A stretch of 64,000 nucleotides of DNA, from positions 64,001 through 128,000 of the forward strand of contig JAUVXW010000008.1 in the NCBI GenBank assembly GCA_030603385.1, written 5' to 3'. Shown one piece after another: positions 1-64,000 of the stretch (position 1 is the stretch's first letter; every line of letters starts with the position of its first letter). Both the position numbers and the translations under genes were made by a program. The stretch comes from Promethearchaeota archaeon (GTDB lineage Archaea > Asgardarchaeota > Lokiarchaeia > Sigyniarchaeales > SOKP01). Below the pieces are notes generated by a model. It was given only the letters and a program-made list of their open reading frames with translations, was not told where the DNA came from and did no database searches.

Positions 1-138
1 TATATATCTAAATTTTTTGTAAAATAAATTGATATCTTACTAACGATAATTTAAAAAATAAATTTCTTGACTTTTATCCTCAATAAATAAAAGTTTTAAT
101 ACAATTAGGGTTATATTTTTTATATTTATTCTATATTT

Positions 139-267
139 TCATTTTTCTCCTTTATTCTTTGAATCTGTACTTTGTACTCTTGCTTTGAAACCTTGATTCT
201 TTCCTGTTTTATCTGCATGAGATTGGATTCTTCGGGCAGCTTTTGAATTCATTTTTGTTTTACCCAA
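139..267 (-). CDS. small basic 42-aa protein (MGKTKMNSKAARRIQSHADKTGKNQGFKARVQSTDSKNKGEK), SMP/LEA-like motif
   Basis: Not in ORF track. Perfect SD AGGAGGTGA (273-281, minus strand) 5 nt before TTG at 267; open to TGA at 139-141. Confidence 0.7.
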   Translation of the reverse strand: MGKTKMNSKAARRIQSHADKTGKNQGFKARVQSTDSKNKGEK

Positions 268-808
268 ATATTTCACCTCCTTTATTTATTTTAGGAATAT
301 TAGAACATCATCCACTTTAAGACCATTCTTATTAATCCTTCCATTAAAGATCTCTAATCTTGTAAGTAATTTTAGAAATTGAATTGTACCAGAGATATTG
401 ATTTATAATTTTATTGAATAATAGTAAATTATATAGTTTGAATCGAAAAATACGGAGATTTTTCTTCTTTGGGTGCACTCTAATGTGATCGAAATATGAA
501 CGGTAATCTTCTTCGGAATACCACATAATTATTTAATTTCTTTTAACTATAATATTTTTTATTTAATGAACCTAAAATCATAATTAATATATAAATAATT
601 TTTCCCCAAGTAATTCGGAGGTCACCACGGCGGGACATCAATTATCTGGGAAAATGGGGAAAAAGATATCTTTCTATTTTGCTTATTAAATGATTACAAT
701 AGATATCTTGAATCTCCATTAAATAATAGCGAATTGGCATTGACAAAGATCTTTCTAATATCATAATATATCGATTATTTTTATGGGAATCCTTTATTAA
801 AAATATTT

Positions 809-1612
809 TTAATGATACATTCTTACTTGAAGTATATAGAAAGAAACTAATGATTTGGTTAGAAATAGTTTTAACTCAACATAAAGCTCAGTAGATTCCC
901 TCAATAAATCCAAACATGAATATTTTGAAAATCTTTTAAGAAATTTTGGATCTTCATGCTTAATATTATCTGCTATATTATATAAATAACCAAATAATCT
1001 ACTAAAATTTATTTCTACAGGATTATAAAATTCTTTCATGCTTGATTTGAGATCAGGTCGATATATTCTCTCTTTTAAATTATGATGTTGCCCTTTAAAT
1101 AACTTTAATAGCTTTTTTGTATAGTTTTCAAATATAGAACTCAAATAGAGAATAAATTCACTAAATATTATTAATCTTTTATCTTCGTTTTTCTTATACT
1201 TTAATAGTTGATTTTTAAAAATTGAAAATGTGAATATTAATTTCTTAGTATATAGCTTCTTAATTTCGTTTAAACCTGATAGTAATTTATTTACCCATTT
1301 TTTTGGTATGATTTCTTCTAATTTTTGAGAAAATTCAGCAAACAATGTAGTTATTGGTCTTAAAACCACATTAATATCAATTGAATTAACAATAATTTGA
1401 CTAAAATCAGTTAAAATTTGTCTAGATACTTCACTGAGACTTTGAGAAAAATTCTCAATAATGAGTTTTCGAGTATCTGACAGGCTTTTAAAGATTTTAA
1501 GATTATTTCTTCGTTCTTTAAGAGTACTAATTTTCTTTTCATTAAGTAACTTCTTAAAATCTTTTTTTGATATAACATTATTTTCGATTAAATCGCCATA
1601 TTTTATTGACAT
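809..1612 (-). CDS. hypothetical helical protein, possibly degenerate HEPN-like
   Basis: 267-aa ORF; 'LYNIADNIKH' loosely resembles the HEPN RxxxxH helix. Confidence 0.55.
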   Translation of the reverse strand: MSIKYGDLIENNVISKKDFKKLLNEKKISTLKERRNNLKIFKSLSDTRKLIIENFSQSLSEVSRQILTDFSQIIVNSIDINVVLRPITTLFAEFSQKLEEIIPKKWVNKLLSGLNEIKKLYTKKLIFTFSIFKNQLLKYKKNEDKRLIIFSEFILYLSSIFENYTKKLLKLFKGQHHNLKERIYRPDLKSSMKEFYNPVEINFSRLFGYLYNIADNIKHEDPKFLKRFSKYSCLDLLRESTELYVELKLFLTKSLVSFYILQVRMYH

Positions 1613-1804
1613 GTACTATTTTGTCACCTAATTACTATATATTTCTAATAAGGTTATTTCTTTCATTACAAGCAAAGGAAAACATGAACCAGTAGAAATA
1701 AAATTTCCTAAAATAAATTTAATTTTTATATTAGATTTTTAGAAAAAATAAATAATAAAAGGGTATTAAGTTTCATATCATAATCAATCTTATGGAATTT
1801 AAAG

Positions 1805-2089
1805 ATGTCATTTATTAAACCTAAAATGAGAGAAACTATTTTTGGAGTAATTATTGGTAATCGCGATGTTTCTCCAGATAATCTCGCAGAAGAAGGACGA
1901 AAAGAGATCATCAGTGTCTTAGAAAATTGGGGGTATAAATATATTATATTGAATGAAAATGATACTAAATTCGGTGTTGTGGAAACATATGAAGACGCGA
2001 AGAAATGTGCTGAATTATTTAAGGCAAATAGTGATAAGATAATGGGTACTTCAGTTATTTTACCCAATTTTAGGGATGAAAACAATTAG
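1805..2089 (+). pseudogene. truncated N-terminal fragment of L-fucose/L-arabinose isomerase family gene
   Basis: About 55/92 identical residues, ungapped by manual count, with the N-terminus of 13784..15220; stops after 94 aa. Confidence 0.85.
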
Positions 2090-2353
2090 TAGGGTTTATC
2101 ATTTTTAAAGATAATAATTGAGCTATAAACAAGAAGCCTAATTGACATTGATGATCGTATAGAGTCTAAAATTAGCAAATATAAAATTTTGAAGCTCCCA
2201 ATAGCTTTAGAAAATCAAAAAATCCTTTGACCTCTTATAAATATTAAATACCTTTTTAATAACTAAATTAATATGAATGCATCACTTTTTCTCATTTGAA
2301 TTATAACATAAAATTTTCATTTCTGAATTATTTCATATGATTAAAGACAAAAA

Positions 2354-3784
2354 ATGACTGAAATTATTAAAAGTGGAGCAGGAATTCATGAAGGCTTCGA
2401 ATTTCAGTATTGGTATGGTGTGAAATTGATAATTGACTGGAAAATTTCACCACCAAAAGATTCAATAAACCCACCTTGGTTAAAAGAAGAGATTGGTAGA
2501 AATGAGTTTGGAATCTTTGATGATATTTTTATGTATAAAGATTCTGACTATTTTTTCTATCAAGCAAAAAAATCAGTTAGTACTAAGGGTGGGCTTATAG
2601 ATGAAAATGAATTATTAGATGATAAGTCTAGTCTATCGATTTTGGAAATGTATTTATCTTATAAGAAAATTAAGAAAAAATTTCCTGATGAAAATTTTTA
2701 TTTAATAAATGTATCAAATAAAGCAATTTCAGGAATATTAAGAGAAATAATTGTTCCTAATGAAAATAGAATAGAAGATTCATTTATTAAAAACAGCATT
2801 AAAAAAGATGAAAAAATTAAATTAAGAGAAGCAATTAAGGAAAAATGTGGTGGAAATGAGCTTAATGATTTTTTGAAAAGACTTCGATTTATCCATTTTG
2901 AAAATCCTGAATTTGAGGTAAAACATAAACCAATTCTCCCATTAAATATAATTCAAAACGTATTCAATTGGGTAAAGAAGATTGCACAAAAGAAATTCAC
3001 AAATTCAGAGAATAAAATTTCCTATGGAGATTTTCAATTTTTATTAAATATCAATGAATTAGAAGTACCTTTAAGATTAGGATTTTACTCAAAATCCGAA
3101 TTTCCATCAGAAATTTTATATGATTATTCAATCGACTTTTATTCCCAGATAGATGGAACCCTAAATGATATTGATTGGAATAAGTTCAGAGAAGAAATTG
3201 AGGATTTACGAAAAAAAATTATCAAAGAGAGTCAAAATCGTTTAATCCGAATTGAAGCATTATCTCATCTTACATTAGGATATATTATTGGATTTGTTTT
3301 TAGATCTACAACTGGCTTCAAATTGCAGGTTCTTCAACGATTTAAAGATCTTGAGGAAATTTGGGAATACGAATCAAATAATCGCTATAAAATTGAGAAA
3401 GATATTGATATTAGAGTAGAAATGTCAGATATTAATTCTAAAAATTTAATAATTTGTATGGAATTTACTGAAAAACCTATTAAGCATTTCATAAAAGAAT
3501 ATTTAACTAATTATAAAATAGATTATAATCAAATTATTGAAATTGTAACAAAACCCCCAATTAAAGTAAATCAAGTTACTCCTTTAATCAATTTCATAAT
3601 TGAATTGATTTTAAAGGTTAAAACAATTAAGAAAGTACATATTTTTAATGCAATTCCATTAGCGTTAGCAATTTTATTGGGATATAATTTCAATGCATTG
3701 CCAACTATTCAATTATATGAATTTGACATGGTAGAGAGAAAATATATTCCAAGTTATATATTAAAACAAAAATTAGGTAGGTGA
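2354..3784 (+). CDS. cap4: CBASS effector: Cap4-like PD-(D/E)XK endonuclease fused to SAVED domain
   Basis: N-term GFEFQ...DD...QAK nuclease motif; C-term SAVED motifs (HLTLGYIIGFVF; VHIFNAIPLALAILLG...IQLYEF...YIPS); adjacent to CD-NTase. Confidence 0.8.
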   Translation: MTEIIKSGAGIHEGFEFQYWYGVKLIIDWKISPPKDSINPPWLKEEIGRNEFGIFDDIFMYKDSDYFFYQAKKSVSTKGGLIDENELLDDKSSLSILEMYLSYKKIKKKFPDENFYLINVSNKAISGILREIIVPNENRIEDSFIKNSIKKDEKIKLREAIKEKCGGNELNDFLKRLRFIHFENPEFEVKHKPILPLNIIQNVFNWVKKIAQKKFTNSENKISYGDFQFLLNINELEVPLRLGFYSKSEFPSEILYDYSIDFYSQIDGTLNDIDWNKFREEIEDLRKKIIKESQNRLIRIEALSHLTLGYIIGFVFRSTTGFKLQVLQRFKDLEEIWEYESNNRYKIEKDIDIRVEMSDINSKNLIICMEFTEKPIKHFIKEYLTNYKIDYNQIIEIVTKPPIKVNQVTPLINFIIELILKVKTIKKVHIFNAIPLALAILLGYNFNALPTIQLYEFDMVERKYIPSYILKQKLGR

Positions 3785-3790
3785 AAAATT

Positions 3791-4780
3791 ATAGCAAATA
3801 CAGTAAGTCAAGCTTTTGATGAATTTAGGCAAAATTTAGAACCATTAAAGCCAGAAAAAGAGAAAATTCAAAAAAGACATAAATATATAAGAGAAACATT
3901 TAGCAACAAAATAAAGAATGATGGAAGAATGCATTCATTCTTATCTGGGTCATACTCTCGTAATACTCAAATAAGACCTATTAATGATGTGGATATAGTA
4001 ATATTGTTTGATATAGAGGAATATTGGGATCAATTTAAAAACAACCCACGTGAGATGCTCAATTTTACAGGAGAAAAATTAAAAGAAACTTATCCAGATA
4101 AAGATATAATAATTCAATCTCATTCTATTGGAATTAAATTCAAGGATCTTCCCGATGTAGATGTTATACCTGGATTTATTAAGGATTATAATAAGGAAAT
4201 CTATTTAATTCCAAATTTTAAACTAAATAATTTCATTGAGACATCCCCTACTAAACATAAAGCTATTATCTCTAGATATAACCAAAATTTAGGGGACAAA
4301 TTCATTCACATCATAAAAATGATGAAATGTTGGAGGAACAAATTAATAAAAGAAAGCATGAGTAAATCTGGGATTGAATTAAAATTCAAATCTTTTCATT
4401 TAGAAATCTTTTTGATGAATATTTTAAAAAGTAGATTTTCTAATTATGCTAAAGCTATTCAACAAGTTTTTTCAAAAGCTGCTGAAAATTTAGACTGCGA
4501 GTGCTATGATCCTGCAGGGTTAAGTGGAAGATTAGATGGTTATTTAACAGATATTCAAATTAAAACTTTAAAGAATATCTTTAGCAATACCAGTGAAGAT
4601 ATCAAGAGTTTACTACGATTAGAAATGGAAGGTAAATATCAAGAAGCAATAGAAGGTTGGAGAGATCTTTTTGGAGATCAATTTCCTAAACCTCTAAAAA
4701 CAAATAAAAATACATATAAAAAAAACCTAAAAACAAAATTTCCAATAGAAGGAAAGAATTATACATACGGTGAAGAATAA
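3791..4780 (+). CDS. CBASS CD-NTase (cGAS/DncV-like nucleotidyltransferase); true start probably ATA at 3791
   Basis: GSYSRNT-x-IRPINDVDI motif, third Asp in VDVIP, KSFHLE, DPAG, WRDLFG. Frame is open from 3785 and encodes ANTVSQAFDEFRQNLEP; SD GGTGA at 3780-3784. Confidence 0.9.
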   Translation: MANTVSQAFDEFRQNLEPLKPEKEKIQKRHKYIRETFSNKIKNDGRMHSFLSGSYSRNTQIRPINDVDIVILFDIEEYWDQFKNNPREMLNFTGEKLKETYPDKDIIIQSHSIGIKFKDLPDVDVIPGFIKDYNKEIYLIPNFKLNNFIETSPTKHKAIISRYNQNLGDKFIHIIKMMKCWRNKLIKESMSKSGIELKFKSFHLEIFLMNILKSRFSNYAKAIQQVFSKAAENLDCECYDPAGLSGRLDGYLTDIQIKTLKNIFSNTSEDIKSLLRLEMEGKYQEAIEGWRDLFGDQFPKPLKTNKNTYKKNLKTKFPIEGKNYTYGEE

Positions 4781-6625
4781 ATGTTATTTCAATGGTATAA
4801 AACTGAAATAGATTTATACCATAAAGAACTGTTAATAATTAAAGAAGAAATAAAGGATTTTTTTCCCTACGGCTATGAAAAAAATGATGATTTATGTATT
4901 GTTGGTATTATAGATGTAGATGGAAAAGAAGAAAATATCTTAATTTCATATCCTAGAATTTATCCTTCTTCTCCACCAAAGGTATGGTTATTTGAATCTA
5001 ATGAATTTAAAAAAGTTAAAGATTTTCAGGAACATTTTCATCAAAATTATGATGAATCCTTATGTCTCTTCACATCAGATTGGGGTGATGGAAGCTGGCA
5101 TTTTAATATGGATACTCATGATGTTCTTGAAAAACTAAGAGATACAATAAGAAAAGCTAGAACTAAGGAACATACCGATGAACATACTTCGATTATTAAT
5201 CCTGTTCCGGGTAAACTTAGATATGATTTTGAAATTTATATACCCGCTGAAATTTTAAACTACATAATAAAAAATGACAAAAGTCTAGATAAACTTGAAT
5301 TATACGAATTTTCAAAAAATTATCAAGGTCGTATATTAAAATTTCCTTCTAAATATAACGTTATGGAAAAAATTTTTGAAGGAAATTTTTGGTCAAATTT
5401 TAATTTATTGAACAATCCATTAAAAGGATATTATCTTAAATTGCCATTTAATAAAAATGAATTTCGAAAGGAATTAGCAAAAGAAAAGAATCTAATTATA
5501 TTTTTAAAAAACTATGGCTTTAATGAACAAATAATGTTAGAATTAGATTTTATCTTTTTTGTTTTTAAAGATACCAGAGTTCCTAACAGTAGAGTTAAGA
5601 ACCCTAAAGAATTTGAAAATCTAATATCTTTTGCTTATTTTTTAAGAAATACAGATTTATCAAACATCTACAAAATCCCTATTTATCAAATATTTTCAGT
5701 TAAATTCCCAGATGATATTTTTCAAAGAACTAATGCAATTTTTGATACGTTAATAAATAAGATAAGGAACAAAAAGATCTTAATTTTAGGTTTAGGAACT
5801 CTTGGTTCATTTATAGTTTTGGAATTGGTAAAATCAGGAATTAAAAATTTTATTTTATATGATTTCGATATATTTCAAACGATAAATATATGTCGCCATG
5901 TTGGAGATATCACAGATATTGGAAGGTATAAAGTGGAAGTTGTTGAAGAAATTATCAGATTAAAAAACCCAGATGTAAATGTTAAAAAATCTATACGAAA
6001 TCCTTTTGAAAAAGATAAGTATTTGTTGGAGTTTATTGAAGATTTGAAGAAATCAGATATAATCATTGATACGACTGCCAGTTATCAAGTAAATTTACAA
6101 TTAAATAAAATTTCTATTGAAAATAACAAAAATGTGATATATTCTTGGTGTGGACCTAATGCAGAAGTTGGTAGAGTATTTAGGGTCATTCCTAGAAAAA
6201 CTCCTTGTTACTATTGTATAAATCTTCAATTAGAAAAAGAACCTCAAAAATTCCCTAGAATAAAAAAGCAGAATTTAGAATTTGAATTACCTCAATTTGT
6301 AGGATATCGTCAACCAGGAATTCCAGGAATCAGTATTGATATAAATTTTATTAGTTTATTTGCTTCAAGATTAGTGATTCAAACACTTTTAATTGATGAG
6401 GATGCTTACCCTGATGCAAAAGCAAATCATTATATCTGGCAAAATAAACCTACAGAAATTGAACCATTTGATGAGATTAAATTAATACCTCAAGGAGATT
6501 TTAGAATGATTAAGAGATGTCCATTTTGTAAACCAAAATCAAAAAAAATGTTTAATCCACAAAAAAAAATTCAAATTGATGTTATACTAAAGAGAGGAAA
6601 AAAAAATTTTAGGAAAATCAAATAA
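4781..6625 (+). CDS. cap2: CBASS Cap2-like E2-E1 (ThiF) fusion
   Basis: E2-like YPxxYPxxPP...H...LCL; E1 GLGTLGS, DFD, NICRH, CYYC and CPFC Zn motifs. Confidence 0.85.
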   Translation: MLFQWYKTEIDLYHKELLIIKEEIKDFFPYGYEKNDDLCIVGIIDVDGKEENILISYPRIYPSSPPKVWLFESNEFKKVKDFQEHFHQNYDESLCLFTSDWGDGSWHFNMDTHDVLEKLRDTIRKARTKEHTDEHTSIINPVPGKLRYDFEIYIPAEILNYIIKNDKSLDKLELYEFSKNYQGRILKFPSKYNVMEKIFEGNFWSNFNLLNNPLKGYYLKLPFNKNEFRKELAKEKNLIIFLKNYGFNEQIMLELDFIFFVFKDTRVPNSRVKNPKEFENLISFAYFLRNTDLSNIYKIPIYQIFSVKFPDDIFQRTNAIFDTLINKIRNKKILILGLGTLGSFIVLELVKSGIKNFILYDFDIFQTINICRHVGDITDIGRYKVEVVEEIIRLKNPDVNVKKSIRNPFEKDKYLLEFIEDLKKSDIIIDTTASYQVNLQLNKISIENNKNVIYSWCGPNAEVGRVFRVIPRKTPCYYCINLQLEKEPQKFPRIKKQNLEFELPQFVGYRQPGIPGISIDINFISLFASRLVIQTLLIDEDAYPDAKANHYIWQNKPTEIEPFDEIKLIPQGDFRMIKRCPFCKPKSKKMFNPQKKIQIDVILKRGKKNFRKIK

Positions 6626-6738
6626 GATTTTCAACTCGGAGAAAACCTTTCTTTAATATACAATTTCGAATAAAATATAGAATAGTTAACTAATGAATAT
6701 TTCTTGCGATTTTTGAAATCAAACCTAAAGAAAATATT

Positions 6739-7212
6739 ATGAAAAATAAATATAAATTAGAAATTTCTAAATTTTTAGTTAATAAATTGTTAGATTTTTC
6801 ATCTAAAACTAATAATGAAGTCTGTGGAGTTCTAATTGGAAAAGAAATAAAATATAATCATATAATAATAACTGATGTAATTCTTGATAAGAATTCACTT
6901 AATGCTTCAAGATTTTCTGTAACTAGAAATACAAAAGGGCTATATCCAAATGTTAAAGAAATAGTTGAATATTCCGTTTATGATAATGTTGATTTTATTG
7001 GGGATTGGCATTCTCATCCTTACGGTTCTAGTTTATATAGTTCTATAGATTACTATTCTATGATTACCATGCTAAAAGATCCCGATTATTACTTTTTAAA
7101 TTCAATTGTTTTGATAATTGTATGTCCTCCAAATAAGATTAATAGTTTTCTGTTTCAAAGGGATAAAAAAAAGCCTCAAAAGATTGAAAATTATTCAAAA
7201 TCAATTAATTGA
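6739..7212 (+). CDS. cap3: CBASS Cap3-like JAB/MPN+ isopeptidase
   Basis: EVCGVLIG and GDWHSHP-x6-SSID JAMM motif; last gene of the operon. Confidence 0.88.
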   Translation: MKNKYKLEISKFLVNKLLDFSSKTNNEVCGVLIGKEIKYNHIIITDVILDKNSLNASRFSVTRNTKGLYPNVKEIVEYSVYDNVDFIGDWHSHPYGSSLYSSIDYYSMITMLKDPDYYFLNSIVLIIVCPPNKINSFLFQRDKKKPQKIENYSKSIN

Positions 7213-7260
7213 TTAAAAATTTCCTTGTAAAATACTCCTTAATTCTTTTTATACATTAGT

Positions 7261-7278
7261 TTAAAGTCGAAACTTTAA
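7261..7278. terminator. short hairpin TTAAAGT-CGAA-ACTTTAA between convergent genes
   Basis: Perfect 7-bp inverted repeat; function not established. Confidence 0.3.
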
Positions 7279-7383
7279 TTCAATATTGTTCTTTAAATAT
7301 TGAAATACTCCTAAATATCTACCTTATTCCATGCTTTATAATATCAGTGTTTAGTAGATAAGAATTTCTTAATTGTAAGTAAT

Positions 7384-8442
7384 TCATGATTTAATATATT
7401 CGAATATTGTCTCTTTTTCTCCTTGATCATTTAAGACATAACCCTCTTCTAAAGCAATTAGCATTTCATCTAATAAGTGTAATTTACGAATCGTTTCTTG
7501 CTTTTGTAAACTAAAATTCTCATGGGCAAATGGATTTCTGATCCTTTTGAAACAACTTTTAAAATAGTTTTTATAATCTTTTTGCTTCTCTTTTCCCTCC
7601 ACTGTAGAAATATCATCCAAGAATATAACTGGACTATTTTCTGAGAATATCTGTTCAATTAATTGAACTCCAAAATTTCTTTTTAAGCCTTTTTTTTTAT
7701 TTACTTTCTTTAATATTTGCTCAATTTCATTATCAACTGCAGCAATTGATTTATCAAAAAAACCTTTTTTAAACAATCTATAAGCCTCATTAATTATTAT
7801 GTCATGAAAATAATTCCATGGATAATTTTTATTTGAAATTCTCCTGAATATTAATAATAGACAAAATAGAAATATCATAATGATAAAAGATAATAAATAC
7901 CAAAACCTCTCAAAAGTAATCAATTTATAAATAATATCAATATCTACATTGTTGTTATTTGGCTCAATAACAATGTATATAGGATCATTGAATAAATCTT
8001 TATAATCTAAAATTAATGAGAAAGACCCCAATAATTTATTATTTTGATGCGAAATGTAATTAATATCATCCAAATATCCATTTTGAGCTTTTATTTCTAA
8101 ATATTTTGTATATTGTGCTGAATTCAGGATGTAAACATCAATTATATTATCTCCCTTGTAAGATACGAATAATTCTGAATATGGGAGTATTACAGGATGA
8201 TTTATTCTAATTTCCTGAACAAAATAACTGTCATATCTTATGTCCTGATCATAAGATGAATCTTCTAATTTATAAATTGGAAGAGTAAAAATCGGTGTTA
8301 ACAACCATAAAAATATGTTTAAGAATAAACCTATAACTATTACTACAATAAATAAATTGTATAAATTATTATCTAAGTAATTATTTATTCTGGTTTTGAA
8401 TGGTAATTTAATATCCTCAGTTTTCTTTTTGGAATTCTTCAT
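7384..8442 (-). CDS. two-TM membrane protein with C-terminal TIGR02391 (Ymh-type HEPN) domain
   Basis: Two hydrophobic segments flank a ~125-aa loop. C-term H..I....RLF..G.F..SI, GVQLIEQIFSENSP, and IRNPFAH (RxxxxH). Confidence 0.75.
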   Translation of the reverse strand: MKNSKKKTEDIKLPFKTRINNYLDNNLYNLFIVVIVIGLFLNIFLWLLTPIFTLPIYKLEDSSYDQDIRYDSYFVQEIRINHPVILPYSELFVSYKGDNIIDVYILNSAQYTKYLEIKAQNGYLDDINYISHQNNKLLGSFSLILDYKDLFNDPIYIVIEPNNNNVDIDIIYKLITFERFWYLLSFIIMIFLFCLLLIFRRISNKNYPWNYFHDIIINEAYRLFKKGFFDKSIAAVDNEIEQILKKVNKKKGLKRNFGVQLIEQIFSENSPVIFLDDISTVEGKEKQKDYKNYFKSCFKRIRNPFAHENFSLQKQETIRKLHLLDEMLIALEEGYVLNDQGEKETIFEYIKS

Positions 8443-8633
8443 TGTTTTTACGAATTTTTGTTGATTTCTATAAAATGTAAAATAGGAAGGATTTATTAAA
8501 TTTATTTACATTATTGATAAAAATTCATTAAAAGACTAAATAATATTTAAATATAAGATTAATTTATTTGAGTTCAAAGATCCTTGATTTACTGCATCTA
8601 TAGTTAGGTGAGTAAGACTAAAATATAATTGAT

Positions 8634-9410
8634 ATGTTTAAACCAAATAAAGATCGGACGTATCTGATAACATATATTGATATTCTTGGATTTGAAGCAT
8701 TCCTTGAAAATCATTCTTTATCAGAAGTTTATGATAAGATGTACAGTTTATTGAAAGCTTTAAAAAATACTAAAGTACAAGGTGTAGTTGAAATTAAATA
8801 TGATAAAAATGTATCTAAAGTCTTTCAAGATTATATAACAAACATTCCCTATTTTTTGTTTAGTGACTCTGTATTGATTTATAAAGAAATAGGGGAGGAT
8901 CACCAACCCAATCTTAGTCCCGAAGATACAGTATTTGGTGAAATGATCATGTCGTTAGAAGAAATCTTTAAGAGTGCATTTAAACAAAGAATTTTTATAA
9001 GAGGAGGACTAGCTTACGGAAAAGCGATAATTCAACCAGGTTCTCAAGGGATTAATAATATTTTAGTTGGCAAACCAATTATTAATGCTTATAAAACAGA
9101 AGAAGCTCAAAATTGGATGGGATGTGCTTTTCATGAATCTTGTAGAGATCTTATTGAAAATTCAATATACACAAAGGATTTTTTAGTACCATATCCCATC
9201 CCATTAAAAAATGAATGTCCGATTCTCAATTATGCATTGGGCTGGGTGGATAGTAGTATAAAAGATTTAAAATCTATGTTTGAAAATTGGGAAACATTTA
9301 AGCCCCACCATGAAGTTATTAAATCTAATACTATGGAGTTTTTTGAAGATAGTAAAGATAGAAGCCCCCGATGGTTAGGATTTGGAATTGATTTTCATAT
9401 GAATTTATAA
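8634..9410 (+). CDS. class III nucleotidyl (adenylate/guanylate) cyclase-like protein
   Basis: YIDILGF, FSDS, IRGGLAYG and GKPIINAYKTE motifs. Confidence 0.7.
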   Translation: MFKPNKDRTYLITYIDILGFEAFLENHSLSEVYDKMYSLLKALKNTKVQGVVEIKYDKNVSKVFQDYITNIPYFLFSDSVLIYKEIGEDHQPNLSPEDTVFGEMIMSLEEIFKSAFKQRIFIRGGLAYGKAIIQPGSQGINNILVGKPIINAYKTEEAQNWMGCAFHESCRDLIENSIYTKDFLVPYPIPLKNECPILNYALGWVDSSIKDLKSMFENWETFKPHHEVIKSNTMEFFEDSKDRSPRWLGFGIDFHMNL

Positions 9411-9923
9411 GAACACTGTGATTCCTTTAAAATTCTATATAAGGTCTCGATACTCATTTTAATTCAGAGATAGGAAAAATTAATCATTGTAAACCATCAA
9501 CCTTCTCCCTCAAACCATATAATATATTTATGCCCAGAACTTTCTTTAAATCTTTTTTTATTACATTTGCTAATTTTGTACTCACCTTTTCAACTTATTT
9601 TCTTACTTTTCTTACTTTCCTAATATATTTAAACTTAATTATAAAAATATAAGCAGACTTTTTATTCAACCATTATATTTATTTAAAACATATATTATAT
9701 CAGTTATATTTTAAAATATATAATAGCTACAGCTTATTACAGCAAGAATATTACTCAAAAAAGAGAAAAAAATGAAAATTTTAGCAGTCCATAGAACTAA
9801 TGGTAATACTAAATTTCTTAAAGTGTTTTTAAATCAAATTATGAGAGGTCAAACAAAATCTTCTTAATTAAAGGATTTTTTTAGTATTGTAAATGATATA
9901 TTTCTGGTGCATTTCATTATATA

Positions 9924-10478
9924 TTAAATAATAGGGCTGATAACATGAGTACAATTTGGATGTTGGGGTATTGTTTTTGCATAACGATTATAATTTTCGT
10001 TTTCATATATATCAATAAGCTTATTGTATAAAGGCTTCACTTTATGTTTTTTTCCTGCCATCTCCGTAGTACATAATGTATTATGATCTTCATACTGAGA
10101 ATGTGGAATAAAGCAATCCTCTTCTCCAGAATCATTTAAAATCTCCATAACTGCTTGATTATAAAATCTGCTTAATTGGATTCGTACCAAGCGTTCTGCC
10201 CAATCTCGAGTAAATACTCTACTATTATCTGCATATTTTGATGTATTTCTAGGTATTTTATTTTGAACTTGATGGTATGCTGTATTTAAATCAGGAATTT
10301 CTCCCATTATCAATTTTTGAAGAATCTTAATAAATTCCTTTTTTCTACTCTCCTCTTCGATTACTTTTCCTGCTGTTGGTCTAGTTTCGATTAATTTTAT
10401 TATTTTATTCTTTAGTTTATGATTTTTTGATAAAACATGTAATATTTCATAAAAGTTATTGGCATATAGCTCACTCAA
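9924..10478 (-). CDS. hypothetical protein with C-terminal HPNCTH metal-binding motif
   Basis: 184-aa ORF, TTG start after AGGCGG; CFIPH...C...HPNCTH. Confidence 0.7.
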   Translation of the reverse strand: MSELYANNFYEILHVLSKNHKLKNKIIKLIETRPTAGKVIEEESRKKEFIKILQKLIMGEIPDLNTAYHQVQNKIPRNTSKYADNSRVFTRDWAERLVRIQLSRFYNQAVMEILNDSGEEDCFIPHSQYEDHNTLCTTEMAGKKHKVKPLYNKLIDIYENENYNRYAKTIPQHPNCTHVISPII

Positions 10479-11172
10479 TTTAATTTACCGCCTACTATAT
10501 TTTATTATTTTTTCATTTTTAAATTAATATTTTCTATAATACTATTTTGAGATACTTAAGGTTTGTAGGTGGTATGGAAATTTAAATATATGTTGTATTT
10601 GGATAATAGCCTACTATTAATGGGAATCCCGACCTTAGGATCCTGAACTGCATGGTGATACCAGGTTTCGTATCGTCTTTATCCTGAAAAGATCGCTTTC
10701 CTCTCATATCACTTGAACTTATAATGTCGATCACATACAAAAATATACACCTCATTTCATTAATATTAGAGATCTTTACATTATAGGTTTTTTTTTTCAT
10801 ATTTAATTAAAAATAATAAAATCTCAAGATCTAAAATAGTTTATAGTAGTATAAAGTATTTTCAGCTTATAATTATTTACAAAATTTAAGGGAAGTTTAT
10901 AAAGAAAGAATTAAAGAAAAGATCTTTAAGTTATTTATAAAGGCAAAATTGTACGATGCAAAAAATGAAAGTATATAAACACATAATCATATATAATTGA
11001 ATAGATGTGGAATTAGCTAAATTTAAACATATAAAATTTATGTATATAATCATTAGATTATTAAAAATAGGTTTTCTTGATAAAAATGCAAAATATTTGA
11101 ATTTTTATAGGAGATTTTTTAAATTATATAAAAATTGATTAATATTCGTATATTTAAAACATTCTTAGACAA

Positions 11173-13689
11173 ATGAAAGATAAAAACATAGAAAAAGAAA
11201 ACAGTTATCAAGAAGGAAAAGAAAGATATTCAAATGGAAAGGCATTTCAAAATGAATTGCATATTAATGGGTATTATAATTGTGATAATCAAGAATTAGA
11301 CAATATGGATTTACAACATAATACCGATGAAATCCCTGTTTCCGGAGAAATATTTGATTATCTAAAATCTTGGGACAAAGAATTTAAAGACAATAATAAA
11401 AGCTATTGTGTTAAACAACAGGACAAATTAAATGAAAGTAATGATTATTATGAGAAGGATGTCTATAAAACAAGCCAATCATCGGAAAATAGTGAACCAA
11501 ATGTTTGTAATAAGTTGTTTAACACTGATTGTAAGGAAAATACTGATAATATTGTAAAAGAATCATTTGTAGTCTCGCTAAGTCTAAGAGATAAATTGTT
11601 TGAAGATTTCTTAGTCCAGAAAGAAGATATCGAAAAATGTAAGTATATCCCAAAATTTAGAGATTTCCAAAATATACCTAAATATGAAGGGCTTACCAAA
11701 AAATACTTTAGTCATGTTAGAAATGAATGGTTCAGGGAAATTCTGCATAAGGATAGCTTTATAGAATACCGAAATGAAATAATGTTAAAAAATTTTTTTC
11801 AAAATGATAAAAAGTTATTTAATTTAATCCAGAGTAATCAATATCCTGAAGGTGTTCTAATTTATAATCTTATTAAACATTTAGATTTATCGTTTCCAAA
11901 ATTAGAAAAAGCAATTTATGGAACTAATAACAATAATATAATAAGAGTATTACAAAATCTAGGTGTCTTTAAATGGGAAGGTTTAACCTCAAAAATTAAG
12001 AGTTTCATTTTATCAATAAAGGACATATCTTTAAAACAACAAGCTATAAAAGAGTTCCAGAAATACTTAAAAACTAAAGTTTATAATGGGTTTAAACGAA
12101 ATAATTTTCCAAGAATTGAAAAATTTACATTAAAAGATTATCCAGAAGGTTGGTTAATTTTGAAATTATGTGAAATCAGTTTAATTTCTGATACAAAATT
12201 AGGAAAATTGATTGATTATAGTGATTTACCTTATCACTTAACAGAATTAAGACGTTTCAAAGGAAATAGAATTGAGAGCATAAAGAATTTTATCTCTAAT
12301 ATCGATGATAAAGAAAAAAAAGAGAAATCTTTTGTAATTCTATCGAATTATATTAAGTTTATTGTATTTTCTCAACTTAATAGAGAGGGTGTAAAAGAAA
12401 TCGATGAATTTTTGGATATTAATCCAAAAAAATGGTTAATATATAATTTATGTGTTATTTATTTAATAGTAATTCGAGATTTTGGTAAAAAAATTGATTA
12501 TAAAGATATTATAACATCTGTTCACACACGATATGACTTTTCAGATATAATAATCAAAAGAATTCGCAACTTTATAAATAAAACAGATGATCTCCAGAAA
12601 AAAGAGATTGCGACGCAAGTTTTGAGTATATATTTGAAGAGAGCCATTTATAATAAATTAAAACAAATTGATTTACCTAATTACAAAAAATTCAAAAGTA
12701 AGATGCACCCTGCACTATGGTTAATAGTTCAGATTTGTTCGATTTATTTACTACATCCTTTTGAGTTAGAAAAGCTCATTAATTATAGTGAATTATCAAA
12801 ACGCTTGAAAGTTATATCGTATTTTACTAATACCACAATAACTAAACTTAGAAAGTTTATTAGGTATAGTGGGACATCGAAACAAAGACAAATAGCTAGA
12901 GATATAATAAATAGATTTCTTGAGGTTAGAAATGAAGAATTTCAAAGATATACTGGACCAAAGGTTCAGAATTTAAAAATGATAAATAATTATTCTGAAT
13001 TGGTCAATCATTTAGAATATGTATATAAATTAGGAACATTTCCTGAAGAAATTTTAGAAGGATATCATGAATATCCACGTATATCAAGATTTAACCAACA
13101 ATTTAGATTTATTTCCATTGAAAAGAAGAGAGTTTTTATTAAAAAAATGATTTCAGATGGATTAATCAAAAAAGTTGACAGCAACGATTCTAAAATTCAT
13201 AATTCAGTTTATAACTTAATAGAATTATCAAAAAATAAGTATTATAAACCTTCTGAGATTTATAATACACACAATAGCCCTGGTCATGAGTCTGTTTTAA
13301 ATAAAATATTAGAGGAAGATTCTAATTCCGTATGTCTGGAAATTCCTATTTGGATGTGGCATAAAGACCATTACTTGACAGGTCATATTGATTTAATCCT
13401 TGTCATGGATGATATCATATATATATGCGATTATAAACCGGAAGAGACTCCAATTCCCGAAACTACTCGATTATCATATTCATTCATGAGATCTATTCCA
13501 CAAGTGGCCTCATATGCATTAGTTTTAAAGAATTTATTTAACATTACTGATATAATGTGCATTACATTCAATAAAAGTGGAGCTTGGATATATGAACCAA
13601 AAACAACTTTAACACACTTAAACAATTTTATTAAAAAAAATAAACAATATAAAGCGAGTGATAGACCTTGGGAAAAGTATTTCCTATGA
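11173..13689 (+). CDS. large protein with four ~95-aa internal repeats and C-terminal PD-(D/E)XK (Cas4/RecB-like) nuclease
   Basis: H...EIPIW...TGHIDL...ICDYKP...QVASYA motif; repeats begin YPEGVLIY / YPEGWLIL / NPKKWLIY / HPALWLIV. Confidence 0.75.
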   Translation: MKDKNIEKENSYQEGKERYSNGKAFQNELHINGYYNCDNQELDNMDLQHNTDEIPVSGEIFDYLKSWDKEFKDNNKSYCVKQQDKLNESNDYYEKDVYKTSQSSENSEPNVCNKLFNTDCKENTDNIVKESFVVSLSLRDKLFEDFLVQKEDIEKCKYIPKFRDFQNIPKYEGLTKKYFSHVRNEWFREILHKDSFIEYRNEIMLKNFFQNDKKLFNLIQSNQYPEGVLIYNLIKHLDLSFPKLEKAIYGTNNNNIIRVLQNLGVFKWEGLTSKIKSFILSIKDISLKQQAIKEFQKYLKTKVYNGFKRNNFPRIEKFTLKDYPEGWLILKLCEISLISDTKLGKLIDYSDLPYHLTELRRFKGNRIESIKNFISNIDDKEKKEKSFVILSNYIKFIVFSQLNREGVKEIDEFLDINPKKWLIYNLCVIYLIVIRDFGKKIDYKDIITSVHTRYDFSDIIIKRIRNFINKTDDLQKKEIATQVLSIYLKRAIYNKLKQIDLPNYKKFKSKMHPALWLIVQICSIYLLHPFELEKLINYSELSKRLKVISYFTNTTITKLRKFIRYSGTSKQRQIARDIINRFLEVRNEEFQRYTGPKVQNLKMINNYSELVNHLEYVYKLGTFPEEILEGYHEYPRISRFNQQFRFISIEKKRVFIKKMISDGLIKKVDSNDSKIHNSVYNLIELSKNKYYKPSEIYNTHNSPGHESVLNKILEEDSNSVCLEIPIWMWHKDHYLTGHIDLILVMDDIIYICDYKPEETPIPETTRLSYSFMRSIPQVASYALVLKNLFNITDIMCITFNKSGAWIYEPKTTLTHLNNFIKKNKQYKASDRPWEKYFL

Positions 13690-13783
13690 TTATGAATTAA
13701 AATCTATTATTTTTTTAGAAAAAAATTAAAACAAGAAGAAAATTTACTTATTTAGTTAATTATTACCTTAAAAGGGATAAATA

Positions 13784-15220
13784 ATGTCATTTATACAGCA
13801 TAAAGAATTGAAATCATATTTTGGGATTATTTTAGGAAATAGAGACGTATTTCCAAATCATTTAGTAAAAGAAGGTAGAAAAGATATTATAGATGTAATG
13901 AATGAATTAGGATATCACTATGTTATTTTAGATGAGGAAGCCACACCACTGGGGGCAGTTGAGACGTACTCAGATGCTAAGAAATGTGCAGAACTTTTCA
14001 AAAAGAATTCTGATAAAATTTTGGGGATAATTTTATGTCTTTGCAATTTTGGTGACGAGAAAGCCGTAGCCAACACACTAAAACTTGCTGATCTCAATGT
14101 TCCTGTTTTAATTCAAGCATGTTCAGATGAGATTAGTAAGATGGATCGAGAACATCGAAGAGATGCGTTTTGTGGAAAAATTTCTGTTACAAGCGTATTA
14201 TATCAACATGGAATTCCATTTACTCTAACAAAATATCACACTTGCGCAATAAAATCGGATTTTTTCAAAGATGATCTTCACCGATTTGAAAAAATATGCA
14301 AGATTGTGAGCAAGCTTAGGAATGCGAGGTTGGGTCAAATTGGCACAAGACCCAATGCATTTGAGACTGTTAGATATAGTGAAAAAATTTTGGAATTTAA
14401 CGGGATAAGTGTAGAACCAATAGATCTATCAGAAATTTTTGGATTAATTGAAAAATTAAAGGATAATGATCCAAAAGTAAAAGATAAGATTGACATTATA
14501 AAGAATTATACCTCTACATCTTCATTTCCAGAAGATGGTATTCTTAAACTTGCAAAATTAGCTGTTGTTATTGAAAATTGGGTAAAAACAAATGACTTAG
14601 ATGGATTTGCTTTTCAGTGCTGGCCTTCAATACAAGATAACTTTGGGATCGTCCCATGTGCTGTCATGAGTATGTTTAGCGAAGGACTTATTCCAGCAGC
14701 GTGTGAAGTCGATATCTCGGGATTAATAAGTATGTTAATATTACAAATTGCTTCTGAAACGCCCTCAGCAATTTTAGACTGGAATAATAATTATGGAGAT
14801 GATCCTAATAAAATGGTTCTATTCCATTGCAGTAATTTACCAAAATCTTTTTTTCAAGATACGCGAATGACTATTCATCCCATAATTTCTGATCAAAAAG
14901 GTGGAGAGGTAAGTTTTGGAGCAATTCAAGGTCGTATTAAAACCAAACCTTGTACATTATTAAGGATTGAAACAGATGACTTATATGGTGATATTAAAGC
15001 CATCATAGCAGAAGGAAAATATACTGAGGATTCTCTAAACACTTTTGGAGGATACGGAGTAGTTGAGATTCTTAATTTACAATTCTTATTGAAATCTCTA
15101 TGTTTAGGAGGATTCGCTCATCATGTAGCATCAACTTTAAATGAAGTTGGTGATATTGTCTATGAAGCTATTTCAAAATATCTTAATTATAACGTAGAAT
15201 TTCATAATAAGAATATTTAA
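13784..15220 (+). CDS. L-fucose/L-arabinose isomerase family protein
   Basis: RRDAFCGKIS, QCWP, ACEVD, FHCSN, GFAHH motifs. Confidence 0.8.
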   Translation: MSFIQHKELKSYFGIILGNRDVFPNHLVKEGRKDIIDVMNELGYHYVILDEEATPLGAVETYSDAKKCAELFKKNSDKILGIILCLCNFGDEKAVANTLKLADLNVPVLIQACSDEISKMDREHRRDAFCGKISVTSVLYQHGIPFTLTKYHTCAIKSDFFKDDLHRFEKICKIVSKLRNARLGQIGTRPNAFETVRYSEKILEFNGISVEPIDLSEIFGLIEKLKDNDPKVKDKIDIIKNYTSTSSFPEDGILKLAKLAVVIENWVKTNDLDGFAFQCWPSIQDNFGIVPCAVMSMFSEGLIPAACEVDISGLISMLILQIASETPSAILDWNNNYGDDPNKMVLFHCSNLPKSFFQDTRMTIHPIISDQKGGEVSFGAIQGRIKTKPCTLLRIETDDLYGDIKAIIAEGKYTEDSLNTFGGYGVVEILNLQFLLKSLCLGGFAHHVASTLNEVGDIVYEAISKYLNYNVEFHNKNI

Positions 15221-15362
15221 ATCTTTTTTATTTCATTTTTCTTTTAAGAAATTACTTGACTAATTTGTATGCCTGTATTCAGATTATATATTTATATAGA
15301 AGTATATCTAAATACTTTTAATAGAATTTCAGAATCAGTAGAAATTCCAAATCTTTAACAAA

Positions 15363-15911
15363 ATGATTACAATGAGTGAAGTTATAATAACTCAAAAATT
15401 AACCTCAAAGAAATATGTTTCTTCAATTTGTTGTCTAAGTTTCATAATATTAGTATTCTACATAGGTTTAGGTGTATTCCCTAACGTCATTGAACCTGGT
15501 ATAGTAGCCGCTCTTGCTTCAACTCTCTTTATTTTAATTCTTGGAGGGGTAAGTATATTTTTTTTATTTTATCTTTTATGGAGATATCGTGGTACTGGTA
15601 AAGTAAGAACATTTTCTATTTCAGATGAATTAATAAAAATAATGGTTCCCAAAAAGCATAATTTTCAAATAAATTGGTCTAATTTTGATACTATTCAAAT
15701 GTATAAACATATTTCTAGATCACAACTTGCTAATTACAAGATCTATAAAATTAATTTCCTTTTAAATAATAATATAATTCAGGATGTTGATATTGAATTA
15801 TCAGTAGATTTTAGCAAAGGAAAATGTAAACAGATTAGATCTTTATTAAATCAATATGCTGTAAGAATGAATAAAGAATATTTCTGGGGTAAAAGAAGAA
15901 AAAAAAAATGA
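15363..15911 (+). CDS. two-TM membrane protein with soluble C-terminal domain
   Basis: Two hydrophobic helices in a 182-aa ORF. Confidence 0.7.
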   Translation: MITMSEVIITQKLTSKKYVSSICCLSFIILVFYIGLGVFPNVIEPGIVAALASTLFILILGGVSIFFLFYLLWRYRGTGKVRTFSISDELIKIMVPKKHNFQINWSNFDTIQMYKHISRSQLANYKIYKINFLLNNNIIQDVDIELSVDFSKGKCKQIRSLLNQYAVRMNKEYFWGKRRKKK

Positions 15912-16014
15912 TTCTTGAAGATATTTTATATGAAGTATTAGTAACTAATTTAGGATGGAATGTTAGCGTACTTACAAAGTAAATTCAGGTTCTAATAAAT
16001 ACAAACCTAAAAAT

Positions 16015-17109
16015 TTATTTTTTTCTTTTTATTAAAAGATCCTTTTGGAAAAACCCTGAATCGATAAGTTTACTTCTCTCGTCATTCATATGAGTTAATA
16101 AATCAAATGGATAAAAAATTTGACTATCATTATGGTAATTTAAGACACGTTTCCGAGTTAAATATATTGAATATTCAGAAATGTCGCATCCAATCCATCT
16201 TCTTTTTAACTTTTCTGCGGCTAAAAGAGTAGTGCCTGATCCACAAAAAAAGTCAGCAACTAAATCTCCCTCATTAGAACCAAGCTTTATTAATCTCTCA
16301 AGTAAAGAATGATGCTTTTGTGTGGGGAATCCTGTCCATTCTTTTGAAGCAGGTTGTAAACAAGGGATCTTCCAGACATCATCTAATTTTTTATCATTGA
16401 CAATACGATATCGTACATGTCCATTCTCATCTTTTAAATTTTTCAATACACCATTAACATTAATCCTCATTAGCTGCTTCCTTGGTTTCTTACGAGGGAG
16501 TCTGATTTCATTAAAAGTGTAATTATCCGATTTGGAATATACCAAGATGTTATCATGTGCGCGTGGTAAGTTTTTTTTCCCTGCAGAATATTTATTATAG
16601 TAATACCATATTATATTATTTACAAAATTATTTTCTCCAAAAACCTCATCTAGTATCAATCTTATATAATGACTCGCATGCCAATCTAGGTGAATAAACA
16701 ATAACCCTGTGTTTGATAATAATTTTCTAAACAAGGTTATCCTCTGGTAAAACATTTGTAAATATGAATCTAAATCCTTATTCCAGTGATCATAATAAGC
16801 AATTGAATCAAAAGTCTCGTTTTTTTCTGTAATTTCAATTTTATAATTAACGCCAGAAAAAAAAGGGGGATCTACGTAAATTAAATCAATTTTATTTTCA
16901 AATTCATTTAACAAGTGGCATAAAACTTCTAAATTTTGTCCCCAGAATAATTTGTTTTTCCAACCTTTATAGGATGATCTAACTGGAATTTCTTCATTAT
17001 CTAAACATGCTTGAATCATAAAGGATTCAAAAAAATTGGAAAATTCTTTTTTTAGATTATCTAATTTTAAAGTAATATCTGCCTTATTCTTCCAAATTAA
17101 GTTAACCAT
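16015..17109 (-). CDS. site-specific DNA methyltransferase (N4/N6, beta class, Mod-like), orphan
   Basis: DPPF precedes DFFCGSGTT; FPTQK; no restriction nuclease adjacent. Confidence 0.88.
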   Translation of the reverse strand: MVNLIWKNKADITLKLDNLKKEFSNFFESFMIQACLDNEEIPVRSSYKGWKNKLFWGQNLEVLCHLLNEFENKIDLIYVDPPFFSGVNYKIEITEKNETFDSIAYYDHWNKDLDSYLQMFYQRITLFRKLLSNTGLLFIHLDWHASHYIRLILDEVFGENNFVNNIIWYYYNKYSAGKKNLPRAHDNILVYSKSDNYTFNEIRLPRKKPRKQLMRINVNGVLKNLKDENGHVRYRIVNDKKLDDVWKIPCLQPASKEWTGFPTQKHHSLLERLIKLGSNEGDLVADFFCGSGTTLLAAEKLKRRWIGCDISEYSIYLTRKRVLNYHNDSQIFYPFDLLTHMNDERSKLIDSGFFQKDLLIKRKK

Positions 17110-17132
17110 TCTAATATAATAAAAAGAATTTT

Positions 17133-17867
17133 TTATGTGCTTTCTACTTTCTCGATTAAATCATCAAACTCTTTATCTGATAGAAAACCCTTATGAGCCA
17201 TTATACCCTTGATCTCTTCCATAAGTTGAGGTGCTCCTTTTGCTTCAGAAATGGTTTCTTCAAGGTATTCAATTTTTAGTTTAAGGGCGTTTATTTCCTT
17301 TGTTTGGGAATCTCGTTCATCTTTAAGGCTTTCGATTTCTACATATTTATCTGAAATAGTTGTCTGCAGTTCTTTTTTAAGATCTGCAATTTCATTTTCT
17401 CTTTGCTGTAATTCATCTTTAACACCTGTCTTTTCACTTTCTAAATTGTCTTTTGCTTCTTTTTTTTCTCTTTCTAAGGTTTCTGCCTTTAAAGAAGATT
17501 CTTTTAACTTATTTTCTAATTCTGTAATTTTAGAATTAGCTTCTGACAAATTATCTTCTAATTCTGTTTTGGATGATTTAAATTTAGTAATCTCCGCATC
17601 TGCATAAAGCTTCTCTTCTCTTGCTCGTTCGAAATTTTTTTGTGTTTCCAAAAGACTCTGTGACTGTTCCTCTGCCTTTTTCGATACATCTGAGAATTTT
17701 TCTTTAGTTGATTTAAGATCAACTGAAGTCTTTTCTAGGTCTTTTGTTTTTTGAGCTAGTTGCTTTTCTAAATTATTAATTTTAGATCTTAGATCTAACA
17801 AGAACTTTCCCTCAACAGGTAATTTCTTATCAGGACGTGTTTCGGCCTTAGCCCAGTCGATTGATAT
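17133..17867 (-). CDS. long coiled-coil protein, paralogue of 18010..18735; start probably ATA at 17867
   Basis: Upstream in-frame ISIDWAKAETRPDKKLPVEGKFLL matches paralogue MGIDWVRVEENPKKKHSVEGKILL; SD AGGTGA; C-term KGFLSDKEF. Confidence 0.8.
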   Translation of the reverse strand: MSIDWAKAETRPDKKLPVEGKFLLDLRSKINNLEKQLAQKTKDLEKTSVDLKSTKEKFSDVSKKAEEQSQSLLETQKNFERAREEKLYADAEITKFKSSKTELEDNLSEANSKITELENKLKESSLKAETLEREKKEAKDNLESEKTGVKDELQQRENEIADLKKELQTTISDKYVEIESLKDERDSQTKEINALKLKIEYLEETISEAKGAPQLMEEIKGIMAHKGFLSDKEFDDLIEKVEST

Positions 17868-18009
17868 CTCACTTTCACCTTTAGATATATAAATTTTTTA
17901 TTTTTATTTTACTGTATATTTATTTTCTTAAAATCTATTATATATAAATTTTACATTAAAATATTTAATACACTAGGGTTTTCATAATTATTTTAATAAC
18001 TGTACTTTA

Positions 18010-18735
18010 TTACTGCACAGTTGAGTAAATCTCTTCAAATTCCTTATCTGAAAGAAAACCCTTAACATCTAATAACTCTTTAATTTTTTTTATTACGCTT
18101 AATATCTCTTCTGATTTTGCTATTTGTTCCTCAATAGATTCGACCCTTTTAATTTGATAAGAAATTTTTCCTTTTTCAACCTCTAAATTCTTTTTAAGGA
18201 ACTCAATTTCTTTATCTCGTTGCCCTAATAGAGATTTTGAATTTTGTATTTCTTTTTCCTTATCTAATAAATTTTTAGCTTTACTTAGCAAATCTTCTTC
18301 TTTAGTTTGGATTTCTTTTTCTTTTCGTAATATTCTTTGCTCTACTTCCTCAGATTTCTTCACAGCAAGTTTTAATTGACTTTCCAATGTCGTAATTTTT
18401 TTAGTAGATTCATTTAATTTTTCCTCTAAATCGGATTTTGCTGCCGTCAATTGCGTAACCTTAATGTCTGCATGAAGTTTCTCTTCATTAATTTTATCAA
18501 GTGATTTTCTAGCCGAAGACTTTTTTAGAGTAAGTTCAATCAAACTTTTCTCTCGTCCTGCTAATTTTCTTTTCGTAATTTCTAAATCTTCGGCAATTTT
18601 TTCTAATTCTTTAACAAGTTCATTTAACCTTTGTTCTAAATCCTTATTTTTCGTTCTAAATTCTAATAAAATCTTACCCTCTACAGAGTGTTTCTTTTTG
18701 GGGTTTTCCTCTACTCTTACCCAGTCTATACCCAT
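18010..18735 (-). CDS. long coiled-coil protein with conserved IDW head and KGFLSDKEF tail
   Basis: Heptad-rich; shared EEKLxAD and terminal motifs with its neighbour. Confidence 0.8.
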   Translation of the reverse strand: MGIDWVRVEENPKKKHSVEGKILLEFRTKNKDLEQRLNELVKELEKIAEDLEITKRKLAGREKSLIELTLKKSSARKSLDKINEEKLHADIKVTQLTAAKSDLEEKLNESTKKITTLESQLKLAVKKSEEVEQRILRKEKEIQTKEEDLLSKAKNLLDKEKEIQNSKSLLGQRDKEIEFLKKNLEVEKGKISYQIKRVESIEEQIAKSEEILSVIKKIKELLDVKGFLSDKEFEEIYSTVQ

Positions 18736-18904
18736 ATTAATCCACTAATTTTGTTAATAAGAAGTTCAATATTTATTATTTTATTATTTTAAAATTTACT
18801 TCTTTATTAAATCTTTAAAATTAAATTAATTTTTCATAAAAAATAATTATTTTAGTGAAAAATCATTGATTATATAAGATTAAATAAGGATAGATATATT
18901 TTTC

Positions 18905-19707
18905 ATGGTTAAAATTGAAATTGGAACTGCAGGATGGGATATAAAGACTGGGTTGGTCCTTTTTATCCAAAACAGTTAGAGAGAAGCCATCATTTGGAAT
19001 ATTTTTCTAAATACTTTGATGTTGTGGAGATTAATTCTACTTTTTATAATCTCCCCTCTATAGATATGGTTAGAAATTGGAAATTACGTGTTCCTGCAAA
19101 TTTTTGTTTTATTGTTAAAGTGTGGCAAAAAATTACTCATAATCTTGATGATCCTGATTTAGATTCACACATTGTAAAGTTCTTTTCTACAATAGAACAT
19201 CTAAATGGTAAAATTAAGGCGTTTCTATTACAATTCCCACCTTGGTTTAAATACACCGAAAACCATTTTGAAAAATTAAAATCATTACTAAATGAACTTC
19301 CTTTAGAATATAAGTATATTATTGAATTAAGAGATAATTCTTGGTTTAATCCTGAAATTCTAGCTAAGTTAATTGATAGGGAAAAAAGAATACTTGGAAC
19401 AACATATATGCCTGGAGTTATAGCCTATTATATGGAAAATCAAAAATTTTATTATATTAGGCTAATTGGAGATAGAAAACTCACTATTTTTAATCGAATT
19501 CAAAGAGATCAAAAGGATGCTCTAATTGACCTCTATAAGAACGTTCAAAATTTGATGAACATACCTGAGATATCTGAAATATTTATTATTGTGAATAATC
19601 ATTTCCAAGGTTCGGCTCCTGAAAGTGTAACTAATTTAAGAAAGAAATTTGGAATATCTTATAACAGTTTTAATAAGCAAAGAAGCTTGTCAGAATATTT
19701 AAAATGA
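18905..19707 (+). CDS. DUF72 family protein with an apparent 1-nt frameshift near 18940
   Basis: ATG 18905 gives MVKIEIGTAGW in one frame; YKDW...VEINSTFY...LLQFPP...NNHFQG continues in another. Confidence 0.8.
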
Positions 19708-19798
19708 AATCTTTTAATGATAATGCATTCGCTTTTGGATTTTTAAATCGCTCTTTTGAATAAGAAAGTTTAAATATATTGAGTTTAACTAATTTTTT

Positions 19799-21031
19799 AT
19801 GGATATCATCGATAATTTAAAGAAACTAGGTAAAAATTGGAGATTAACAGCTCTTTTAGTCTGGATGTTAGTAGGAATAGCTATTATTCCATATCCTAAC
19901 CGTATTGTTTCAATAATTGGCATTTTGATATTTTTACCATTCTTAGTTTTTTTAATGTTCTTGTTTTTGCTTTCTCTTATTTCTAAGAAGAATATTTTTG
20001 AGTACTCCCCATGGAAAATAATTGTGTTTTTGTTGATTTCTTTACCTATTATGCTTTTTATTTCAATAATTTTAATAGTACTATTAGCAATTTCAGTTGT
20101 CTCTTACTTTTTCTTTACATCATGGTTTATCCTTTATGGATGTTATTTATTAGGAAAAAATATTGATACTAAATTATATAAAACTCCTAAATTAAGACCT
20201 TTTATAAGAACTCTCATCTTTTTCGGAGGTTTAGCTGCTTCTCTTCTATTCTTATATCTATTTATTATAGGGCCTACATTATTTGATTTTTCTGTTATAA
20301 TCGAAACACCAATAGATTTCCCATGGTATCTTAATGGAATTTATATACTTGTTGGAGGAGTTCTTGTTGGACTCGCAATTGTTTGCATTGTTTATATGTT
20401 TAAAAAAAGCTTTGCTGGTTGGTTTGGTACATTTGCAATATTGGTTTCAATCTATACACTATTTCTGATATTAAAGATCTATCTAGGTATTGTTGATACT
20501 GAACCGGATGAGATTGGTTCTATTTGGGCTTACATTGCAGTGATAATCCCAGATCTATTTATTATCTTTTATTCTCTGAGTACTCTTATGGGATCCCAAG
20601 CAGAACTTTTAAGTAAAAGATTTAAAAGGTTTGGACTTGATGCAGTAATAATTTGGTTGATACTTTCAAAGGTAACATATGAATTTATTCACTACTTCCC
20701 TTACGATGTCTTTCAAGAAGTAAACGTTCCTTGGCTTAATGCCTTATCTACTTTAGATACTAATGATCTTATTAATCTTGTCAAAAATGTTGCTGTACTA
20801 ATATTCTTTATAGCTTTATTAGTAGTAATAGGAATATATGAGATTAATAAATATGCTAAAGAGCAGAAACAGTTAAAAATAGAAGTTGATTTGGATGTAA
20901 AAGAATTACTCGCCCCCCAACCAATTTTAGAAGAAAAACATGAAACCGAGGCAAGTGATCCTTCAGAACCCATAGAAGACACTGAAATTTATGATAAAAC
21001 TGATGAAGACAATGAAGACGAAGTATTTTAA
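19799..21031 (+). CDS. multi-pass membrane protein with acidic tail
   Basis: About 9-10 hydrophobic helices. Confidence 0.8.
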   Translation: MDIIDNLKKLGKNWRLTALLVWMLVGIAIIPYPNRIVSIIGILIFLPFLVFLMFLFLLSLISKKNIFEYSPWKIIVFLLISLPIMLFISIILIVLLAISVVSYFFFTSWFILYGCYLLGKNIDTKLYKTPKLRPFIRTLIFFGGLAASLLFLYLFIIGPTLFDFSVIIETPIDFPWYLNGIYILVGGVLVGLAIVCIVYMFKKSFAGWFGTFAILVSIYTLFLILKIYLGIVDTEPDEIGSIWAYIAVIIPDLFIIFYSLSTLMGSQAELLSKRFKRFGLDAVIIWLILSKVTYEFIHYFPYDVFQEVNVPWLNALSTLDTNDLINLVKNVAVLIFFIALLVVIGIYEINKYAKEQKQLKIEVDLDVKELLAPQPILEEKHETEASDPSEPIEDTEIYDKTDEDNEDEVF

Positions 21032-21177
21032 ACCGATTAGATCAGTTTTTAATACAATTTATAAAATTAATTAATTTTTTTTCTTTTTTGTAAATTAAAA
21101 ATTCTTCATAGATTAATTGGTTAATAATTAGTTTTATCAAAGAATATTTCAAATGATGTTATATTTAATCTCTACTA

Positions 21178-21705
21178 GTGGTTAATATGAGTAATTATGA
21201 ATCTAATGTTGAGGAATTATTTCTTGAAAAATTTGAGAAATTAGCATTAAGAGTTGAACAACTTACTGATGAAATTTTGAAAATGAAGGATAAATTAGAT
21301 AAAAATTATAAACTTAATAGAACATTTGGCTTGAAAACAATTAGAAATTCTGAATCTTTAGAATTTGCAAAGGATATAATGGGTATTGGAAGCCCAACAA
21401 AAAGATATCTTTTATCCTTAAGAGCGATTACAGAAGAATGGAAAGGAAGAAAAAATGATATTCTCTTAACCATCAGACAACAAGAACAAGAAACTCATTT
21501 AGATTTAAAGGCTCTTGGAATCAGAATTCCAATAAATGATATCAAGAATATTTCACTATTAGCTAAAGAAATTTTATCTCTTCTATATATTTCTTGTGAT
21601 TTACATGGCACGTCTATTAATGAAATACTAAGGGACATTATTACTGAGATAAATGAAAATGGATATAAAATGGTTCAAGAAATTAAACAAAAAATGGTTT
21701 TTTAG
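21178..21705 (+). CDS. hypothetical protein with N-terminal coiled coil
   Basis: 175-aa ORF. Confidence 0.65.
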   Translation: MVNMSNYESNVEELFLEKFEKLALRVEQLTDEILKMKDKLDKNYKLNRTFGLKTIRNSESLEFAKDIMGIGSPTKRYLLSLRAITEEWKGRKNDILLTIRQQEQETHLDLKALGIRIPINDIKNISLLAKEILSLLYISCDLHGTSINEILRDIITEINENGYKMVQEIKQKMVF

Positions 21706-21759
21706 CAATACATTTAGTTTTTCTTTAGATTAACATACTCTTTATAGATAAATTAATGA

Positions 21760-21781
21760 TCGTGAAACCATAGTTTCACGA
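21760..21781. promoter_or_regulatory. perfect palindrome TCGTGAAAC-CATA-GTTTCACGA, candidate operator
   Basis: 9-bp inverted repeat about 130 nt upstream of the crotonase gene. Confidence 0.5.
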
Positions 21782-21853
21782 AATTTTATTCTAAATGAAC
21801 TCATAATGGAGATGAAAAATTTAGATAGTTGTTTTAAATGTTATGAGATTATT

Positions 21854-21873
21854 TTTAATGAATACTCATTAAA
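21854..21873. promoter_or_regulatory. palindrome TTTAATGA-ATAC-TCATTAAA, FadR(TetR)-box-like operator
   Basis: 8-bp inverted repeat about 35 nt before the acyl-CoA operon. Confidence 0.55.
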
Positions 21874-21908
21874 TGAAATTTTTATGATAAAATCGAGTTG
21901 AAAAGAAT

Positions 21909-22697
21909 TTGGATTATGAAGATATAATTTTCGAAATAAAAGATCGTGTTGCGCGAATAACTATTAATCGTCCTGAACGATATAATGCGTGTACACAAAA
22001 GACAGTTCATGAATTAATAGATGCTTTTAACAAGTGCATAGACAACGAAATAGGTGTTGTGGTATTTACGGGTGTTGGAGAAAAAGCGTTTTGCACTGGT
22101 GGAGATCAGAGTACCCGTGAAAAGGGGGGATATAAAGGAGGACATTTGTTACCCCTTGAGGTAGGCTGGCAACGTGTTACACATTTAATACGTACTTTAC
22201 CTAAACCCGTTATAGCTCGAGTGAATGGATATGCTATCGGAGGTGGCCATGTTTGGCATGTTAATTGTGATCTAAGTATTGCAGCAGAACATGCACAGTT
22301 AGGACAAGCAGGACCTCGTGTAGGCTCGTTTGATCCTGGCTATGGAACTGGTGACTTAATGCGTGCTGTAGGTTTAAAGCGTGCGAAGGAAATCTGGTAT
22401 CTTTGTCGACGGTATACAGCTCAACAAGCTCTCAAAATGGGACTTGTAAATGCTGTGGTACCTATGGAAAAATTAGATGAGGAAGTAGAACAATGGTGTC
22501 AGGAATTATTAGAGAAGAGTCCTACAGCCTTGAAAATGCTAAAATATGCTTTTTTAGCTGAGACAGATGGTGTTACTGGGGTTACTCAGCTTGGTGTTGG
22601 TGGCTTATCACTTTATTATGGCACAGATGAAGCTGTAGAAGGAAAAAATGCATTTTTAGAAAAACGTAAACCAGACTTTAACCAATTTAGAAAATAG
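21909..22697 (+). CDS. crotonase family, BadI/MenB-like (2-ketocyclohexanecarboxyl-CoA hydrolase / DHNA-CoA synthase)
   Basis: INRPERYNA, FCTGGDQ, GQAGPRVGSFDPGYG, LYYGTDEAVEG, EKRKPDF. Confidence 0.85.
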   Translation: MDYEDIIFEIKDRVARITINRPERYNACTQKTVHELIDAFNKCIDNEIGVVVFTGVGEKAFCTGGDQSTREKGGYKGGHLLPLEVGWQRVTHLIRTLPKPVIARVNGYAIGGGHVWHVNCDLSIAAEHAQLGQAGPRVGSFDPGYGTGDLMRAVGLKRAKEIWYLCRRYTAQQALKMGLVNAVVPMEKLDEEVEQWCQELLEKSPTALKMLKYAFLAETDGVTGVTQLGVGGLSLYYGTDEAVEGKNAFLEKRKPDFNQFRK

Positions 22698-22705
22698 TGA
22701 GGATA

Positions 22706-23557
22706 ATGAAAATAAAAAATGTATGTGTAATCGGAGCAGGGATTATGGGATCAGGAATTGCCCAATTAATAGCAACTCACGGTTATAATGTAAATTTAGT
22801 TGATGTAAGTGAGGAGTTATTGAAAAAAGTTAAAAATTCGATAGAAATTAATTTAGAGAGGTTTTTTGTTGCTAAAAATAAAATAACTAAAGAAGAAGCA
22901 GAAAAAATTTTAAACAGAATTAGCCTAAATGTTAATAAACATGAAGCTGTTAAGGATGTTCAAATAGTAATTGAAGCTGTTTTTGAAGATATGGATTTAA
23001 AACAACAATTATTTTCTGAACTGGATAACCTGTGTAAAAAAGATGTAATTCTTGCGTCTAATACATCATCTTTAAGTATCACAGATATTGCCTTAAAGTC
23101 TAAAAATCAAGAAAGGATAATAGGAATACATTTCTTCAACCCAGCTCCGGTAATGAAATTGATTGAATTAATAAAGGGAAATAACACTTCTGATGAAATT
23201 GTAGAAAAATCAAAATTATTTTCTGAAAGTTTAAATAAAACAGTGGTGACTGTAAATGATTCACCTGGTTTCGTAACAACTCGACTTATTTATGTATTAT
23301 GTAATGAAGCAATTAATTTGTTTACGAAAGGAATTGCCAGTGCCAAAGATATAGATACTGCATGTAAATTAGCATTCAATTTTCCTATGGGCCCTTTAGA
23401 ACTTTCTGATTTAGTTGGTAATGATATATATTATCATATTGGGAGGTATTTAGAAGAAGAGCTAGGACAAAAGTATCAACCAAGCCCTCTTTTACAAGAA
23501 ATGGTAGAAAGCGGACTTCTAGGGAGAAAAACGAGGAAAGGTTTCTATGAGTACTAA
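22706..23557 (+). CDS. 3-hydroxyacyl(butyryl)-CoA dehydrogenase
   Basis: GAGIMGSGIA, IEAVFE, SNTSSL, HFFNPAPVM, PMGPLEL, GRKTRKGFY. Confidence 0.92.
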   Translation: MKIKNVCVIGAGIMGSGIAQLIATHGYNVNLVDVSEELLKKVKNSIEINLERFFVAKNKITKEEAEKILNRISLNVNKHEAVKDVQIVIEAVFEDMDLKQQLFSELDNLCKKDVILASNTSSLSITDIALKSKNQERIIGIHFFNPAPVMKLIELIKGNNTSDEIVEKSKLFSESLNKTVVTVNDSPGFVTTRLIYVLCNEAINLFTKGIASAKDIDTACKLAFNFPMGPLELSDLVGNDIYYHIGRYLEEELGQKYQPSPLLQEMVESGLLGRKTRKGFYEY

Positions 23558-23795
23558 ATTTCACCGCCATTTTGGACCAAGTGTTTTTTCTCATTTTTTT
23601 ATAAAACTTTAATATTTACTTATTGCATATAATTACTTTTTGCATTTAAAATATGTATTAATATAACGTAAAAGTCATATTTTGATTATTTTTTAATATA
23701 AAAAGTCTTATTAAATATTCGTAATATAAAAAATTGGGTTAAGGTTTTTAGGGGTTTATAAATTCGAGAATCTCTTTCCTAAAAAATAATTTATT

Positions 23796-24284
23796 ATGAG
23801 TAAGTCTAGGCTAACAAAAAAAAATCTGGAATTTGAAGAGCAAGTTGATAGAAACGATAAAAACTACATGAATTTAGTTGAGAAATACAATCAATTAAAG
23901 GAAGAAAATCAAAATTTATCAGACGAAAGTAAAATTTTAAAAGATCTTATCATCGAAAGTACTAAGAAAAATTATCAAATATCTTTAATAGAAGCAGGTA
24001 ATTTAAATAATTCTCATAAAAATTCAGAAATTAAAAATTCTTTCTATATCCAGATAATTTTAGGAATTATTGTAATTGTTTTATCATTAGGATTTCACAT
24101 TTTATATTTATCCATTACAGATTGATTATTATATAATGGCGGAGATCCAGGATGTTGGATTAAAAACTGGTTGGGTATTGATATCCATGCAAGTTTTTAT
24201 CTTGATGTTATGTTATATTCGTTGATCGCGCTTCAGTCTCTTCTAATAATTTTAATAATAAGAACCCAACTAGCAAAAGCATAA
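23796..24284 (+). CDS. coiled-coil + two-TM protein with an in-frame TGA at 24123-24125
   Basis: Reading continues in frame after TGA as LLYNGGDPGCWIKNWLG...second TM, to TAA at 24282-24284. Confidence 0.6.
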
Positions 24285-24348
24285 TTAAATTTCTTTTAAG
24301 AAGATTTATATCTATAGAATAAAATTAGGATATTGACCAAAGATTATA

Positions 24349-26097
24349 TCATTTCTTTACTAAGATTAGTTTATCTTCTTCAAGAATTATTTTATCTTTA
24401 TTTAAAGGACTGAAATTGTATGTACTTCTCATTGCATAAACGATTAAATCTCCAAATATTTTTAGTTTTAATGTTTTGAATAAATCATTTATCATTTGAA
24501 GATCTTCAGGAATTGATACACCAAAGAAAGGATTTAACAATAAATATATCGAAGCACCTAAAATTATACCAAAAAGTAAGCTAATTCTACTATTAAATGG
24601 GAAAAACCATAATATAAAAAACAGAATAAATAAATTTGGTACTAAGCGATATATTCTAATTTTATAATTTACTTTAAGCTTCCGTTTAAGTTGAAAGATT
24701 GTATAAGGTAACAGAAAGAAGGCGGATATCAACATCACTATCCCAATACCTAAGATCCCAAAAAGAAAAAGAAAAATTGGAGATAATCCTGTTATTATTA
24801 TGATTGTTATTAGAAAACCTCTTGCTGCGGAATTAGCATTTCCAGATCCTATTAGAGCATTTCCAAATAGGGTCGAATATCCATAAATAAACTGACCTAA
24901 AACTATAAGAATGAATAAAGTTTGTGCCATAGAAAAGATTTCGCTATTGAAAGTTCCTCCCTCCATAAATAGATCTCTATGTAAATAAAATAGCAATTCC
25001 CCTGAAAGGGCTACCATTGCAGTGAGAAACCCAAGAGCTAAAATGCTGGAAATTCTTGTTGAATCGTTAATTGAAGCCTCTACAGTACCATAACTCTCTT
25101 TAGCAAACGCTTCAGCAATCTCAATGCTCAATGGAGCAGAGTAATACAATATTACTGTTTTAACAGCTCCGTAAGTCATTAAGACAGTTAATAAACTCAA
25201 TGCTAACCCCTGATATTCAGGATCTGAAAATATAGCTAAATATATAGCAGTAAAAAAAAATAAAATATCTTCGAAAAATTTTGAATTTTGAATATTAGTT
25301 AGCATTGAATAGGCAGAATTTTTCATATATAGCAATATTTGATGTTCCTCAATTAATTGACTAATTTCTGGAGATGTTCTTTTTTTCATAGTCCTTGTTC
25401 TTAAACCTGCTTGAATTATTTCTTTAATTGAATAAGGGGCCTGCTTGCTAAAAAAAAAAGCAAATAAAAATAATGTAGTAATATTGAAAAACGGGTGAAA
25501 TGCAAACCAAAAAGGGCTGATATTAAAAGAGATAAAAATGTATCCCCAAAATAATAGAAAAATCCCTGCAAATATTGATAAAAATGCAATTATATCGTAT
25601 CTATTCTTAATTTCTAACCCAATTTGAAAAACATAGTTGCTATATATTAAAATAGAGCTAACTCCTGACGCAAAAATACATTCTCTTAATAATTGATTTG
25701 TTTGAACAAAACCAAAAATATAGGATATCATAATCATCCCAAGTCCTAATATCAACCCAACTAGAAACAGAATTTTCGAATAGGTTGCTGCTTTTAAACG
25801 CCCTAATTCTTCATTAACAATAAAGGCAGTTTTTATTTCTGCAATAAAATATCTTGAAATTCCTATCCCCATCAATCCTACAATACCGTTTATTGCGGTT
25901 GTTAATCCGAAATATTTTAACCCTTCCCATCCTGTACCTAATATTATGAAAACCCAAATACATCCCGCATTAATTAATGCAAAAAACATATAAAGAGATC
26001 CAGAAGTTATCACTCGCGAACTCCCTTCTTGCTCAAAGAACTTTCGATCTCTTGAGAAATCAATTTTAAGTTCTTTTCTCTCTGGTATTTTTTCCAT
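24349..26097 (-). CDS. MOP-superfamily flippase/MATE-like transporter
   Basis: About 14 TM helices; GISRYFIAE and ALIGSG patterns typical of polysaccharide flippases. Confidence 0.7.
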   Translation of the reverse strand: MEKIPERKELKIDFSRDRKFFEQEGSSRVITSGSLYMFFALINAGCIWVFIILGTGWEGLKYFGLTTAINGIVGLMGIGISRYFIAEIKTAFIVNEELGRLKAATYSKILFLVGLILGLGMIMISYIFGFVQTNQLLRECIFASGVSSILIYSNYVFQIGLEIKNRYDIIAFLSIFAGIFLLFWGYIFISFNISPFWFAFHPFFNITTLFLFAFFFSKQAPYSIKEIIQAGLRTRTMKKRTSPEISQLIEEHQILLYMKNSAYSMLTNIQNSKFFEDILFFFTAIYLAIFSDPEYQGLALSLLTVLMTYGAVKTVILYYSAPLSIEIAEAFAKESYGTVEASINDSTRISSILALGFLTAMVALSGELLFYLHRDLFMEGGTFNSEIFSMAQTLFILIVLGQFIYGYSTLFGNALIGSGNANSAARGFLITIIIITGLSPIFLFLFGILGIGIVMLISAFFLLPYTIFQLKRKLKVNYKIRIYRLVPNLFILFFILWFFPFNSRISLLFGIILGASIYLLLNPFFGVSIPEDLQMINDLFKTLKLKIFGDLIVYAMRSTYNFSPLNKDKIILEEDKLILVKK

Positions 26098-26283
26098 AAA
26101 TAATAAGCTATCTCTTAACTAATTATTCAATATGAATTTTTTAGTTAAAAAAAAGTTTTAGAAAAAATCTAAAAACATGTAAAAGAATAGAGTTGCCCAT
26201 CTTATTTATCTAGTAATAATAGAGAATTTTATGATTGACTGTTTTTACTACATAATATTATTAAAGATAATCAGATGAGTTAA

Positions 26284-26457
26284 ATGGTTGGTAAAGATAT
26301 TATATGTGAGAATTGTGGAGAAAATACTGACTCAGAAATATTTAATTGTGAAGATTGTAGTAATATTCTCTGCGATACGTGTAGTAACATCTGTAAAAAA
26401 TGTGGAAGCTATTTATGTGATAATTGCTATCATGAACATAAAAAAAACTGTAAATAA
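26284..26457 (+). CDS. 57-aa cysteine-rich zinc-finger protein (5 CxxC plus H/C)
   Basis: Not in track: MVGKDIICENCGENTDSEIFNCEDCSNILCDTCSNICKKCGSYLCDNCYHEHKKNCK; stop abuts next ATG. Confidence 0.8.
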   Translation: MVGKDIICENCGENTDSEIFNCEDCSNILCDTCSNICKKCGSYLCDNCYHEHKKNCK

Positions 26458-26853
26458 ATGAAAGGTTCTTATATTTTAGTTATTCACATTCCTGAAATGA
26501 TTGAAATAACTATTGGTGCTTTAGACAGCGTCTTATTTGACAAAGGGTTTTATTTATATATTGGATCTGCTATGGGCGGTTATGGTTCAAATACCTTAGA
26601 AAATAGAGTAAAAAGACATATTTCACCTTCAAATAATAAAAAAACTCACTGGCATATTGATTACTTATTAAATTATGAGAAAAGTATTATAACACAGTTA
26701 TACTTAATTCCTTCATTATATCGTCTAGAGTGTATAATTGCTAAAGAAATGATGGAGTTTTCAGACGATATTATTGAAGATTTTGGATCATCTGATTGTA
26801 TGTGCAACAGCCATTTATTTTATTTCCAGCAATTTAAAGAGTTTAGATATTAA
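26458..26853 (+). CDS. GIY-YIG (DUF123/Uri) nuclease family protein
   Basis: GSYIL, YLYIGSA, RVKRH, HWHIDYLL, FGSSDCxCxSHL. Confidence 0.9.
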   Translation: MKGSYILVIHIPEMIEITIGALDSVLFDKGFYLYIGSAMGGYGSNTLENRVKRHISPSNNKKTHWHIDYLLNYEKSIITQLYLIPSLYRLECIIAKEMMEFSDDIIEDFGSSDCMCNSHLFYFQQFKEFRY

Positions 26854-27102
26854 AGTAATTTAACTCAAAAAAAATAATAATAAAAATGTAAAAATTATCG
26901 TATGGAGAATATTGAAGGGAAAAGTCAAAAATTTAAAACATAATATTTGATTAAGGATTACGATTAGATTGTGAGTAACTGTTTCCAATCAGATTTATTG
27001 AAGTACATTTTGATATTTTTGAAAAATTAAATAAAATCCTTAAAATTTTTTAAACTTGCAATTGAATTTTACATATCAGAAATCAAAATAAAAAAATAAA
27101 AA

Positions 27103-28050
27103 GTGAAAAATATGGGAATGTTAGATGGAAAAGTTGCCATAATAACTGGCGCTGGTCGTGGTCTTGGTCGTGAGGAAGCCTTACTATTTGCTAAGGAGGG
27201 ATGTAATTTATTAGTAAACGATTTAGGCGGCAGTTTTGATGGTAGTGGGGCTGAAGCTAAGGTTGCTGATGAAATTGCAGAAGAATGTAAAAAATTGGGA
27301 GTTAAAGCTGTAGGAAATTATGATTCAGTCACTGATTTTAATAAGGCAAAAGCAATGATTGATCAAGCAATTTCTGAATACGGAAAGTTAGATATTGTTG
27401 TAAATAATGCTGGAATTTTACGGGATAGGATGCTTTTTAATATGACAGAGAAAGAGTTTGATGATGTTATAGCTGTACATTTGAAAGGTACGTTTAACAT
27501 GACTCGTCATGTTTCTTCATATTTTAGAGAACAAGGAAAGGCTAATCCCGATTTAGGTGTTTTTGGGAGAATAATCAATACTGCTTCAGATGCGGGTTTA
27601 TTAGGAAATGTGGGTCAAACTAATTATGGTGCTGCAAAAGCAGGTATTGCTGCCTTTACAAATATCGCCTCAATGGAATTAGGTAAATATGCTACGGTTA
27701 ATTGTATTGTGCCTGTAGCTAGAACGAGACTCACAACAGATGCAACACCGACAATGGTAGGGACAATGAGTATGAAAGATAAAAGAGGTTTTGATATCTT
27801 CAATCCCACTAATGTTGCTCCTATGGTTGCATTTCTAGCTTCAGATCATGCAATTAAGATTACAGGAGAAGTTTTCAGAGTGGTAGGTGATCGGGTTTTC
27901 TCATTAATAGGGTGGACTACCTATAAGCAAATAGATAACAATGGAGAACCGTTCTCTCCTCAAATTTTAGCAGAACGAGTTCAAGAAGAATTATTAAAAG
28001 GTAAACCTAAAAAAGAGACTTTAGCAAGTTCACTTGCATCTTTAATGTAA
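27103..28050 (+). CDS. SDR family oxidoreductase (3-oxoacyl / hydroxyacyl-CoA dehydrogenase-like)
   Basis: TGAGRGLG, VNDLGG, NNAGILRD, NYGAAK. Confidence 0.92.
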   Translation: MKNMGMLDGKVAIITGAGRGLGREEALLFAKEGCNLLVNDLGGSFDGSGAEAKVADEIAEECKKLGVKAVGNYDSVTDFNKAKAMIDQAISEYGKLDIVVNNAGILRDRMLFNMTEKEFDDVIAVHLKGTFNMTRHVSSYFREQGKANPDLGVFGRIINTASDAGLLGNVGQTNYGAAKAGIAAFTNIASMELGKYATVNCIVPVARTRLTTDATPTMVGTMSMKDKRGFDIFNPTNVAPMVAFLASDHAIKITGEVFRVVGDRVFSLIGWTTYKQIDNNGEPFSPQILAERVQEELLKGKPKKETLASSLASLM

Positions 28051-28061
28051 ATGTAATTTCA

Positions 28062-28077
28062 TTTTTTTTTTTTTTTT
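28062..28077 (+). terminator. 16-nt poly-T archaeal-type terminator
   Basis: T run 12 nt after the SDR stop codon. Confidence 0.6.
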
Positions 28078-28105
28078 ACACTGAAGAATAATCTTTTTGT
28101 GAATG

Positions 28106-28612
28106 TTATTTGTCAATTAAATCATTAAAGAATTTATCATCAAAGTGATCTTTTTCTTCAGTATCTCCTTTCTCATCTTTGTACGAATAATAGAGGGCTA
28201 AAAACGTTCCCGTTAATAGACCAATAACTGCTCCAGAAAGAAAGGTATATCCTACATACAAAAAGAAAACAATTATATGCCCCCCAATAGTTATCATTAC
28301 TAAAATCGTCTGGTATAAACTAATAAATACACAAGCTAAAATACCTCCAGAAATCCCTACAATAATACCATATTTTAAGAATTCTTGATGTGGTTTTCGA
28401 TTTCTAAAAAAGTTTAATAGCCCAAAAATAGATCCTAATAAAAATTCAAGATCAGCAAAAAGGACAACTCCAAAAAAAAGTATTTCTCCTACTATCATAG
28501 ATATAATTGAAATTATAACATAACATATGGTAGTAATTAACGCAGAAATCCATATGCCCCATTTTACATTCTTTTCTTTAATTATATTAATTACGTCACT
28601 CATTTTTCTCAT
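28106..28612 (-). CDS. four-TM membrane protein
   Basis: Hydrophobic, Gly-rich helices. Confidence 0.75.
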   Translation of the reverse strand: MRKMSDVINIIKEKNVKWGIWISALITTICYVIISIISMIVGEILFFGVVLFADLEFLLGSIFGLLNFFRNRKPHQEFLKYGIIVGISGGILACVFISLYQTILVMITIGGHIIVFFLYVGYTFLSGAVIGLLTGTFLALYYSYKDEKGDTEEKDHFDDKFFNDLIDK

Positions 28613-28979
28613 TAAAAGATAGGTTATATTAAGAAAATGAAAAAAGAATATGTTAAGTATATTACTAATTTTTTAATAATAGGGAACTTAACTGTATTTT
28701 TAAATTTTTTAATCATCACAACGTCATCTTGAAACCTAAGGAAATTCATTCCTTTGAATGTTTTATTCAAGTTTTTATCCTTTAACATCCCTTTCTTTAT
28801 AGTGTCTGAAGATAATGTGTATCATGGAAATAATCGAATTTTATGGATTTATTTAGAAGAAGTTAAAAAATGATAAATAGCTTTTTTAATTTAGATTTGT
28901 ATATTTATTTATAAAATTACACCTTACATAATAATTAAAGAATTTATAATCTCACAAAATCAAAATTGGAATGAGTTAA

Positions 28980-29333
28980 ATGAGTGAAAGAATAACAGAA
29001 ATACTTGATTCTTTAAAGGCGATTAAAGGAGTTCATGGGGCGGCTCTTATTGAGAAATTTGGTTTAATTAGAGGTAGCGCATTACCCGGATGGGTAGACC
29101 CAGAAGCTGTAGCTGCTATGGTGACCTTAATTTTGAAAGCAAGTCAAAGAGCAACTAAAGAATTAGAACAAGGGCAATTCTTTAGTGCGATAATAGAGTC
29201 TGAGAAGGGAAAAATACTTTTTAGCGAAATCGAGGGTAATATTCTCACGATAATAACTACAAAAGAAGCTAAGCTTGGTATAATTAATCTAAAATTGGAT
29301 GCTGCTAGTAATGAAATCAGAAAAGGGTTATAA
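28980..29333 (+). CDS. roadblock/LC7 (MglB-like) protein
   Basis: GVHGAALI..FGL, VAAMVTLI, LGIINLKL; 117 aa. Confidence 0.85.
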   Translation: MSERITEILDSLKAIKGVHGAALIEKFGLIRGSALPGWVDPEAVAAMVTLILKASQRATKELEQGQFFSAIIESEKGKILFSEIEGNILTIITTKEAKLGIINLKLDAASNEIRKGL

Positions 29334-29364
29334 TTTTTTCTCTATTTTTTTAAATTAAAATATC

Positions 29365-30834
29365 TTATATAATTATTCCAATTTGCTTCAGCATTTTGAA
29401 CATTATTCTTCTAGTAATTTCTGGGTCAGCTTGTCCCTTAGTTTTACCCATAACTCTACCTATTAAAGCTTCAATTGCTTTTGGATTTTTACGACAATCT
29501 TCAACGATTTTCGGGTTTTCTTTAATTACTTCTTTACAATTTCCTTCAATAATTTCTTCATTAGAAATTCTCTTTTTACCTTTCTTCTCAATTATTTTAG
29601 AAATAGAAGAACCATTCATCATTTCACTTATGAATGTTTTTGCTATTTTAGTGGTAATCTTTCCTTCATTAATGTTGTTGATTAAATCAACTACCAGTTT
29701 GGGTTGAACTTTTGTTTCTGTTATTGTCTTATTTTGCTCATTTAAATGCCGCAATATATCATTCATCAGCCAATTACAAAATTGTTTATACTCATTCGGG
29801 CCGAACGATGGGTCAGAATTCACTCCATCTTCATAAAAGTCAGCGATATCTTTATCTAGAACTAAATTCTCTGAGTCAAATTCTGATAAATTATAATCTC
29901 TTTGAAGTCTTATTGCTCTCTCGTTTGGCATTTCTGGTAATTTATCTTTAACTTGCTGGATGAAATCTTTATCAATTGCTATTGGAACTAAATCTTGTTC
30001 AGGAAAGTAGCGATAATCTTCTTCAAATTCTTTCATTCTTAGCGAAATAGTAATCCTTCTTTTATCGTCCCAATGTCTTGTTTCCTGGGTTAGCTTCTTA
30101 CCTCGTTTTAATAGATTTCTTTGTCTCTGAATTTCCCACTTTAACGCACGTTCTACTTCCTTAAAACTGCTAATATTTTTAACCTCACTTCGCTCATGTC
30201 CTTTAATTGATATATTAGCATCCACTCGAGCAGCTCCAGTTAAGTCTAAATTTGATATCCTTGTATATTGAACAATTGACTTTAATTGTTTGAGAAACTC
30301 TCTCGCTTCTTCAGGAGATCTAATAACTGGTTCGGATACGATTTCAATAAGACAAACACCAGATCGATTGTAATCCACTAAAGTATATGGAGATGTCGCG
30401 ATTGACCCTTTATGTACCAATCTTGCTGGATCCTCTTCTAAATGGATTCTGTTAAGTCTTATCTCTTTTTTTTTGCCATTTATTTTAACTGTTATATTCC
30501 CTCTATCTGCGAAAGCTCTCCCTCCTGCTTTATTGTACTGACTTATCTGAAAGCCCTTTGGTAAGTCTACGTAGAAATAATTTTTCCGGAAGAAAAACAT
30601 TGAATCATTAATTTTACTATCTAATGCTAATGCAAGTCTTGTAGCAAATTCGATTGCTCTTTCGTTTATCACAGGCAATGATCCCGGTAACCCTAAACAA
30701 ATGGGACAATTATGAGAATTTGGTTCAGCTCCTCTATAATCTGCATTACAACTGCAGAATAGTTTAGTTTTCAAATTGGTGAGTTGAATATGAACTTCTA
30801 ATCCAATTATCACGTCTTCATAATTAGAACTCAC
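29365..30834 (-). CDS. gatB: Asp/Glu-tRNA amidotransferase subunit B
   Basis: IGLEVHIQL, RKNYFY.DLPKGFQISQ, HLEED, YRYFPE; probable GTG start at 30834 after GGAGG. Confidence 0.95.
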   Translation of the reverse strand: MSSNYEDVIIGLEVHIQLTNLKTKLFCSCNADYRGAEPNSHNCPICLGLPGSLPVINERAIEFATRLALALDSKINDSMFFFRKNYFYVDLPKGFQISQYNKAGGRAFADRGNITVKINGKKKEIRLNRIHLEEDPARLVHKGSIATSPYTLVDYNRSGVCLIEIVSEPVIRSPEEAREFLKQLKSIVQYTRISNLDLTGAARVDANISIKGHERSEVKNISSFKEVERALKWEIQRQRNLLKRGKKLTQETRHWDDKRRITISLRMKEFEEDYRYFPEQDLVPIAIDKDFIQQVKDKLPEMPNERAIRLQRDYNLSEFDSENLVLDKDIADFYEDGVNSDPSFGPNEYKQFCNWLMNDILRHLNEQNKTITETKVQPKLVVDLINNINEGKITTKIAKTFISEMMNGSSISKIIEKKGKKRISNEEIIEGNCKEVIKENPKIVEDCRKNPKAIEALIGRVMGKTKGQADPEITRRIMFKMLKQIGIII

Positions 30835-30835
30835 T

Positions 30836-32317
30836 CTAATTCCCTCCATCTTTAATAGGAGCTAGTTTCCTAAAGAAATTTAATTCTTTCTCAAGTAAAT
30901 ATCCGATATTGAGAATTATTTTTTCACTGAAATAATTACCAATAATTTGAAATCCAATCGGAAGGCCTTTCGTATCAAATCCACATGGAATCGAAAGAGC
31001 AGGTAAACCCGCAAGATTCACGGGACAAGTTAAAATATCCATAAAATACATCTGTAATGGGTCATTTACTAATTCTCCAATTTTGAATGCCGTGGTGGGC
31101 ATTGTAGGGCATACGATAGCATCACATTGATTTAAAGCATTTTGAAAGTCATTTTTAATAAGAGTTCTAACTTTCAATGCCTTAATATAAAACATATCAT
31201 AATAACCAGCAGATAGGGTATAACTTCCTAGTATAATCCTTCTCCTTACTTCCCTTCCAAATCTTTCACCCCGAGTTTTACTATAAACCTCATATAAATC
31301 TCCACTAAGATCACTGCTCATACTTCCGTATCTTAAACCATCATACCTAGCCAAATTCGAACTTGCTTCGCTCATTGCTATTAAATAATAAGTAGGAATC
31401 GCATATTCTAAATGTGGAAAGGAAATCTCAATTGTCTCAGCTCCTAAACTATTCAATTTATTAATGGCTCCTTTTACTTTATTTTTTACTTCCTTCTCCA
31501 AACCTTCACCAAAAAATTCTTTAGGAATCCCAAGAGTCATTTTTGAAATTGGGTTTTGAAGTTCTTCTGTGTATTTATCCACCTTAATATCAACTGTAGT
31601 GGAGTCTAAAGGATCATAACCAGCAATGATTTCTAATAATATTGCTGTGTCATATACACATCTTGATATAGGTCCAATTTGATCTAACGAATTTGCATAT
31701 GAAACTAATCCATATCTAGAAACTCTCCCATATGTTGGTTTTAAACCCACTACACCACAATAAGAAGCGGGACATCTAATACTTCCCCCTGTATCACTTC
31801 CTAGTGAAACTGGCGTTTGACCTGAAGCTACACATGAACCCGATCCTCCACTTGATCCTCCCGGAACTCTTTCTAGGTCCCAAGGATTATAAGTTGGGCC
31901 ATAACAACTATTTTCAGTAGAAGAGCCCATAGCAAATTCATCCATATTTGTACGACCCACACATATTGCTCCTTCCTTTTCGATTAAACGGTTAATAACA
32001 GTAGCATTATAAGGTGGATAATATCCTTCTAAAATCTTAGAGCCACAAGTAGTAGGACTATCCTTAATACAAATAAGATCTTTTATTCCCATAGGTAATC
32101 CATAAAGTCTCCCTACAGGCTTACCTTTATTTAATTTTTCATCTAATTGTTTTGCTTTGTTTAGTGCTTTTTCTTTAGATAGGTGAACAAAAGAATGTAA
32201 TTTGTCTTCAGTTTTTTCTATTCTTTCATAAATTTGGTATATTAATTCTTCGATGGTAATTTCTTTACTCTTTATTTTCTCAATTAGTTCATATGCCATG
32301 TATTCATAGAGTTTCAT
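30836..32317 (-). CDS. gatA: Asp/Glu-tRNA amidotransferase subunit A
   Basis: NMDEFAMGSSTE, GGSSGGS, DTGGSIRCPA, SSNLARYDG. Confidence 0.96.
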   Translation of the reverse strand: MKLYEYMAYELIEKIKSKEITIEELIYQIYERIEKTEDKLHSFVHLSKEKALNKAKQLDEKLNKGKPVGRLYGLPMGIKDLICIKDSPTTCGSKILEGYYPPYNATVINRLIEKEGAICVGRTNMDEFAMGSSTENSCYGPTYNPWDLERVPGGSSGGSGSCVASGQTPVSLGSDTGGSIRCPASYCGVVGLKPTYGRVSRYGLVSYANSLDQIGPISRCVYDTAILLEIIAGYDPLDSTTVDIKVDKYTEELQNPISKMTLGIPKEFFGEGLEKEVKNKVKGAINKLNSLGAETIEISFPHLEYAIPTYYLIAMSEASSNLARYDGLRYGSMSSDLSGDLYEVYSKTRGERFGREVRRRIILGSYTLSAGYYDMFYIKALKVRTLIKNDFQNALNQCDAIVCPTMPTTAFKIGELVNDPLQMYFMDILTCPVNLAGLPALSIPCGFDTKGLPIGFQIIGNYFSEKIILNIGYLLEKELNFFRKLAPIKDGGN

Positions 32318-32397
32318 TTACAGCAAACCACACTTTTAAATATTGTAGGAAAAGGATCTATTTAATATCTCTTATTTGGTGTCATGAGTTCATTTTT

Positions 32398-33699
32398 TTA
32401 AGGTGCTTTTCTTAACATAGTTCTGGGGAATGGAATGGCATCTTTAATATTATCTAACCCACATAACCACATAATAACTCTCTCAACACCTAAACCATAA
32501 CCAGAATGAGGTACACTGCCATAACGCCTCAATTCAAAGTACCACTCATAATTTTTTGGATCTTCCCCGTCAGCTTCTAATCTCTTTATCATATTCTCTA
32601 GTAATAAAGAACGCTCTGAACCACCAACAATTTCACAATATCTTTCTGGCGCTAACATGTCAAAACATAATGCTTCTTTAGGATTTTCTTCACTTGGTGG
32701 TTTATAAAAACCCATAATTTCTGTGGGATAATGCGTGACAACAACAGGAACTTTGAAATGTTCAGCAATTTTCGTTTCTTCCATAGTTCTTAAATCTTTA
32801 CCCCAAGGAACATTCATTTTATATTTTGTATTAAGGATATCTAAAGCTTCTGAATATTTTATAGTTGGATATTCAGCTTCTGTATAATGCTCTAACAATT
32901 TAATATCTCTCTCTAAAATTTCTAGTTCTTTTTTATTATGCTTCAATACTTCTTTCACAATAAACCTAATTTCATCTTTAGCAACTTCTGTAACTTCATC
33001 AAGTTGCATCCACGCAGCTTCCATTTCTGCCATCCAGAATTCTGATAAATGTCTTGATGTTTTTGATTTTTCTGCTCTAAACGTTGGACCCATATTGTAA
33101 ATTTTACCTAATGAAAAAATACCTGCTTCAGCATATAATTGCCATGTTTGACTAAGATATGTTATGTCGTCAAAATATTTAACCTCAAATAGGGTGGCTC
33201 CACCTTCAGATTGGTTGGGTTGGAAAATAGGTGCATCAAATTTATAATAACCATGACTTCTAAAAAATTCATGTATAGCTCCAACAACTGTATGCCTGAT
33301 TTTTAGAATTGCATTTAATTTTCTTGATCTTATCCAAAGATGCCTATTATCATATAAAAGCTCTGGTGATTGATGTTCTGTAATTGGAAACGGTTCAGCT
33401 ATTTGAACGATTTGTAAATCTGACACAGAAACCTCATAACCCGTTGGAGCTCTTTCATCCTCCTTTAGATCCCCTGAAATTTTAACCGAAGATTCAATTG
33501 TTAACTTTTCAGCTTTCTCAAATATCTCTGGGCTCTTAGCTTTTGATATAACACATTGTATTATGTCCGATTCATCCCTTAGGACTATAAATACAAATTT
33601 ATTTGATTTTCTTTCTCTATATACCCAACCTCTTAAATTCACATTAGAATCTTCTTGTTTTAACGATTCTTCAATGGTTGTATATTTTAAATCCTTCAT
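32398..33699 (-). CDS. asnS: asparagine--tRNA ligase
   Basis: FRAEKSKTSRHLSEFWM, EIVGGSER, RRYGSVPHSGYGLGVER, IPFPR. Confidence 0.9.
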   Translation of the reverse strand: MKDLKYTTIEESLKQEDSNVNLRGWVYRERKSNKFVFIVLRDESDIIQCVISKAKSPEIFEKAEKLTIESSVKISGDLKEDERAPTGYEVSVSDLQIVQIAEPFPITEHQSPELLYDNRHLWIRSRKLNAILKIRHTVVGAIHEFFRSHGYYKFDAPIFQPNQSEGGATLFEVKYFDDITYLSQTWQLYAEAGIFSLGKIYNMGPTFRAEKSKTSRHLSEFWMAEMEAAWMQLDEVTEVAKDEIRFIVKEVLKHNKKELEILERDIKLLEHYTEAEYPTIKYSEALDILNTKYKMNVPWGKDLRTMEETKIAEHFKVPVVVTHYPTEIMGFYKPPSEENPKEALCFDMLAPERYCEIVGGSERSLLLENMIKRLEADGEDPKNYEWYFELRRYGSVPHSGYGLGVERVIMWLCGLDNIKDAIPFPRTMLRKAP

Positions 33700-33793
33700 T
33701 TTTGAATTGTGAGAATGTTTTATGAATTTAAACTTACAATACTAGTAGAAATAAGCGATTTCTAAAAAATTTGACTGATTTTAATTCTAAAAT

Positions 33794-34579
33794 CTAATTT
33801 TCTTCCTGCTTTCTAAGAAGATATTTAGAGAAGATATTCATATAAAGACACTCTTCCGGTGCCATTTCGGGAGTTAACTGGGGATTTTCCGTGAACTCAA
33901 CATTGCTTCCCCTAATAATAACCACTGGAGTTTGTTGATCAGCTTCACTTAGAAGAAATTGAGCGGCACTAGTAAGATCATCTGCTATCGCTCTCATTGT
34001 AATTTCCATAGGTCTTTTAAAGAGATCTGGGTGTCCTCGCAAATCTTCAACAGGTTCAAATCCAGCTGTAGCTATAGCGATTCCAATAGTACCTTTTCTG
34101 AGAGGTTGAACCCTTGAATCTGCTATTATCACTCCCAGTTTTTCTATCCCAAACTCTTTTCTTAATTCTTTCCAGTATTCCCAAACAACTTTTTTAAGAT
34201 CCTTTGGGAGTAAAACAACTCTATTTGGTCCTGCATTTGATTGATCGATTCCAGCATTAGCAATTAAAAAATTATTCACCTTGGCTAAGATGACATGTGT
34301 CATTCCTCCTAAAATCATTGACGCTTCCTGCATTATCAGTTCTACAAAACGTTCATCCATATCATACTCTTTTGCCATTTCCTTCGCTTTTTCTGAAACA
34401 TTTGTTACATCAGATAGGTTTATCACTCTTCCCTGTGAAGTAGCTATTACTTTTTCTGCAATTACAATAATATCTCCTTCTTTTAAAGATTCCCCTTGTT
34501 TGGCTATGTTTTCAATTATGATACTCAATAAATTATCATTTTCTTTAATAAGGGGTAGTTTAATTGAAAATAGTTCCAT
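33794..34579 (-). CDS. cofE: CofE-family gamma-glutamyl ligase
   Basis: GDIIVIAEKV..SQGR, ANAGIDQSN, IIADS, DLRGHPDLF, TPVVIIRG. Confidence 0.85.
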   Translation of the reverse strand: MELFSIKLPLIKENDNLLSIIIENIAKQGESLKEGDIIVIAEKVIATSQGRVINLSDVTNVSEKAKEMAKEYDMDERFVELIMQEASMILGGMTHVILAKVNNFLIANAGIDQSNAGPNRVVLLPKDLKKVVWEYWKELRKEFGIEKLGVIIADSRVQPLRKGTIGIAIATAGFEPVEDLRGHPDLFKRPMEITMRAIADDLTSAAQFLLSEADQQTPVVIIRGSNVEFTENPQLTPEMAPEECLYMNIFSKYLLRKQEEN

Positions 34580-34761
34580 TGTAGGAAAGAAGAATTAATT
34601 TTATTTAATATTATTTCGGTTTTATCAAAAAGTGGTGATAATTAAGTTAATTAGATAACAAATGAAATAATAAAATTATATCAATGGATAAAATTAACGT
34701 GACTCTAGATCTTCATCAATTAAACTTATTTGAAATAATGAGTTCATTTTATTGATAACAC

Positions 34762-35625
34762 ATGAAAAATTTATACCTGAATTTATTTGATACTTTAGAG
34801 ATTGGGGATAACTTCCCAACGGTAATAATGGGTGTTTTGAATTTAAGTCCTGAGAGTTTTTACCAAGGATCTGTTTATTCCAATACTCACTCTTTAGAGA
34901 ATGCTACAATAGAAATGATAAATAACGGTGCGAAAATATTAGATTTGGGTGCTCGATCTTCTGCTCCCTGGTCTCAAAAAATTACTACTGAAAAAGAAAT
35001 TAACCGATTAAGTTCAGCTATGGAATCTGTTTGCAACATCATTCCAGACGATATTATTATCTCTGTTGATACTCAATATAGTGAAGTTGCTCAAGTTGCT
35101 TATGACATTTCTCTAAAACATAAAAAAAAAATTATCGTCAATGACGTAAGTTGTTTAAAAACAGACCCTTCCCTACAAGATTTTATAATTGAACATGATC
35201 TTCCAATCATTTTAATGGCATCGAAAAAAATTCCCGGAGATTTATGTACAATTGAAGAAATAATCCAAGAATTTGAAAAAACTATAAAAAAACTTCAATC
35301 ACAGGGCTATAATGCGAATCAGATTATTTTAGACCCTGGTATAGGTAAATGGATTAAAAAAAAAGTACATACTTATGATTTGAAAATAATAGGGAATTTA
35401 AAAAAGCTTAGGAAACTTGAGAAACCTATTTTAGTAGCCATTTCAAGAAAATCGTTTATTGGTACTACACTAAATCTTCCTGATCCTGAAGATAGATTGA
35501 GTGGAACGCTCTCTTCAACAGCAATAGCGATCTATAATGGGGCTCATATTGTTCGAACTCATGACGTAGACAAAAGGCTCTTTGAAATGGTAAAAATGGC
35601 TGAGGAAATCCGAAGAAATCAGTAG
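34762..35625 (+). CDS. folP: dihydropteroate synthase
   Basis: MGVLNLSPESF, ISVDT, NDVS, DPGIG, SRKSF, RTHDV. Confidence 0.9.
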   Translation: MKNLYLNLFDTLEIGDNFPTVIMGVLNLSPESFYQGSVYSNTHSLENATIEMINNGAKILDLGARSSAPWSQKITTEKEINRLSSAMESVCNIIPDDIIISVDTQYSEVAQVAYDISLKHKKKIIVNDVSCLKTDPSLQDFIIEHDLPIILMASKKIPGDLCTIEEIIQEFEKTIKKLQSQGYNANQIILDPGIGKWIKKKVHTYDLKIIGNLKKLRKLEKPILVAISRKSFIGTTLNLPDPEDRLSGTLSSTAIAIYNGAHIVRTHDVDKRLFEMVKMAEEIRRNQ

Positions 35626-35908
35626 TTCTCTATTTTTTTGTAAAAAATCTATCTTGAAGAATTGGGCAGGTAGAATTAATAATTATAATAATAATTATTG
35701 AATTGAATATATTATTTAATTAAATAGCAGATCTCCGAATACTGGCAAAATAAAACAACTCTTTAGCGTTCTTGAGCGATGAAAAAATGTACTTATATTT
35801 AAATTTGAGTATTACTATATATTATATGTAAATCGTTAAATTATCACATAAGTTCAATTTAGATTAGATAAATTTAACCTTACAAACTACATGTAAAATC
35901 GAATTCTT

Positions 35909-37933
35909 ATGCCTGAAAAAGAAAATAACTCTTATGATGCTGATGATATCACCGTTTTGAAAGGCTTGGACGGAGTAAGACGTCGTCCAGCAATGTACAT
36001 CGGCGATCAAGGGAAGAAGGGACTTCACCACCTTATTTTTGAAGTACTTGATAACTCTGTCGATGAAGCGATTGGGGGATATGCTGATGAGATAAAGGTA
36101 ACGCTTTACAAAGATAATTCAGTTCAAATATCTGATAATGGTCGGGGGATTCCTATTGATGAACACCCCGAATATAAGAGACCTGCACTTGAAGTAATCA
36201 TGGAACATTTACATGCTGGTGGTAAGTTTGATAATAAAAGTTATAAAATTTCAGGTGGCTTACATGGCATTGGGCTTTCAGTTGTGAATGCTTTAACTGA
36301 ATGGATGGATGTTGAGGTCTGTCGTGATGGACTCCTCTATAAACAGAAATTCTCAAAAGGAAAAAAAGCGACAGAAGCCGAAATAACAGAAGTAAAACCC
36401 ACGAAATCTTACACAAAGATCAAATTTTATCCAGATAATTCTATTTTTGAATTTGATCCAAATGATCCAATATTCAGTGCACATACTATTACTACAAGGA
36501 TACGAGAGCTTGCATTCCTTAATCCACACACGCGATTTGAACTTCATGATAAATTTAAAGACGAAACAGAAGAATTTCATTATGAAGGAGGATTAAAAGA
36601 ATTTGTAACGTATTTAAATAAAGATAGACAGCCTTTACATAATGATATTATTTATATAAGCGATTCTTTTGATGATAAAGATGGTTCTACGGTAATGTGT
36701 GAAATTGCAGCGCAATACAACCAAGGATATCAGACAAATATTCTATCTTATGCAAATACAATAAACACAATTGAGGGAGGAACCCATTTGACCGGATTTA
36801 AATCAGCCTTGACAAGGGGTTTTAATTCTTATATCGAAAATTATATGGAAAAGAAGTATAAAGACCATGTATTAAGTGGGACTGACACAAGAGAAGGATT
36901 ATCCGCAGTAATTTCAGTTAAACTTCCTGAACCTCAATTTGAAAGTCAAACAAAAATTAAGTTAGGAAATCCAGAAATTCGTCAGATTGTAAGCCAGATG
37001 GTTACTGATAGATTAACTCAATATTTAGAGGAACATCCACAAACAGCTAAGAGAATTATTTTAAAAACTATTAATGCTAAAATAGCTCGTGAAGCAGCTC
37101 AAAAAGCTAGATTGCTAATCCGTAGAAAATCTGCATTAGATAGTGCAAGGATGCCTGGCAAACTTGCTGATTGTTCTTCTAATAATCCCGAAGAATCTGA
37201 ACTTTTTATCGTTGAGGGAAATTCAGCTGGAGGTTCTGCTAAGCAAGGAAGAGATAGAAATTACCAAGCCATTCTTCCTCTTAGAGGTAAGATATTAAAT
37301 GTAGAAAAAGCACGTATAGATAAGGTACTTCAAAACAATGAGATTCAATCTATTATCAAGGTCTTGGGAGTAGGATTTCAAGAAGATAATGAACAAAATG
37401 GGACAAATGGGACAAATGCTGGAACTGAAGAAGCTGAAGAAACTGAAAAAAACTTAGATTTAAGTAAGTTGCGATATCACAAAGTAGTAATAATGTGTGA
37501 CGCAGATATCGATGGTTTCCATATTGAAACCTTATTACTTACTTTCTTTTTTAGATATATGCGTCCTTTAATAGATGAAGGACATCTCTATATTGCATGT
37601 CCGCCGTTATATAAAGTCAGTTATAAGAAAAATAAAGAATATGTTTACACAGATAAAGAAAAAGATGATTTTATCCAAGAACTAAAAACAAAATATGAAC
37701 TAAAAGATACATCCTCAGTTAAGATCTCTCGATATAAAGGGCTTGGTGAAATGAATGCAGAGGAGCTCTATATGACAACAATGAATAGAGACACTAGGAA
37801 ACTAAAGAAAGTTACTTATGAAGATTATTTAGAAAACGATTTAATGTTTACTAAACTCATGGGTAAAGAAGTAAAACCCCGGAAAAAGTTTATAATCAGC
37901 CATTTTGATGAAGTAAATGTGTTAGATATCTAA
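35909..37933 (+). CDS. gyrB: DNA gyrase subunit B
   Basis: VRRRPAMYIG, EVLDNSVDE, DNGRGIP, VEGNSAGG, PLRGKILNV, DADIDG, RYKGLGEM. Confidence 0.96.
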   Translation: MPEKENNSYDADDITVLKGLDGVRRRPAMYIGDQGKKGLHHLIFEVLDNSVDEAIGGYADEIKVTLYKDNSVQISDNGRGIPIDEHPEYKRPALEVIMEHLHAGGKFDNKSYKISGGLHGIGLSVVNALTEWMDVEVCRDGLLYKQKFSKGKKATEAEITEVKPTKSYTKIKFYPDNSIFEFDPNDPIFSAHTITTRIRELAFLNPHTRFELHDKFKDETEEFHYEGGLKEFVTYLNKDRQPLHNDIIYISDSFDDKDGSTVMCEIAAQYNQGYQTNILSYANTINTIEGGTHLTGFKSALTRGFNSYIENYMEKKYKDHVLSGTDTREGLSAVISVKLPEPQFESQTKIKLGNPEIRQIVSQMVTDRLTQYLEEHPQTAKRIILKTINAKIAREAAQKARLLIRRKSALDSARMPGKLADCSSNNPEESELFIVEGNSAGGSAKQGRDRNYQAILPLRGKILNVEKARIDKVLQNNEIQSIIKVLGVGFQEDNEQNGTNGTNAGTEEAEETEKNLDLSKLRYHKVVIMCDADIDGFHIETLLLTFFFRYMRPLIDEGHLYIACPPLYKVSYKKNKEYVYTDKEKDDFIQELKTKYELKDTSSVKISRYKGLGEMNAEELYMTTMNRDTRKLKKVTYEDYLENDLMFTKLMGKEVKPRKKFIISHFDEVNVLDI

Positions 37934-37948
37934 TCTATATAATTTTAT
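37914..37948 (+). repeat. 35-bp direct repeat, left copy (includes gyrB last codons and stop)
   Basis: TAAATGTGTTAGATATCTAATCTATATAATTTTAT; 33/35 match to 38674-38708. Confidence 0.9.
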
Positions 37949-37988
37949 GCAAATATTCAAAATAAATATGCAAATATTCAAAATAAAT
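37947..37988 (+). repeat. perfect 21-bp tandem duplication (MQIFKIN x2)
   Basis: ATGCAAATATTCAAAATAAAT twice. Confidence 0.95.
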
Positions 37989-38672
37989 AGTTATATAACA
38001 TTAAAGTTGGAAAATAGTAAGACTAATATTTACATCAATGAAATTTTATTTAGACAATGTAAATACTTATTATTAAAAAGACTAAAAATTAATGACTTAG
38101 GAACTTATTTAAACGAATTCAAATCTATTGATGAAGAATCTGAGAATTTAGATCATTCATTAGAGCATGAGCCTTCTGAAATACCGCCTAAGACCGAGTT
38201 TTGGGCACATTGTTCCAATCTACAAGTCTGGGCAGAACATAACTACGATACCAATATGCTACATTATTCGCTTTCGTTTGATCTTTTGAAGAAATTAGCA
38301 GAGGTCGGTGATATACAAGCAAAAAGAGGATTTAAAGATGAATTAGTTAGAAGGCTTCTAAGTGGTTATATCCCCGTGTTTTGTTACTTATTCTTTGAAG
38401 GGTTCTTGAAAATTTTTTCTAAGGATGAAATAAAAGATATATTGAAGGAAGTTAAAAGAAAAAATTACTTAGTTTACCTCGTCTATTCGACAATCTTAAT
38501 TGGAGAAGATGAAAACTTTCTACAGTATAACAAAAAGAAATTGATAAAATTTACATTTATGATAGAGAATTTTCTAGAATCTGACTGCTTCGAAAATCTC
38601 CATCTAAAAGATCCAGAAATTGATGATTTCGTAAATGCATTAAGAAAATTAAAACAAAAAATAAAAAATTAG
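37947..38672 (+). CDS. Lokiarchaeal-type hypothetical protein (domain usually N-terminal to LRRs), inserted between gyrB and gyrA
   Basis: FKINSYITLKLE..KTNIY...QCKYLLL, SIDE, EFWAHCSNLQVWAEHNYDT, LLKKL..VGD. Confidence 0.8.
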   Translation: MQIFKINMQIFKINSYITLKLENSKTNIYINEILFRQCKYLLLKRLKINDLGTYLNEFKSIDEESENLDHSLEHEPSEIPPKTEFWAHCSNLQVWAEHNYDTNMLHYSLSFDLLKKLAEVGDIQAKRGFKDELVRRLLSGYIPVFCYLFFEGFLKIFSKDEIKDILKEVKRKNYLVYLVYSTILIGEDENFLQYNKKKLIKFTFMIENFLESDCFENLHLKDPEIDDFVNALRKLKQKIKN

Positions 38673-38673
38673 T

Positions 38674-38708
38674 TAAATGTGTTGGATATCTAATTTATAT
38701 AATTTTAT
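38674..38708 (+). repeat. 35-bp direct repeat, right copy
   Basis: TAAATGTGTTGGATATCTAATTTATATAATTTTAT. Confidence 0.9.
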
Positions 38709-38740
38709 ATTTATTTAAATTAAAATATTAGGTCATTATT

Positions 38741-41188
38741 TTGACTTCAGAACAAATTGAAGAGATATTGTTAAAAGAAGAGATGGTAAGTAGCTATATA
38801 GATTATAGCATGAGCGTAATCATCGGAAGGGCCATTCCTGATGTAAGAGATGGACTTAAACCTGTTCAGAAAAGAATTATCTATGCGATGTCTGAAGGTG
38901 GATGGGATTCGCGTTCTTCTCTTGTTAAATGTGCTAAAATAGTAGGACAAGTTTTAGGGAATTATCATCCTCATGGGGATTCAGCTATATATGGTGCGCT
39001 TGTAAGAATGGGGCAGGATTTTTCTCTAAGATATCCATTAATAGATCCACAAGGTAATTTTGGTTCAGTTGATGGAGATCCTCCCGCAGCTTATAGATAT
39101 ACAGAAGCAAGACTTTCTCGTATTTCTGATGAATTAATTGAGGATATAAATAAAGAGACTGTCGAATTTATACCAAACTTTGATGATAGTAAGGTTGAAC
39201 CTGTTTATTTACCTGCAAAATTGCCAAATATTCTAATAAATGGGACAAAGGGTATTGCTGTAGGTATGGCTACTTCAATGCCTCCTCATAATTTAAATGA
39301 AATTTGTCAAGGTATAATTGCCACTATTGACGATCCTGAAATATCAATTCAAGAACTTATGGAAATTATTAAAGGTCCTGATTTTCCTACAGGAGGGTTT
39401 ATTTCAGATATAAATGGTATTTATAATGCATACACTACTGGAATTGGTAATGTAAATATTAGAGGGAATGTTGAAACTGAGGTTAAAGGTGAAAAAACTA
39501 GCTTAATTATTACAGAAATTCCTTATTTAGTAAACAAATCTTTATTGATAGAATCAATTGCTAAATTAATAAGGGATGGTGTTCTTAAAGATATAAGAGA
39601 TTTAAGAGACGAATCTGATAGACACGGGATGCGTATAGTTATAGATTTAACTAAAAATGCTCAACCCGTTATCATTAAAAACATCTTATTTAAAAGAACT
39701 AGACTGTTTAACAGTTTTAATATTATTAACTTAGTTTTAATTAACAATGGAAAGCAACCAAAAATTTTAACTTTAAAAGAAATAATTCAAGAATATATAA
39801 ATCATCGTCTCCTCATCATTAAAAGGAGAATAGAATTTGATCTAAGAAAAGCTGAGGATCGTCTTCATAAAGTAGAAGGTCTACTCATTGCTTTGAATGA
39901 TATTGATAACGTTGTAAATATAATTAAAAAAGCGAAGGATACAAAAGAAGCAAAGATAAAATTAATAGAAGCCTACAGCTTAAGTGAAATTCAGGTTCAA
40001 GCGATACTGAGCATGCAATTATCCCGTTTGACTAATTTAGAAAATCAAAAATTAGTAGATGAGGAGAAATCACTTAATGAGAGCATTAAAAAATACAAAG
40101 AAATTATAGCGAGCGAGCAAATACAGTTAGATATAATAAAGGGTGAACTAACTGATCTAAGTGAAAAATATGGAGATCCAAGGAAATCTAAAATAGAATT
40201 AAGTGGAGATGAATCGCTTAATGAAATTGAAAAAAAAGACCTTATTAAAAATGAGCCAACGATAGTTATTTTTACAAAGAATCAATATATAAAAAGGATT
40301 TCAGTTGAAGAATATCGTACTCAAGGAAGAGGGGGGCGTGGTAAAAAAGGAATGACCATACGTGAAGAAGATTTCATTATAGATTTATTTGTATGTTCTA
40401 CACACGATACAATTCTGGTGTTTACCTCAAAAGGAAGAGTTTATTCAATAAAAAGTTATAATATTTCCCTTCAAAAACGCACAGCGCGTGGAAAACCAAT
40501 TATTAATTTAATACCCCTACAACCTGGTGAAAAGATATCTTCAATGATACCCATTAATAACTTTAATACCAATGAAATGCTCATAATGACAACGAAAAAT
40601 GGGATAATAAAGAAATCCCCGCTAAAACTGTTTTCAAAATTTAGAAGTACAGGTGTTAGAGCTCAACGAATAAGACCAGATGATGAATTAGTAAGTGTAA
40701 AAAGGCTTTCAAACGAGCTAGAAGATATTTTTATAGCAACGAAACTTGGATACGCTATTAGATTTGACGAATCTGAATTGCGAGAGTTAGGAAGAACCTC
40801 TATGGGTGTAAAAGGCGCGGATTTAAGAGAAGGAGATGAAGTCATTGACTCACTTTTAGTCTCAAATGATGAAATCATCTTAACTTTAACTAAAAACGGA
40901 TATGGTCAAAGAACCTTCGTAAAGGAATATAGAAAAACAGGTAGAAGCGCCAAAGGAGTCATAAACATAACACTAAATAAAATAAAAAATGATAAAGTAA
41001 TCGCGATTAAAATTGCTAAACATATGGATCTATTAATTGGAACAGAACAAGGGCAAATGATAAGAGTACCTGTAGATTCAATAAGAATTACTCATAGAAA
41101 GGCAAAGGGTGTTAGGGTCATTAAGTTGTATGAAAATGATTCGGTAATTGGAATCGGAAAGTGTGAAAAAGAAGATCAAATATCTTAA
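38741..41188 (+). CDS. gyrA: DNA gyrase subunit A
   Basis: [26 protein letters not shown], GyrA-box QGRGGRG, beta-pinwheel repeats. Confidence 0.96.
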
Positions 41189-41547
41189 CTTTTATTTTTA
41201 AGATATGGAACAAGGCAAATAAATACAAGATTATCTTTACCTAAATTATCTATTCCATGTTTTTCATTAGGTGGAATGTATATTATATCTCCCATTTTTG
41301 CCTTTTCTTGCTGCCCTTTATCATTATAAAATTTACCCTCCCCAGATAATACATATATCTCATGATCTTCTGGATGATTGTGAAGTGGAACCATTCCCCC
41401 CGGTTTAATTTCAAATCGTCTCATCGCAAAATTCTTTGCACCAGAATTTGTGTCAATTAACCATCTCACATAAACATCCTTTACTTCTCTCCCATCCATT
41501 AAAGTAGCTTGTTTTTCTTCTACATCTGCATAATTTTTTTTTATCAT
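41185..41547 (-). CDS. cupin domain protein
   Basis: [32 protein letters not shown]. Confidence 0.9.
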
Positions 41548-41621
41548 AATTTAAACAAAATTCTTAATCTATTAAAATGATATCAAATTAAAATTAAATT
41601 AGATAAAGATAGGTTCCCACC

Positions 41622-42554
41622 ATGACAAAGAAAATTTCTATTGGTTTTGACCATACTCATAATAATAAGCTTATTATCGAAAATCAAGCTTTTACTGACT
41701 TTATACAGTACTTATTTGATTCCGGTTTTCAACTAGGAAAAATTGAGGCTGGAATAACTTCTGAAAAACTAGCTAGTTATGATCTTTTCATAATTGGAGT
41801 CCCACATTTGGGTCCTAATTTAGGTTTAGATGAGATAAAAGATTTAGTCGATTATGTTAAGAATGGTGGAAGTCTCCTTATAATAAATGATGGTGGTGGA
41901 GACTACGAAAACAAAAATAATTTATCTGAATTAACCAAAAACTTTGGGATAAGTTTTAATAATGATATATTGTATGATAACAAATCGTTCTCCCAAGAAA
42001 ATTCTCATCCTATTATTAAAGATTTCAGCCCTCATTATATAACAAGAGATTTAAACCAATTCATACACTCTAATGGTTGTACATTAACAGTAGATAAGTC
42101 TATTGAAGATGAGAAAATTGATGTTAATAGTATTGCATATTCTTCAGAAAACACTTCATGGCATAGTTATCTAAATGAAGATGGTTGGCATGATGAATCA
42201 TTGCAGCATCTTCCTATTATAGGGGCAGTACACTATGATATAGGGAAAGTTGTTACCATTGGTAATCTCTCAATATTTTCAAGTTTAAATAAACTATATG
42301 GCATCAGTGCGGCAGATAACTTTAAATTGGTATCTAATGTTATTTCTTGGTTATTGAACAAAGCTGGTTCTGAAGAAGAAAGGGCGTTAAAGCCTATCTT
42401 CTCAACTGTTGCGATAAGTCAAGACCTATTTTATTGGACTAAAGATATGATAAATCTAGGAAGATGGAAAAACCTTGAAGAAGCAATCAATTTTGCTTTA
42501 AGAATAGTTAAACTAAGATTGAAGGAATCTAAGAAGAATGATAAAGACGAATAA
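41622..42554 (+). CDS. GldG/IFT52 (GIFT)/DUF4350-like protein with C-terminal ribbon-helix-helix-like tail
   Basis: FDHTHNN, YDLFIIG.P, DYVKNGGSLL, GKVVTIG, DNFKLVSNVISWL; tail GRWKNLEEAINFAL. Confidence 0.6.
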   Translation: MTKKISIGFDHTHNNKLIIENQAFTDFIQYLFDSGFQLGKIEAGITSEKLASYDLFIIGVPHLGPNLGLDEIKDLVDYVKNGGSLLIINDGGGDYENKNNLSELTKNFGISFNNDILYDNKSFSQENSHPIIKDFSPHYITRDLNQFIHSNGCTLTVDKSIEDEKIDVNSIAYSSENTSWHSYLNEDGWHDESLQHLPIIGAVHYDIGKVVTIGNLSIFSSLNKLYGISAADNFKLVSNVISWLLNKAGSEEERALKPIFSTVAISQDLFYWTKDMINLGRWKNLEEAINFALRIVKLRLKESKKNDKDE

Positions 42555-43068
42555 AGACGAATTATTGATTGGATTGATTGGTGATACTCACATTCCTTCG
42601 AGAGTATCAGAAATCCCCGCTCATATATTAAATGATTTTAAGGAAAAAAAAATTGACTATTTAATCCACGTCGGAGATTTCACTGATTTGAAAGTATATA
42701 ATAACCTTCTAGAAACATTTGGAAAAGATAAAGTAATTGGGATTTTAGGAAATATGGATAATCATCAGTTAAAAAAAATCCTACCTGAAAAAGTCGAATT
42801 AAATTTATATGGACACAATATTTTCATAACACACGGGACGGGAGGACCAAATATTATAATAAAAAGGTTGAATAAATTGTTTGATTTAACTGATTATGAT
42901 ATCATAATTTTTGGTCACGTTCATCACCCATATAATGAAAGATGGAGAGATGGAAAGCTATATATTAGTCCAGGCTCCCCCACTGACAAAGTTTTTACTG
43001 ATATTAACTCTTATGGTTTTCTTAGGATATCTAAGGAAAAAATTGAACCTGAAATTGTATATTTATAA
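42538..43068 (+). CDS. YfcE/Vps29-family metallophosphoesterase
   Basis: GDTHIP, HVGD, GNMD, THG, FGHVH, SPGS. Confidence 0.88.
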   Translation: MIKTNKDELLIGLIGDTHIPSRVSEIPAHILNDFKEKKIDYLIHVGDFTDLKVYNNLLETFGKDKVIGILGNMDNHQLKKILPEKVELNLYGHNIFITHGTGGPNIIIKRLNKLFDLTDYDIIIFGHVHHPYNERWRDGKLYISPGSPTDKVFTDINSYGFLRISKEKIEPEIVYL

Positions 43069-43235
43069 AAATAATCTAATTTTAATCTTCTTTGGGTCAA
43101 TAACTAATGCTAATATTTCTATATGTTTACTATTAAAGGAATAGTTAAAAAAATAAATCATTAAAAAAAATAAATATATCAAAGCTTAACTATAAAAATT
43201 CCAGAAAACTAAAGCAAGAATTTTTTTAAAAAAAG

Positions 43236-43970
43236 GTGAATTTAATTAAAGATCCTAAGGACTATATTTGGGCTCTACCTATTATTGGTGGTGTATTAAT
43301 ACTTATCTCTTTTTTTACCCCAGCTCATTATTTTAATGAATTTGGGCTTGATGCAAATTATTGGATGTGGGGATTATATCATTTATCCGCTCCCGGTTAT
43401 GGTTCTGAAACCATTTTTATGTTTACAGAAGAATTTGGTCCTTCACAATATACGATGTCTATATTTTTCTCAGGCCTTATTCCTGCAGTACTAATATTGA
43501 TTGGGTCAATAATACTTATTGCTTCTTCCAATGCTGTTAGGACTGGCGGAAGAGATATTAAAAATGTTGAAAATGGATGGATTGGGATAGGAGTCGTGAT
43601 GATCATAGCTTCAATAATCTATATTATTGGAATAGATATTACTTGGATGAATTTGACGGAATATGTATATGAACAAGAGTATGGGCCTATGCCACCAGGA
43701 TCACCAGGCTTTTGGGATATATTTGACCCCGGGTTTGCTGTTATTGCTCCATTTATTGGAGCTGGATTGTCTATTGCTGGAAGTATTGCTAGTAAAACTA
43801 TTAAACCCAGAGAGGAACCTATATTTGTTGGAGAAAAAAAGGGAATCATAACAAAAAAGCCAATAGGCGAAAAATCTCATCAGATTAACTTCCGTTCTGA
43901 ATGTGGTCATCAACTTTTATATAGTGGAACTAAATTTTGCTCACATTGTGGAAATGAATTAAAATATTAA
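43236..43970 (+). CDS. four-TM membrane protein with C-terminal double zinc ribbon (first Cys lost)
   Basis: FRSECG...KFCSHCG. Confidence 0.75.
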   Translation: MNLIKDPKDYIWALPIIGGVLILISFFTPAHYFNEFGLDANYWMWGLYHLSAPGYGSETIFMFTEEFGPSQYTMSIFFSGLIPAVLILIGSIILIASSNAVRTGGRDIKNVENGWIGIGVVMIIASIIYIIGIDITWMNLTEYVYEQEYGPMPPGSPGFWDIFDPGFAVIAPFIGAGLSIAGSIASKTIKPREEPIFVGEKKGIITKKPIGEKSHQINFRSECGHQLLYSGTKFCSHCGNELKY

Positions 43971-44086
43971 TGAATCTTAGATAAAGAGTTACCATCTACA
44001 ATTATATTTATTTTTGGCAATTTAATTTAAGATAGGAAACGCTTAGATAAAACAATTCTAATTAAAAACAGTAGAAAAAAATTAAT

Positions 44087-44716
44087 TTATGCTGCTTCCA
44101 TTGACTTTCCTGAAAGCTTTTTATAGTGATTTAGGACTGCTTGACGAGCCGCATAGACAAAAGCTCTCTTTACATTAATTCCTTGGATAGCAATTGTTTC
44201 ATAAATTAATGTATGGTCTAAATGTGCAGTATCCAATGCTTTTCTAATTTTAGATACTTCCACGATATCCTCTAGGTCGCGTTTATTGGCTAAAACTACC
44301 ATAGGCACATCCGGTTGGTCAAAGAGTTTTTCTGGTATCATTTTATTACCATAAAATCGTAGTAATTCCTTTAAACTCCAAATATTTTCGGTCCATTGGT
44401 CAATTAAAGAATCCCAGGTAAAAATAAGAGCATCCGTGCCTTTAAGAACAGTTTGACGTTGGAATTTGTGTCTTCGTTGTCCCGCAACAGTATAAACCTG
44501 AAAAACCACATTGGAAACCCGTGCCACAACACGATCAAAAAATAGTGTGCGTCCTGTGGGATCTTGTATCTGTTGCATATCTCCAGAGGCTAATCCTTCA
44601 CGACGATATACCCAATCCAGTGCGGTTGTTTTACCCCCAAGTGATGGACCGTAGAAACAAATTTTGAATACTAAGGTTCCATCGCCTCTTCTACTAGGAA
44701 TACCTGCCACCTCCAA
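44087..44716 (-). CDS. MglA-like small GTPase
   Basis: KICFYGPSLGGKTT, RTLFFD, TVAGQ, NKRDL, ETIA. Confidence 0.88.
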   Translation of the reverse strand: MEVAGIPSRRGDGTLVFKICFYGPSLGGKTTALDWVYRREGLASGDMQQIQDPTGRTLFFDRVVARVSNVVFQVYTVAGQRRHKFQRQTVLKGTDALIFTWDSLIDQWTENIWSLKELLRFYGNKMIPEKLFDQPDVPMVVLANKRDLEDIVEVSKIRKALDTAHLDHTLIYETIAIQGINVKRAFVYAARQAVLNHYKKLSGKSMEAA

Positions 44717-45009
44717 GATTTTTGACTTTCATTATAATCAATTATATCTACTTGAAAATTTATAATTTAAAATTCAGATTTATATTATTAAATCAATAAA
44801 ACTCTTGTAATATAAAAATTTGCAAAAGAAAAGTTTTGCGATTATTAACTATTAAAAACCTTGTTCTTATTTGTATTTACTTCTAATATCCAAATATTAT
44901 TAATAGGTTGTGAACCAAAATTAATTTAAATAATTAAAAGCTATTAAAAATATATAATTTTAAACATACTTAATAAAATTGATAGAAAATTTTAAGAGGT
45001 GTAGAGAGA

Positions 45010-45726
45010 ATTTATTGTAAAATTAATGGAGTTAATATTCCGCTTGTATCAACAGGAACATCACCTTTTTTCGGACCACCTACATTTGGAAATAGAGCCC
45101 AAGCTTACCGAGAAAAATTTATGACAAATGCAGATGCAATGCTGGAAATTATGGAAGGATGTTATGAAGCAGGAGGTCGAGGTATTGAAGCAGTACCTGG
45201 GGGTGCTGTCTGTAAGGCTATCAAAATAATGAAAGAAACACACAATGATTATATAGTGACCGGTTCTACTTTGCCAGGGCCTAATCCTAATGTTGAGGAC
45301 TTAATTGATGTTGAAGCAAAAGTAATTTTTGTGCATGGTGCTTATTCAGATAGAAAAGATGAAACGCTCCTCAAGTTATTAGATGATATTTCCTCTCGAG
45401 GTGTCATCCCTGGAGTAGCTACTCATAATCCGCTTTCTACCATAAATTACATTTTTGAAAATGCTCCAGATGTTAAGGCATTTCTGATCCCTTTCAATGC
45501 TAATGGGTTTATGATGGGAGACAAAATAGCTTTAGAAGAATTGGTTGATACAAATAGTGACTGCCACTTTATTGGCATGAAAACTCTGGATACTGGACGA
45601 TTAGAACCAGAAAAGGCATTTGAATACATTTCTAAACATAATATTTGTGCTGTTGCGATTGGTATGGTGGGGGTTGAGGAAGCACAAATTTCTACTAAGG
45701 TTGCTCTAAACGCTTTGCAAAAGTAA
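45010..45726 (+). CDS. archaeal TIM-barrel protein (aldo/keto-reductase-like); start upstream of the track ATG, probably ATT
   Basis: In-frame IPLVSTGTSPFFG..FG.RA..Y upstream of 45121; GVATHNP, GMKTL..GRL.P..AF.Y; AGGTG SD at ~44997. Confidence 0.65.
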   Translation: MYCKINGVNIPLVSTGTSPFFGPPTFGNRAQAYREKFMTNADAMLEIMEGCYEAGGRGIEAVPGGAVCKAIKIMKETHNDYIVTGSTLPGPNPNVEDLIDVEAKVIFVHGAYSDRKDETLLKLLDDISSRGVIPGVATHNPLSTINYIFENAPDVKAFLIPFNANGFMMGDKIALEELVDTNSDCHFIGMKTLDTGRLEPEKAFEYISKHNICAVAIGMVGVEEAQISTKVALNALQK

Positions 45727-45844
45727 TTAAAATTAATAAATGGTTTTCTATTAAGATGTACAAAAATGACTCAGAGATTCATATCTTCTTTGATGATTAT
45801 GATCATCAAAATTATGATTATAGAAAACATTAAGTTGAAGTAAT

Positions 45845-46999
45845 TTAGTAAAAAGGATTATGGTATCTTCCTTCTTCTTGTCGAGGTTGATATAATGTCT
45901 TTTGTCTAATTTCCTTATCAATCAAACCTTCGATATGACATAAATATTCATATTCATCCTTTAAGCAAAGCGTTATCGCGACACCTTTTTTGCTCATTCG
46001 AGAAGTCCTTCCAATTCGGTGGACATAGACATCAGGAAATTTAGGAATATCATAATTGAACACATGAGAAATATTTTCAATATCTAAACCTCTCGCGGCA
46101 ACATCAGTGGCGATAAGCATATTAATTTTATGGTTTCTAAAAGCTGAAAGTACATTTTCACGTTGAGCCTGCGAAAGACTACCGGAAATTATATTCACTC
46201 GATAATCAAAATTTCTAGCTGATTTCAACCTGTTTGATAACCAGGCTGCTGTCTTTTTCGTATTTACAAAAACTAATGCATGTTTAGGTTTTTCTCTTCT
46301 TAGTATCTTCAGAAAAGTGTTAAATTTCTGTTGGTAACTATCAATCATATAATAGAATTGCTTAGTACTTCCAACTGTTATATTATCTCTACTCAAATTT
46401 AAAAAATTAAACTTGTTTTTTGAAAATCTTTTAACAAGTTCTCTAATTTCTGAATAGAGGGTTGCTGAAAATAATAGAAACTGATAGTCTGTTTTTATTT
46501 GATTTAAGATAAATTGAACATCAGGAGCAAATCCCATATCCCAAAGACGATCTCCCTCGTCTAAAATAACGAACCGAAGGTTTCTAAAGTGGAGATTCCT
46601 CCTTTTATAGAGATCAATAACTCTCCCAGGGGTCCCTACGATTATATTAACACCTTGCTCTAGCTTTCTTATTTGGTTAGTAATCGAGACACCACCATAT
46701 ATCGTCATAGATTTAACTTTTGGATTTCTTAAATCTCTTATAACCCCTTCAACTTGTTTAGCAAGTTCCCTTGTTGGTACTAAAATAAGAGCCTCGTTGT
46801 CAAGGAATTTTAAGTTTTCTATTATAGGAAGTACAAAAGCTAAAGTTTTCCCACTTCCTGTCTTAGCTTGAGCCATAATATTTTGACCCTCTAATATTAA
46901 AGGGATGGCTACTTTTTGGACAGGCGTAGGTTTAAGTATATTCAAATTCCGTAAAGCGTTAACATTTTTACTGTTAATGCCTAATTCTTCAAAATTCAG
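45845..46999 (-). CDS. DEAD-box RNA helicase (motif II DEGD); CTG start
   Basis: NFEELGI...PTPVQ, AKTGSGKT, PTRELA, TPGR, SAT, ARGLD, HRIGRTSR. Confidence 0.92.
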   Translation of the reverse strand: MNFEELGINSKNVNALRNLNILKPTPVQKVAIPLILEGQNIMAQAKTGSGKTLAFVLPIIENLKFLDNEALILVPTRELAKQVEGVIRDLRNPKVKSMTIYGGVSITNQIRKLEQGVNIIVGTPGRVIDLYKRRNLHFRNLRFVILDEGDRLWDMGFAPDVQFILNQIKTDYQFLLFSATLYSEIRELVKRFSKNKFNFLNLSRDNITVGSTKQFYYMIDSYQQKFNTFLKILRREKPKHALVFVNTKKTAAWLSNRLKSARNFDYRVNIISGSLSQAQRENVLSAFRNHKINMLIATDVAARGLDIENISHVFNYDIPKFPDVYVHRIGRTSRMSKKGVAITLCLKDEYEYLCHIEGLIDKEIRQKTLYQPRQEEGRYHNPFY

Positions 47000-47266
47000 T
47001 TTATTTCACAAAAAGTTTTATCGTTTTTTCACACAATTTCAAGAAGGAAAATGATTCTTTAAAGAAAAAGCTTTCTATAATTACTTTTAATATTGTACTT
47101 ATAATATATTGTAAGTTCGAAAATTCTTTACAATATTTCATTTAGAAAAATTCGTGTAATTGTTTCGTTCATTTTCCGATTTCCGAATATTAAAAAACAT
47201 GGAGTAACATCATATATAAAGATAAATCGAATTTGAAAAGAGATAAAAAAGTTTTGGGCTTTAAAA

Positions 47267-50200
47267 ATGAAAGAACTCTTGAAAATGTATGATGTTTCTG
47301 AGGAAGCTATTAAAGTATATCTTGAAGGAGTAGGTAAATTTCCATTTACATTATCAGAAATACATAAAACTTTACCAAAATCTTCGGTTGATGAAGTTAA
47401 ACAAACTGTGAGTGAGCTTATTGACAAAAAACTGGTTTTAATTATGAAATCTAAATTTTCAGACATTTTTCCTCATTATCTTTTTCTTCCACCATTCGCA
47501 GCAGTGATTAATGCTTTCTCAAAATTAGATGAAAATTATGAGGATATAACCCCTCAAGTTAAAGAAGACAACACTACGATTGAAGTGTTTCAAGATAATT
47601 TATTGCAAGATATTGAATTGATTAGTCAAGATTTAATAGAAGTAATTTCAACTCAATTTGAAGGCAATCAGACAACAGAGATTTTATCTGAAGTTGAGAA
47701 AAATGTTAAGAAATTCTCTCAAGTATTGTTAACTGAAGTAAATGAATTAATTGCAAAATTAAAAACACGATCCATAGTTAATGAGATTGAAATTGAGCGT
47801 GTAATGAGAGCTGTTAATCAGAAAATTGATGAATCTGAAGAAATAATTTCTAATATGTTTACTCAATTTAGAGATATCATTGGTGAGATGGGTTCAGCAA
47901 GTATAAATACTGAAGTTGAATCATTTAAAACATTTATTAGAAAATTAGGTGAATCAATTGATAAGAGAAGTAATGAAATTGTCCAAGATCCAAAGTCTTC
48001 ACCTTTAAAAAATCAACAAAAGTTAGAACAATCATTCTACAATGTCTTAATAGATTATATAAGTAAGGATCATATTTCTGTTGACAAATTTCTACCTCTT
48101 AATAGCCTTGAAAAGATACAAGAAATTATTACTCTTTTGTTAGAAAGATGTAAAGAAGAATTAATTATAATCGTTCCAAATATAGAAGACTTTATACCCC
48201 TAGATGAATTTGATTTAGAATATTCTGAAGACGCTGATTCTGAGCTTTCCATAAGGAATATATCTCCAACTTTAAAGAAGCCAGTTATACCTCCAAAGAG
48301 CAAACCTTCCATTAGTAAGAAACAGAAAAAAGAATTAATAGAAAAGATTGATTTTACAGCAAAACGAGTTGCTGACCTTAAAGGATATGAGTTGAGTCAT
48401 GATGTCGCTGATATTTTAGCAAAGATTTCAGAAATTAATCCTGAATCTCTTATCATCGAGAATGTACAAGGTTGGTTAAATAGGTTATTACTTATAAGGA
48501 GATTTCTTGATCAAAATACGCAATATTTAATACTAGAAGATATTGAGAAATGGAAAAAAGATTATTTAAAAATTAAGAAAAAAGAAGCTGAACCTGAGCA
48601 GACTGTAAAAGATGGCTCTGAGAGTGCGATATACAATGGAAAAAACATTGATCCTGGAATGATAGTCAAAGATTTAAAATTATCAATAATTTCTACTGAA
48701 CTCCATAACAATAAACATGTTAATGCTCTAAAAAAGAAGGGTATTGAATATTTAAGGCTTAAGAATAATAATACAGTTGCCATTATTGGAGATGGTATGT
48801 ATTTAGTATTTGGTATTAGTCAAAAGATTAAAAAAGATTCCAATTATGAAATTACTGGATTTACTACATCGTTTAAACCTTTAATGGAGCTGATCCAACC
48901 AAATATTCTAAAAATTATTAATGAAGCTAAACCAACTAGGGAAATTCAGATTAATGAAGGATTTAATGAAATTATCGAGAATATAAATGATTATAGCGGA
49001 AAGAAAATATCCACAAAATTAAAGGATCTACTTAATGTAGCTTTTGAAAAGGACGGGATCTCCCTTAATATTTTAGAATTTAAGTTGTTGGTTAGCAAGT
49101 TAGAAAAGATTTATTACCCTCTAGAGGATGATATGAAAGCATACGTAATTGAAGAATTGGATAAATTGAATAAAGAATTTTCCTCGTTAGAATTAATGTA
49201 TCCCCCAGAGTTTAGACCTCCAATTATTGATGAGAAATCAACAGAAGTATTAGAACAAGGACTTGAGTCTGAAGATAAAGAAATTGAACCGCTGGATCCT
49301 GAGAAAGTGAATAACCTTTTCGATCTCTTTTTGGAAAAAATTGATGACCTTAAAGGTGTAGAGTTAGGGGTTCAGATTGATAAATTCATAGAAGTAATTT
49401 TAAAATTGCAAGGTCATTCACAAATCGTTGATTGGAAGAGTAATTTATCTAATTTAGATAAGGCATTAGATGAACCACTTAAAGAAAAAATAAGACAGGA
49501 TTTCCTTACTTGGAAGAAAGGGATTTTAAATCCAGCACTTACAGGTCAAACACCAAAATCGGAAGAATATGTTGATTCATCGGCAACTCAGAAAGATTAC
49601 ATGTCCGAAATTGAAGAGGAATACATAAGTCCTGGATTATCACAATCACAATTTCAATCAGATGACATTACTTCTTCTGAATCTAAAGGTGATAGTGAAG
49701 AACAAAAAATTGATCCATCTGTAAAAATGAAAGAGGAATTTGACGATATTGAGAAAAATTTCACGGAATTAAACGGTGTGGATATTAGTAAAAAAATACA
49801 AAATATTGTTGATATATTTTTAGAAACTGAAGGGTATTCAATGGATCTTAAAGAAATTAAAGATTGGATAAGTAAACTTCGAAGAATAAGAAAGCCACTT
49901 GATGATGAGATCAAAGAAGATTTTGTTATAGCTTTCTTTAAATGGAAAGAAAAATATTCAAAAGGAGACTCAGACAACCAGACATTAGATTTTGGTCCTT
50001 CTTTTGAATATTCAGAAGAAGATCATGATACTCTTGATGGGGAAAACAGAAAAAGTTTAAATAATAAAATCGAAAGTTTGATTCAAGCCACTAATATCTC
50101 TACAGGCAATAAATTGAGTGGTGAATTGCAAGATATATCAGATATTGTTTTGCGATCTCATGGCGCTGTCGCTGCCAATGTTATAAGACAATGGATTAGT

Positions 50201-50290
50201 AAATTAAGATCGATAAGAGATCTCTTAGAAGATGAAATCCGGGAAGAATTTCTAGAAGAGTTAGAGATGTGGAAAGAAAAATTTGTTTAA
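47267..50290 (+). CDS. 1007-aa protein: N-terminal wHTH, coiled coil, five copies of a ~65-aa helical domain
   Basis: Repeats G.(E/D)(L/I)S....DI...W(I/L)SKL....L.DE.(K/R)E......WK. Confidence 0.8.
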   Translation: MKELLKMYDVSEEAIKVYLEGVGKFPFTLSEIHKTLPKSSVDEVKQTVSELIDKKLVLIMKSKFSDIFPHYLFLPPFAAVINAFSKLDENYEDITPQVKEDNTTIEVFQDNLLQDIELISQDLIEVISTQFEGNQTTEILSEVEKNVKKFSQVLLTEVNELIAKLKTRSIVNEIEIERVMRAVNQKIDESEEIISNMFTQFRDIIGEMGSASINTEVESFKTFIRKLGESIDKRSNEIVQDPKSSPLKNQQKLEQSFYNVLIDYISKDHISVDKFLPLNSLEKIQEIITLLLERCKEELIIIVPNIEDFIPLDEFDLEYSEDADSELSIRNISPTLKKPVIPPKSKPSISKKQKKELIEKIDFTAKRVADLKGYELSHDVADILAKISEINPESLIIENVQGWLNRLLLIRRFLDQNTQYLILEDIEKWKKDYLKIKKKEAEPEQTVKDGSESAIYNGKNIDPGMIVKDLKLSIISTELHNNKHVNALKKKGIEYLRLKNNNTVAIIGDGMYLVFGISQKIKKDSNYEITGFTTSFKPLMELIQPNILKIINEAKPTREIQINEGFNEIIENINDYSGKKISTKLKDLLNVAFEKDGISLNILEFKLLVSKLEKIYYPLEDDMKAYVIEELDKLNKEFSSLELMYPPEFRPPIIDEKSTEVLEQGLESEDKEIEPLDPEKVNNLFDLFLEKIDDLKGVELGVQIDKFIEVILKLQGHSQIVDWKSNLSNLDKALDEPLKEKIRQDFLTWKKGILNPALTGQTPKSEEYVDSSATQKDYMSEIEEEYISPGLSQSQFQSDDITSSESKGDSEEQKIDPSVKMKEEFDDIEKNFTELNGVDISKKIQNIVDIFLETEGYSMDLKEIKDWISKLRRIRKPLDDEIKEDFVIAFFKWKEKYSKGDSDNQTLDFGPSFEYSEEDHDTLDGENRKSLNNKIESLIQATNISTGNKLSGELQDISDIVLRSHGAVAANVIRQWISKLRSIRDLLEDEIREEFLEELEMWKEKFV

Positions 50291-50298
50291 TCGGAAAT

Positions 50299-52491
50299 TT
50301 ATATAAAAACAACTTGTTCGACTAAATCTCTGATTTTTATTAACTTCCTATTTATTAAAATTCGAACTTTCTTTGATGTGATTTTTGGATTATTGATGAA
50401 TAATTCTTGAACCATCACATGACACGTTTTACCTTTTTTAGCTAATTTTCTATGAATTGGATTATTTTCATCGTAAGTCGGAATAGGAAACATAAAAGGT
50501 CGCTTATGTATATGCCTTGAACTTTTTATAAGTCTTATATTTTTTGATAAATTTGGAGCGTTCAAAATTGCTGATAAATAATAAGCTTCTTCTTGTATAT
50601 CAGTAGAATAATAATAGTTTTCCGATCCAATAATTACTTTTTGTTCTTCGTTATTAATAACAGTAGCTTTTAGATGAGAGCCACTTGCGTTGTAAACAAC
50701 AAGAAAAGATTTATTATTTATTTGCTTTTGTAATTTATTCCAATAATTCAAATTATCATATAAAGTATCTATCTTGGTCGTTTCCTTTTTATTTTCTTGA
50801 TAAAAACTATTTACTTCATTATAGAAACCTTGAGCCTTCGGATAATGTTGAAGAAAATCATGGTTAAACATTAGTTGTTCATTAATCGGTAAAAACACAT
50901 CTTTCAATTCTTTTAAATGAAAAGGGATAAGCTGTAAGTTTAAAAAGGTTTTAAAGTGAAATTTTTGCTCAATTTCTTTATTTTGAAATTGAAATTCCCA
51001 TCTTTCTTTTGCTCTTGATAAAATATCAGGATCAGAATCAATTATAAGATATTTCCCTTTTTTTTCTCTAATTTGGAAAAATACAAGAGCTCTAGGAACT
51101 AAGGTTGCTCCTTGTAGAAATTTTTTTTTATAGGGGCTATTTTCTAAATTGTTTAAAATATTTAATTCGTGGATTGGTAAAATTAATTTAGCACCATTAT
51201 CCTCAATTTTTAAACTTGAATAATATATTTCTTCTTGTAATTCAATTTTGTTATTAAAGATCTTTGCTTTTATCGGATACCGTTTACTAATTGATATATT
51301 GCTATTTTGACCAATATATTCCGCTTTAAGACAGACGTGATTGACATTAAAAAAATAATTATTAGGGAAATCCCAAATTTCTAAATCTTTATTGAAAATT
51401 GAAAACGCCCTAAATTCGAAGCAATGGTCGCCGATCAAGGAACTTTTGGGCATGACAAAAAATATTTTACCCTTCTTTTTCAGAAATTTTACAGGGATAG
51501 CATAAAAAAAAATCGCTGCTAATTCTATATGAGTAATATATTGACTTGAAGGTTTAATATCTAATTTATCAGATAATTCTCGAATTTTTATCTGGTAGTC
51601 TTTATCAAACAAATCCTTATATGTTAACCATGGAGGATTTCCTATCACTAAATCAAATGAATTAAATATGTCATTTATATTTAGATTTAAAATTTTTTTA
51701 CAATAATCTGGAAATAAAGAATCACAGAGAAAAATATTTATATTTGGGAATTGTTCTTCCTCAATTTTGAAATGTTCTAAAAGTATTAAAAAGATGTTGA
51801 CTTTTGCTGTAATAATCGCTAAAGGGTTTACGTCAAATCCAAAGACATTATTTATTGCTTTAAGCTTATTGGAAGGAGAATTCTGAGAATCAAGAATCTC
51901 TATTATTATACTAATTAAGAAATTTCCTGAACCGCATGATGGATCTAAAATTTTTGACCCAAATTCATAGAAATCCTCCAACATCTTCTTTACAAGATGT
52001 AATGGAGTAAAAAATTCTCCTCTTTTATGTCTAATGTCAGAAATGAAAATTTGTTGATAGAGCTGACTGAATATATCCTGTTTTTCAAATATACCGCCTT
52101 TTATTTCATTATATATCTTCTTAAATAGTCCTTTTTTGATAGATGTCCAGAAAAAGTATTCAAATTCGAAGATTTTAAATTTTTTGATTCTCTTTTCAAC
52201 GCTATCATTATATATCTCTTCAAAACTAAGATTTTTAATAAATCCTATCTTAACCAAGACTAAAATCTTTAATATTTGGGCAAAATAAGTATGTTTTTGA
52301 AAAAGCTCTGAAGAAATATCCTTACCATAAATATTATTGAATGTTTTTACCCATTTTTTATAATTAATTTCATAATTCTTCTCGGAGATAGAACTATGTT
52401 TGAGGAATTTCATAAATTCATTATATATCTCTGAATTTACACCAAAAATCTTTGTAATAACTTCGGAATTTATTAATTTTTTAATTCCCAT
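50299..52491 (-). CDS. N6-adenine DNA methyltransferase (gamma class, type IIG-like M+TRD, no nuclease seen)
   Basis: GEFFTP, LDPSCGSG, GFDVNP, IGNPPW, YLSAILN. Confidence 0.88.
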   Translation of the reverse strand: MGIKKLINSEVITKIFGVNSEIYNEFMKFLKHSSISEKNYEINYKKWVKTFNNIYGKDISSELFQKHTYFAQILKILVLVKIGFIKNLSFEEIYNDSVEKRIKKFKIFEFEYFFWTSIKKGLFKKIYNEIKGGIFEKQDIFSQLYQQIFISDIRHKRGEFFTPLHLVKKMLEDFYEFGSKILDPSCGSGNFLISIIIEILDSQNSPSNKLKAINNVFGFDVNPLAIITAKVNIFLILLEHFKIEEEQFPNINIFLCDSLFPDYCKKILNLNINDIFNSFDLVIGNPPWLTYKDLFDKDYQIKIRELSDKLDIKPSSQYITHIELAAIFFYAIPVKFLKKKGKIFFVMPKSSLIGDHCFEFRAFSIFNKDLEIWDFPNNYFFNVNHVCLKAEYIGQNSNISISKRYPIKAKIFNNKIELQEEIYYSSLKIEDNGAKLILPIHELNILNNLENSPYKKKFLQGATLVPRALVFFQIREKKGKYLIIDSDPDILSRAKERWEFQFQNKEIEQKFHFKTFLNLQLIPFHLKELKDVFLPINEQLMFNHDFLQHYPKAQGFYNEVNSFYQENKKETTKIDTLYDNLNYWNKLQKQINNKSFLVVYNASGSHLKATVINNEEQKVIIGSENYYYSTDIQEEAYYLSAILNAPNLSKNIRLIKSSRHIHKRPFMFPIPTYDENNPIHRKLAKKGKTCHVMVQELFINNPKITSKKVRILINRKLIKIRDLVEQVVFI

Positions 52492-52549
52492 TTTGAAAAG
52501 TAAAGAACTATAATGTAAAAAAGAATTGAAAATAAAAAAAAAGGTTATC

Positions 52550-53095
52550 TTACTTTCTCATAAATGTTGGAAGCATGAAAGAAAAAATCTTTGCAATTTT
52601 CCTTAATTTTGCTTTCTCTTGTATTGATGTGATAATTAATACCGAATTTGATAGTTCTTCTCTATCCAAAGAACCCCCTGAATAAATTGCTTGGTTAGTA
52701 TTGAATACCAACAAAAATCTCACATTGGGATTATTAATTATACTTATCCCTTCAGTAACCTTCAAATCATCATAGATAGGTCGAAGATTTTTTGGTAAAT
52801 CTCCTCTATCATTTGTGATTAAAAGTACAGGAATCCCTTTTTGAGTAACTTTTTTTAATTCCTTTGAGTAGAACTCATCAACTTTCGGTGTAACAATATT
52901 TAGTTGTTCTTTAGTTGACGCAATTAAATTTAACAGTTGATCATTAAGCACATTTCTTTTCTCTTGCCCACCAGAAGATTCTATGTTAAACATTCCAACT
53001 AATGTCATAATTTTATTTTCTAATGAAGCTATTTCCTGCTTCAAACGTTTATTTTCTACACGTAACTCGAGTAACCGGTCGGAAATTTTATACAC
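52550..53095 (-). CDS. coiled coil + PLD/TrmB-like domain protein
   Basis: LIAST.EQLNIVTP, GIPVLLIT, AIYSGGSL; no HKD. Confidence 0.6.
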   Translation of the reverse strand: MYKISDRLLELRVENKRLKQEIASLENKIMTLVGMFNIESSGGQEKRNVLNDQLLNLIASTKEQLNIVTPKVDEFYSKELKKVTQKGIPVLLITNDRGDLPKNLRPIYDDLKVTEGISIINNPNVRFLLVFNTNQAIYSGGSLDREELSNSVLIITSIQEKAKLRKIAKIFSFMLPTFMRK

Positions 53096-53288
53096 TCACC
53101 ATTTTTGTCAATTTTTTCAACTCAAAACATGCTTCCATTCATTAAATAAGTTTTAATTAATTTCTTTTTAAATAATGAATTTTACAAGTTTGATATTTTA
53201 AATTTAATTTAATTCTTGTATTAATTAATTAAAATTTTCTTTATAAATATTTTTTATCCCATATTTTTTTATATAAAAAGTTTTAAAT

Positions 53289-55880
53289 TCACGGTATTAA
53301 CCTTTTCCAAGGTTGTCCGAAGAGTATAAAACTTGATACTGCTAGGCTGCTTCTTAAATCAATTCTTGCAGCACCGTCTTTTTTTAGTGAATCTTTAAAT
53401 TGTTGTTCCACAATTTCTTCCATCTGCTTTGCTATACATTGTTGACGAGCCTTAAGAAGTGATACTCCTTGGCTATTATTATTGAATAAATTAATGAAAA
53501 AGATTGAGGTAATATCTTTCGTTTCTTCGTTGAAAAGTGGGTAAGTTCTCGAAATAATCCCAGTAAATTTAGTTTGATCGAATTGAGCAACAACCTCTCC
53601 AAACGTTTTAAGAACATTCTTTAGTTTTTGACCTTCGATATCAAAAATCTGAGTGTTGAAAAATAATAGAGGTTGTAAATTTGAGTTATCTTGACTTAAA
53701 GCATTATTTATTTTTTTGAATGTGATGATTTCATTATCATTAGCTAGTAAGTAGCTATCATTTGGGCTCCATTTAGAATAAAATATATTTCCTACAAATA
53801 TAATAATATGATAAAAATCTTTTGAGAAGTGGTCTAAGAACTTTTCTCGTGTCGAATTTGGGCCAATAAGCGTAGTAATTTGATTGATATTTTCCACATT
53901 ATTAAAAAAATTGATAATATAGTTTACTTCATTCGCACCAGCTATAAATGGGTATATTAATTCTTTTCTTTTCAATTCCTCATTCCATTTTAAAGGACTT
54001 GTAGAATTTATCGCATCAATTATTAAAACATTAAATTTTCTATTAGCTTGCTCAGATGCAGGTTCATTTAAAGATCTTTGTTCAAAAGAAAACCCTCCAA
54101 GCGGTATTTCACCAATTTTATATCCAATCGAATATTTTAGCAAGAAAAAATTATTATCATATATCAAATCAAAAGGAATAGTCATGTTATCCATGACAAA
54201 ATAAATTTGAGGTATAGCCTTCAAGCTTTCAATTTTGAAAGATTTAAAAAAATCTCTAATTAATTTTGGTAAAAAAATATATAACATTTCCCCAAATTCG
54301 TTAAGGTTGAACATAAACTTTCTCTTTTCAGTCTCATAGAAAAGTTCATTATATATATCTAAAATTTGAGTATCATTCCAGTATTCATTAGTTATGTTAC
54401 CCTCTAAAATTTGATGATCCGTTGAAAACATACGATACGAAATCATCCCCTTAGAATTTATTCTTAGGACCATGTTTTTTATGGAAAAACTTTCAAAATC
54501 TAATCTGAGAGAATTATCCCCATCTTTAAATGAATAAATCTGATTGTTTAAAGGTTCTACCTCATTATATAGCGACACAACATCTTTTATTAATTTATTA
54601 AAATCTTTTTCAAGATAAAGTATTATTTTTTGAGCTATTTTAAAATTCTTTTCTTCAAAAAGGGCACGATAGAACATCATCCTCCAAAAATCTCTTTGTT
54701 CTAAAGAAAAGAACATAGATTTGAATTGCCAAAGCAAGTTACATGTATAGAAGTAATGAAAAATTTGAGCACTCGTTTGAGGCATTTTTAAATGGGTGTC
54801 TAACTTTTCTAAAGACTGTAATAAATACCTTTTCTCTTTCATTTCAACAAACTTTTTGCAAGCTTCAACCCATAGTTCAATTAAAATGTTATCGTAGGAT
54901 AGATCTGTTTTATACAAAAATAAATCTTCTAAGAAATCATAAATCTCAAATGCTATTTCAAAGCGATTTCTATTAATTGAAAAATCAATGAATTTTCGAA
55001 TATAAGTAACTGCATCCCCATATGATTGATATTCTTGCATTTTTGAGAAAATATTTCTAATGATAATTATAATCCAAGAATGTTCTCCTATATCATTCAA
55101 ATAATTTATAAGTTCTTCAAGATCCACTAAAATAGTATTAAAACTTCTTTCATTGATCGATATTCTACTGATACTATTAAATTCGTTTTTTAAATACTGT
55201 GGAAGGCGATTGATTAAAATTTTATTAATTATTCTCACAAATTCTGAGGAATCTTCCATAAGGTTATATTTAATACAGACATCTTCTAAAGTCATATAAA
55301 TAAATAATGTTCTTTTACTTGGTTCCAATTTTAACACAGTTTTACCCAATTTTTCCATACTTAAATGAAAAAATTCTGAAGGTGCTACGGATTTCCTCAA
55401 AAACATTAATAAAATTTGTAATTCTATTAATTTCTGATATTCATCTTTTTCATGTAATTTTACAGAAAAAGAATTGATGAATTTAGTGATTCCTTTCTGA
55501 GATAAATCCTCCATTTTTATAAACTGCTTAAGAAGATTTATCCCAAAATTATTGAATAAATAAAAATCATCCAAATTAGCTAAGAATGAAAAAAATCTTT
55601 TATATGCATCGATATATCGGATTAAATCAATTTTAACTTTTCCTTCTTCCCGTCTTACGAGTGAATTTAAATATATCCACCAAGAATTCGAGATTATCAT
55701 TAATAATTGATGCTTCTTCTGGATATCTAACCATTCATTTTTTTCTATATCCATTCTTAAATTATCAAGTAAATTTGAAGCCCATTTATGATTAGCACCA
55801 AATAATAATTTGCGTGCAATTATTATTTTTTTTTGAAAGTCTATTAAAAATTCCTGCTTTATATCTAAACTAACAGTCAT
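53289..55880 (-). CDS. helical-solenoid protein with C-terminal CHAT (caspase-like) domain lacking the catalytic dyad
   Basis: IPFDLIYD..F...Y.IG, STREKFL, YHIIIFVGNI, LFFNTQ, GVSLLKARQ, FILFGQP. Confidence 0.75.
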   Translation of the reverse strand: MTVSLDIKQEFLIDFQKKIIIARKLLFGANHKWASNLLDNLRMDIEKNEWLDIQKKHQLLMIISNSWWIYLNSLVRREEGKVKIDLIRYIDAYKRFFSFLANLDDFYLFNNFGINLLKQFIKMEDLSQKGITKFINSFSVKLHEKDEYQKLIELQILLMFLRKSVAPSEFFHLSMEKLGKTVLKLEPSKRTLFIYMTLEDVCIKYNLMEDSSEFVRIINKILINRLPQYLKNEFNSISRISINERSFNTILVDLEELINYLNDIGEHSWIIIIIRNIFSKMQEYQSYGDAVTYIRKFIDFSINRNRFEIAFEIYDFLEDLFLYKTDLSYDNILIELWVEACKKFVEMKEKRYLLQSLEKLDTHLKMPQTSAQIFHYFYTCNLLWQFKSMFFSLEQRDFWRMMFYRALFEEKNFKIAQKIILYLEKDFNKLIKDVVSLYNEVEPLNNQIYSFKDGDNSLRLDFESFSIKNMVLRINSKGMISYRMFSTDHQILEGNITNEYWNDTQILDIYNELFYETEKRKFMFNLNEFGEMLYIFLPKLIRDFFKSFKIESLKAIPQIYFVMDNMTIPFDLIYDNNFFLLKYSIGYKIGEIPLGGFSFEQRSLNEPASEQANRKFNVLIIDAINSTSPLKWNEELKRKELIYPFIAGANEVNYIINFFNNVENINQITTLIGPNSTREKFLDHFSKDFYHIIIFVGNIFYSKWSPNDSYLLANDNEIITFKKINNALSQDNSNLQPLLFFNTQIFDIEGQKLKNVLKTFGEVVAQFDQTKFTGIISRTYPLFNEETKDITSIFFINLFNNNSQGVSLLKARQQCIAKQMEEIVEQQFKDSLKKDGAARIDLRSSLAVSSFILFGQPWKRLIP

Positions 55881-55901
55881 AAAATTTTAATTTCCTTAAT
55901 T

Positions 55902-57089
55902 TTAATTATTGTTTTGATTGGGGCTTTCCATTTCTTCTCCTTCGGAGACTTTAGGGTTTTGTTCCCATCCTTTTTTCAATTTTCCCTGTGCCCATAAAAC
56001 ACTAGCTCCAACCCAACTAACATTCTCTCTTCCTGAGGCTGCTAATACATTAATTTTTTCTTTTATTCTATCTGAGAAGAACTTTGAAATCTCAATTTTT
56101 AATCTCTTATCCAATCCAGGGATCAAACTTCCGCCACCTGCAAGAATAATATTCGATAATAAATCCTCCCAATTCTCTCGATCCCATGTACGAACAACTT
56201 TAGCAATTGCCTCAGGTAATCCAATATAATCAATATGAATTATTGATGGATTAAATAGAGGCTCTGAAATAAGAAACCTTTCTGAATTAATTTCTAAATT
56301 AGATCCATCAGGTAAATCAATGTTACTTTTATATTTTGTAAATCCATCCTTTATTCGTCTGATCTCCTCTTCTGGATCTAAAATACATAATGATAATTTA
56401 TCTTTTATCTCCTTAGTAATTATATGATCAAGATATATTGATTTTCCAGACCCAATTTGGGTTAAAAGTATGTTAAGAAGATAATTAGTTATATCTTTAC
56501 CAGCAATTGGATATGTATCTCTTGCCATTACATTAGAGAAACCATGTAAGAATGTTGTAATATAGGTATTTTCCTCTCCCATACTTACGATTACTCCACT
56601 TGTCTTCCGGAATGTAGATATTATTCCTTGACTTTCAGATAAAAATAAAACACTTGGAAAATCAAACACATTAAAAAAAATATCTTTTAATTTGGTTTTC
56701 TCTAATTCAGGCATGAAGAAGGGCATAATTATGATAATTGGTTGTTTAAATTGATTTTCTTCCATTATTTCTAACTGTTTGTAATGATGATAAAAGAATT
56801 TCATTAAAATTGTAAAATTATTTTCTTTTTTAAACTCATGAACCGTCAGTATATTAGAATATTTTAGCGCTTCATGACCAAATAACTGATTGTCGACATT
56901 CTTTTCACTAATAAATATATCTTCAAGACCAGTAATTACATCTGAAGTAAATAAATAATCAGTATTATCTACATAGACACTGGGAGCAATAATATCTGGA
57001 TAATCATTACCTGCCCATCCCAGTCGAAAAAAATTATTACCTATATCGAGAATTAATGGACGTAGTTGGGTTTTATTTTCAAATGACAT
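55902..57089 (-). CDS. Asgard actin-related protein (divergent actin family)
   Basis: LILDIG...GWAG.DYP....PS, AGKDITNYL, LPDG..LEI.SERF...EPLFNP, NIILAGG.SLIPG...RL, SWVGAS. Confidence 0.92.
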   Translation of the reverse strand: MSFENKTQLRPLILDIGNNFFRLGWAGNDYPDIIAPSVYVDNTDYLFTSDVITGLEDIFISEKNVDNQLFGHEALKYSNILTVHEFKKENNFTILMKFFYHHYKQLEIMEENQFKQPIIIIMPFFMPELEKTKLKDIFFNVFDFPSVLFLSESQGIISTFRKTSGVIVSMGEENTYITTFLHGFSNVMARDTYPIAGKDITNYLLNILLTQIGSGKSIYLDHIITKEIKDKLSLCILDPEEEIRRIKDGFTKYKSNIDLPDGSNLEINSERFLISEPLFNPSIIHIDYIGLPEAIAKVVRTWDRENWEDLLSNIILAGGGSLIPGLDKRLKIEISKFFSDRIKEKINVLAASGRENVSWVGASVLWAQGKLKKGWEQNPKVSEGEEMESPNQNNN

Positions 57090-57141
57090 ATTCTTCTGAT
57101 AATTTTTAATTTATTACATCATTCAGAAAAAAAGCGTATAT

Positions 57142-58002
57142 TTAGTACCTTATTTCATGAATTAAATCGTCTGTGACTCTCTTTAATTGATATTCCTTAA
57201 TTTGTAATTCTAATAATCCTAATACTCTTTTAAATTTGCCAGACATAGATTCTATGTCAACTTCTGCAACCTTTTCAACTTCATCGCGTTTGATTTTAAA
57301 CAACTCTAACTCTGCCGCGATCTTTTTATATTGATTGTTTATTGACACAACCAAATCATCTGTATTTTTCTTGGTTATTTTACGCATTTTTCTTAAAATT
57401 GCTAATATATTAGAAATAGAATTCTCCCATCTCTCGTATCTCTCATTATAACTCTTTAATAAATCCTCAAAAAATATCGTTAATTTAGCATAAATATTAT
57501 CTTTTTTAATCGATGGTTGTGTTTTTTTCTCTGGAGGTGTTGGGGCTAGTTCTTCTTTAACTTCTAAGGCTTCTTTTTCACCTGAAGTTGGCACTGTTGA
57601 AGCTTCTACTTGAATCTTCGGACGAGTTACAGTTTTAAGTTTTTCATGACTTATTGATGGTTTTGCCCTTTCCTTAGACTCAGAGGCTAATAAAACTTTC
57701 TCTCGTTTTTGGGAAGGTTTTCTTTGGGTCAAAGGGACATCTTCCAAAGCGTACGCTGCAGCTATTTTACTTTTGCTTTCATGAGATAACTGAGGTGTAA
57801 TTTTTTCATCTCCCTCTTTTTTAGGAAGCTCAAATCCCCTTCCTTCAGTAGCTTCCTCCATTAAGCTCTGTAATGTCGTTTTTGTAGTTTTTATTGAATG
57901 CAAAGCATCATCTAAGGAATAATCTTGAATATCCCCTATCTCTTCAACTTCTTCAACTATTTTTTTTTTCTTCTCTTTCTTCTTCTTCTTCTTCTTCGCC
58001 AT
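57142..58002 (-). CDS. protein with polybasic N-terminus, disordered linker and C-terminal helical bundle
   Basis: MAKKKKKKKEKKKK; probable start ATG 58002. Confidence 0.75.
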   Translation of the reverse strand: MAKKKKKKKEKKKKIVEEVEEIGDIQDYSLDDALHSIKTTKTTLQSLMEEATEGRGFELPKKEGDEKITPQLSHESKSKIAAAYALEDVPLTQRKPSQKREKVLLASESKERAKPSISHEKLKTVTRPKIQVEASTVPTSGEKEALEVKEELAPTPPEKKTQPSIKKDNIYAKLTIFFEDLLKSYNERYERWENSISNILAILRKMRKITKKNTDDLVVSINNQYKKIAAELELFKIKRDEVEKVAEVDIESMSGKFKRVLGLLELQIKEYQLKRVTDDLIHEIRY

Positions 58003-58043
58003 AGAATATACCCATATACTTAATAAAATTCTCATTTATGAAT

Positions 58044-58451
58044 TTATTCAAAAGGTAGGATATCAACATTAATTGCTTTTCCGTTTTTTATCAAGGTTTC
58101 TCTTAATTCTTCCATATTAACATTTTTTGGAGATGGACTAAGTACAGTCCAAATTGCTGTTTTCGATTTTTCTAAAATGATACTCTCTCCCCACATCAAA
58201 GAAATCCCAAAATCTCCGAATATTGTTGCAATTTTTGCTAAAGAACCAGGTTCATCGTTCATTGTAATTCTAAACTTGATAGGTTTATCCTCCCTTGAAA
58301 TTCCTACTGGTGTTATCCGTATTTCCTTTGTTTCTGAGTCGCTTACAAGCATTAACTGTGAATCTGTTGTAATGCCAAGATTTTTCCTAGTTACTAATGG
58401 TAGTACTATCCTCCCTCGATTATCTATAGATATAATTTTAACATCCTTCAT
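58044..58451 (-). CDS. AbrB/MazE-type DNA-binding + ACT domain protein
   Basis: IDNRGRIVLP...RKNLGI; DEPGSLAKIA..FGDFGISL. Confidence 0.85.
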   Translation of the reverse strand: MKDVKIISIDNRGRIVLPLVTRKNLGITTDSQLMLVSDSETKEIRITPVGISREDKPIKFRITMNDEPGSLAKIATIFGDFGISLMWGESIILEKSKTAIWTVLSPSPKNVNMEELRETLIKNGKAINVDILPFE

Positions 58452-58603
58452 ATTTCTTAATATATTACTATTTCTTTTAATAATTACAATATGGAAATAA
58501 TTTTCTTATAAATATTAACGAAATTATTATTAATAATTTTAATGAAAACTTTACATAGAAGAAGTTTAAAATTGAAATAATATAAAGAATTAGTATGTAA
58601 AAC

Positions 58604-60802
58604 CTATTCTTTATGGGCTTTTAATTTTACTGTAAGATCCCGCGCTCGTTTAGAATACCAAATTAATAATTCTCCCGCATCTTCTGGCTCGAAATATTCT
58701 CCACCGCACAATGATGCTGCGCGTGTCATTAATTCTCGATCTGGGTTACCTAAGCCGAGTATATAAATTACTACATTTGGATTTTCACTAAACAATTTAA
58801 CGGATTGAAGGAATGGTTCTTTCTGCGTGGGTTGGCCGTCTGTAAGGAGTACGATCATTGTAGGCTGGTCTGGGTTCATTTTTTCAAATTCTCCAAGCAC
58901 TTGGTGCGCAGCATTCATCGCTAAATGCATGTTGGTAGCTTGACCATAACTGTTGCCAATTCTATCCACGATCATTCTTGCGGCATCTTCGAGTACTCCC
59001 TTTTTACCACTTGCTGAATCCATGTAATAGCTGTTTCCAAAAGGAAGCGTCTGTGCCTCATCAGCAAACCTAATAACTGAAACTTTTTCTCCAAAACCTC
59101 TTCCTACCTTTTCGCTTAAGAACAAAACTGCAGCAAAAGCAGCCGAAATTCTACGAGGTATGTAAATACCATCTTTGAAATTTTTTAAAAACTCTTGGAT
59201 TTCTCGAGATTCCATAGCCGCTTTTATTCCTTCGATAGCAGGTGCTATGTTAGTGACAAGCACATCTCTGGCCATCATGCTCCGACTAATATCGATTATT
59301 AGAATAGCGTTGAAAGGGATTAACCCTACTGGGCTCAAAGATAATGTAGTGTTTTCAGTAACACTTGCAAAAATATCTCCAGCAAGATCAGGAACTGTAT
59401 CAAGAATTGAGCAAGCTATGTTTACAGCATTCCATCTTAGTTTAATGCCTTTAAATATAACATAATTTGATATCCAGCCCTTCATAGAGGATATGTTTTC
59501 TCGTGCCGTGCTTATAATGTCCCATAAACCCTCACCCGAAATAGCGGAAATTCCTAGTGATATACTTTGTAAAGGGATAATTGTTCTTTGATTTTTAGAA
59601 ACTTTTACTTCAAAGCTTCCAATCCCAGAAGCTTCTAATATCTCGCTATCAATGATAATTACATCATCGGGAGTTGATTCTAAAACATCTACTTTTCCAG
59701 CACCCATAGCCCCGGTAAGTTCATCCTCGAATGCCAGAATATCATTTTGCTGAATCGAGAGAGAATATTGAGTTCTTGGGCTCACTAAAGCATATCCCAT
59801 TAAATTAGGTTGAGATTCAACTTGCAACATTAATTCAGATGCTCTCTCTATAGGAGGTTCTGTTGAATATATGACTATTTGGTCAAATTTAATATTGGTA
59901 TCCTCATAAGTATCAAAACTCATCTTTAAATCAGTCATAGCTATATTTGCTTCATCAATCCGAGCCGATCCCATAGATCTTGTTAATGGATCTTCCCAAG
60001 CTATTAGCATTCCTTGCCCAAGACCTAATTGTTGAAGAACATTAGGGCTTAATTGAATTCTCCCTCCTTCTATATTATTATCTATTACAGGATTAAGAAT
60101 TATACCATGTTTTTGACTCGCTAACATATTAATATCGATTTTATTCGGGTAAGGTTCAACTGGAGCTGCTGGCTGGGTTAATGGTTGTGTGGTAGGAGAT
60201 GGAGGAAATCCTGGCGTCGTAGGTTGAGGTGGGGGTGAAGGTAATGGTGATAAGGAAGGCTGAGGTGCAGGAGTAGGTGGTGATGGAGTGAGTAGAGGTA
60301 TTGGTGCAGGTTGTGAGGATGGCTGAAACATTGTAGGGGGTTGGGGGACTGGTGTCGGTTGAATCTGTGGAGGTGGTGCAGGTTGTGGAGATGGCTGCGG
60401 AGTGGCTGTGGGTTGAGGAGGAGTTATTACAGGAGAGGGTGGAGGTGTAGGTAATGGGGACAATGTAGACGGTTCCGTTGGTGCTGGAGTGGGCTGTTGT
60501 GTAGGAACTTTAGGAACCTGTATTTTAGGTGTAAGGGAAGCAGCAGCACTAGCAGGGCGAACGGTTAATTCTACTCCTGAAAATTGTAAATCTTCAAGAA
60601 CGTTTTTTGCGAATTGTCCAGCGAAATCTAACATATCATTTGATATCTCTATGATAGCTACTTTTTTCAAGTTATTATCAGAATTTATAACCTCTACTGA
60701 ATCTCCATTTTTTACACCTAATTTATCAGCATTAGATTGACAGATTATTACTTTATCTGATATTTCATTATTACCATCTACAAAAAGTTTGAGTTCTGCC
60801 AT
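58604..60802 (-). CDS. CDC48-N-like (double-psi barrel) repeats + Pro-rich linker + C-terminal vWA domain
   Basis: ADKLGVKNGDSVEV, LQQLGLGQG, MIDAS DISRSM...TN...LLTDGQP, YILGLG, GGEYF. Confidence 0.8.
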   Translation of the reverse strand: MAELKLFVDGNNEISDKVIICQSNADKLGVKNGDSVEVINSDNNLKKVAIIEISNDMLDFAGQFAKNVLEDLQFSGVELTVRPASAAASLTPKIQVPKVPTQQPTPAPTEPSTLSPLPTPPPSPVITPPQPTATPQPSPQPAPPPQIQPTPVPQPPTMFQPSSQPAPIPLLTPSPPTPAPQPSLSPLPSPPPQPTTPGFPPSPTTQPLTQPAAPVEPYPNKIDINMLASQKHGIILNPVIDNNIEGGRIQLSPNVLQQLGLGQGMLIAWEDPLTRSMGSARIDEANIAMTDLKMSFDTYEDTNIKFDQIVIYSTEPPIERASELMLQVESQPNLMGYALVSPRTQYSLSIQQNDILAFEDELTGAMGAGKVDVLESTPDDVIIIDSEILEASGIGSFEVKVSKNQRTIIPLQSISLGISAISGEGLWDIISTARENISSMKGWISNYVIFKGIKLRWNAVNIACSILDTVPDLAGDIFASVTENTTLSLSPVGLIPFNAILIIDISRSMMARDVLVTNIAPAIEGIKAAMESREIQEFLKNFKDGIYIPRRISAAFAAVLFLSEKVGRGFGEKVSVIRFADEAQTLPFGNSYYMDSASGKKGVLEDAARMIVDRIGNSYGQATNMHLAMNAAHQVLGEFEKMNPDQPTMIVLLTDGQPTQKEPFLQSVKLFSENPNVVIYILGLGNPDRELMTRAASLCGGEYFEPEDAGELLIWYSKRARDLTVKLKAHKE

Positions 60803-60962
60803 ATTTACTCACTAATTTTACTCAATTTTTTAATATAATATAAGTGATATAGATTAAAATGTCTATCAATTATTGTTTACTTTCTTTATTAATATTAAAC
60901 TAATATCAGTATAAGATATTTATCAAGAATTGATAAAATCATACACATAAATATATTTATTT

Positions 60963-61250
60963 ATGCAATTGAGGAATTTACGGTCAATACTAATCAAATA
61001 TGCTATAGATAAAAAATCTCGTCAGAGAGAAGAGTTAGAGTGTATATGGTGGGATGAGAATGGCAGTCCAGCAGAATAAAAAGAAACTAATTTAGCAATA
61101 TCGCGAAGACCTGTTAGAGAAATGTACAAAATAGATAGGGCCTTAGATAAATCTATTTGTTTTTATCCCGTATGTCAGAAGGCGGACCAAGATATGATAT
61201 TTAATCCAATAATGAAGATGTGGTTTGGGAAAAAAATTAGAATAAGTTAA
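60963..61250 (+). pseudogene. degraded small gene with internal TAA (61077-61079)
   Basis: In-frame MQLRN...PAE*KETN...CFYPVCQKADQDMIFNP..KMWF; looks like an eroded Zn-finger gene. Confidence 0.4.
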
Positions 61251-61301
61251 CAGCCTAGTTTATTATGTATGGGATGCTACTCTTGGAAATACCTTTCTCC
61301 G

Positions 61302-61691
61302 TTATTGAATTGGGTAACGGGTCCCTATCTCTTTACTGTAGTATCTAAAGATTTTAACGAGCTTCCCTAATTCAGGCATTTGTCTGGATGCACCCATTAG
61401 GAAAAATCTACCAGCAGCACTAAGAATGATAAAACCATTATCACCACGTAAAATAACTTCAAGCATATTTGTAAATCCTAGAGAATCAATTGCATCACTA
61501 CCAGACTGCATAACTACTGCACTTAAACTAGCAAAAAGGTCAGGATCCACACTATAACCGGGAACTGCACTAAAAGCGAGTCGGAGTCCTTCTCGAGTGA
61601 TAAGTGCCAGCGAGTCCAATTCGCTGTATTCAGTAATTGATCCGAGAAACTGGCTAAGGGACTGTGCTTCGTCAGGAGTTAATTCTGCCAT
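61302..61691 (-). CDS. roadblock/LC7 domain protein
   Basis: ALITREGL, DPDLFASLSA, EVILRGDNGFIIL, LGKLV. Confidence 0.85.
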   Translation of the reverse strand: MAELTPDEAQSLSQFLGSITEYSELDSLALITREGLRLAFSAVPGYSVDPDLFASLSAVVMQSGSDAIDSLGFTNMLEVILRGDNGFIILSAAGRFFLMGASRQMPELGKLVKIFRYYSKEIGTRYPIQ

Positions 61692-61822
61692 AATATATTA
61701 AATTTTTTTTATTCAATTAATAATAATTAAAAAATTTTAACTTAAAAAATTATATTTTAAGAATATTTGAAATTTTTAACTTTTCTAAATAAAATAAGAG
61801 AAAGGTTATTGAAAAAATTCAC

Positions 61823-62662
61823 TTACTTACCTTCTAATTGGTGTTTAATTTGATCTTTTAATAATTCTCGTTTGGATTTACCTTCAACAGGCTTAGATGA
61901 CTGGCCAGAGCGTTTAAGAAACTCTATTGCTAATATCTTGCCATTCTTGCTAAGGATACGCGGCGAATAGTTTTCCGCAAAGAAGATTCCCTCAGGGATC
62001 GCACCCACTTTTGAGATTTCTTTAGTAATTTGCTTTTCACCTAAGAATTGTTGTACTTTTTCAACGACAGAATAAGCTTGGTTCCCGATTATTATTAATT
62101 CTCTTTCAAAACCAGAAGGCATTTTTATTTCTTCTAATTTTGCCATAATCTCTTGAAAATCGATTTGAGTTTCCTCGTGCATATATGCTGTCATCGATCC
62201 TTCTCCTCTATATAAAGGGCCTGCATTTTGTTCTGCTCGTGATTTACTCCCTGCAATATTCATTCCGTCAGCGGGTTCTGGAGTTCCAAAAACATTCCTT
62301 TCTCTCAATGGATGAACGGATGGTGGGGCAACTGGTTCATCTTTTATTTCTTTAGCAATTCCTCCTTCTGTTCTTCCACCAATAAGTTTTATAAATTCAG
62401 AATCTTCTTCACCTTCGTCAAGAGGTATTACACTGTAATGCATTCCTACTTGACCACGGATTTCTTGAGATCTCTTTGCCCCAATAAATTTAGATCTAAC
62501 ACTGCTTTTTATACCCTTCCAGAGATAAACTTTTCTTGATTCATCATCAACGAGAACATAACATTCATCAGTACTTAACACATCCTTAATTGGACCTTCT
62601 GTTGTCAGTTCGGTTGTTGTTCCATCTGGATTAATAAGAAAGACTTGCGTTATTTTAATCAA
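61823..62662 (-). CDS. single gelsolin-domain protein with C-terminal extra domain (1DGelX-like)
   Basis: L.TDECYVL......VYLWKG..SS.R.KF.GA...DEGEE..EF; C-term FERELIIIG domain. Confidence 0.82.
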   Translation of the reverse strand: MIKITQVFLINPDGTTTELTTEGPIKDVLSTDECYVLVDDESRKVYLWKGIKSSVRSKFIGAKRSQEIRGQVGMHYSVIPLDEGEEDSEFIKLIGGRTEGGIAKEIKDEPVAPPSVHPLRERNVFGTPEPADGMNIAGSKSRAEQNAGPLYRGEGSMTAYMHEETQIDFQEIMAKLEEIKMPSGFERELIIIGNQAYSVVEKVQQFLGEKQITKEISKVGAIPEGIFFAENYSPRILSKNGKILAIEFLKRSGQSSKPVEGKSKRELLKDQIKHQLEGK

Positions 62663-62878
62663 TCTCCTCTATTCTTTTATGAAAACTAGCTTATGGTTAA
62701 ATAAATTATATTAATTGCAAATTGTTACTCAAAATATTAATTCTAAAACCTCAACTTAGTTATCATAACAACTAGTTTAATAATATAATAAATTAGAAAC
62801 TAATAAATTTTTATCAAAAAACAAAAATACGTTCTGACGTCTCTTAATTTGTTATCAAAATATTTATCTTTAGATGAA

Positions 62879-64000
62879 TTAAAGATTAAATAATTTCTTT
62901 GTTACACTATTAATATTGTTAATCATATCTACTGCCGTAAAACGCGTTCCTATATTCTGTTTACAATATTCACCAATGCTACCGTTAAGGAACGCGCCAG
63001 AACATGCTGATTTAAATAGGTTATTATCTGTAGCCAGAAAAGCAGCACATAGTCCAGCTAATACATCCCCTGTACCTCCTATTGACATTTCTGGACATCC
63101 TATACGATTAATTTTTATTTCTTTCCCATTACTTATATAGTCATATGGTCCTTTTACGAGAAGTGTAAAATCATATTTTTTAGCTAACTTTAATACTGCC
63201 TTACTCCTTTCTTCAATCTGGTCATACGAGGGTAACTCTATGCCCGTCATAATTTTTAATTCGCCTTCATGTGGGGTTAAAATAACATTCTGACCCTTTA
63301 ATAATTCAAGATGATTTTTAACTAATTTTAAAGAATCAGCATCAAGTACACATGACTTCTTCTCATGTTTGAGTTTTTCTAGTAGTTTGAGTAATAATTC
63401 TTCAGTTTCTTTTTGCAATCCTAAACCCGGACCTATAACTACTGCATTAGACCATTCAATTAACTCTGAGATCTCATCAAATGAATTCATATTTAACCAT
63501 TTACCGGGGCTTGTCCTTATGATCATGTTTGGAGAATAATTCCTTATAGCATCTCCAACAACTTCTGGAACATAAGTTATGACCAAATCTATTCCAAAAT
63601 TAATCCCTGCTAGTGAGGAATATGCAGGAGCTCCGGAATAATTTTTGGATCCTCCTATAACAAGGATTCTTCCAAATTGCCCCTTATGATTATCAACATT
63701 TCTAGTTTTTAGAGTTGGAATTAAATCACCTTTTCCTACAAATAGGGACGCCTCAGAGGGGATTCCGATAGATCTGATTATGATTTCTTTTATATAATCG
63801 CTTTTAATGTCTAATCCTTTTTTAATTCGGTGAAGTGCTACAACTAAATCTGCTCTTACAGCTTTATGAATCACTTCTCCAGTATTTGGGTTCATCCCAG
63901 AAGGTATATCAATTGATACGACTTCTATTTCGTTTTCCTCTCTTAATTTATTTATAACATCGATAGTTGTTGATATAGGTTCTCTAATTTTTCCAGACAC
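62879..64000 (-). CDS. nnr: bifunctional NAD(P)H-hydrate epimerase/dehydratase, 5' part outside window
   Basis: SIDIPSG, HKGQFGRILVIGGS..YSGAP, IGPGLG, DAD, TPHEGE, GGTGDVLAG. Confidence 0.93.
   Translation of the reverse strand: MSGKIREPISTTIDVINKLREENEIEVVSIDIPSGMNPNTGEVIHKAVRADLVVALHRIKKGLDIKSDYIKEIIIRSIGIPSEASLFVGKGDLIPTLKTRNVDNHKGQFGRILVIGGSKNYSGAPAYSSLAGINFGIDLVITYVPEVVGDAIRNYSPNMIIRTSPGKWLNMNSFDEISELIEWSNAVVIGPGLGLQKETEELLLKLLEKLKHEKKSCVLDADSLKLVKNHLELLKGQNVILTPHEGELKIMTGIELPSYDQIEERSKAVLKLAKKYDFTLLVKGPYDYISNGKEIKINRIGCPEMSIGGTGDVLAGLCAAFLATDNNLFKSACSGAFLNGSIGEYCKQNIGTRFTAVDMINNINSVTKKLFNL

What the first reader, a model, noticed from the sequence alone, without database searches (positions are those of the whole stretch)
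7384..9410. Candidate undescribed signalling/defence module: receptor-like TM-HEPN protein divergent from a class III cyclase-like gene, beside CBASS
Seen: two genes share a ~190-bp divergent spacer just downstream of CBASS. One has TM / ~125-aa loop / TM / TIGR02391-like domain with intact RNPFAH. The other keeps the two metal-binding Asp motifs (DILGF, FSDS) of class III cyclases. Known: HEPN RxxxxH domains are dimerisation-activated RNases, and class III cyclases make the messenger in Pycsar. Inference: a membrane sensor that activates a cytoplasmic RNase, and/or a second nucleotide signal acting alongside CBASS. There is no cNMP-binding domain, so this is not canonical Pycsar, and I do not recognise the architecture as a named system.
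Basis: partly seen in the sequence, partly recalled or inferred. Interest (0 to 1): 0.78.

Follow-up and report, generated by a model that had tools for sequence, protein, structure and literature searches.

The report
Two solo defence-type genes beside CBASS

Summary
Gene 7384-8442(-) encodes a 352-aa protein with two hydrophobic helices, a ~127-aa beta-rich loop and a Ymh-type HEPN domain (Pfam PF09509, 48 bits) with an invariant RNPFxH motif. Gene 8634-9410(+) encodes a soluble 258-aa protein whose model matches class III cyclase catalytic domains (Z 15.7). It has no Pfam, NCBIfam or PADLOC hit. It belongs to a very large unnamed family (10,019 cluster representatives) that keeps both metal-binding Asp and an Arg. 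The canonical transition-state Asn/Arg positions are not conserved. Its one tested distant relative is the PanT toxin of Burkholderia prophage phi52237.

The closest HEPN homologue (90% nt identity) matches the window only across 7304-8519, a one-gene cassette in other surroundings. None of four other HEPN contexts holds a cyclase-like gene. None of 11 other cyclase-family contexts holds a Ymh HEPN gene or CBASS. Among 300 other genomes of the phylum sampled, one carries both families, on different contigs. The adjacent type II CBASS already has its own Cap4-like SAVED effector.

Best reading: two independent, horizontally moving conflict genes stacked in a defence island bracketed by isomerase gene copies. 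This scan has met the cyclase-fold family before on other DNA. Interest is moderate to low.

The parts
7384..8442 (-). P0001: 352-aa membrane-anchored Ymh-type HEPN protein (TM1, beta-rich outward loop, TM2, cytoplasmic HEPN)
   Evidence: dN/dS 0.28 against the L001 orthologue.
8287..8361 (-). TM helix 1 (about residues 28-52)
   Evidence: Hydropathy peak 3.0 at residues 30-48, conserved in P0021, P0023 and P0172. Helix 15-52 in the model.
7903..8286 (-). Beta-rich loop domain (about residues 53-180), predicted to face outward; possibly a GOLD/EMP24- or DUF1883-like beta-sandwich
   Evidence: Strands 74-174 in the model. Weak Foldseek hits to p24 GOLD domains, E 2e-3. Weak Atlas lead to EMP24. 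The same domain follows a signal peptide in a 576-aa membrane protein of G025: 31% identity, E 2e-6, sub-threshold DUF1883.
7846..7902 (-). TM helix 2 (about residues 181-199), followed by RRISNK
   Evidence: Hydropathy peak 2.8 at 180-198 and the positive-inside rule.
7468..7809 (-). HEPN domain, Ymh family (residues 212-325)
   Evidence: PF09509 E 1.2e-12, 48.2 bits (cut-off 25). PADLOC PD-Lambda-3_B 3.3e-6 and Aga_HEPN 4.7e-4.
7522..7539 (-). Rx4H motif RNPFAH (R302-H307)
   Evidence: R302, N303, P304, F305 and H307 are invariant in five homologues.
7304..8519 (.). Extent of the P0001 one-gene cassette: the gene plus about 80 bp on each side
   Evidence: blastn of L001 against the window gives 89.7% identity over 7304-8519 only; L005 covers 7377-8508. 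The upstream alignment is conserved for only about 80 nt before the ATG.
8443..8633 (.). 191-bp divergent spacer. The first 77 bp travel with P0001; the rest lies on the P0002 side.
   Evidence: The sigma-70 scan is uninformative: 23 sites found against 23.6 expected, in an archaeon.
8634..9410 (+). P0002: soluble 258-aa protein with a class III cyclase fold, member of a large unnamed family
   Evidence: AF2 model pTM 0.79. Foldseek prob 1.0, E 1.3e-7 to CyaC and guanylate cyclases. VIA Z 15.7 with 3et6_B. 10,019 representatives at E<=1e-3. No Pfam, PADLOC or NCBIfam hit.
8679..8693 (+). DILGF (residues 16-20), first metal-binding Asp motif
   Evidence: D16 is 100% conserved, L18 98%, G19 99%, F20 97% in 160 members. 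It aligns to FADIVGFT of adenylate cyclase 9.
8862..8867 (+). S77-D78, second metal-binding Asp motif
   Evidence: S 99%, D 100%.
9000..9002 (+). R123, invariant Arg in the RxGhxxG motif
   Evidence: 100% conserved. It aligns to the RxGI motif of CyaB and AC9.
9108..9122 (+). Family-specific QxWxG motif (Q159, W161, G163)
   Evidence: Q 97%, W 100%, G 100%. The match to the PanT relative stops just before this motif.
2354..7212 (+). Complete type II CBASS: Cap4-like SAVED effector, CD-NTase, Cap2 (E1/E2) and Cap3 (JAB). Neighbour, not part of the pair.
1805..2089 (+). 5' fragment of a fucose-isomerase-family gene; left border of the island
   Evidence: 60% identity over 92 aa to the start of 13784-15220, E 2e-36.
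13784..15220 (+). Intact L-fucose-isomerase-family gene; right border of the island
   Evidence: PF02952 E 5e-20.

Best explanation
The 2-kb stretch holds two unrelated single-gene cassettes, inserted back to back next to a self-sufficient type II CBASS. They lie in a defence island of an Asgard-type archaeon, bracketed by a 5' fragment and a full copy of an isomerase gene.

(1) P0001 is a membrane-tethered HEPN RNase of the Ymh family. Its predicted layout is N-terminus in, TM1, an outward ~127-aa beta-sandwich domain, TM2, and a cytoplasmic HEPN domain with an intact Rx4H site. HEPN sites are formed across a dimer. I therefore infer that the outward domain or the membrane controls dimerisation. 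An envelope event such as virus attachment or entry would then switch on RNA cleavage and stop growth, as in abortive infection. The logic resembles Ire1/RNase L without the kinase.

(2) P0002 is a soluble member of a very large, unnamed sister family of class III nucleotidyl cyclases. It keeps the two-metal centre (D16, D78), R123 and K192. It lacks the conserved transition-state Asn/Arg pair and has its own QxWxG and YxVPxK motifs. I infer that it is a self-contained NTP-using enzyme whose product or NTP consumption is toxic when unleashed. This matches its one tested distant relative, PanT of prophage phi52237, which blocks transcription and translation.

Shown here: gene reality, folds, motifs, cassette boundaries and the lack of co-occurrence. 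Inferred: RNase activity, topology, the trigger, the chemistry of P0002 and a role in defence.
For: Independence
- L001 (86% aa, 89.7% nt) matches the window only at 7304-8519; L005 matches only 7377-8508. The upstream alignment is conserved for only about 80 nt before the ATG.
- No P0002-family hit in L001, L002, L005, L030 or L041.
- The 54% P0002 homologue has a same-strand neighbour 33 bp upstream, not a divergent HEPN gene.
- Neighbours in 11 other cyclase-family contexts are heterogeneous: UbiA, NucS_C nuclease, an integron-cassette-like protein, an integrase and others.
- In the phylum sample, the P0002 family is in 7 of 301 genomes and Ymh HEPN in 8 of 301. Apart from G000, only G159 has both, on different contigs.
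- None of 22 sampled congeners has P0002, and one has a degenerate P0001 relative.

Folds and families.

PanT link: hmmsearch 24-30 bits; hhalign 95.6% probability, E 1.3e-8 over 128 columns. Toxicity of PanT is reported in PMC8832971.

Defence or mobile setting of the cyclase family
- CBASS here.
- A dCTP deaminase 3 kb away in L006 (PADLOC 1.5e-60).
- PDC-S41 and PDC-M62A flanking a DUF262 fusion on a Bacillus plasmid.
- An integrase-adjacent cargo position in six gut contigs.

Ymh HEPN as a conflict domain: PMC3710099. PD-lambda-3, whose B protein matches P0001, is used as an abortive-infection control in PMC13190303.

CBASS has its own effector: SAVED plus a sub-threshold Cap4_nuclease match.
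Against: - Comparative contexts are few and many contigs are short. L031 and L032 are under 1.6 kb, so a partner elsewhere in those genomes cannot be excluded.
- Adjacency with a divergent spacer would allow co-regulation in this genome.
- No activity has been tested for either protein.
- The P0001 model is poor (pTM 0.36), so the loop fold and the dimer idea are weak.
- No antitoxin-like partner for P0002 is visible, so if it is toxic, how it is held in check is unexplained.
- The link to PanT covers only the N-terminal two thirds of the domain.
Confidence: 0.65

Rival explanations
1. The first reader's module: P0001 and P0002 work together. Either a membrane sensor/RNase is driven by, or drives, a cyclase-made nucleotide signal, or the pair supplies a second signal alongside CBASS.
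For: The two genes are divergent with a 191-bp spacer and lie directly after CBASS. The cyclase fold with its metal Asp residues and the intact HEPN motif are real.
Against: - No co-occurrence in any other context examined.
- The P0001 cassette boundary lies inside the spacer.
- The cytoplasmic part of P0001 is only the HEPN domain, with no CARF, SAVED or cNMP-binding hit.
- PADLOC has no model for the pair.
Confidence: 0.08
2. A Panoptes/PanDA-like guard of CBASS. P0002 constitutively makes a nucleotide that keeps the two-TM effector P0001 off. Viral sponges or nucleases that deplete nucleotides would then release the RNase.
For: The gene grammar is the same as in Panoptes (mCpol + 2TM-beta) and PanDA (minimal DAC + 2TM-beta): a small cyclase-type gene plus a two-TM protein. 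Panoptes is reported to co-occur strongly with CBASS (PMC12657230, PMC13640721).
Against: - P0001 orthologues exist without P0002 in three other loci, which an unrepressed toxic effector should not tolerate.
- The beta-rich domain lies between the TM helices and so faces outward, away from a cytoplasmic ligand.
- P0002 resembles class III cyclases (Z 15.7) more than Cas10 palm domains (Z 8.4).
- No S-2TM-beta or SAVED hit in P0001.
Confidence: 0.05
3. P0002 is an ordinary housekeeping signalling cyclase (for example cAMP), and P0001 is a housekeeping envelope-stress RNase. Neither has to do with virus defence.
For: The class III fold and metal residues. The receptor-like topology of P0001. A related outward domain occurs on another membrane protein of the phylum.
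Against: - Both are sporadic: 7 and 8 of 301 genomes, and P0002 in none of 22 congeners.
- Both lie in a bracketed island with CBASS.
- P0002 has no PF00211 hit, and the Asn/Arg positions are not conserved.
- Relatives sit in defence islands and mobile elements.
- The Ymh family is known from conflict contexts.
Confidence: 0.1
4. P0001 acts like SNIPE rather than as an abortive-infection sensor. It would be a constitutively membrane-tethered nuclease kept away from bulk cellular RNA, acting on viral nucleic acid or transcripts at the entry site.
For: The membrane tether plus a nuclease domain parallels SNIPE, where removing the TM domain makes the nuclease toxic (PMC13190303).
Against: HEPN domains are RNases, and most archaeal viruses inject DNA. 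The matching PADLOC model, PD-lambda-3_B, belongs to an abortive-infection system. No data bear on this directly.
Confidence: 0.12

Closest known systems
Ymh family of HEPN domains (Pfam PF09509 / TIGR02391; Anantharaman et al. [quoted passage not shown]
   Same: The C-terminal domain passes the Pfam threshold and keeps the Rx4H motif. It matches PADLOC PD-Lambda-3_B (E 3.3e-6). It lies in a conflict/defence setting.
   Different: [quoted passage not shown] No PD-lambda-3 A partner is present. Only five sequences with this architecture were found, plus one degenerate relative.
Class III adenylyl/guanylyl cyclase catalytic domain (Pfam PF00211; e.g. 3et6, 1wc1, 3r5g) and the Pycsar cyclases (7r65, 8jsf, 8jsz)
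   Same: Same fold: Z 15.7 with 3et6_B, 12.3-12.5 with Pycsar cyclases. The FxDIxGF-type and xSD metal motifs and the RxGhxxG Arg are present.
   Different: No PF00211 or Pycsar HMM hit. The motif-aligned transition-state Asn and Arg positions are I/V and variable. No base-specifying Lys. The family has its own QxWxG and YxVPxK motifs. There is no adjacent cNMP-binding effector.
PanT of Burkholderia prophage phi52237 (YP_293707.1), the 'putative nucleotide cyclase' toxin of a PanA-PanT type II toxin-antitoxin pair (PMC8832971)
   Same: Profile-profile match at 95.6% probability over the catalytic core (DILGFK, FSD, RGGIAxG, GxxxxDAYxxE). It is the only experimentally tested relative. It is carried by a mobile element.
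   Different: The similarity stops before the QxWxG motif. PanT is 314 aa and is translationally coupled to a DUF4065 antitoxin, whereas P0002 has no such neighbour.
Panoptes (mCpol + 2TM-beta) and PanDA (minimal DAC + 2TM-beta) guard systems that accompany CBASS
   Same: A small nucleotide-cyclase-type gene next to a two-TM protein gene, beside CBASS.
   Different: A different cyclase fold, a different effector (HEPN, with its beta domain facing outward), and no conserved pairing.
Ire1 / RNase L (KEN-type HEPN RNases switched on by sensor-driven dimerisation)
   Same: A sensor domain on the far side of a membrane or regulatory module, coupled to a HEPN RNase that needs dimerisation. This is an analogy of logic only.
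   Different: No kinase domain, a different HEPN family, two TM helices, and no evidence of common descent.

Membership tests
HEPN superfamily, Ymh family (PF09509) | Match to the family profile above the curated threshold | tested here: met
   PF09509 48.2 bits against a cut-off of 25, E 1.2e-12. TIGR02391 scores 37.8 bits, just under its 39.45 cut-off.
HEPN superfamily, Ymh family (PF09509) | Conserved Rx4-6H catalytic motif | tested here: met
   RNPFAH at residues 302-307. R, N, P, F and H are invariant in five homologues.
HEPN superfamily, Ymh family (PF09509) | All-alpha HEPN fold | tested here: inconclusive
   The model shows helices across 208-333, but pTM is 0.36 and Foldseek gave no HEPN hit.
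HEPN superfamily, Ymh family (PF09509) | RNase activity | not testable with these tools
   Needs an in vitro or in vivo assay with R302/H307 mutants.
Class III nucleotidyl cyclases (PF00211) | Cyclase homology domain fold | tested here: met
   VIA Z 15.7, 175 residues aligned, rmsd 3.0 with 3et6_B. GGDEF domains reach at most 9.8 and Cas10 8.4. Foldseek prob 1.0.
Class III nucleotidyl cyclases (PF00211) | Two metal-binding Asp residues | tested here: met
   D16 and D78 are 100% conserved. D16 aligns to the FADIVGF Asp of AC9.
Class III nucleotidyl cyclases (PF00211) | Match to the family profile | tested here: not met
   No Pfam hit at E<=0.1 for P0002, and none in 42 family members. The best PDB profile hits have E 0.36-0.6.
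Class III nucleotidyl cyclases (PF00211) | Transition-state Asn and Arg on helix 4, and the base-specifying Lys/Asp or Glu/Cys pair | tested here: inconclusive
   By motif alignment (GxxhNxAxRxE against G146...A152...E156), the Asn position is I/V/T and the Arg position is E/L/K. Equivalence was not checked residue by residue on structures.
Class III nucleotidyl cyclases (PF00211) | NTP cyclisation activity | not testable with these tools
   Needs an enzyme assay.
Pycsar | PycC-type cyclase recognised by system models | tested here: not met
   No PADLOC hit for P0002 or for 42 relatives. Structural similarity to PycC is Z 12.3-12.5, below that to ordinary cyclases.
Pycsar | Adjacent effector with a cyclic-nucleotide-binding domain | tested here: not met
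   P0001 has only PF09509. P0007 has no family hit.
Panoptes / PanDA | mCpol (Cas10-palm) or DAC synthase, a 2TM-beta effector, and conserved pairing | tested here: not met
   Class III cyclases outrank Cas10 (Z 15.7 against 8.4). P0001 has no S-2TM-beta or SAVED hit. The pairing was not seen in any other context.
PanAT type II toxin-antitoxin | Toxin homologous to PanT(phi52237) | tested here: met
   hhalign 95.6%, E 1.3e-8 over 128 columns; hmmsearch 24-30 bits. The relationship is distant and covers the core only.
PanAT type II toxin-antitoxin | Adjacent DUF4065 (Panacea) antitoxin | tested here: not met
   No DUF4065 hit in P0001 or P0007. No ORF of 60 aa or more lies in 9411-9923.
Type II CBASS (the neighbour) | CD-NTase, Cap2 E1/E2, Cap3 JAB and an effector | tested here: met
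   PADLOC Cyclase 6.9e-56, E1-E2 1e-29, JAB 2.1e-22; SAVED 4.8e-19; Cap4_nuclease 2.4e-4, sub-threshold.

The most novel reading that the evidence does not exclude
A third kind of Panoptes-like guard. A class III cyclase-fold enzyme would constitutively make a nucleotide that holds a two-TM HEPN RNase off, watching over the neighbouring CBASS in an Asgard archaeon. The pairing would have to be very young or lineage-specific, because no other locus shows it.
Probability: 0.05. Interest if true: 0.85.

Novelty: new variant of a known kind. Interest (0 to 1): 0.36.

Why it matters
It removes a tempting but unsupported new signalling system, and leaves two leads.

First, a receptor-like, membrane-spanning HEPN RNase is an architecture not listed in the 2013 HEPN survey. 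It was found here only in Asgard-type archaeal sequences. If envelope events switch on an RNase, that would be an Ire1-like logic in prokaryotic immunity.

Second, P0002 adds an archaeal member to a very large family (over 10,000 cluster representatives). The family has a cyclase fold but an altered active site and no Pfam, NCBIfam or PADLOC model. Its single tested distant relative is a toxin of unknown chemistry. Working out what these enzymes make or consume would name a large block of dark matter in defence islands.

The complete type II CBASS with Cap2/Cap3 in an Asgard archaeon is also worth recording.

Tried and rejected
- mCpol/Panoptes idea for P0002: rejected. Class III cyclases give Z 15.7, GGDEF at most 9.8 and Cas10 8.4.
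- Sequence searches of both proteins against the PDB: nothing significant.
- tblastn of P0002 against phages: no match. Against plasmids: one hit, a DUF262 fusion.
- Metagenome scan with P0002: only two near-identical short contigs.
- P0007 as a partner of P0002: synteny is seen only in a 97%-identical contig (L039) and not beside the 54% homologue.
- P0008-like 815-838-aa proteins as partners of P0001: only the C-terminal PD-(D/E)XK domain is shared with the G276 protein, and there is no match in L001.
- Sigma-70 promoter and terminator scan: at chance level, and not applicable to an archaeon.
- Repeat search for cassette ends: only short AT-rich chance-like repeats.
- 16S rRNA was not found in this assembly. 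Assignment to Asgard-type archaea rests on six TFB genes and four actin-family genes.
- The P0001 full-length model was too poor for firm fold calls.
Full report
**Observation.** The window has about 25% G+C. ORF 7384-8442(-) (P0001, 352 aa) and ORF 8634-9410(+) (P0002, 258 aa) are divergent, with a 191-bp spacer. Upstream lies a complete type II CBASS:
- a SAVED effector at 2354-3784 (PF18145, 4.8e-19), whose N-terminal half gives a sub-threshold Cap4_nuclease match (2.4e-4);
- a CD-NTase at 3929-4780 (PADLOC Cyclase, 6.9e-56);
- Cap2 E1/E2 at 4781-6625;
- Cap3 JAB at 6739-7212.

The whole block 2354-13689 is bracketed by a 92-aa 5' fragment (1805-2089) and an intact copy (13784-15220) of a fucose-isomerase-family gene. 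The two copies are 60% identical, E 2e-36.

The genome is a 3.9-Mb assembly (94% complete, 7% contamination). It carries six TFB genes and four actin-family genes, the best at 441 bits. Neither bacterial nor ordinary archaeal control genomes gave any actin match. I therefore read it as an Asgard-type archaeon.

**P0001.**
- Membrane topology: hydropathy peaks at residues 30-48 and 180-198 are conserved in all homologues. The N-terminus (7 K/R against 3 D/E) and the stretch after the second helix (RRISNK) are positive. This gives an N-in/C-in topology with an outward loop of about 127 aa.
- HEPN domain: the C-terminal domain passes the Pfam threshold for Hypoth_Ymh (48.2 bits, cut-off 25). It also matches PADLOC PD-Lambda-3_B (3.3e-6) and Aga_HEPN. 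Ymh is one of the HEPN families with a conserved Rx4-6H site (PMC3710099). PD-lambda-3 is used as an abortive-infection control in PMC13190303. R302-N-P-F-x-H307 is invariant in the five sequences with this architecture (86, 70, 70 and 43% identity).
- Model: the AlphaFold model is poor (pTM 0.36). It shows helix 15-52, strands 74-174, helix 175-205 and a helical C-terminal domain.
- Loop domain: it gives only weak leads to beta-sandwiches. These are p24 GOLD domains (Foldseek E 2e-3) and an EMP24-carrying Atlas cluster (score 0.84).
- Support for an outward loop: a 576-aa protein of another genome of the phylum has the same domain directly after a signal peptide, followed by a polytopic membrane domain. 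The match is 31% identity, E 2e-6, with a sub-threshold DUF1883 hit.
- Selection: dN/dS against the closest orthologue is 0.28.

**P0002.**
- No Pfam, NCBIfam or PADLOC model matches it, nor any of 42 relatives. There is a weak hit to phrog_23933, of unknown function.
- A profile of nine homologues found 10,019 cluster representatives at E<=1e-3 and 4,433 at 1e-10. Most are 230-290 aa and stand alone.
- The model (pTM 0.79) matches class III cyclase catalytic domains: Foldseek prob 1.0, E 1.3e-7; VIA Z 15.7, 175 residues, rmsd 3.0 with 3et6_B. Pycsar cyclases reach Z 12.3-12.5, GGDEF domains at most 9.8 and Cas10 8.4. It is therefore a cyclase-homology-domain protein, not an mCpol or GGDEF protein.
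- Conservation over 160 members: D16, D78, R123, W161 and G163 are 100% conserved. S77, G19 and G146 are 99%, Q159 is 97% and K192 is 91%.
- By motif alignment to GxxhNxAxRxE, the canonical Asn position holds I/V/T and the Arg position holds E/L/K. The family thus keeps the metal and phosphate-binding residues but not the usual transition-state pair. This equivalence rests on motifs, not on a residue-level superposition.
It matches the family core at 24-30 bits (hmmsearch) and at 95.6% probability, E 1.3e-8 (hhalign). PMC8832971 shows that this protein is toxic, inhibits transcription more than translation, and is neutralised by a DUF4065 antitoxin. No such antitoxin lies next to P0002.

**Are the two genes a unit?** Five lines of evidence say no.
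- Cassette boundaries. The closest P0001 locus (L001, Loki's-Castle-type sediment, 89.7% nt identity) matches the window only across 7304-8519. That is the gene plus about 80 bp on each side, and the flanks are unrelated. L005 gives 7377-8508. The conserved upstream stretch, presumably the gene's own promoter, ends about 80 nt before the ATG, inside the shared spacer.
- P0001 contexts. None of L001/L002, L005, L030 or the congener locus L041 holds a P0002-family gene.
- P0002 contexts. The 54% homologue has a same-strand gene ending 33 bp upstream. The 30% archaeal homologue sits among unrelated genes, 3 kb from a defence-type dCTP deaminase. Six hits in the phylum have neighbours such as UbiA, a NucS_C nuclease and an integron-cassette-like protein. 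A bacterial member lies at the integrase end of a mobile element in six gut contigs. A Bacillus megaplasmid carries the domain fused to DUF262, between the PADLOC candidates PDC-S41 and PDC-M62A.
- Genome-level co-occurrence. In 301 genomes of the phylum, the cyclase family occurs in 7 and Ymh HEPN in 8. Apart from this genome, only G159 has both, on different contigs.
- No CBASS protein has a homologue in any of these contexts.

**Mechanistic arguments against a link.**
- The cytoplasmic part of P0001 is only the HEPN domain, so nothing there could read a nucleotide signal.
- Its beta domain faces outward.
- The CBASS has its own effector.
- A Panoptes/PanDA-style reading is attractive because those systems accompany CBASS (PMC12657230, PMC13640721). 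In that reading a constitutive cyclase represses a two-TM effector. It predicts that P0001 cannot exist without P0002, yet three other loci show it alone.

**Conclusion.** They are best read as independent mobile conflict genes stacked beside CBASS.
- P0001 is a rare receptor-like membrane HEPN RNase. It is probably an abortive-infection-type effector controlled through dimerisation. This is inferred.
- P0002 is an archaeal member of a huge unnamed cyclase-fold family related to the PanT toxin. Its chemistry is unknown, and toxic NTP-dependent activity is inferred.

Other agents of this scan have described the cyclase-fold family several times on other DNA, with the same 'stands alone' verdict. 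I reached that verdict here from my own contexts.

Noticed in passing
window 3782-3931: The CD-NTase reading frame is open from the SAVED gene's TAA stop (3782-3784) to the listed ATG at 3929, and it is the same frame as the SAVED gene. The 47 extra residues (KIIANTVSQAFDEF...) look like the N-terminal helix that the profiles expect, since the profile matches start at position ~46. They contain no ATG, GTG or TTG. Possible explanations are an ATT/ATA start, stop-codon read-through giving a fusion, or a sequencing error.
   Followed up: partly
window 2354-7212; genome G000: A complete type II CBASS (Cap4-like SAVED effector, CD-NTase, Cap2 E1/E2, Cap3 JAB) sits in what appears to be an Asgard-type archaeon (six TFB genes; four actin-family genes, best 441 bits).
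   Followed up: partly
window 11173-13689 (+) and L041:11132-13582 (-): An 838-aa protein with a C-terminal PD-(D/E)XK/Cas4-like nuclease motif and no other family hit. An 816-aa protein in congener G276 shares only that C-terminal domain (34% over 119 aa) and lies 1.6 kb from the degenerate HEPN relative.
   Followed up: partly
L036:19-1749 (-) (G025:C79): A 576-aa protein: a signal peptide, then the same beta-rich domain as the P0001 loop (IDLYLVNEDQHTKYL against IDVYILNSAQYTKYL; sub-threshold DUF1883), then a polytopic membrane domain. The outward domain is therefore a reusable module in this phylum.
   Followed up: partly
L041:8715-10636 (G276:C60): The P0001 relative in a congener (RNPSTH motif plus a C-terminal Cys4 cluster) lacks TM1 and most of the loop. 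Its 5' end overlaps a 425-aa ORF with a pP_pnuc_1-like N-terminus through a repeated EGKEGNAKR stretch. This could be a broken or rearranged copy, or an assembly artefact.
   Followed up: no
L021:7449-8765 (Bacillus wiedmannii plasmid p536, NZ_CP036072.1): A 438-aa protein annotated as DUF262 has the P0002-like cyclase-fold domain as its C-terminal 250 aa, in the position where GmrSD-type enzymes carry a nuclease. It lies between the PADLOC candidates PDC-S41 and PDC-M62A.
   Followed up: partly
L020:1597-3378 (G159:C89): A 593-aa archaeal protein carries the cyclase-fold domain at about residues 300-540, behind an N-terminal half with no family hit.
   Followed up: no
window 9501-9776: A 97.5%-identical metagenome contig (L032) matches the window at 8587-9500 and again at 9777-9825. 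On the contig those two matches are 256 bp apart and that stretch has no match to the window, so the 276 bp at 9501-9776 downstream of P0002 are replaced, not simply missing.
   Followed up: no
window 9924-10478 (-): A 184-aa ORF (P0007) with a TTG start and Cys/His-rich C-terminal half has no family hit. It is conserved at 98% next to P0002 in contig L039, but absent beside the 54% P0002 homologue.
   Followed up: partly

Follow-up and report, generated by a model that had tools for sequence, protein, structure and literature searches.

Background

The closest described parallel to the locus considered here is insertion with long target duplication (ILTD), a process recognized from bacterial restriction-modification genes (Nobusato 2000, Gene 259:99; Furuta, Abe and Kobayashi 2010, PMC2853133). 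As defined there, the duplicated target exceeds 30 bp and is variable in length, no other mobile element takes part, and the repeats often lie across a start or stop codon; insertions into operon-like structures were seen, and the 2010 screen kept no archaeal case (PMC2853133). The published account of ILTD leans on DNA breakage by the restriction enzyme that the cargo itself encodes.

Two further groups of systems invite comparison. Integron cassettes with attC sites and elements with att sites similarly place single, promoter-poor genes beside a resident promoter and between direct repeats. The other group comprises two processes that follow DNA uptake, homology-facilitated illegitimate recombination and allelic replacement. 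Here we describe a single-gene insertion between gyrB and gyrA of a Promethearchaeota archaeon (hereafter G000), found in a 64,000-nt stretch of one contig (the window), and compare it with these systems. The insertion departs from the bacterial examples of ILTD both in its host, an Asgard archaeon, and in its cargo, which belongs to neither restriction-modification nor defence and has no recognizable DNA-breaking enzyme as its product.

Results and discussion

A single gene bracketed by a direct repeat of its target

The genes folP-like, gyrB, gyrA and cupin make up the neighborhood according to their Pfam domains, and between gyrB and gyrA a single ORF of 241 aa is enclosed by the two copies of a 35-nt direct repeat (Table 1). 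The copies agree at 33 of 35 positions and lie 760 nt apart from start to start, the second beginning 1 nt past the TAG stop codon of the ORF; the earlier note's report of a 35-bp repeat with two mismatches after the stop of the inserted gene is thereby confirmed. Copy 1 is the functional one, consisting of the final 17 nt of gyrB, its TAA stop codon and the first 15 nt of the spacer, and copy 2 is a dead gyrB end, in which the TTA leucine codon has become TTG, followed by the start of the spacer with TTTATATAA. When up to three mismatches are allowed the 35-mer has two matches in the window, against none expected from 100 shuffles, and even at seven mismatches its sole occurrences in the 3.9-Mb genome are the two copies at this junction.

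Table 1. Features of the gyrB-gyrA junction of G000 (positions are those of the window)
Feature	Position	Strand	Basis
gyrB, 674 aa; last 17 nt and stop codon lie within repeat copy 1	35909..37933	+	Pfam DNA_gyraseB, Toprim, HATPase_c, DNA_gyraseB_C
Tract whose ancestry differs from that in the nearest relative (G019), enclosing the insert	~36450..39050		sliding identity, pairwise tables, trees
Repeat copy 1, functional copy	37914..37948	+	repeat search, DNA motif search
TATA-like box TCTATATAA inside copy 1, putative promoter	37934..37942	+	sequence
Perfect 21-nt tandem duplication, 2 x TATGCAAATATTCAAAATAAA, at left insert edge	37946..37987	+	repeat search
Inserted ORF P0001, 241 aa	37947..38672	+	ORF call, family alignment, structure models
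Inserted DNA proper, 725 nt	37949..38673	+	absent from 40 of 40 assembled genus junctions
Repeat copy 2	38674..38708	+	repeat search, DNA motif search, alignment with empty sites
Rest of native 47-nt gyrB-gyrA spacer	38709..38740	+	alignment with empty sites of G002, G004, G019
gyrA, 815 aa, TTG start	38741..41188	+	Pfam DNA_topoisoIV, 6 x DNA_gyraseA_C

The state of the site before insertion can be read from relatives. Of 53 other genomes in the genus, 40 have the junction assembled, with the ends of the two genes sharing a contig, and in every one of these gyrB and gyrA are adjacent without the inserted gene, an empty site of the kind the earlier note had proposed to look for; the same adjacency is also present in other families of the order. 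In G002, G004 and G019 the sequences matching the two flanks of the insert overlap by the repeat, which accordingly exists there as one target copy, and copy 2 together with the sequence downstream of it reproduces the 47-nt spacer of G002 base for base. The G000 intergenic distance of 807 nt equals 47 plus 760, and the proposal that removal of the unit restores a compact gyrB-gyrA pair is borne out by the spacers of 42-52 nt in the 17 congeners aligned at the base level. The restored spacer includes a Shine-Dalgarno-like AGGT motif 8 nt ahead of the gyrA start.

Within the 760-bp unit there is no recombinase, transposase or integrase gene, and its only ORF has no match in Pfam, NCBIfam or PADLOC, in agreement with its initial description as a one-gene unit devoid of such enzymes. 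A repeat search uncovered no terminal inverted repeats at the insert ends; nor is there an attC, for which the insert, ending 1 nt past the stop codon, leaves no room. An insertion sequence, MITE or other DNA transposon was rejected as a candidate on account of the missing inverted repeats, duplications ranging from 35 to 137 nt and a closest paralogue that is only 47-50% identical as a protein.

The left edge of the insert carries a tandem duplication, absent from the earlier note, which doubles the first seven codons of the ORF (MQIFKIN, the start codon plus six more). Alignments with the orthologues P0002 and P0004 begin at the second methionine, and position 37968 is the probable true start. 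The TATA-like box of copy 1 lies ~26-34 nt upstream of this second ATG, and 17 relatives have an equivalent AT-rich motif after the gyrB stop, suggesting that the duplicated box may serve as a promoter. The portrayal of the unit as a promoterless cassette is not supported, as the duplicated 35 nt puts a TATA-like box before both the new gene and gyrA, and the insert of a paralogue on contig C51 brings 110 nt of its own leader.

Comparable insertions at other loci

Repeat-bracketed insertions recur elsewhere in G000. The C51 paralogue is flanked by a 137-nt duplication and has empty sites in G002 and G019 (the latter at 96-98% identity), and an unrelated gene, encoding an α/β-hydrolase (C12), lies in a 114-nt duplication with an empty site in G002 (contig C22); the 1008-bp unit of the hydrolase recurs at another locus in G002 and G004. 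Both these inserts include 110-120 nt of upstream DNA, probably with their promoters. No core is shared among the targets of the 35-, 114- and 137-nt events. From the C51 and hydrolase cases we conclude that the insertion process is general and not specific to the family of the inserted gene; the suggestion that the scar captures how this family spreads is not supported, given the unrelated cargo bracketed in the same manner. There is nevertheless an excess of bracketed family genes (2-3 of 13, against ~25 of ~2990 other ORFs; Fisher p 0.006 to 0.0002), which could reflect some family-linked bias, and on unrelated metagenome contigs two of 72 family loci have flanking repeats, of 99 and 77 nt. 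The scan of paralogues that the earlier note had proposed was in this respect productive, with the C51 gene furnishing both repeats and empty sites.

Several candidate regularities were set aside. Both family inserts end exactly 1 nt past a TAG stop codon and the end of the hydrolase insert has CTAG; this was dropped as a coincidence, given that the motif is absent from the other 30 bracketed units and that stop-codon use in the family is ordinary. The family genes also share no 3'-end DNA motif. A G004 paralogue located beside the C51 site was rejected as an orthologue or proxy for the donor, having only the N-terminal domain and ~90 nt of leader in common, and a paralogue on C35 with 64-nt repeats was not accepted as a firm third case, as it resides in a hypervariable stack for which five relatives show no collinear empty site; it is a possible third bracketed member of the family.

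The inserted gene as probable cargo

The N-terminal domain of P0001 carries the invariant family motif FWxHCSNxQxW, with H88, C89 and the aromatic residues invariant. The family has 17 matches in G000, where N-domain fusions to LRR, WD40 and Ras-type GTPase domains occur, and database homologues show fusions to LRR, TPR and Ras-type GTPase domains; the earlier note's view of the family as expanded and often LRR-fused is supported. The helical C-terminal half is found in only three other database proteins. The only close orthologues, P0002 and P0003, are 84-85% identical and encoded on ENA contigs (1.3 and 2.0 kb) of independent assemblies, and the genome contains no second copy of the unit, its closest paralogue being the distant one mentioned above. 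No donor locus for the insert was found in the genomes of the genus and the genome and metagenome contigs compared. Searches with P0004 against the genome contigs recovered nothing beyond 41-44% identical paralogues, the C-terminal half had no match among metagenome contigs, a four-sequence alignment retrieved from those contigs only paralogues of at most 56% identity, and the 53 other genomes of the genus contain nothing related to the C-terminal 103 aa.

Structure models of good confidence (pLDDT 82 and 86) predict a four-strand β-sheet followed by helical repeats. Foldseek searches with the whole protein or the N-domain returned nothing below E 0.8, VIA gave Z scores of at most 6.1 on the helical C-half alone, and all matches in the fold searches were of the generic helical-repeat kind. 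In line with these models, the gene probably encodes a helical scaffold or adaptor without enzymatic activity, from a fast-turnover family specific to Asgard archaea. Because the predicted fold combines a small β-sheet with helical repeats and matches no enzyme, P0001 is unlikely to be a mobility protein, and the inserted gene is probably the cargo and not the agent of its insertion.

Insertion with long target duplication and its alternatives

Several features align the locus with ILTD: one genome has the insert where its relatives have an empty site; the repeats on either side correspond to a single-copy target and exceed 30 bp, with lengths of 35, 114 and 137 nt across the events found here; there is no transposase or integrase; the insertion is within an operon-like gene pair; and the repeat spans the stop codon, so that the target gene survives. 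We consider it likely that the structure is a scar of ILTD, and on this reading the gyrB-gyrA case is a clean example of that process, not a new kind of mobile element or a new principle. The published idea that DNA cleavage by the cargo triggers the event falls here, because this cargo has no recognizable DNA-breaking enzyme.

The course of events may be envisaged as follows. A 725-nt DNA with one accessory gene would have been joined into the gyrB-gyrA spacer, 15 nt past the gyrB stop, with 35 nt of the target copied to both sides of it during the joining. With no recombinase encoded in the insert, the joining was most likely the work of the host's enzymes for DNA repair or replication; conceivably, breaks with a wide stagger were filled in, or a polymerase resumed copying 35 nt behind the point where it had left its template. 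Such a duplication would leave gyrB intact, give gyrA back its full native 47-nt upstream region and set a second copy of the spacer's TATA-like box before the new gene. The 21-nt tandem duplication, probably a later event, may then have brought the start codon to the distance expected for a near-leaderless transcript.

The alternatives differ chiefly in the agent they invoke. In a Campbell-type entry, the circular intermediate of the earlier note, a 760-bp circle made up of the gene and one 35-nt copy would have been excised from another genome through recombination between the repeats and integrated by a single crossover in the matching 35 nt of the empty site, yielding exactly the observed structure with direct repeats that permit excision. 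We regard this as improbable, as it explains neither the first insertion nor those at other targets, 35 nt offer homologous recombination a very short substrate, and the foreign ancestry described below, which covers 1.5 kb of gyrB and 0.3 kb of gyrA, is far more than a 760-bp circle would carry; because the divergent sequence extends this far into both genes, a double crossover in the flanking genes fits instead. Att-based integration, too, typically leaves direct repeats that duplicate a gene's 3' end, and G000 does have integrase-type cassette arrays with short conserved repeats (C19, C42). Yet a 760-bp miniature element with the 35-mer as attP, the gyrB end as attB and a tyrosine or serine recombinase acting in trans is an improbable explanation: the 35-mer is restricted to this locus, the sister events used unrelated 137- and 114-nt targets, the unit has neither a recombinase gene nor a second genomic copy, and an insert running from start codon to 1 nt past the stop has no space for a site of its own. 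Here, unlike in integrons and att elements, there is no attC-like element, conserved core, integrase or array, and the repeat is the local target.

If instead the His/Cys N-domain were a nuclease or transposase making staggered cuts, the unit would be a self-mobilizing cassette and the expansion of the family would be accounted for, an idea which draws on the invariant H88/C89 and aromatic residues and on the frequency of bracketing among paralogues (2-3/13) and metagenome loci (2/72) against a background of ~1%. We deem it highly improbable in view of the lack of flanking repeats at most family genes, the same scar around unrelated cargo, the absence of a common 3'-end motif, models that matched no nuclease or recombinase in the fold searches, and fusions to LRR, TPR, WD40 and Ras GTPase modules, which are adaptor-like; the earlier note's alternative of a mobility domain is disfavored on the same grounds. 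Processed genes of eukaryotes have target duplications of variable length, and insertion of a reverse-transcribed mRNA at a nick would agree with the variable duplications here, the limits of the insert and its A-rich 3' end. However, that end is coding sequence (KQKIKN), and the 110-120 nt of upstream DNA in the sister inserts, probably with promoters, would be missing from an mRNA copy, leaving retro-insertion with hardly any plausibility. An assembly artefact merits mention in so far as G000 is a metagenome-assembled genome with 7% estimated contamination, but is just as implausible: the repeats differ at two positions and hence are no k-mer collapse, the insert lies within a 137-kb contig, independent assemblies contain 84-85% identical orthologues of its protein, and scars of the same type with clean empty sites occur at other loci.

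Probable movement of the allele by homologous recombination

The surroundings of the insert bear on its later history. The insert is enclosed in a tract of ~2.6 kb that is ~82% identical to the nearest relative, G019, with sharp edges beyond which identity is 94-98% on both sides (~97% in the flanks), and the tree of the tract conflicts with that of the adjacent gyrA segment. We therefore attribute the presence-absence difference between G000 and G019 to allelic replacement by homologous recombination; the position of the insert inside the tract suggests that a gene-bearing or gene-less allele was exchanged between species through gyrB/gyrA homology. The insertion event is not recent and did not necessarily occur in G000's own lineage. 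About a quarter of the 14 kb compared between G000 and G019 is mosaic, so that the insert could sit in a divergent tract by chance. No donor of the G000 or G019 tract was found among the 53 congeners, the best matches being no higher than 82-86%, and neither distances nor the tree, nor a search for some nearly identical source of the G019 allele, gave a polarity for the replacement.

Of the circular or homology-directed entry originally proposed, the homology-directed part holds in one sense, that of a recombinant gyrB'-gyrA' tract, and the circle is improbable. The same junction in the congener G005 contains a dead gyrA fragment (its first 38 codons, 85% identical), the mark left by one join that was homologous and one that was illegitimate. 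This fragment, and the location of the insert within a foreign tract of gyrB and gyrA sequence with sharp edges, recall homology-facilitated illegitimate recombination and allelic replacement, which explain the movement of the allele between species but not the origin of the 35-nt duplication.

Conclusions

The gyrB-gyrA junction offers a base-resolved case within a conserved gene pair, with 40 empty sites for comparison. An archaeal ILTD scar whose cargo shows no sign of DNA cutting speaks for the host's repair or replication machinery as the agent. It also illustrates how a target duplication can shield the upstream gene while giving the inserted and the downstream gene a promoter each, and how an insertion of this kind, once made, may move between species through ordinary homologous recombination of its flanks. 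A bolder extension, which we think unlikely, is that ILTD, needing no recombinase, is a main route through which Asgard archaea acquire and reshuffle rapidly expanding eukaryote-like genes for signalling and scaffolding (the N-domain family, Ras-type GTPases, TPR and LRR proteins), with a real bias towards them or a dedicated host activity that would make long staggered breaks. If this were true, a promoter-poor gene could be expressed immediately within an essential operon, using a duplicated promoter.

Insertion of a single gene between gyrB and gyrA

In the genome under study (G000, a metagenome-assembled genome with an estimated contamination of 7%) gyrB and gyrA are separated by an ORF for a 241-aa protein, P0001, which is flanked by two 35-nt direct repeats lying 760 nt apart and identical at 33 of 35 positions. 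At up to 3 mismatches the 35-mer occurs at these 2 places in the window and in none of 100 shuffles, and at up to 7 mismatches the same 2 places are its sole occurrences in the whole 3.9-Mb assembly. The DNA into which the right copy runs on aligns, base by base, to the spacer seen in relatives. A single ORF is present in the insert; it has no match in Pfam, NCBIfam or PADLOC, and there is no space for a recombination site; neither inverted repeats at its ends nor a second copy of it in G000 were found. The first seven codons of the ORF are doubled by a perfect 21-nt tandem duplication, and as the alignments of the database orthologues P0002 and P0004 begin at the second methionine, the original start was likely at 37968.

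Coordinates of the gyrB-gyrA junction (window) and of other repeat-bracketed units
Feature	Position	Remarks
gyrB (GyrB)	35909-37933	Pfam
35-nt direct repeat, copy 1	37914-37948	final 17 nt of gyrB, TAA stop and 15 nt of spacer
TATA-like motif, copy 1	37934-37942	4 nt ahead of the first ATG of the new gene
Perfect 21-nt tandem duplication	37946-37987	
Intervening ORF (P0001)	37947-38672	
35-nt direct repeat, copy 2	38674-38708	begins 1 nt past the TAG stop of the inserted ORF
TATA-like motif, copy 2	38694-38702	native distance to gyrA kept
gyrA (GyrA)	38741-41188	Pfam
Closest paralogue of P0001, 495 aa	G000:C51:16294-17781	flanked by a duplicated 137-nt stretch (135/137 identical)
Bracketed C51 unit	G000:C51:16047-17919 (L002:1257-3129)	paralogue with 110 nt of leader; 137-nt repeats
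Alpha/beta-hydrolase gene unit, 1008 bp	G000:C12:38166-39401 (L156:1367-2602)	114-nt repeats copying the 3' end of the next gene
Family gene, marine sediment metagenome	L093:358-1562	99-nt repeats copying the coding end of the neighbour
Family gene, marine sediment metagenome	L138:3183-5096	77-nt repeats copying the coding end of the neighbour

A 2-kb query spanning the junction shows the end of gyrB adjoining the start of gyrA in the nearest genomes, and in three congeners (G002, G004 and G019) the overlap between its left and right matches is as long as the repeat. In the 17 junctions that were read the gyrB stop is followed by 42-52 nt and then by the gyrA start. Both gyr ends lie on one contig in 40 of the 53 other species of the genus and are adjacent in all 40; a search of these species with the 725-nt insert gave no match at any of the 40 assembled junctions. 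The two genes are also neighbours in genomes of other families within the order. Given these empty sites and a G000 spacer of 807 nt, i.e. 47 + 760, the earlier note was right both in describing a repeat-bracketed gene and in stating that removal of the unit restores a compact gyrB-gyrA pair.

The duplication would also bear on transcription. In 17 relatives the spacer has two motifs: an AT-rich TATA-like one after the gyrB stop, some 38-46 nt ahead of the gyrA start, and GGTG/AGGT, 8-10 nt upstream of that start. In G000 the TATA-like motif (T[C/T]TATATAA) falls inside the duplicated 35 nt. Its left copy would be too close to the first ATG of the new gene, but lies ~26-34 nt ahead of the second ATG, which was made by the tandem duplication; this is the spacing expected between such a motif and the start codon of a near-leaderless archaeal transcript. 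The cassette, previously described as promoterless, is promoter-poor but not promoterless, because the target duplication appears to have supplied it with a putative promoter.

Allelic replacement at the gyrase locus

The nearest sequenced relative by far is G019, with 97% identity over 29000-35400 and 96-98% over 41250-43000. Identity drops sharply to ~82% at ~36450 and returns to 95-97% at ~39100, and the divergent tract between these points comprises the insertion site flanked by 1.48 kb of gyrB and 0.3 kb of gyrA. Its tree has the form (G019,(G002,(G000,(G004,G048)))) with 97-98% support, in conflict with that of the adjacent kilobase of gyrA, where G000 and G019 are sisters (support 99/98). 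With these sharp boundaries and conflicting trees, the difference between G000 and G019 at the insertion site is one of allelic replacement, the gyrB and gyrA sequences having served for homologous recombination. Either G000 imported the gene-bearing allele or G019 imported an empty one; G000 is 1-3 points nearer to the outgroups than G019, and none of the other 53 species matches either allele above 82-86%. Further short mosaic tracts against G019 (40200-40750 and 40950-41250, at 73-87% in a 95-97% background) lie in the 3' portion of gyrA and where gyrA meets the cupin gene. Mosaicism extends to about one quarter of the region compared, so the insert may lie within the divergent tract by chance overlap. 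The gyrase genes of the genus are recombination mosaics. The two mismatches in 35 nt and the presence of orthologues elsewhere at 84-85% protein identity agree with an insertion that is not recent.

Three side observations concern this region. The 5' part of gyrB is nearer to G048 than to G002, the flanks showing the opposite. In another congener (G005:C169, L037:2085-2502) the usual 47-nt spacer is followed by a dead, stop-terminated gyrA copy of the first 38 codons, then by a 47-nt spacer-like stretch and the live gyrA, the two gyrA 5' ends being identical at 97 of 114 positions (85%). The arrangement resembles what a foreign gyrA allele would leave behind after entry by one homologous and one illegitimate crossover, and is a further sign of frequent recombination of foreign gyr DNA at this junction. 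Finally, at window 34670-34684, the interval from the gene at 33794-34579 to the pterin-binding gene is longer by ~1.4 kb in G019; the flanking alignments overlap by 15 nt in G000, suggesting an insertion in G019 with a 15-nt target duplication.

The inserted protein

The N-terminal ~160 aa of P0001 form the domain of the FWxHCSNxQxW family, with invariant F85, W86, H88, C89, S90, N91, Q93 and W95. The domain has 17 matches in G000, where its fusion partners are LRR, WD40 and Ras-type GTPase modules; in homologues from databases the partners are LRR, TPR and Ras-type GTPase modules. Judged by source names and atlas clusters, the domain occurs in Promethearchaeota and other Asgard groups. The helical C-terminal half is found in three other database proteins only (84%, 85% and 59% identity). 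AlphaFold models of the whole protein (pLDDT 82) and of the His/Cys-containing N-domain (pLDDT 86) show a four-strand sheet followed by helical repeats. Foldseek gave no match below E 0.8 for either, and VIA-align gave generic helical matches only (Z at most 6.1), on the C-terminal half. In these profile and fold searches nothing pointed to a nuclease or recombinase, as would befit the mobility protein that had been considered, and P0001 is read as a probable adaptor or scaffold that was the cargo of the insertion.

Other repeat-bracketed genes

A scan of the whole G000 assembly for single ORFs between compact direct repeats (30 nt or longer) found 31 of 3005 ORFs so bracketed, tandem paralogues and cassette arrays included. 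Among them is the closest paralogue of P0001, on contig C51, whose repeat starts at the start codon of the neighbouring gene. This site is empty in G002 (G002:C1) and in G019 (G019:C71; 96-98% identity, overlap of exactly 137 nt). Its intergenic region also shows an inversion polymorphism: in about half of the congeneric genomes searched, the adjoining small gene (G000:C51:17949-18257) has the opposite orientation with respect to its neighbour. Of 72 family genes with sufficient flank on metagenome contigs, 2, on unrelated contigs, have long brackets that duplicate the end of an adjacent gene, which is the scar seen at gyrB too.

The earlier proposal that the scar marks the way in which this family spreads is not supported, as unrelated cargo is bracketed too. 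One case is the hydrolase on contig C12, with an empty site in G002:C22; in G019 the gene is present at this site with its left repeat reduced to 24 nt. In G002:C2 and G004:C113 the same 1008-bp unit has another conserved gene as its neighbour, in a place where G000 (C48:23373) lacks it. Judged by their flanking repeats, genes for a nitronate monooxygenase, a ClpP-like protease, a TPR protein and a Ras-type GTPase are among the further candidate cargo in G000. Family genes are bracketed more often (2-3 of 13 versus ~25 of ~2990 others; Fisher p 0.006 to 0.0002), but on a small number of non-independent cases, and young insertions are expected to be commoner in a family with fast turnover. No common core among the repeats of different events and no common motif among insert ends were found.

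Certain other sites deserve mention. Both family inserts of G000 stop exactly 1 nt beyond TAG (window 38670-38674, TTAG+T; G000:C51:17779-17783, TTAG+A) and the hydrolase insert terminates in CTAG; the TAG-plus-1-nt regularity is absent from other bracketed units, and is possibly due to chance. At G000:C39:68766-70469 (L163) a 30-38-nt sequence (AAAA.TT.GCTCAAGAACATACTCC.TCT) is present in three copies with short units between them, one of these being a gene for a 175-aa Ras-family GTPase; G019:C67 lacks ~2.35 kb there, with flanking matches overlapping by 59 nt, and this may be a stacked or array-like insertion site. At G000:C24:37397-38444 (L161) an exact 30-nt repeat, overlapping the two final codons and the stop of the ORF itself, flanks a 307-aa ORF without Pfam match.

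Mechanism and relation to known insertions

These insertions combine target duplications of variable length with the lack of an element-encoded enzyme or conserved site, and spread by homologous recombination. Entry of a 760-bp circle by a single crossover would yield flanking repeats, but cannot account for the foreign tract in the flanks. An mRNA intermediate is unlikely, because the sister inserts bring 110-120 nt of upstream DNA with them. Host enzymes would instead have made the joint, either by fill-in of widely staggered breaks or by template switching in repair synthesis. Slippage of a polymerase would agree with the perfect 21-nt tandem duplication seen at the left joint, but this may also have arisen later. 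At the joints of the C12 insertion, the only event with a donor-like locus, no clear microhomology was found, the donor proxy being 13% diverged and the test accordingly weak.

The pattern at gyrB-gyrA matches that of insertion with long target duplication (ILTD), an indel relative to a related genome with a duplicated target of variable length above 30 bp and without other mobile elements, in which the repeats often cross a start or stop codon such that the target gene is kept intact; insertion into operon-like structures has been observed (PMC2853133). Furuta, Abe and Kobayashi (2010) found it for restriction-modification genes in bacteria only, no archaeal cases surviving their screen, and suggested that DNA breakage by the cargo takes part (PMC2853133). 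Here, in contrast, the host is an Asgard archaeon and the cargo a non-defence gene. The gyrB-gyrA case is hence a real, clean and base-resolved example of this known kind of insertion, later exchanged by homologous recombination, and such insertion is not peculiar to the FWxHCSNxQxW family.
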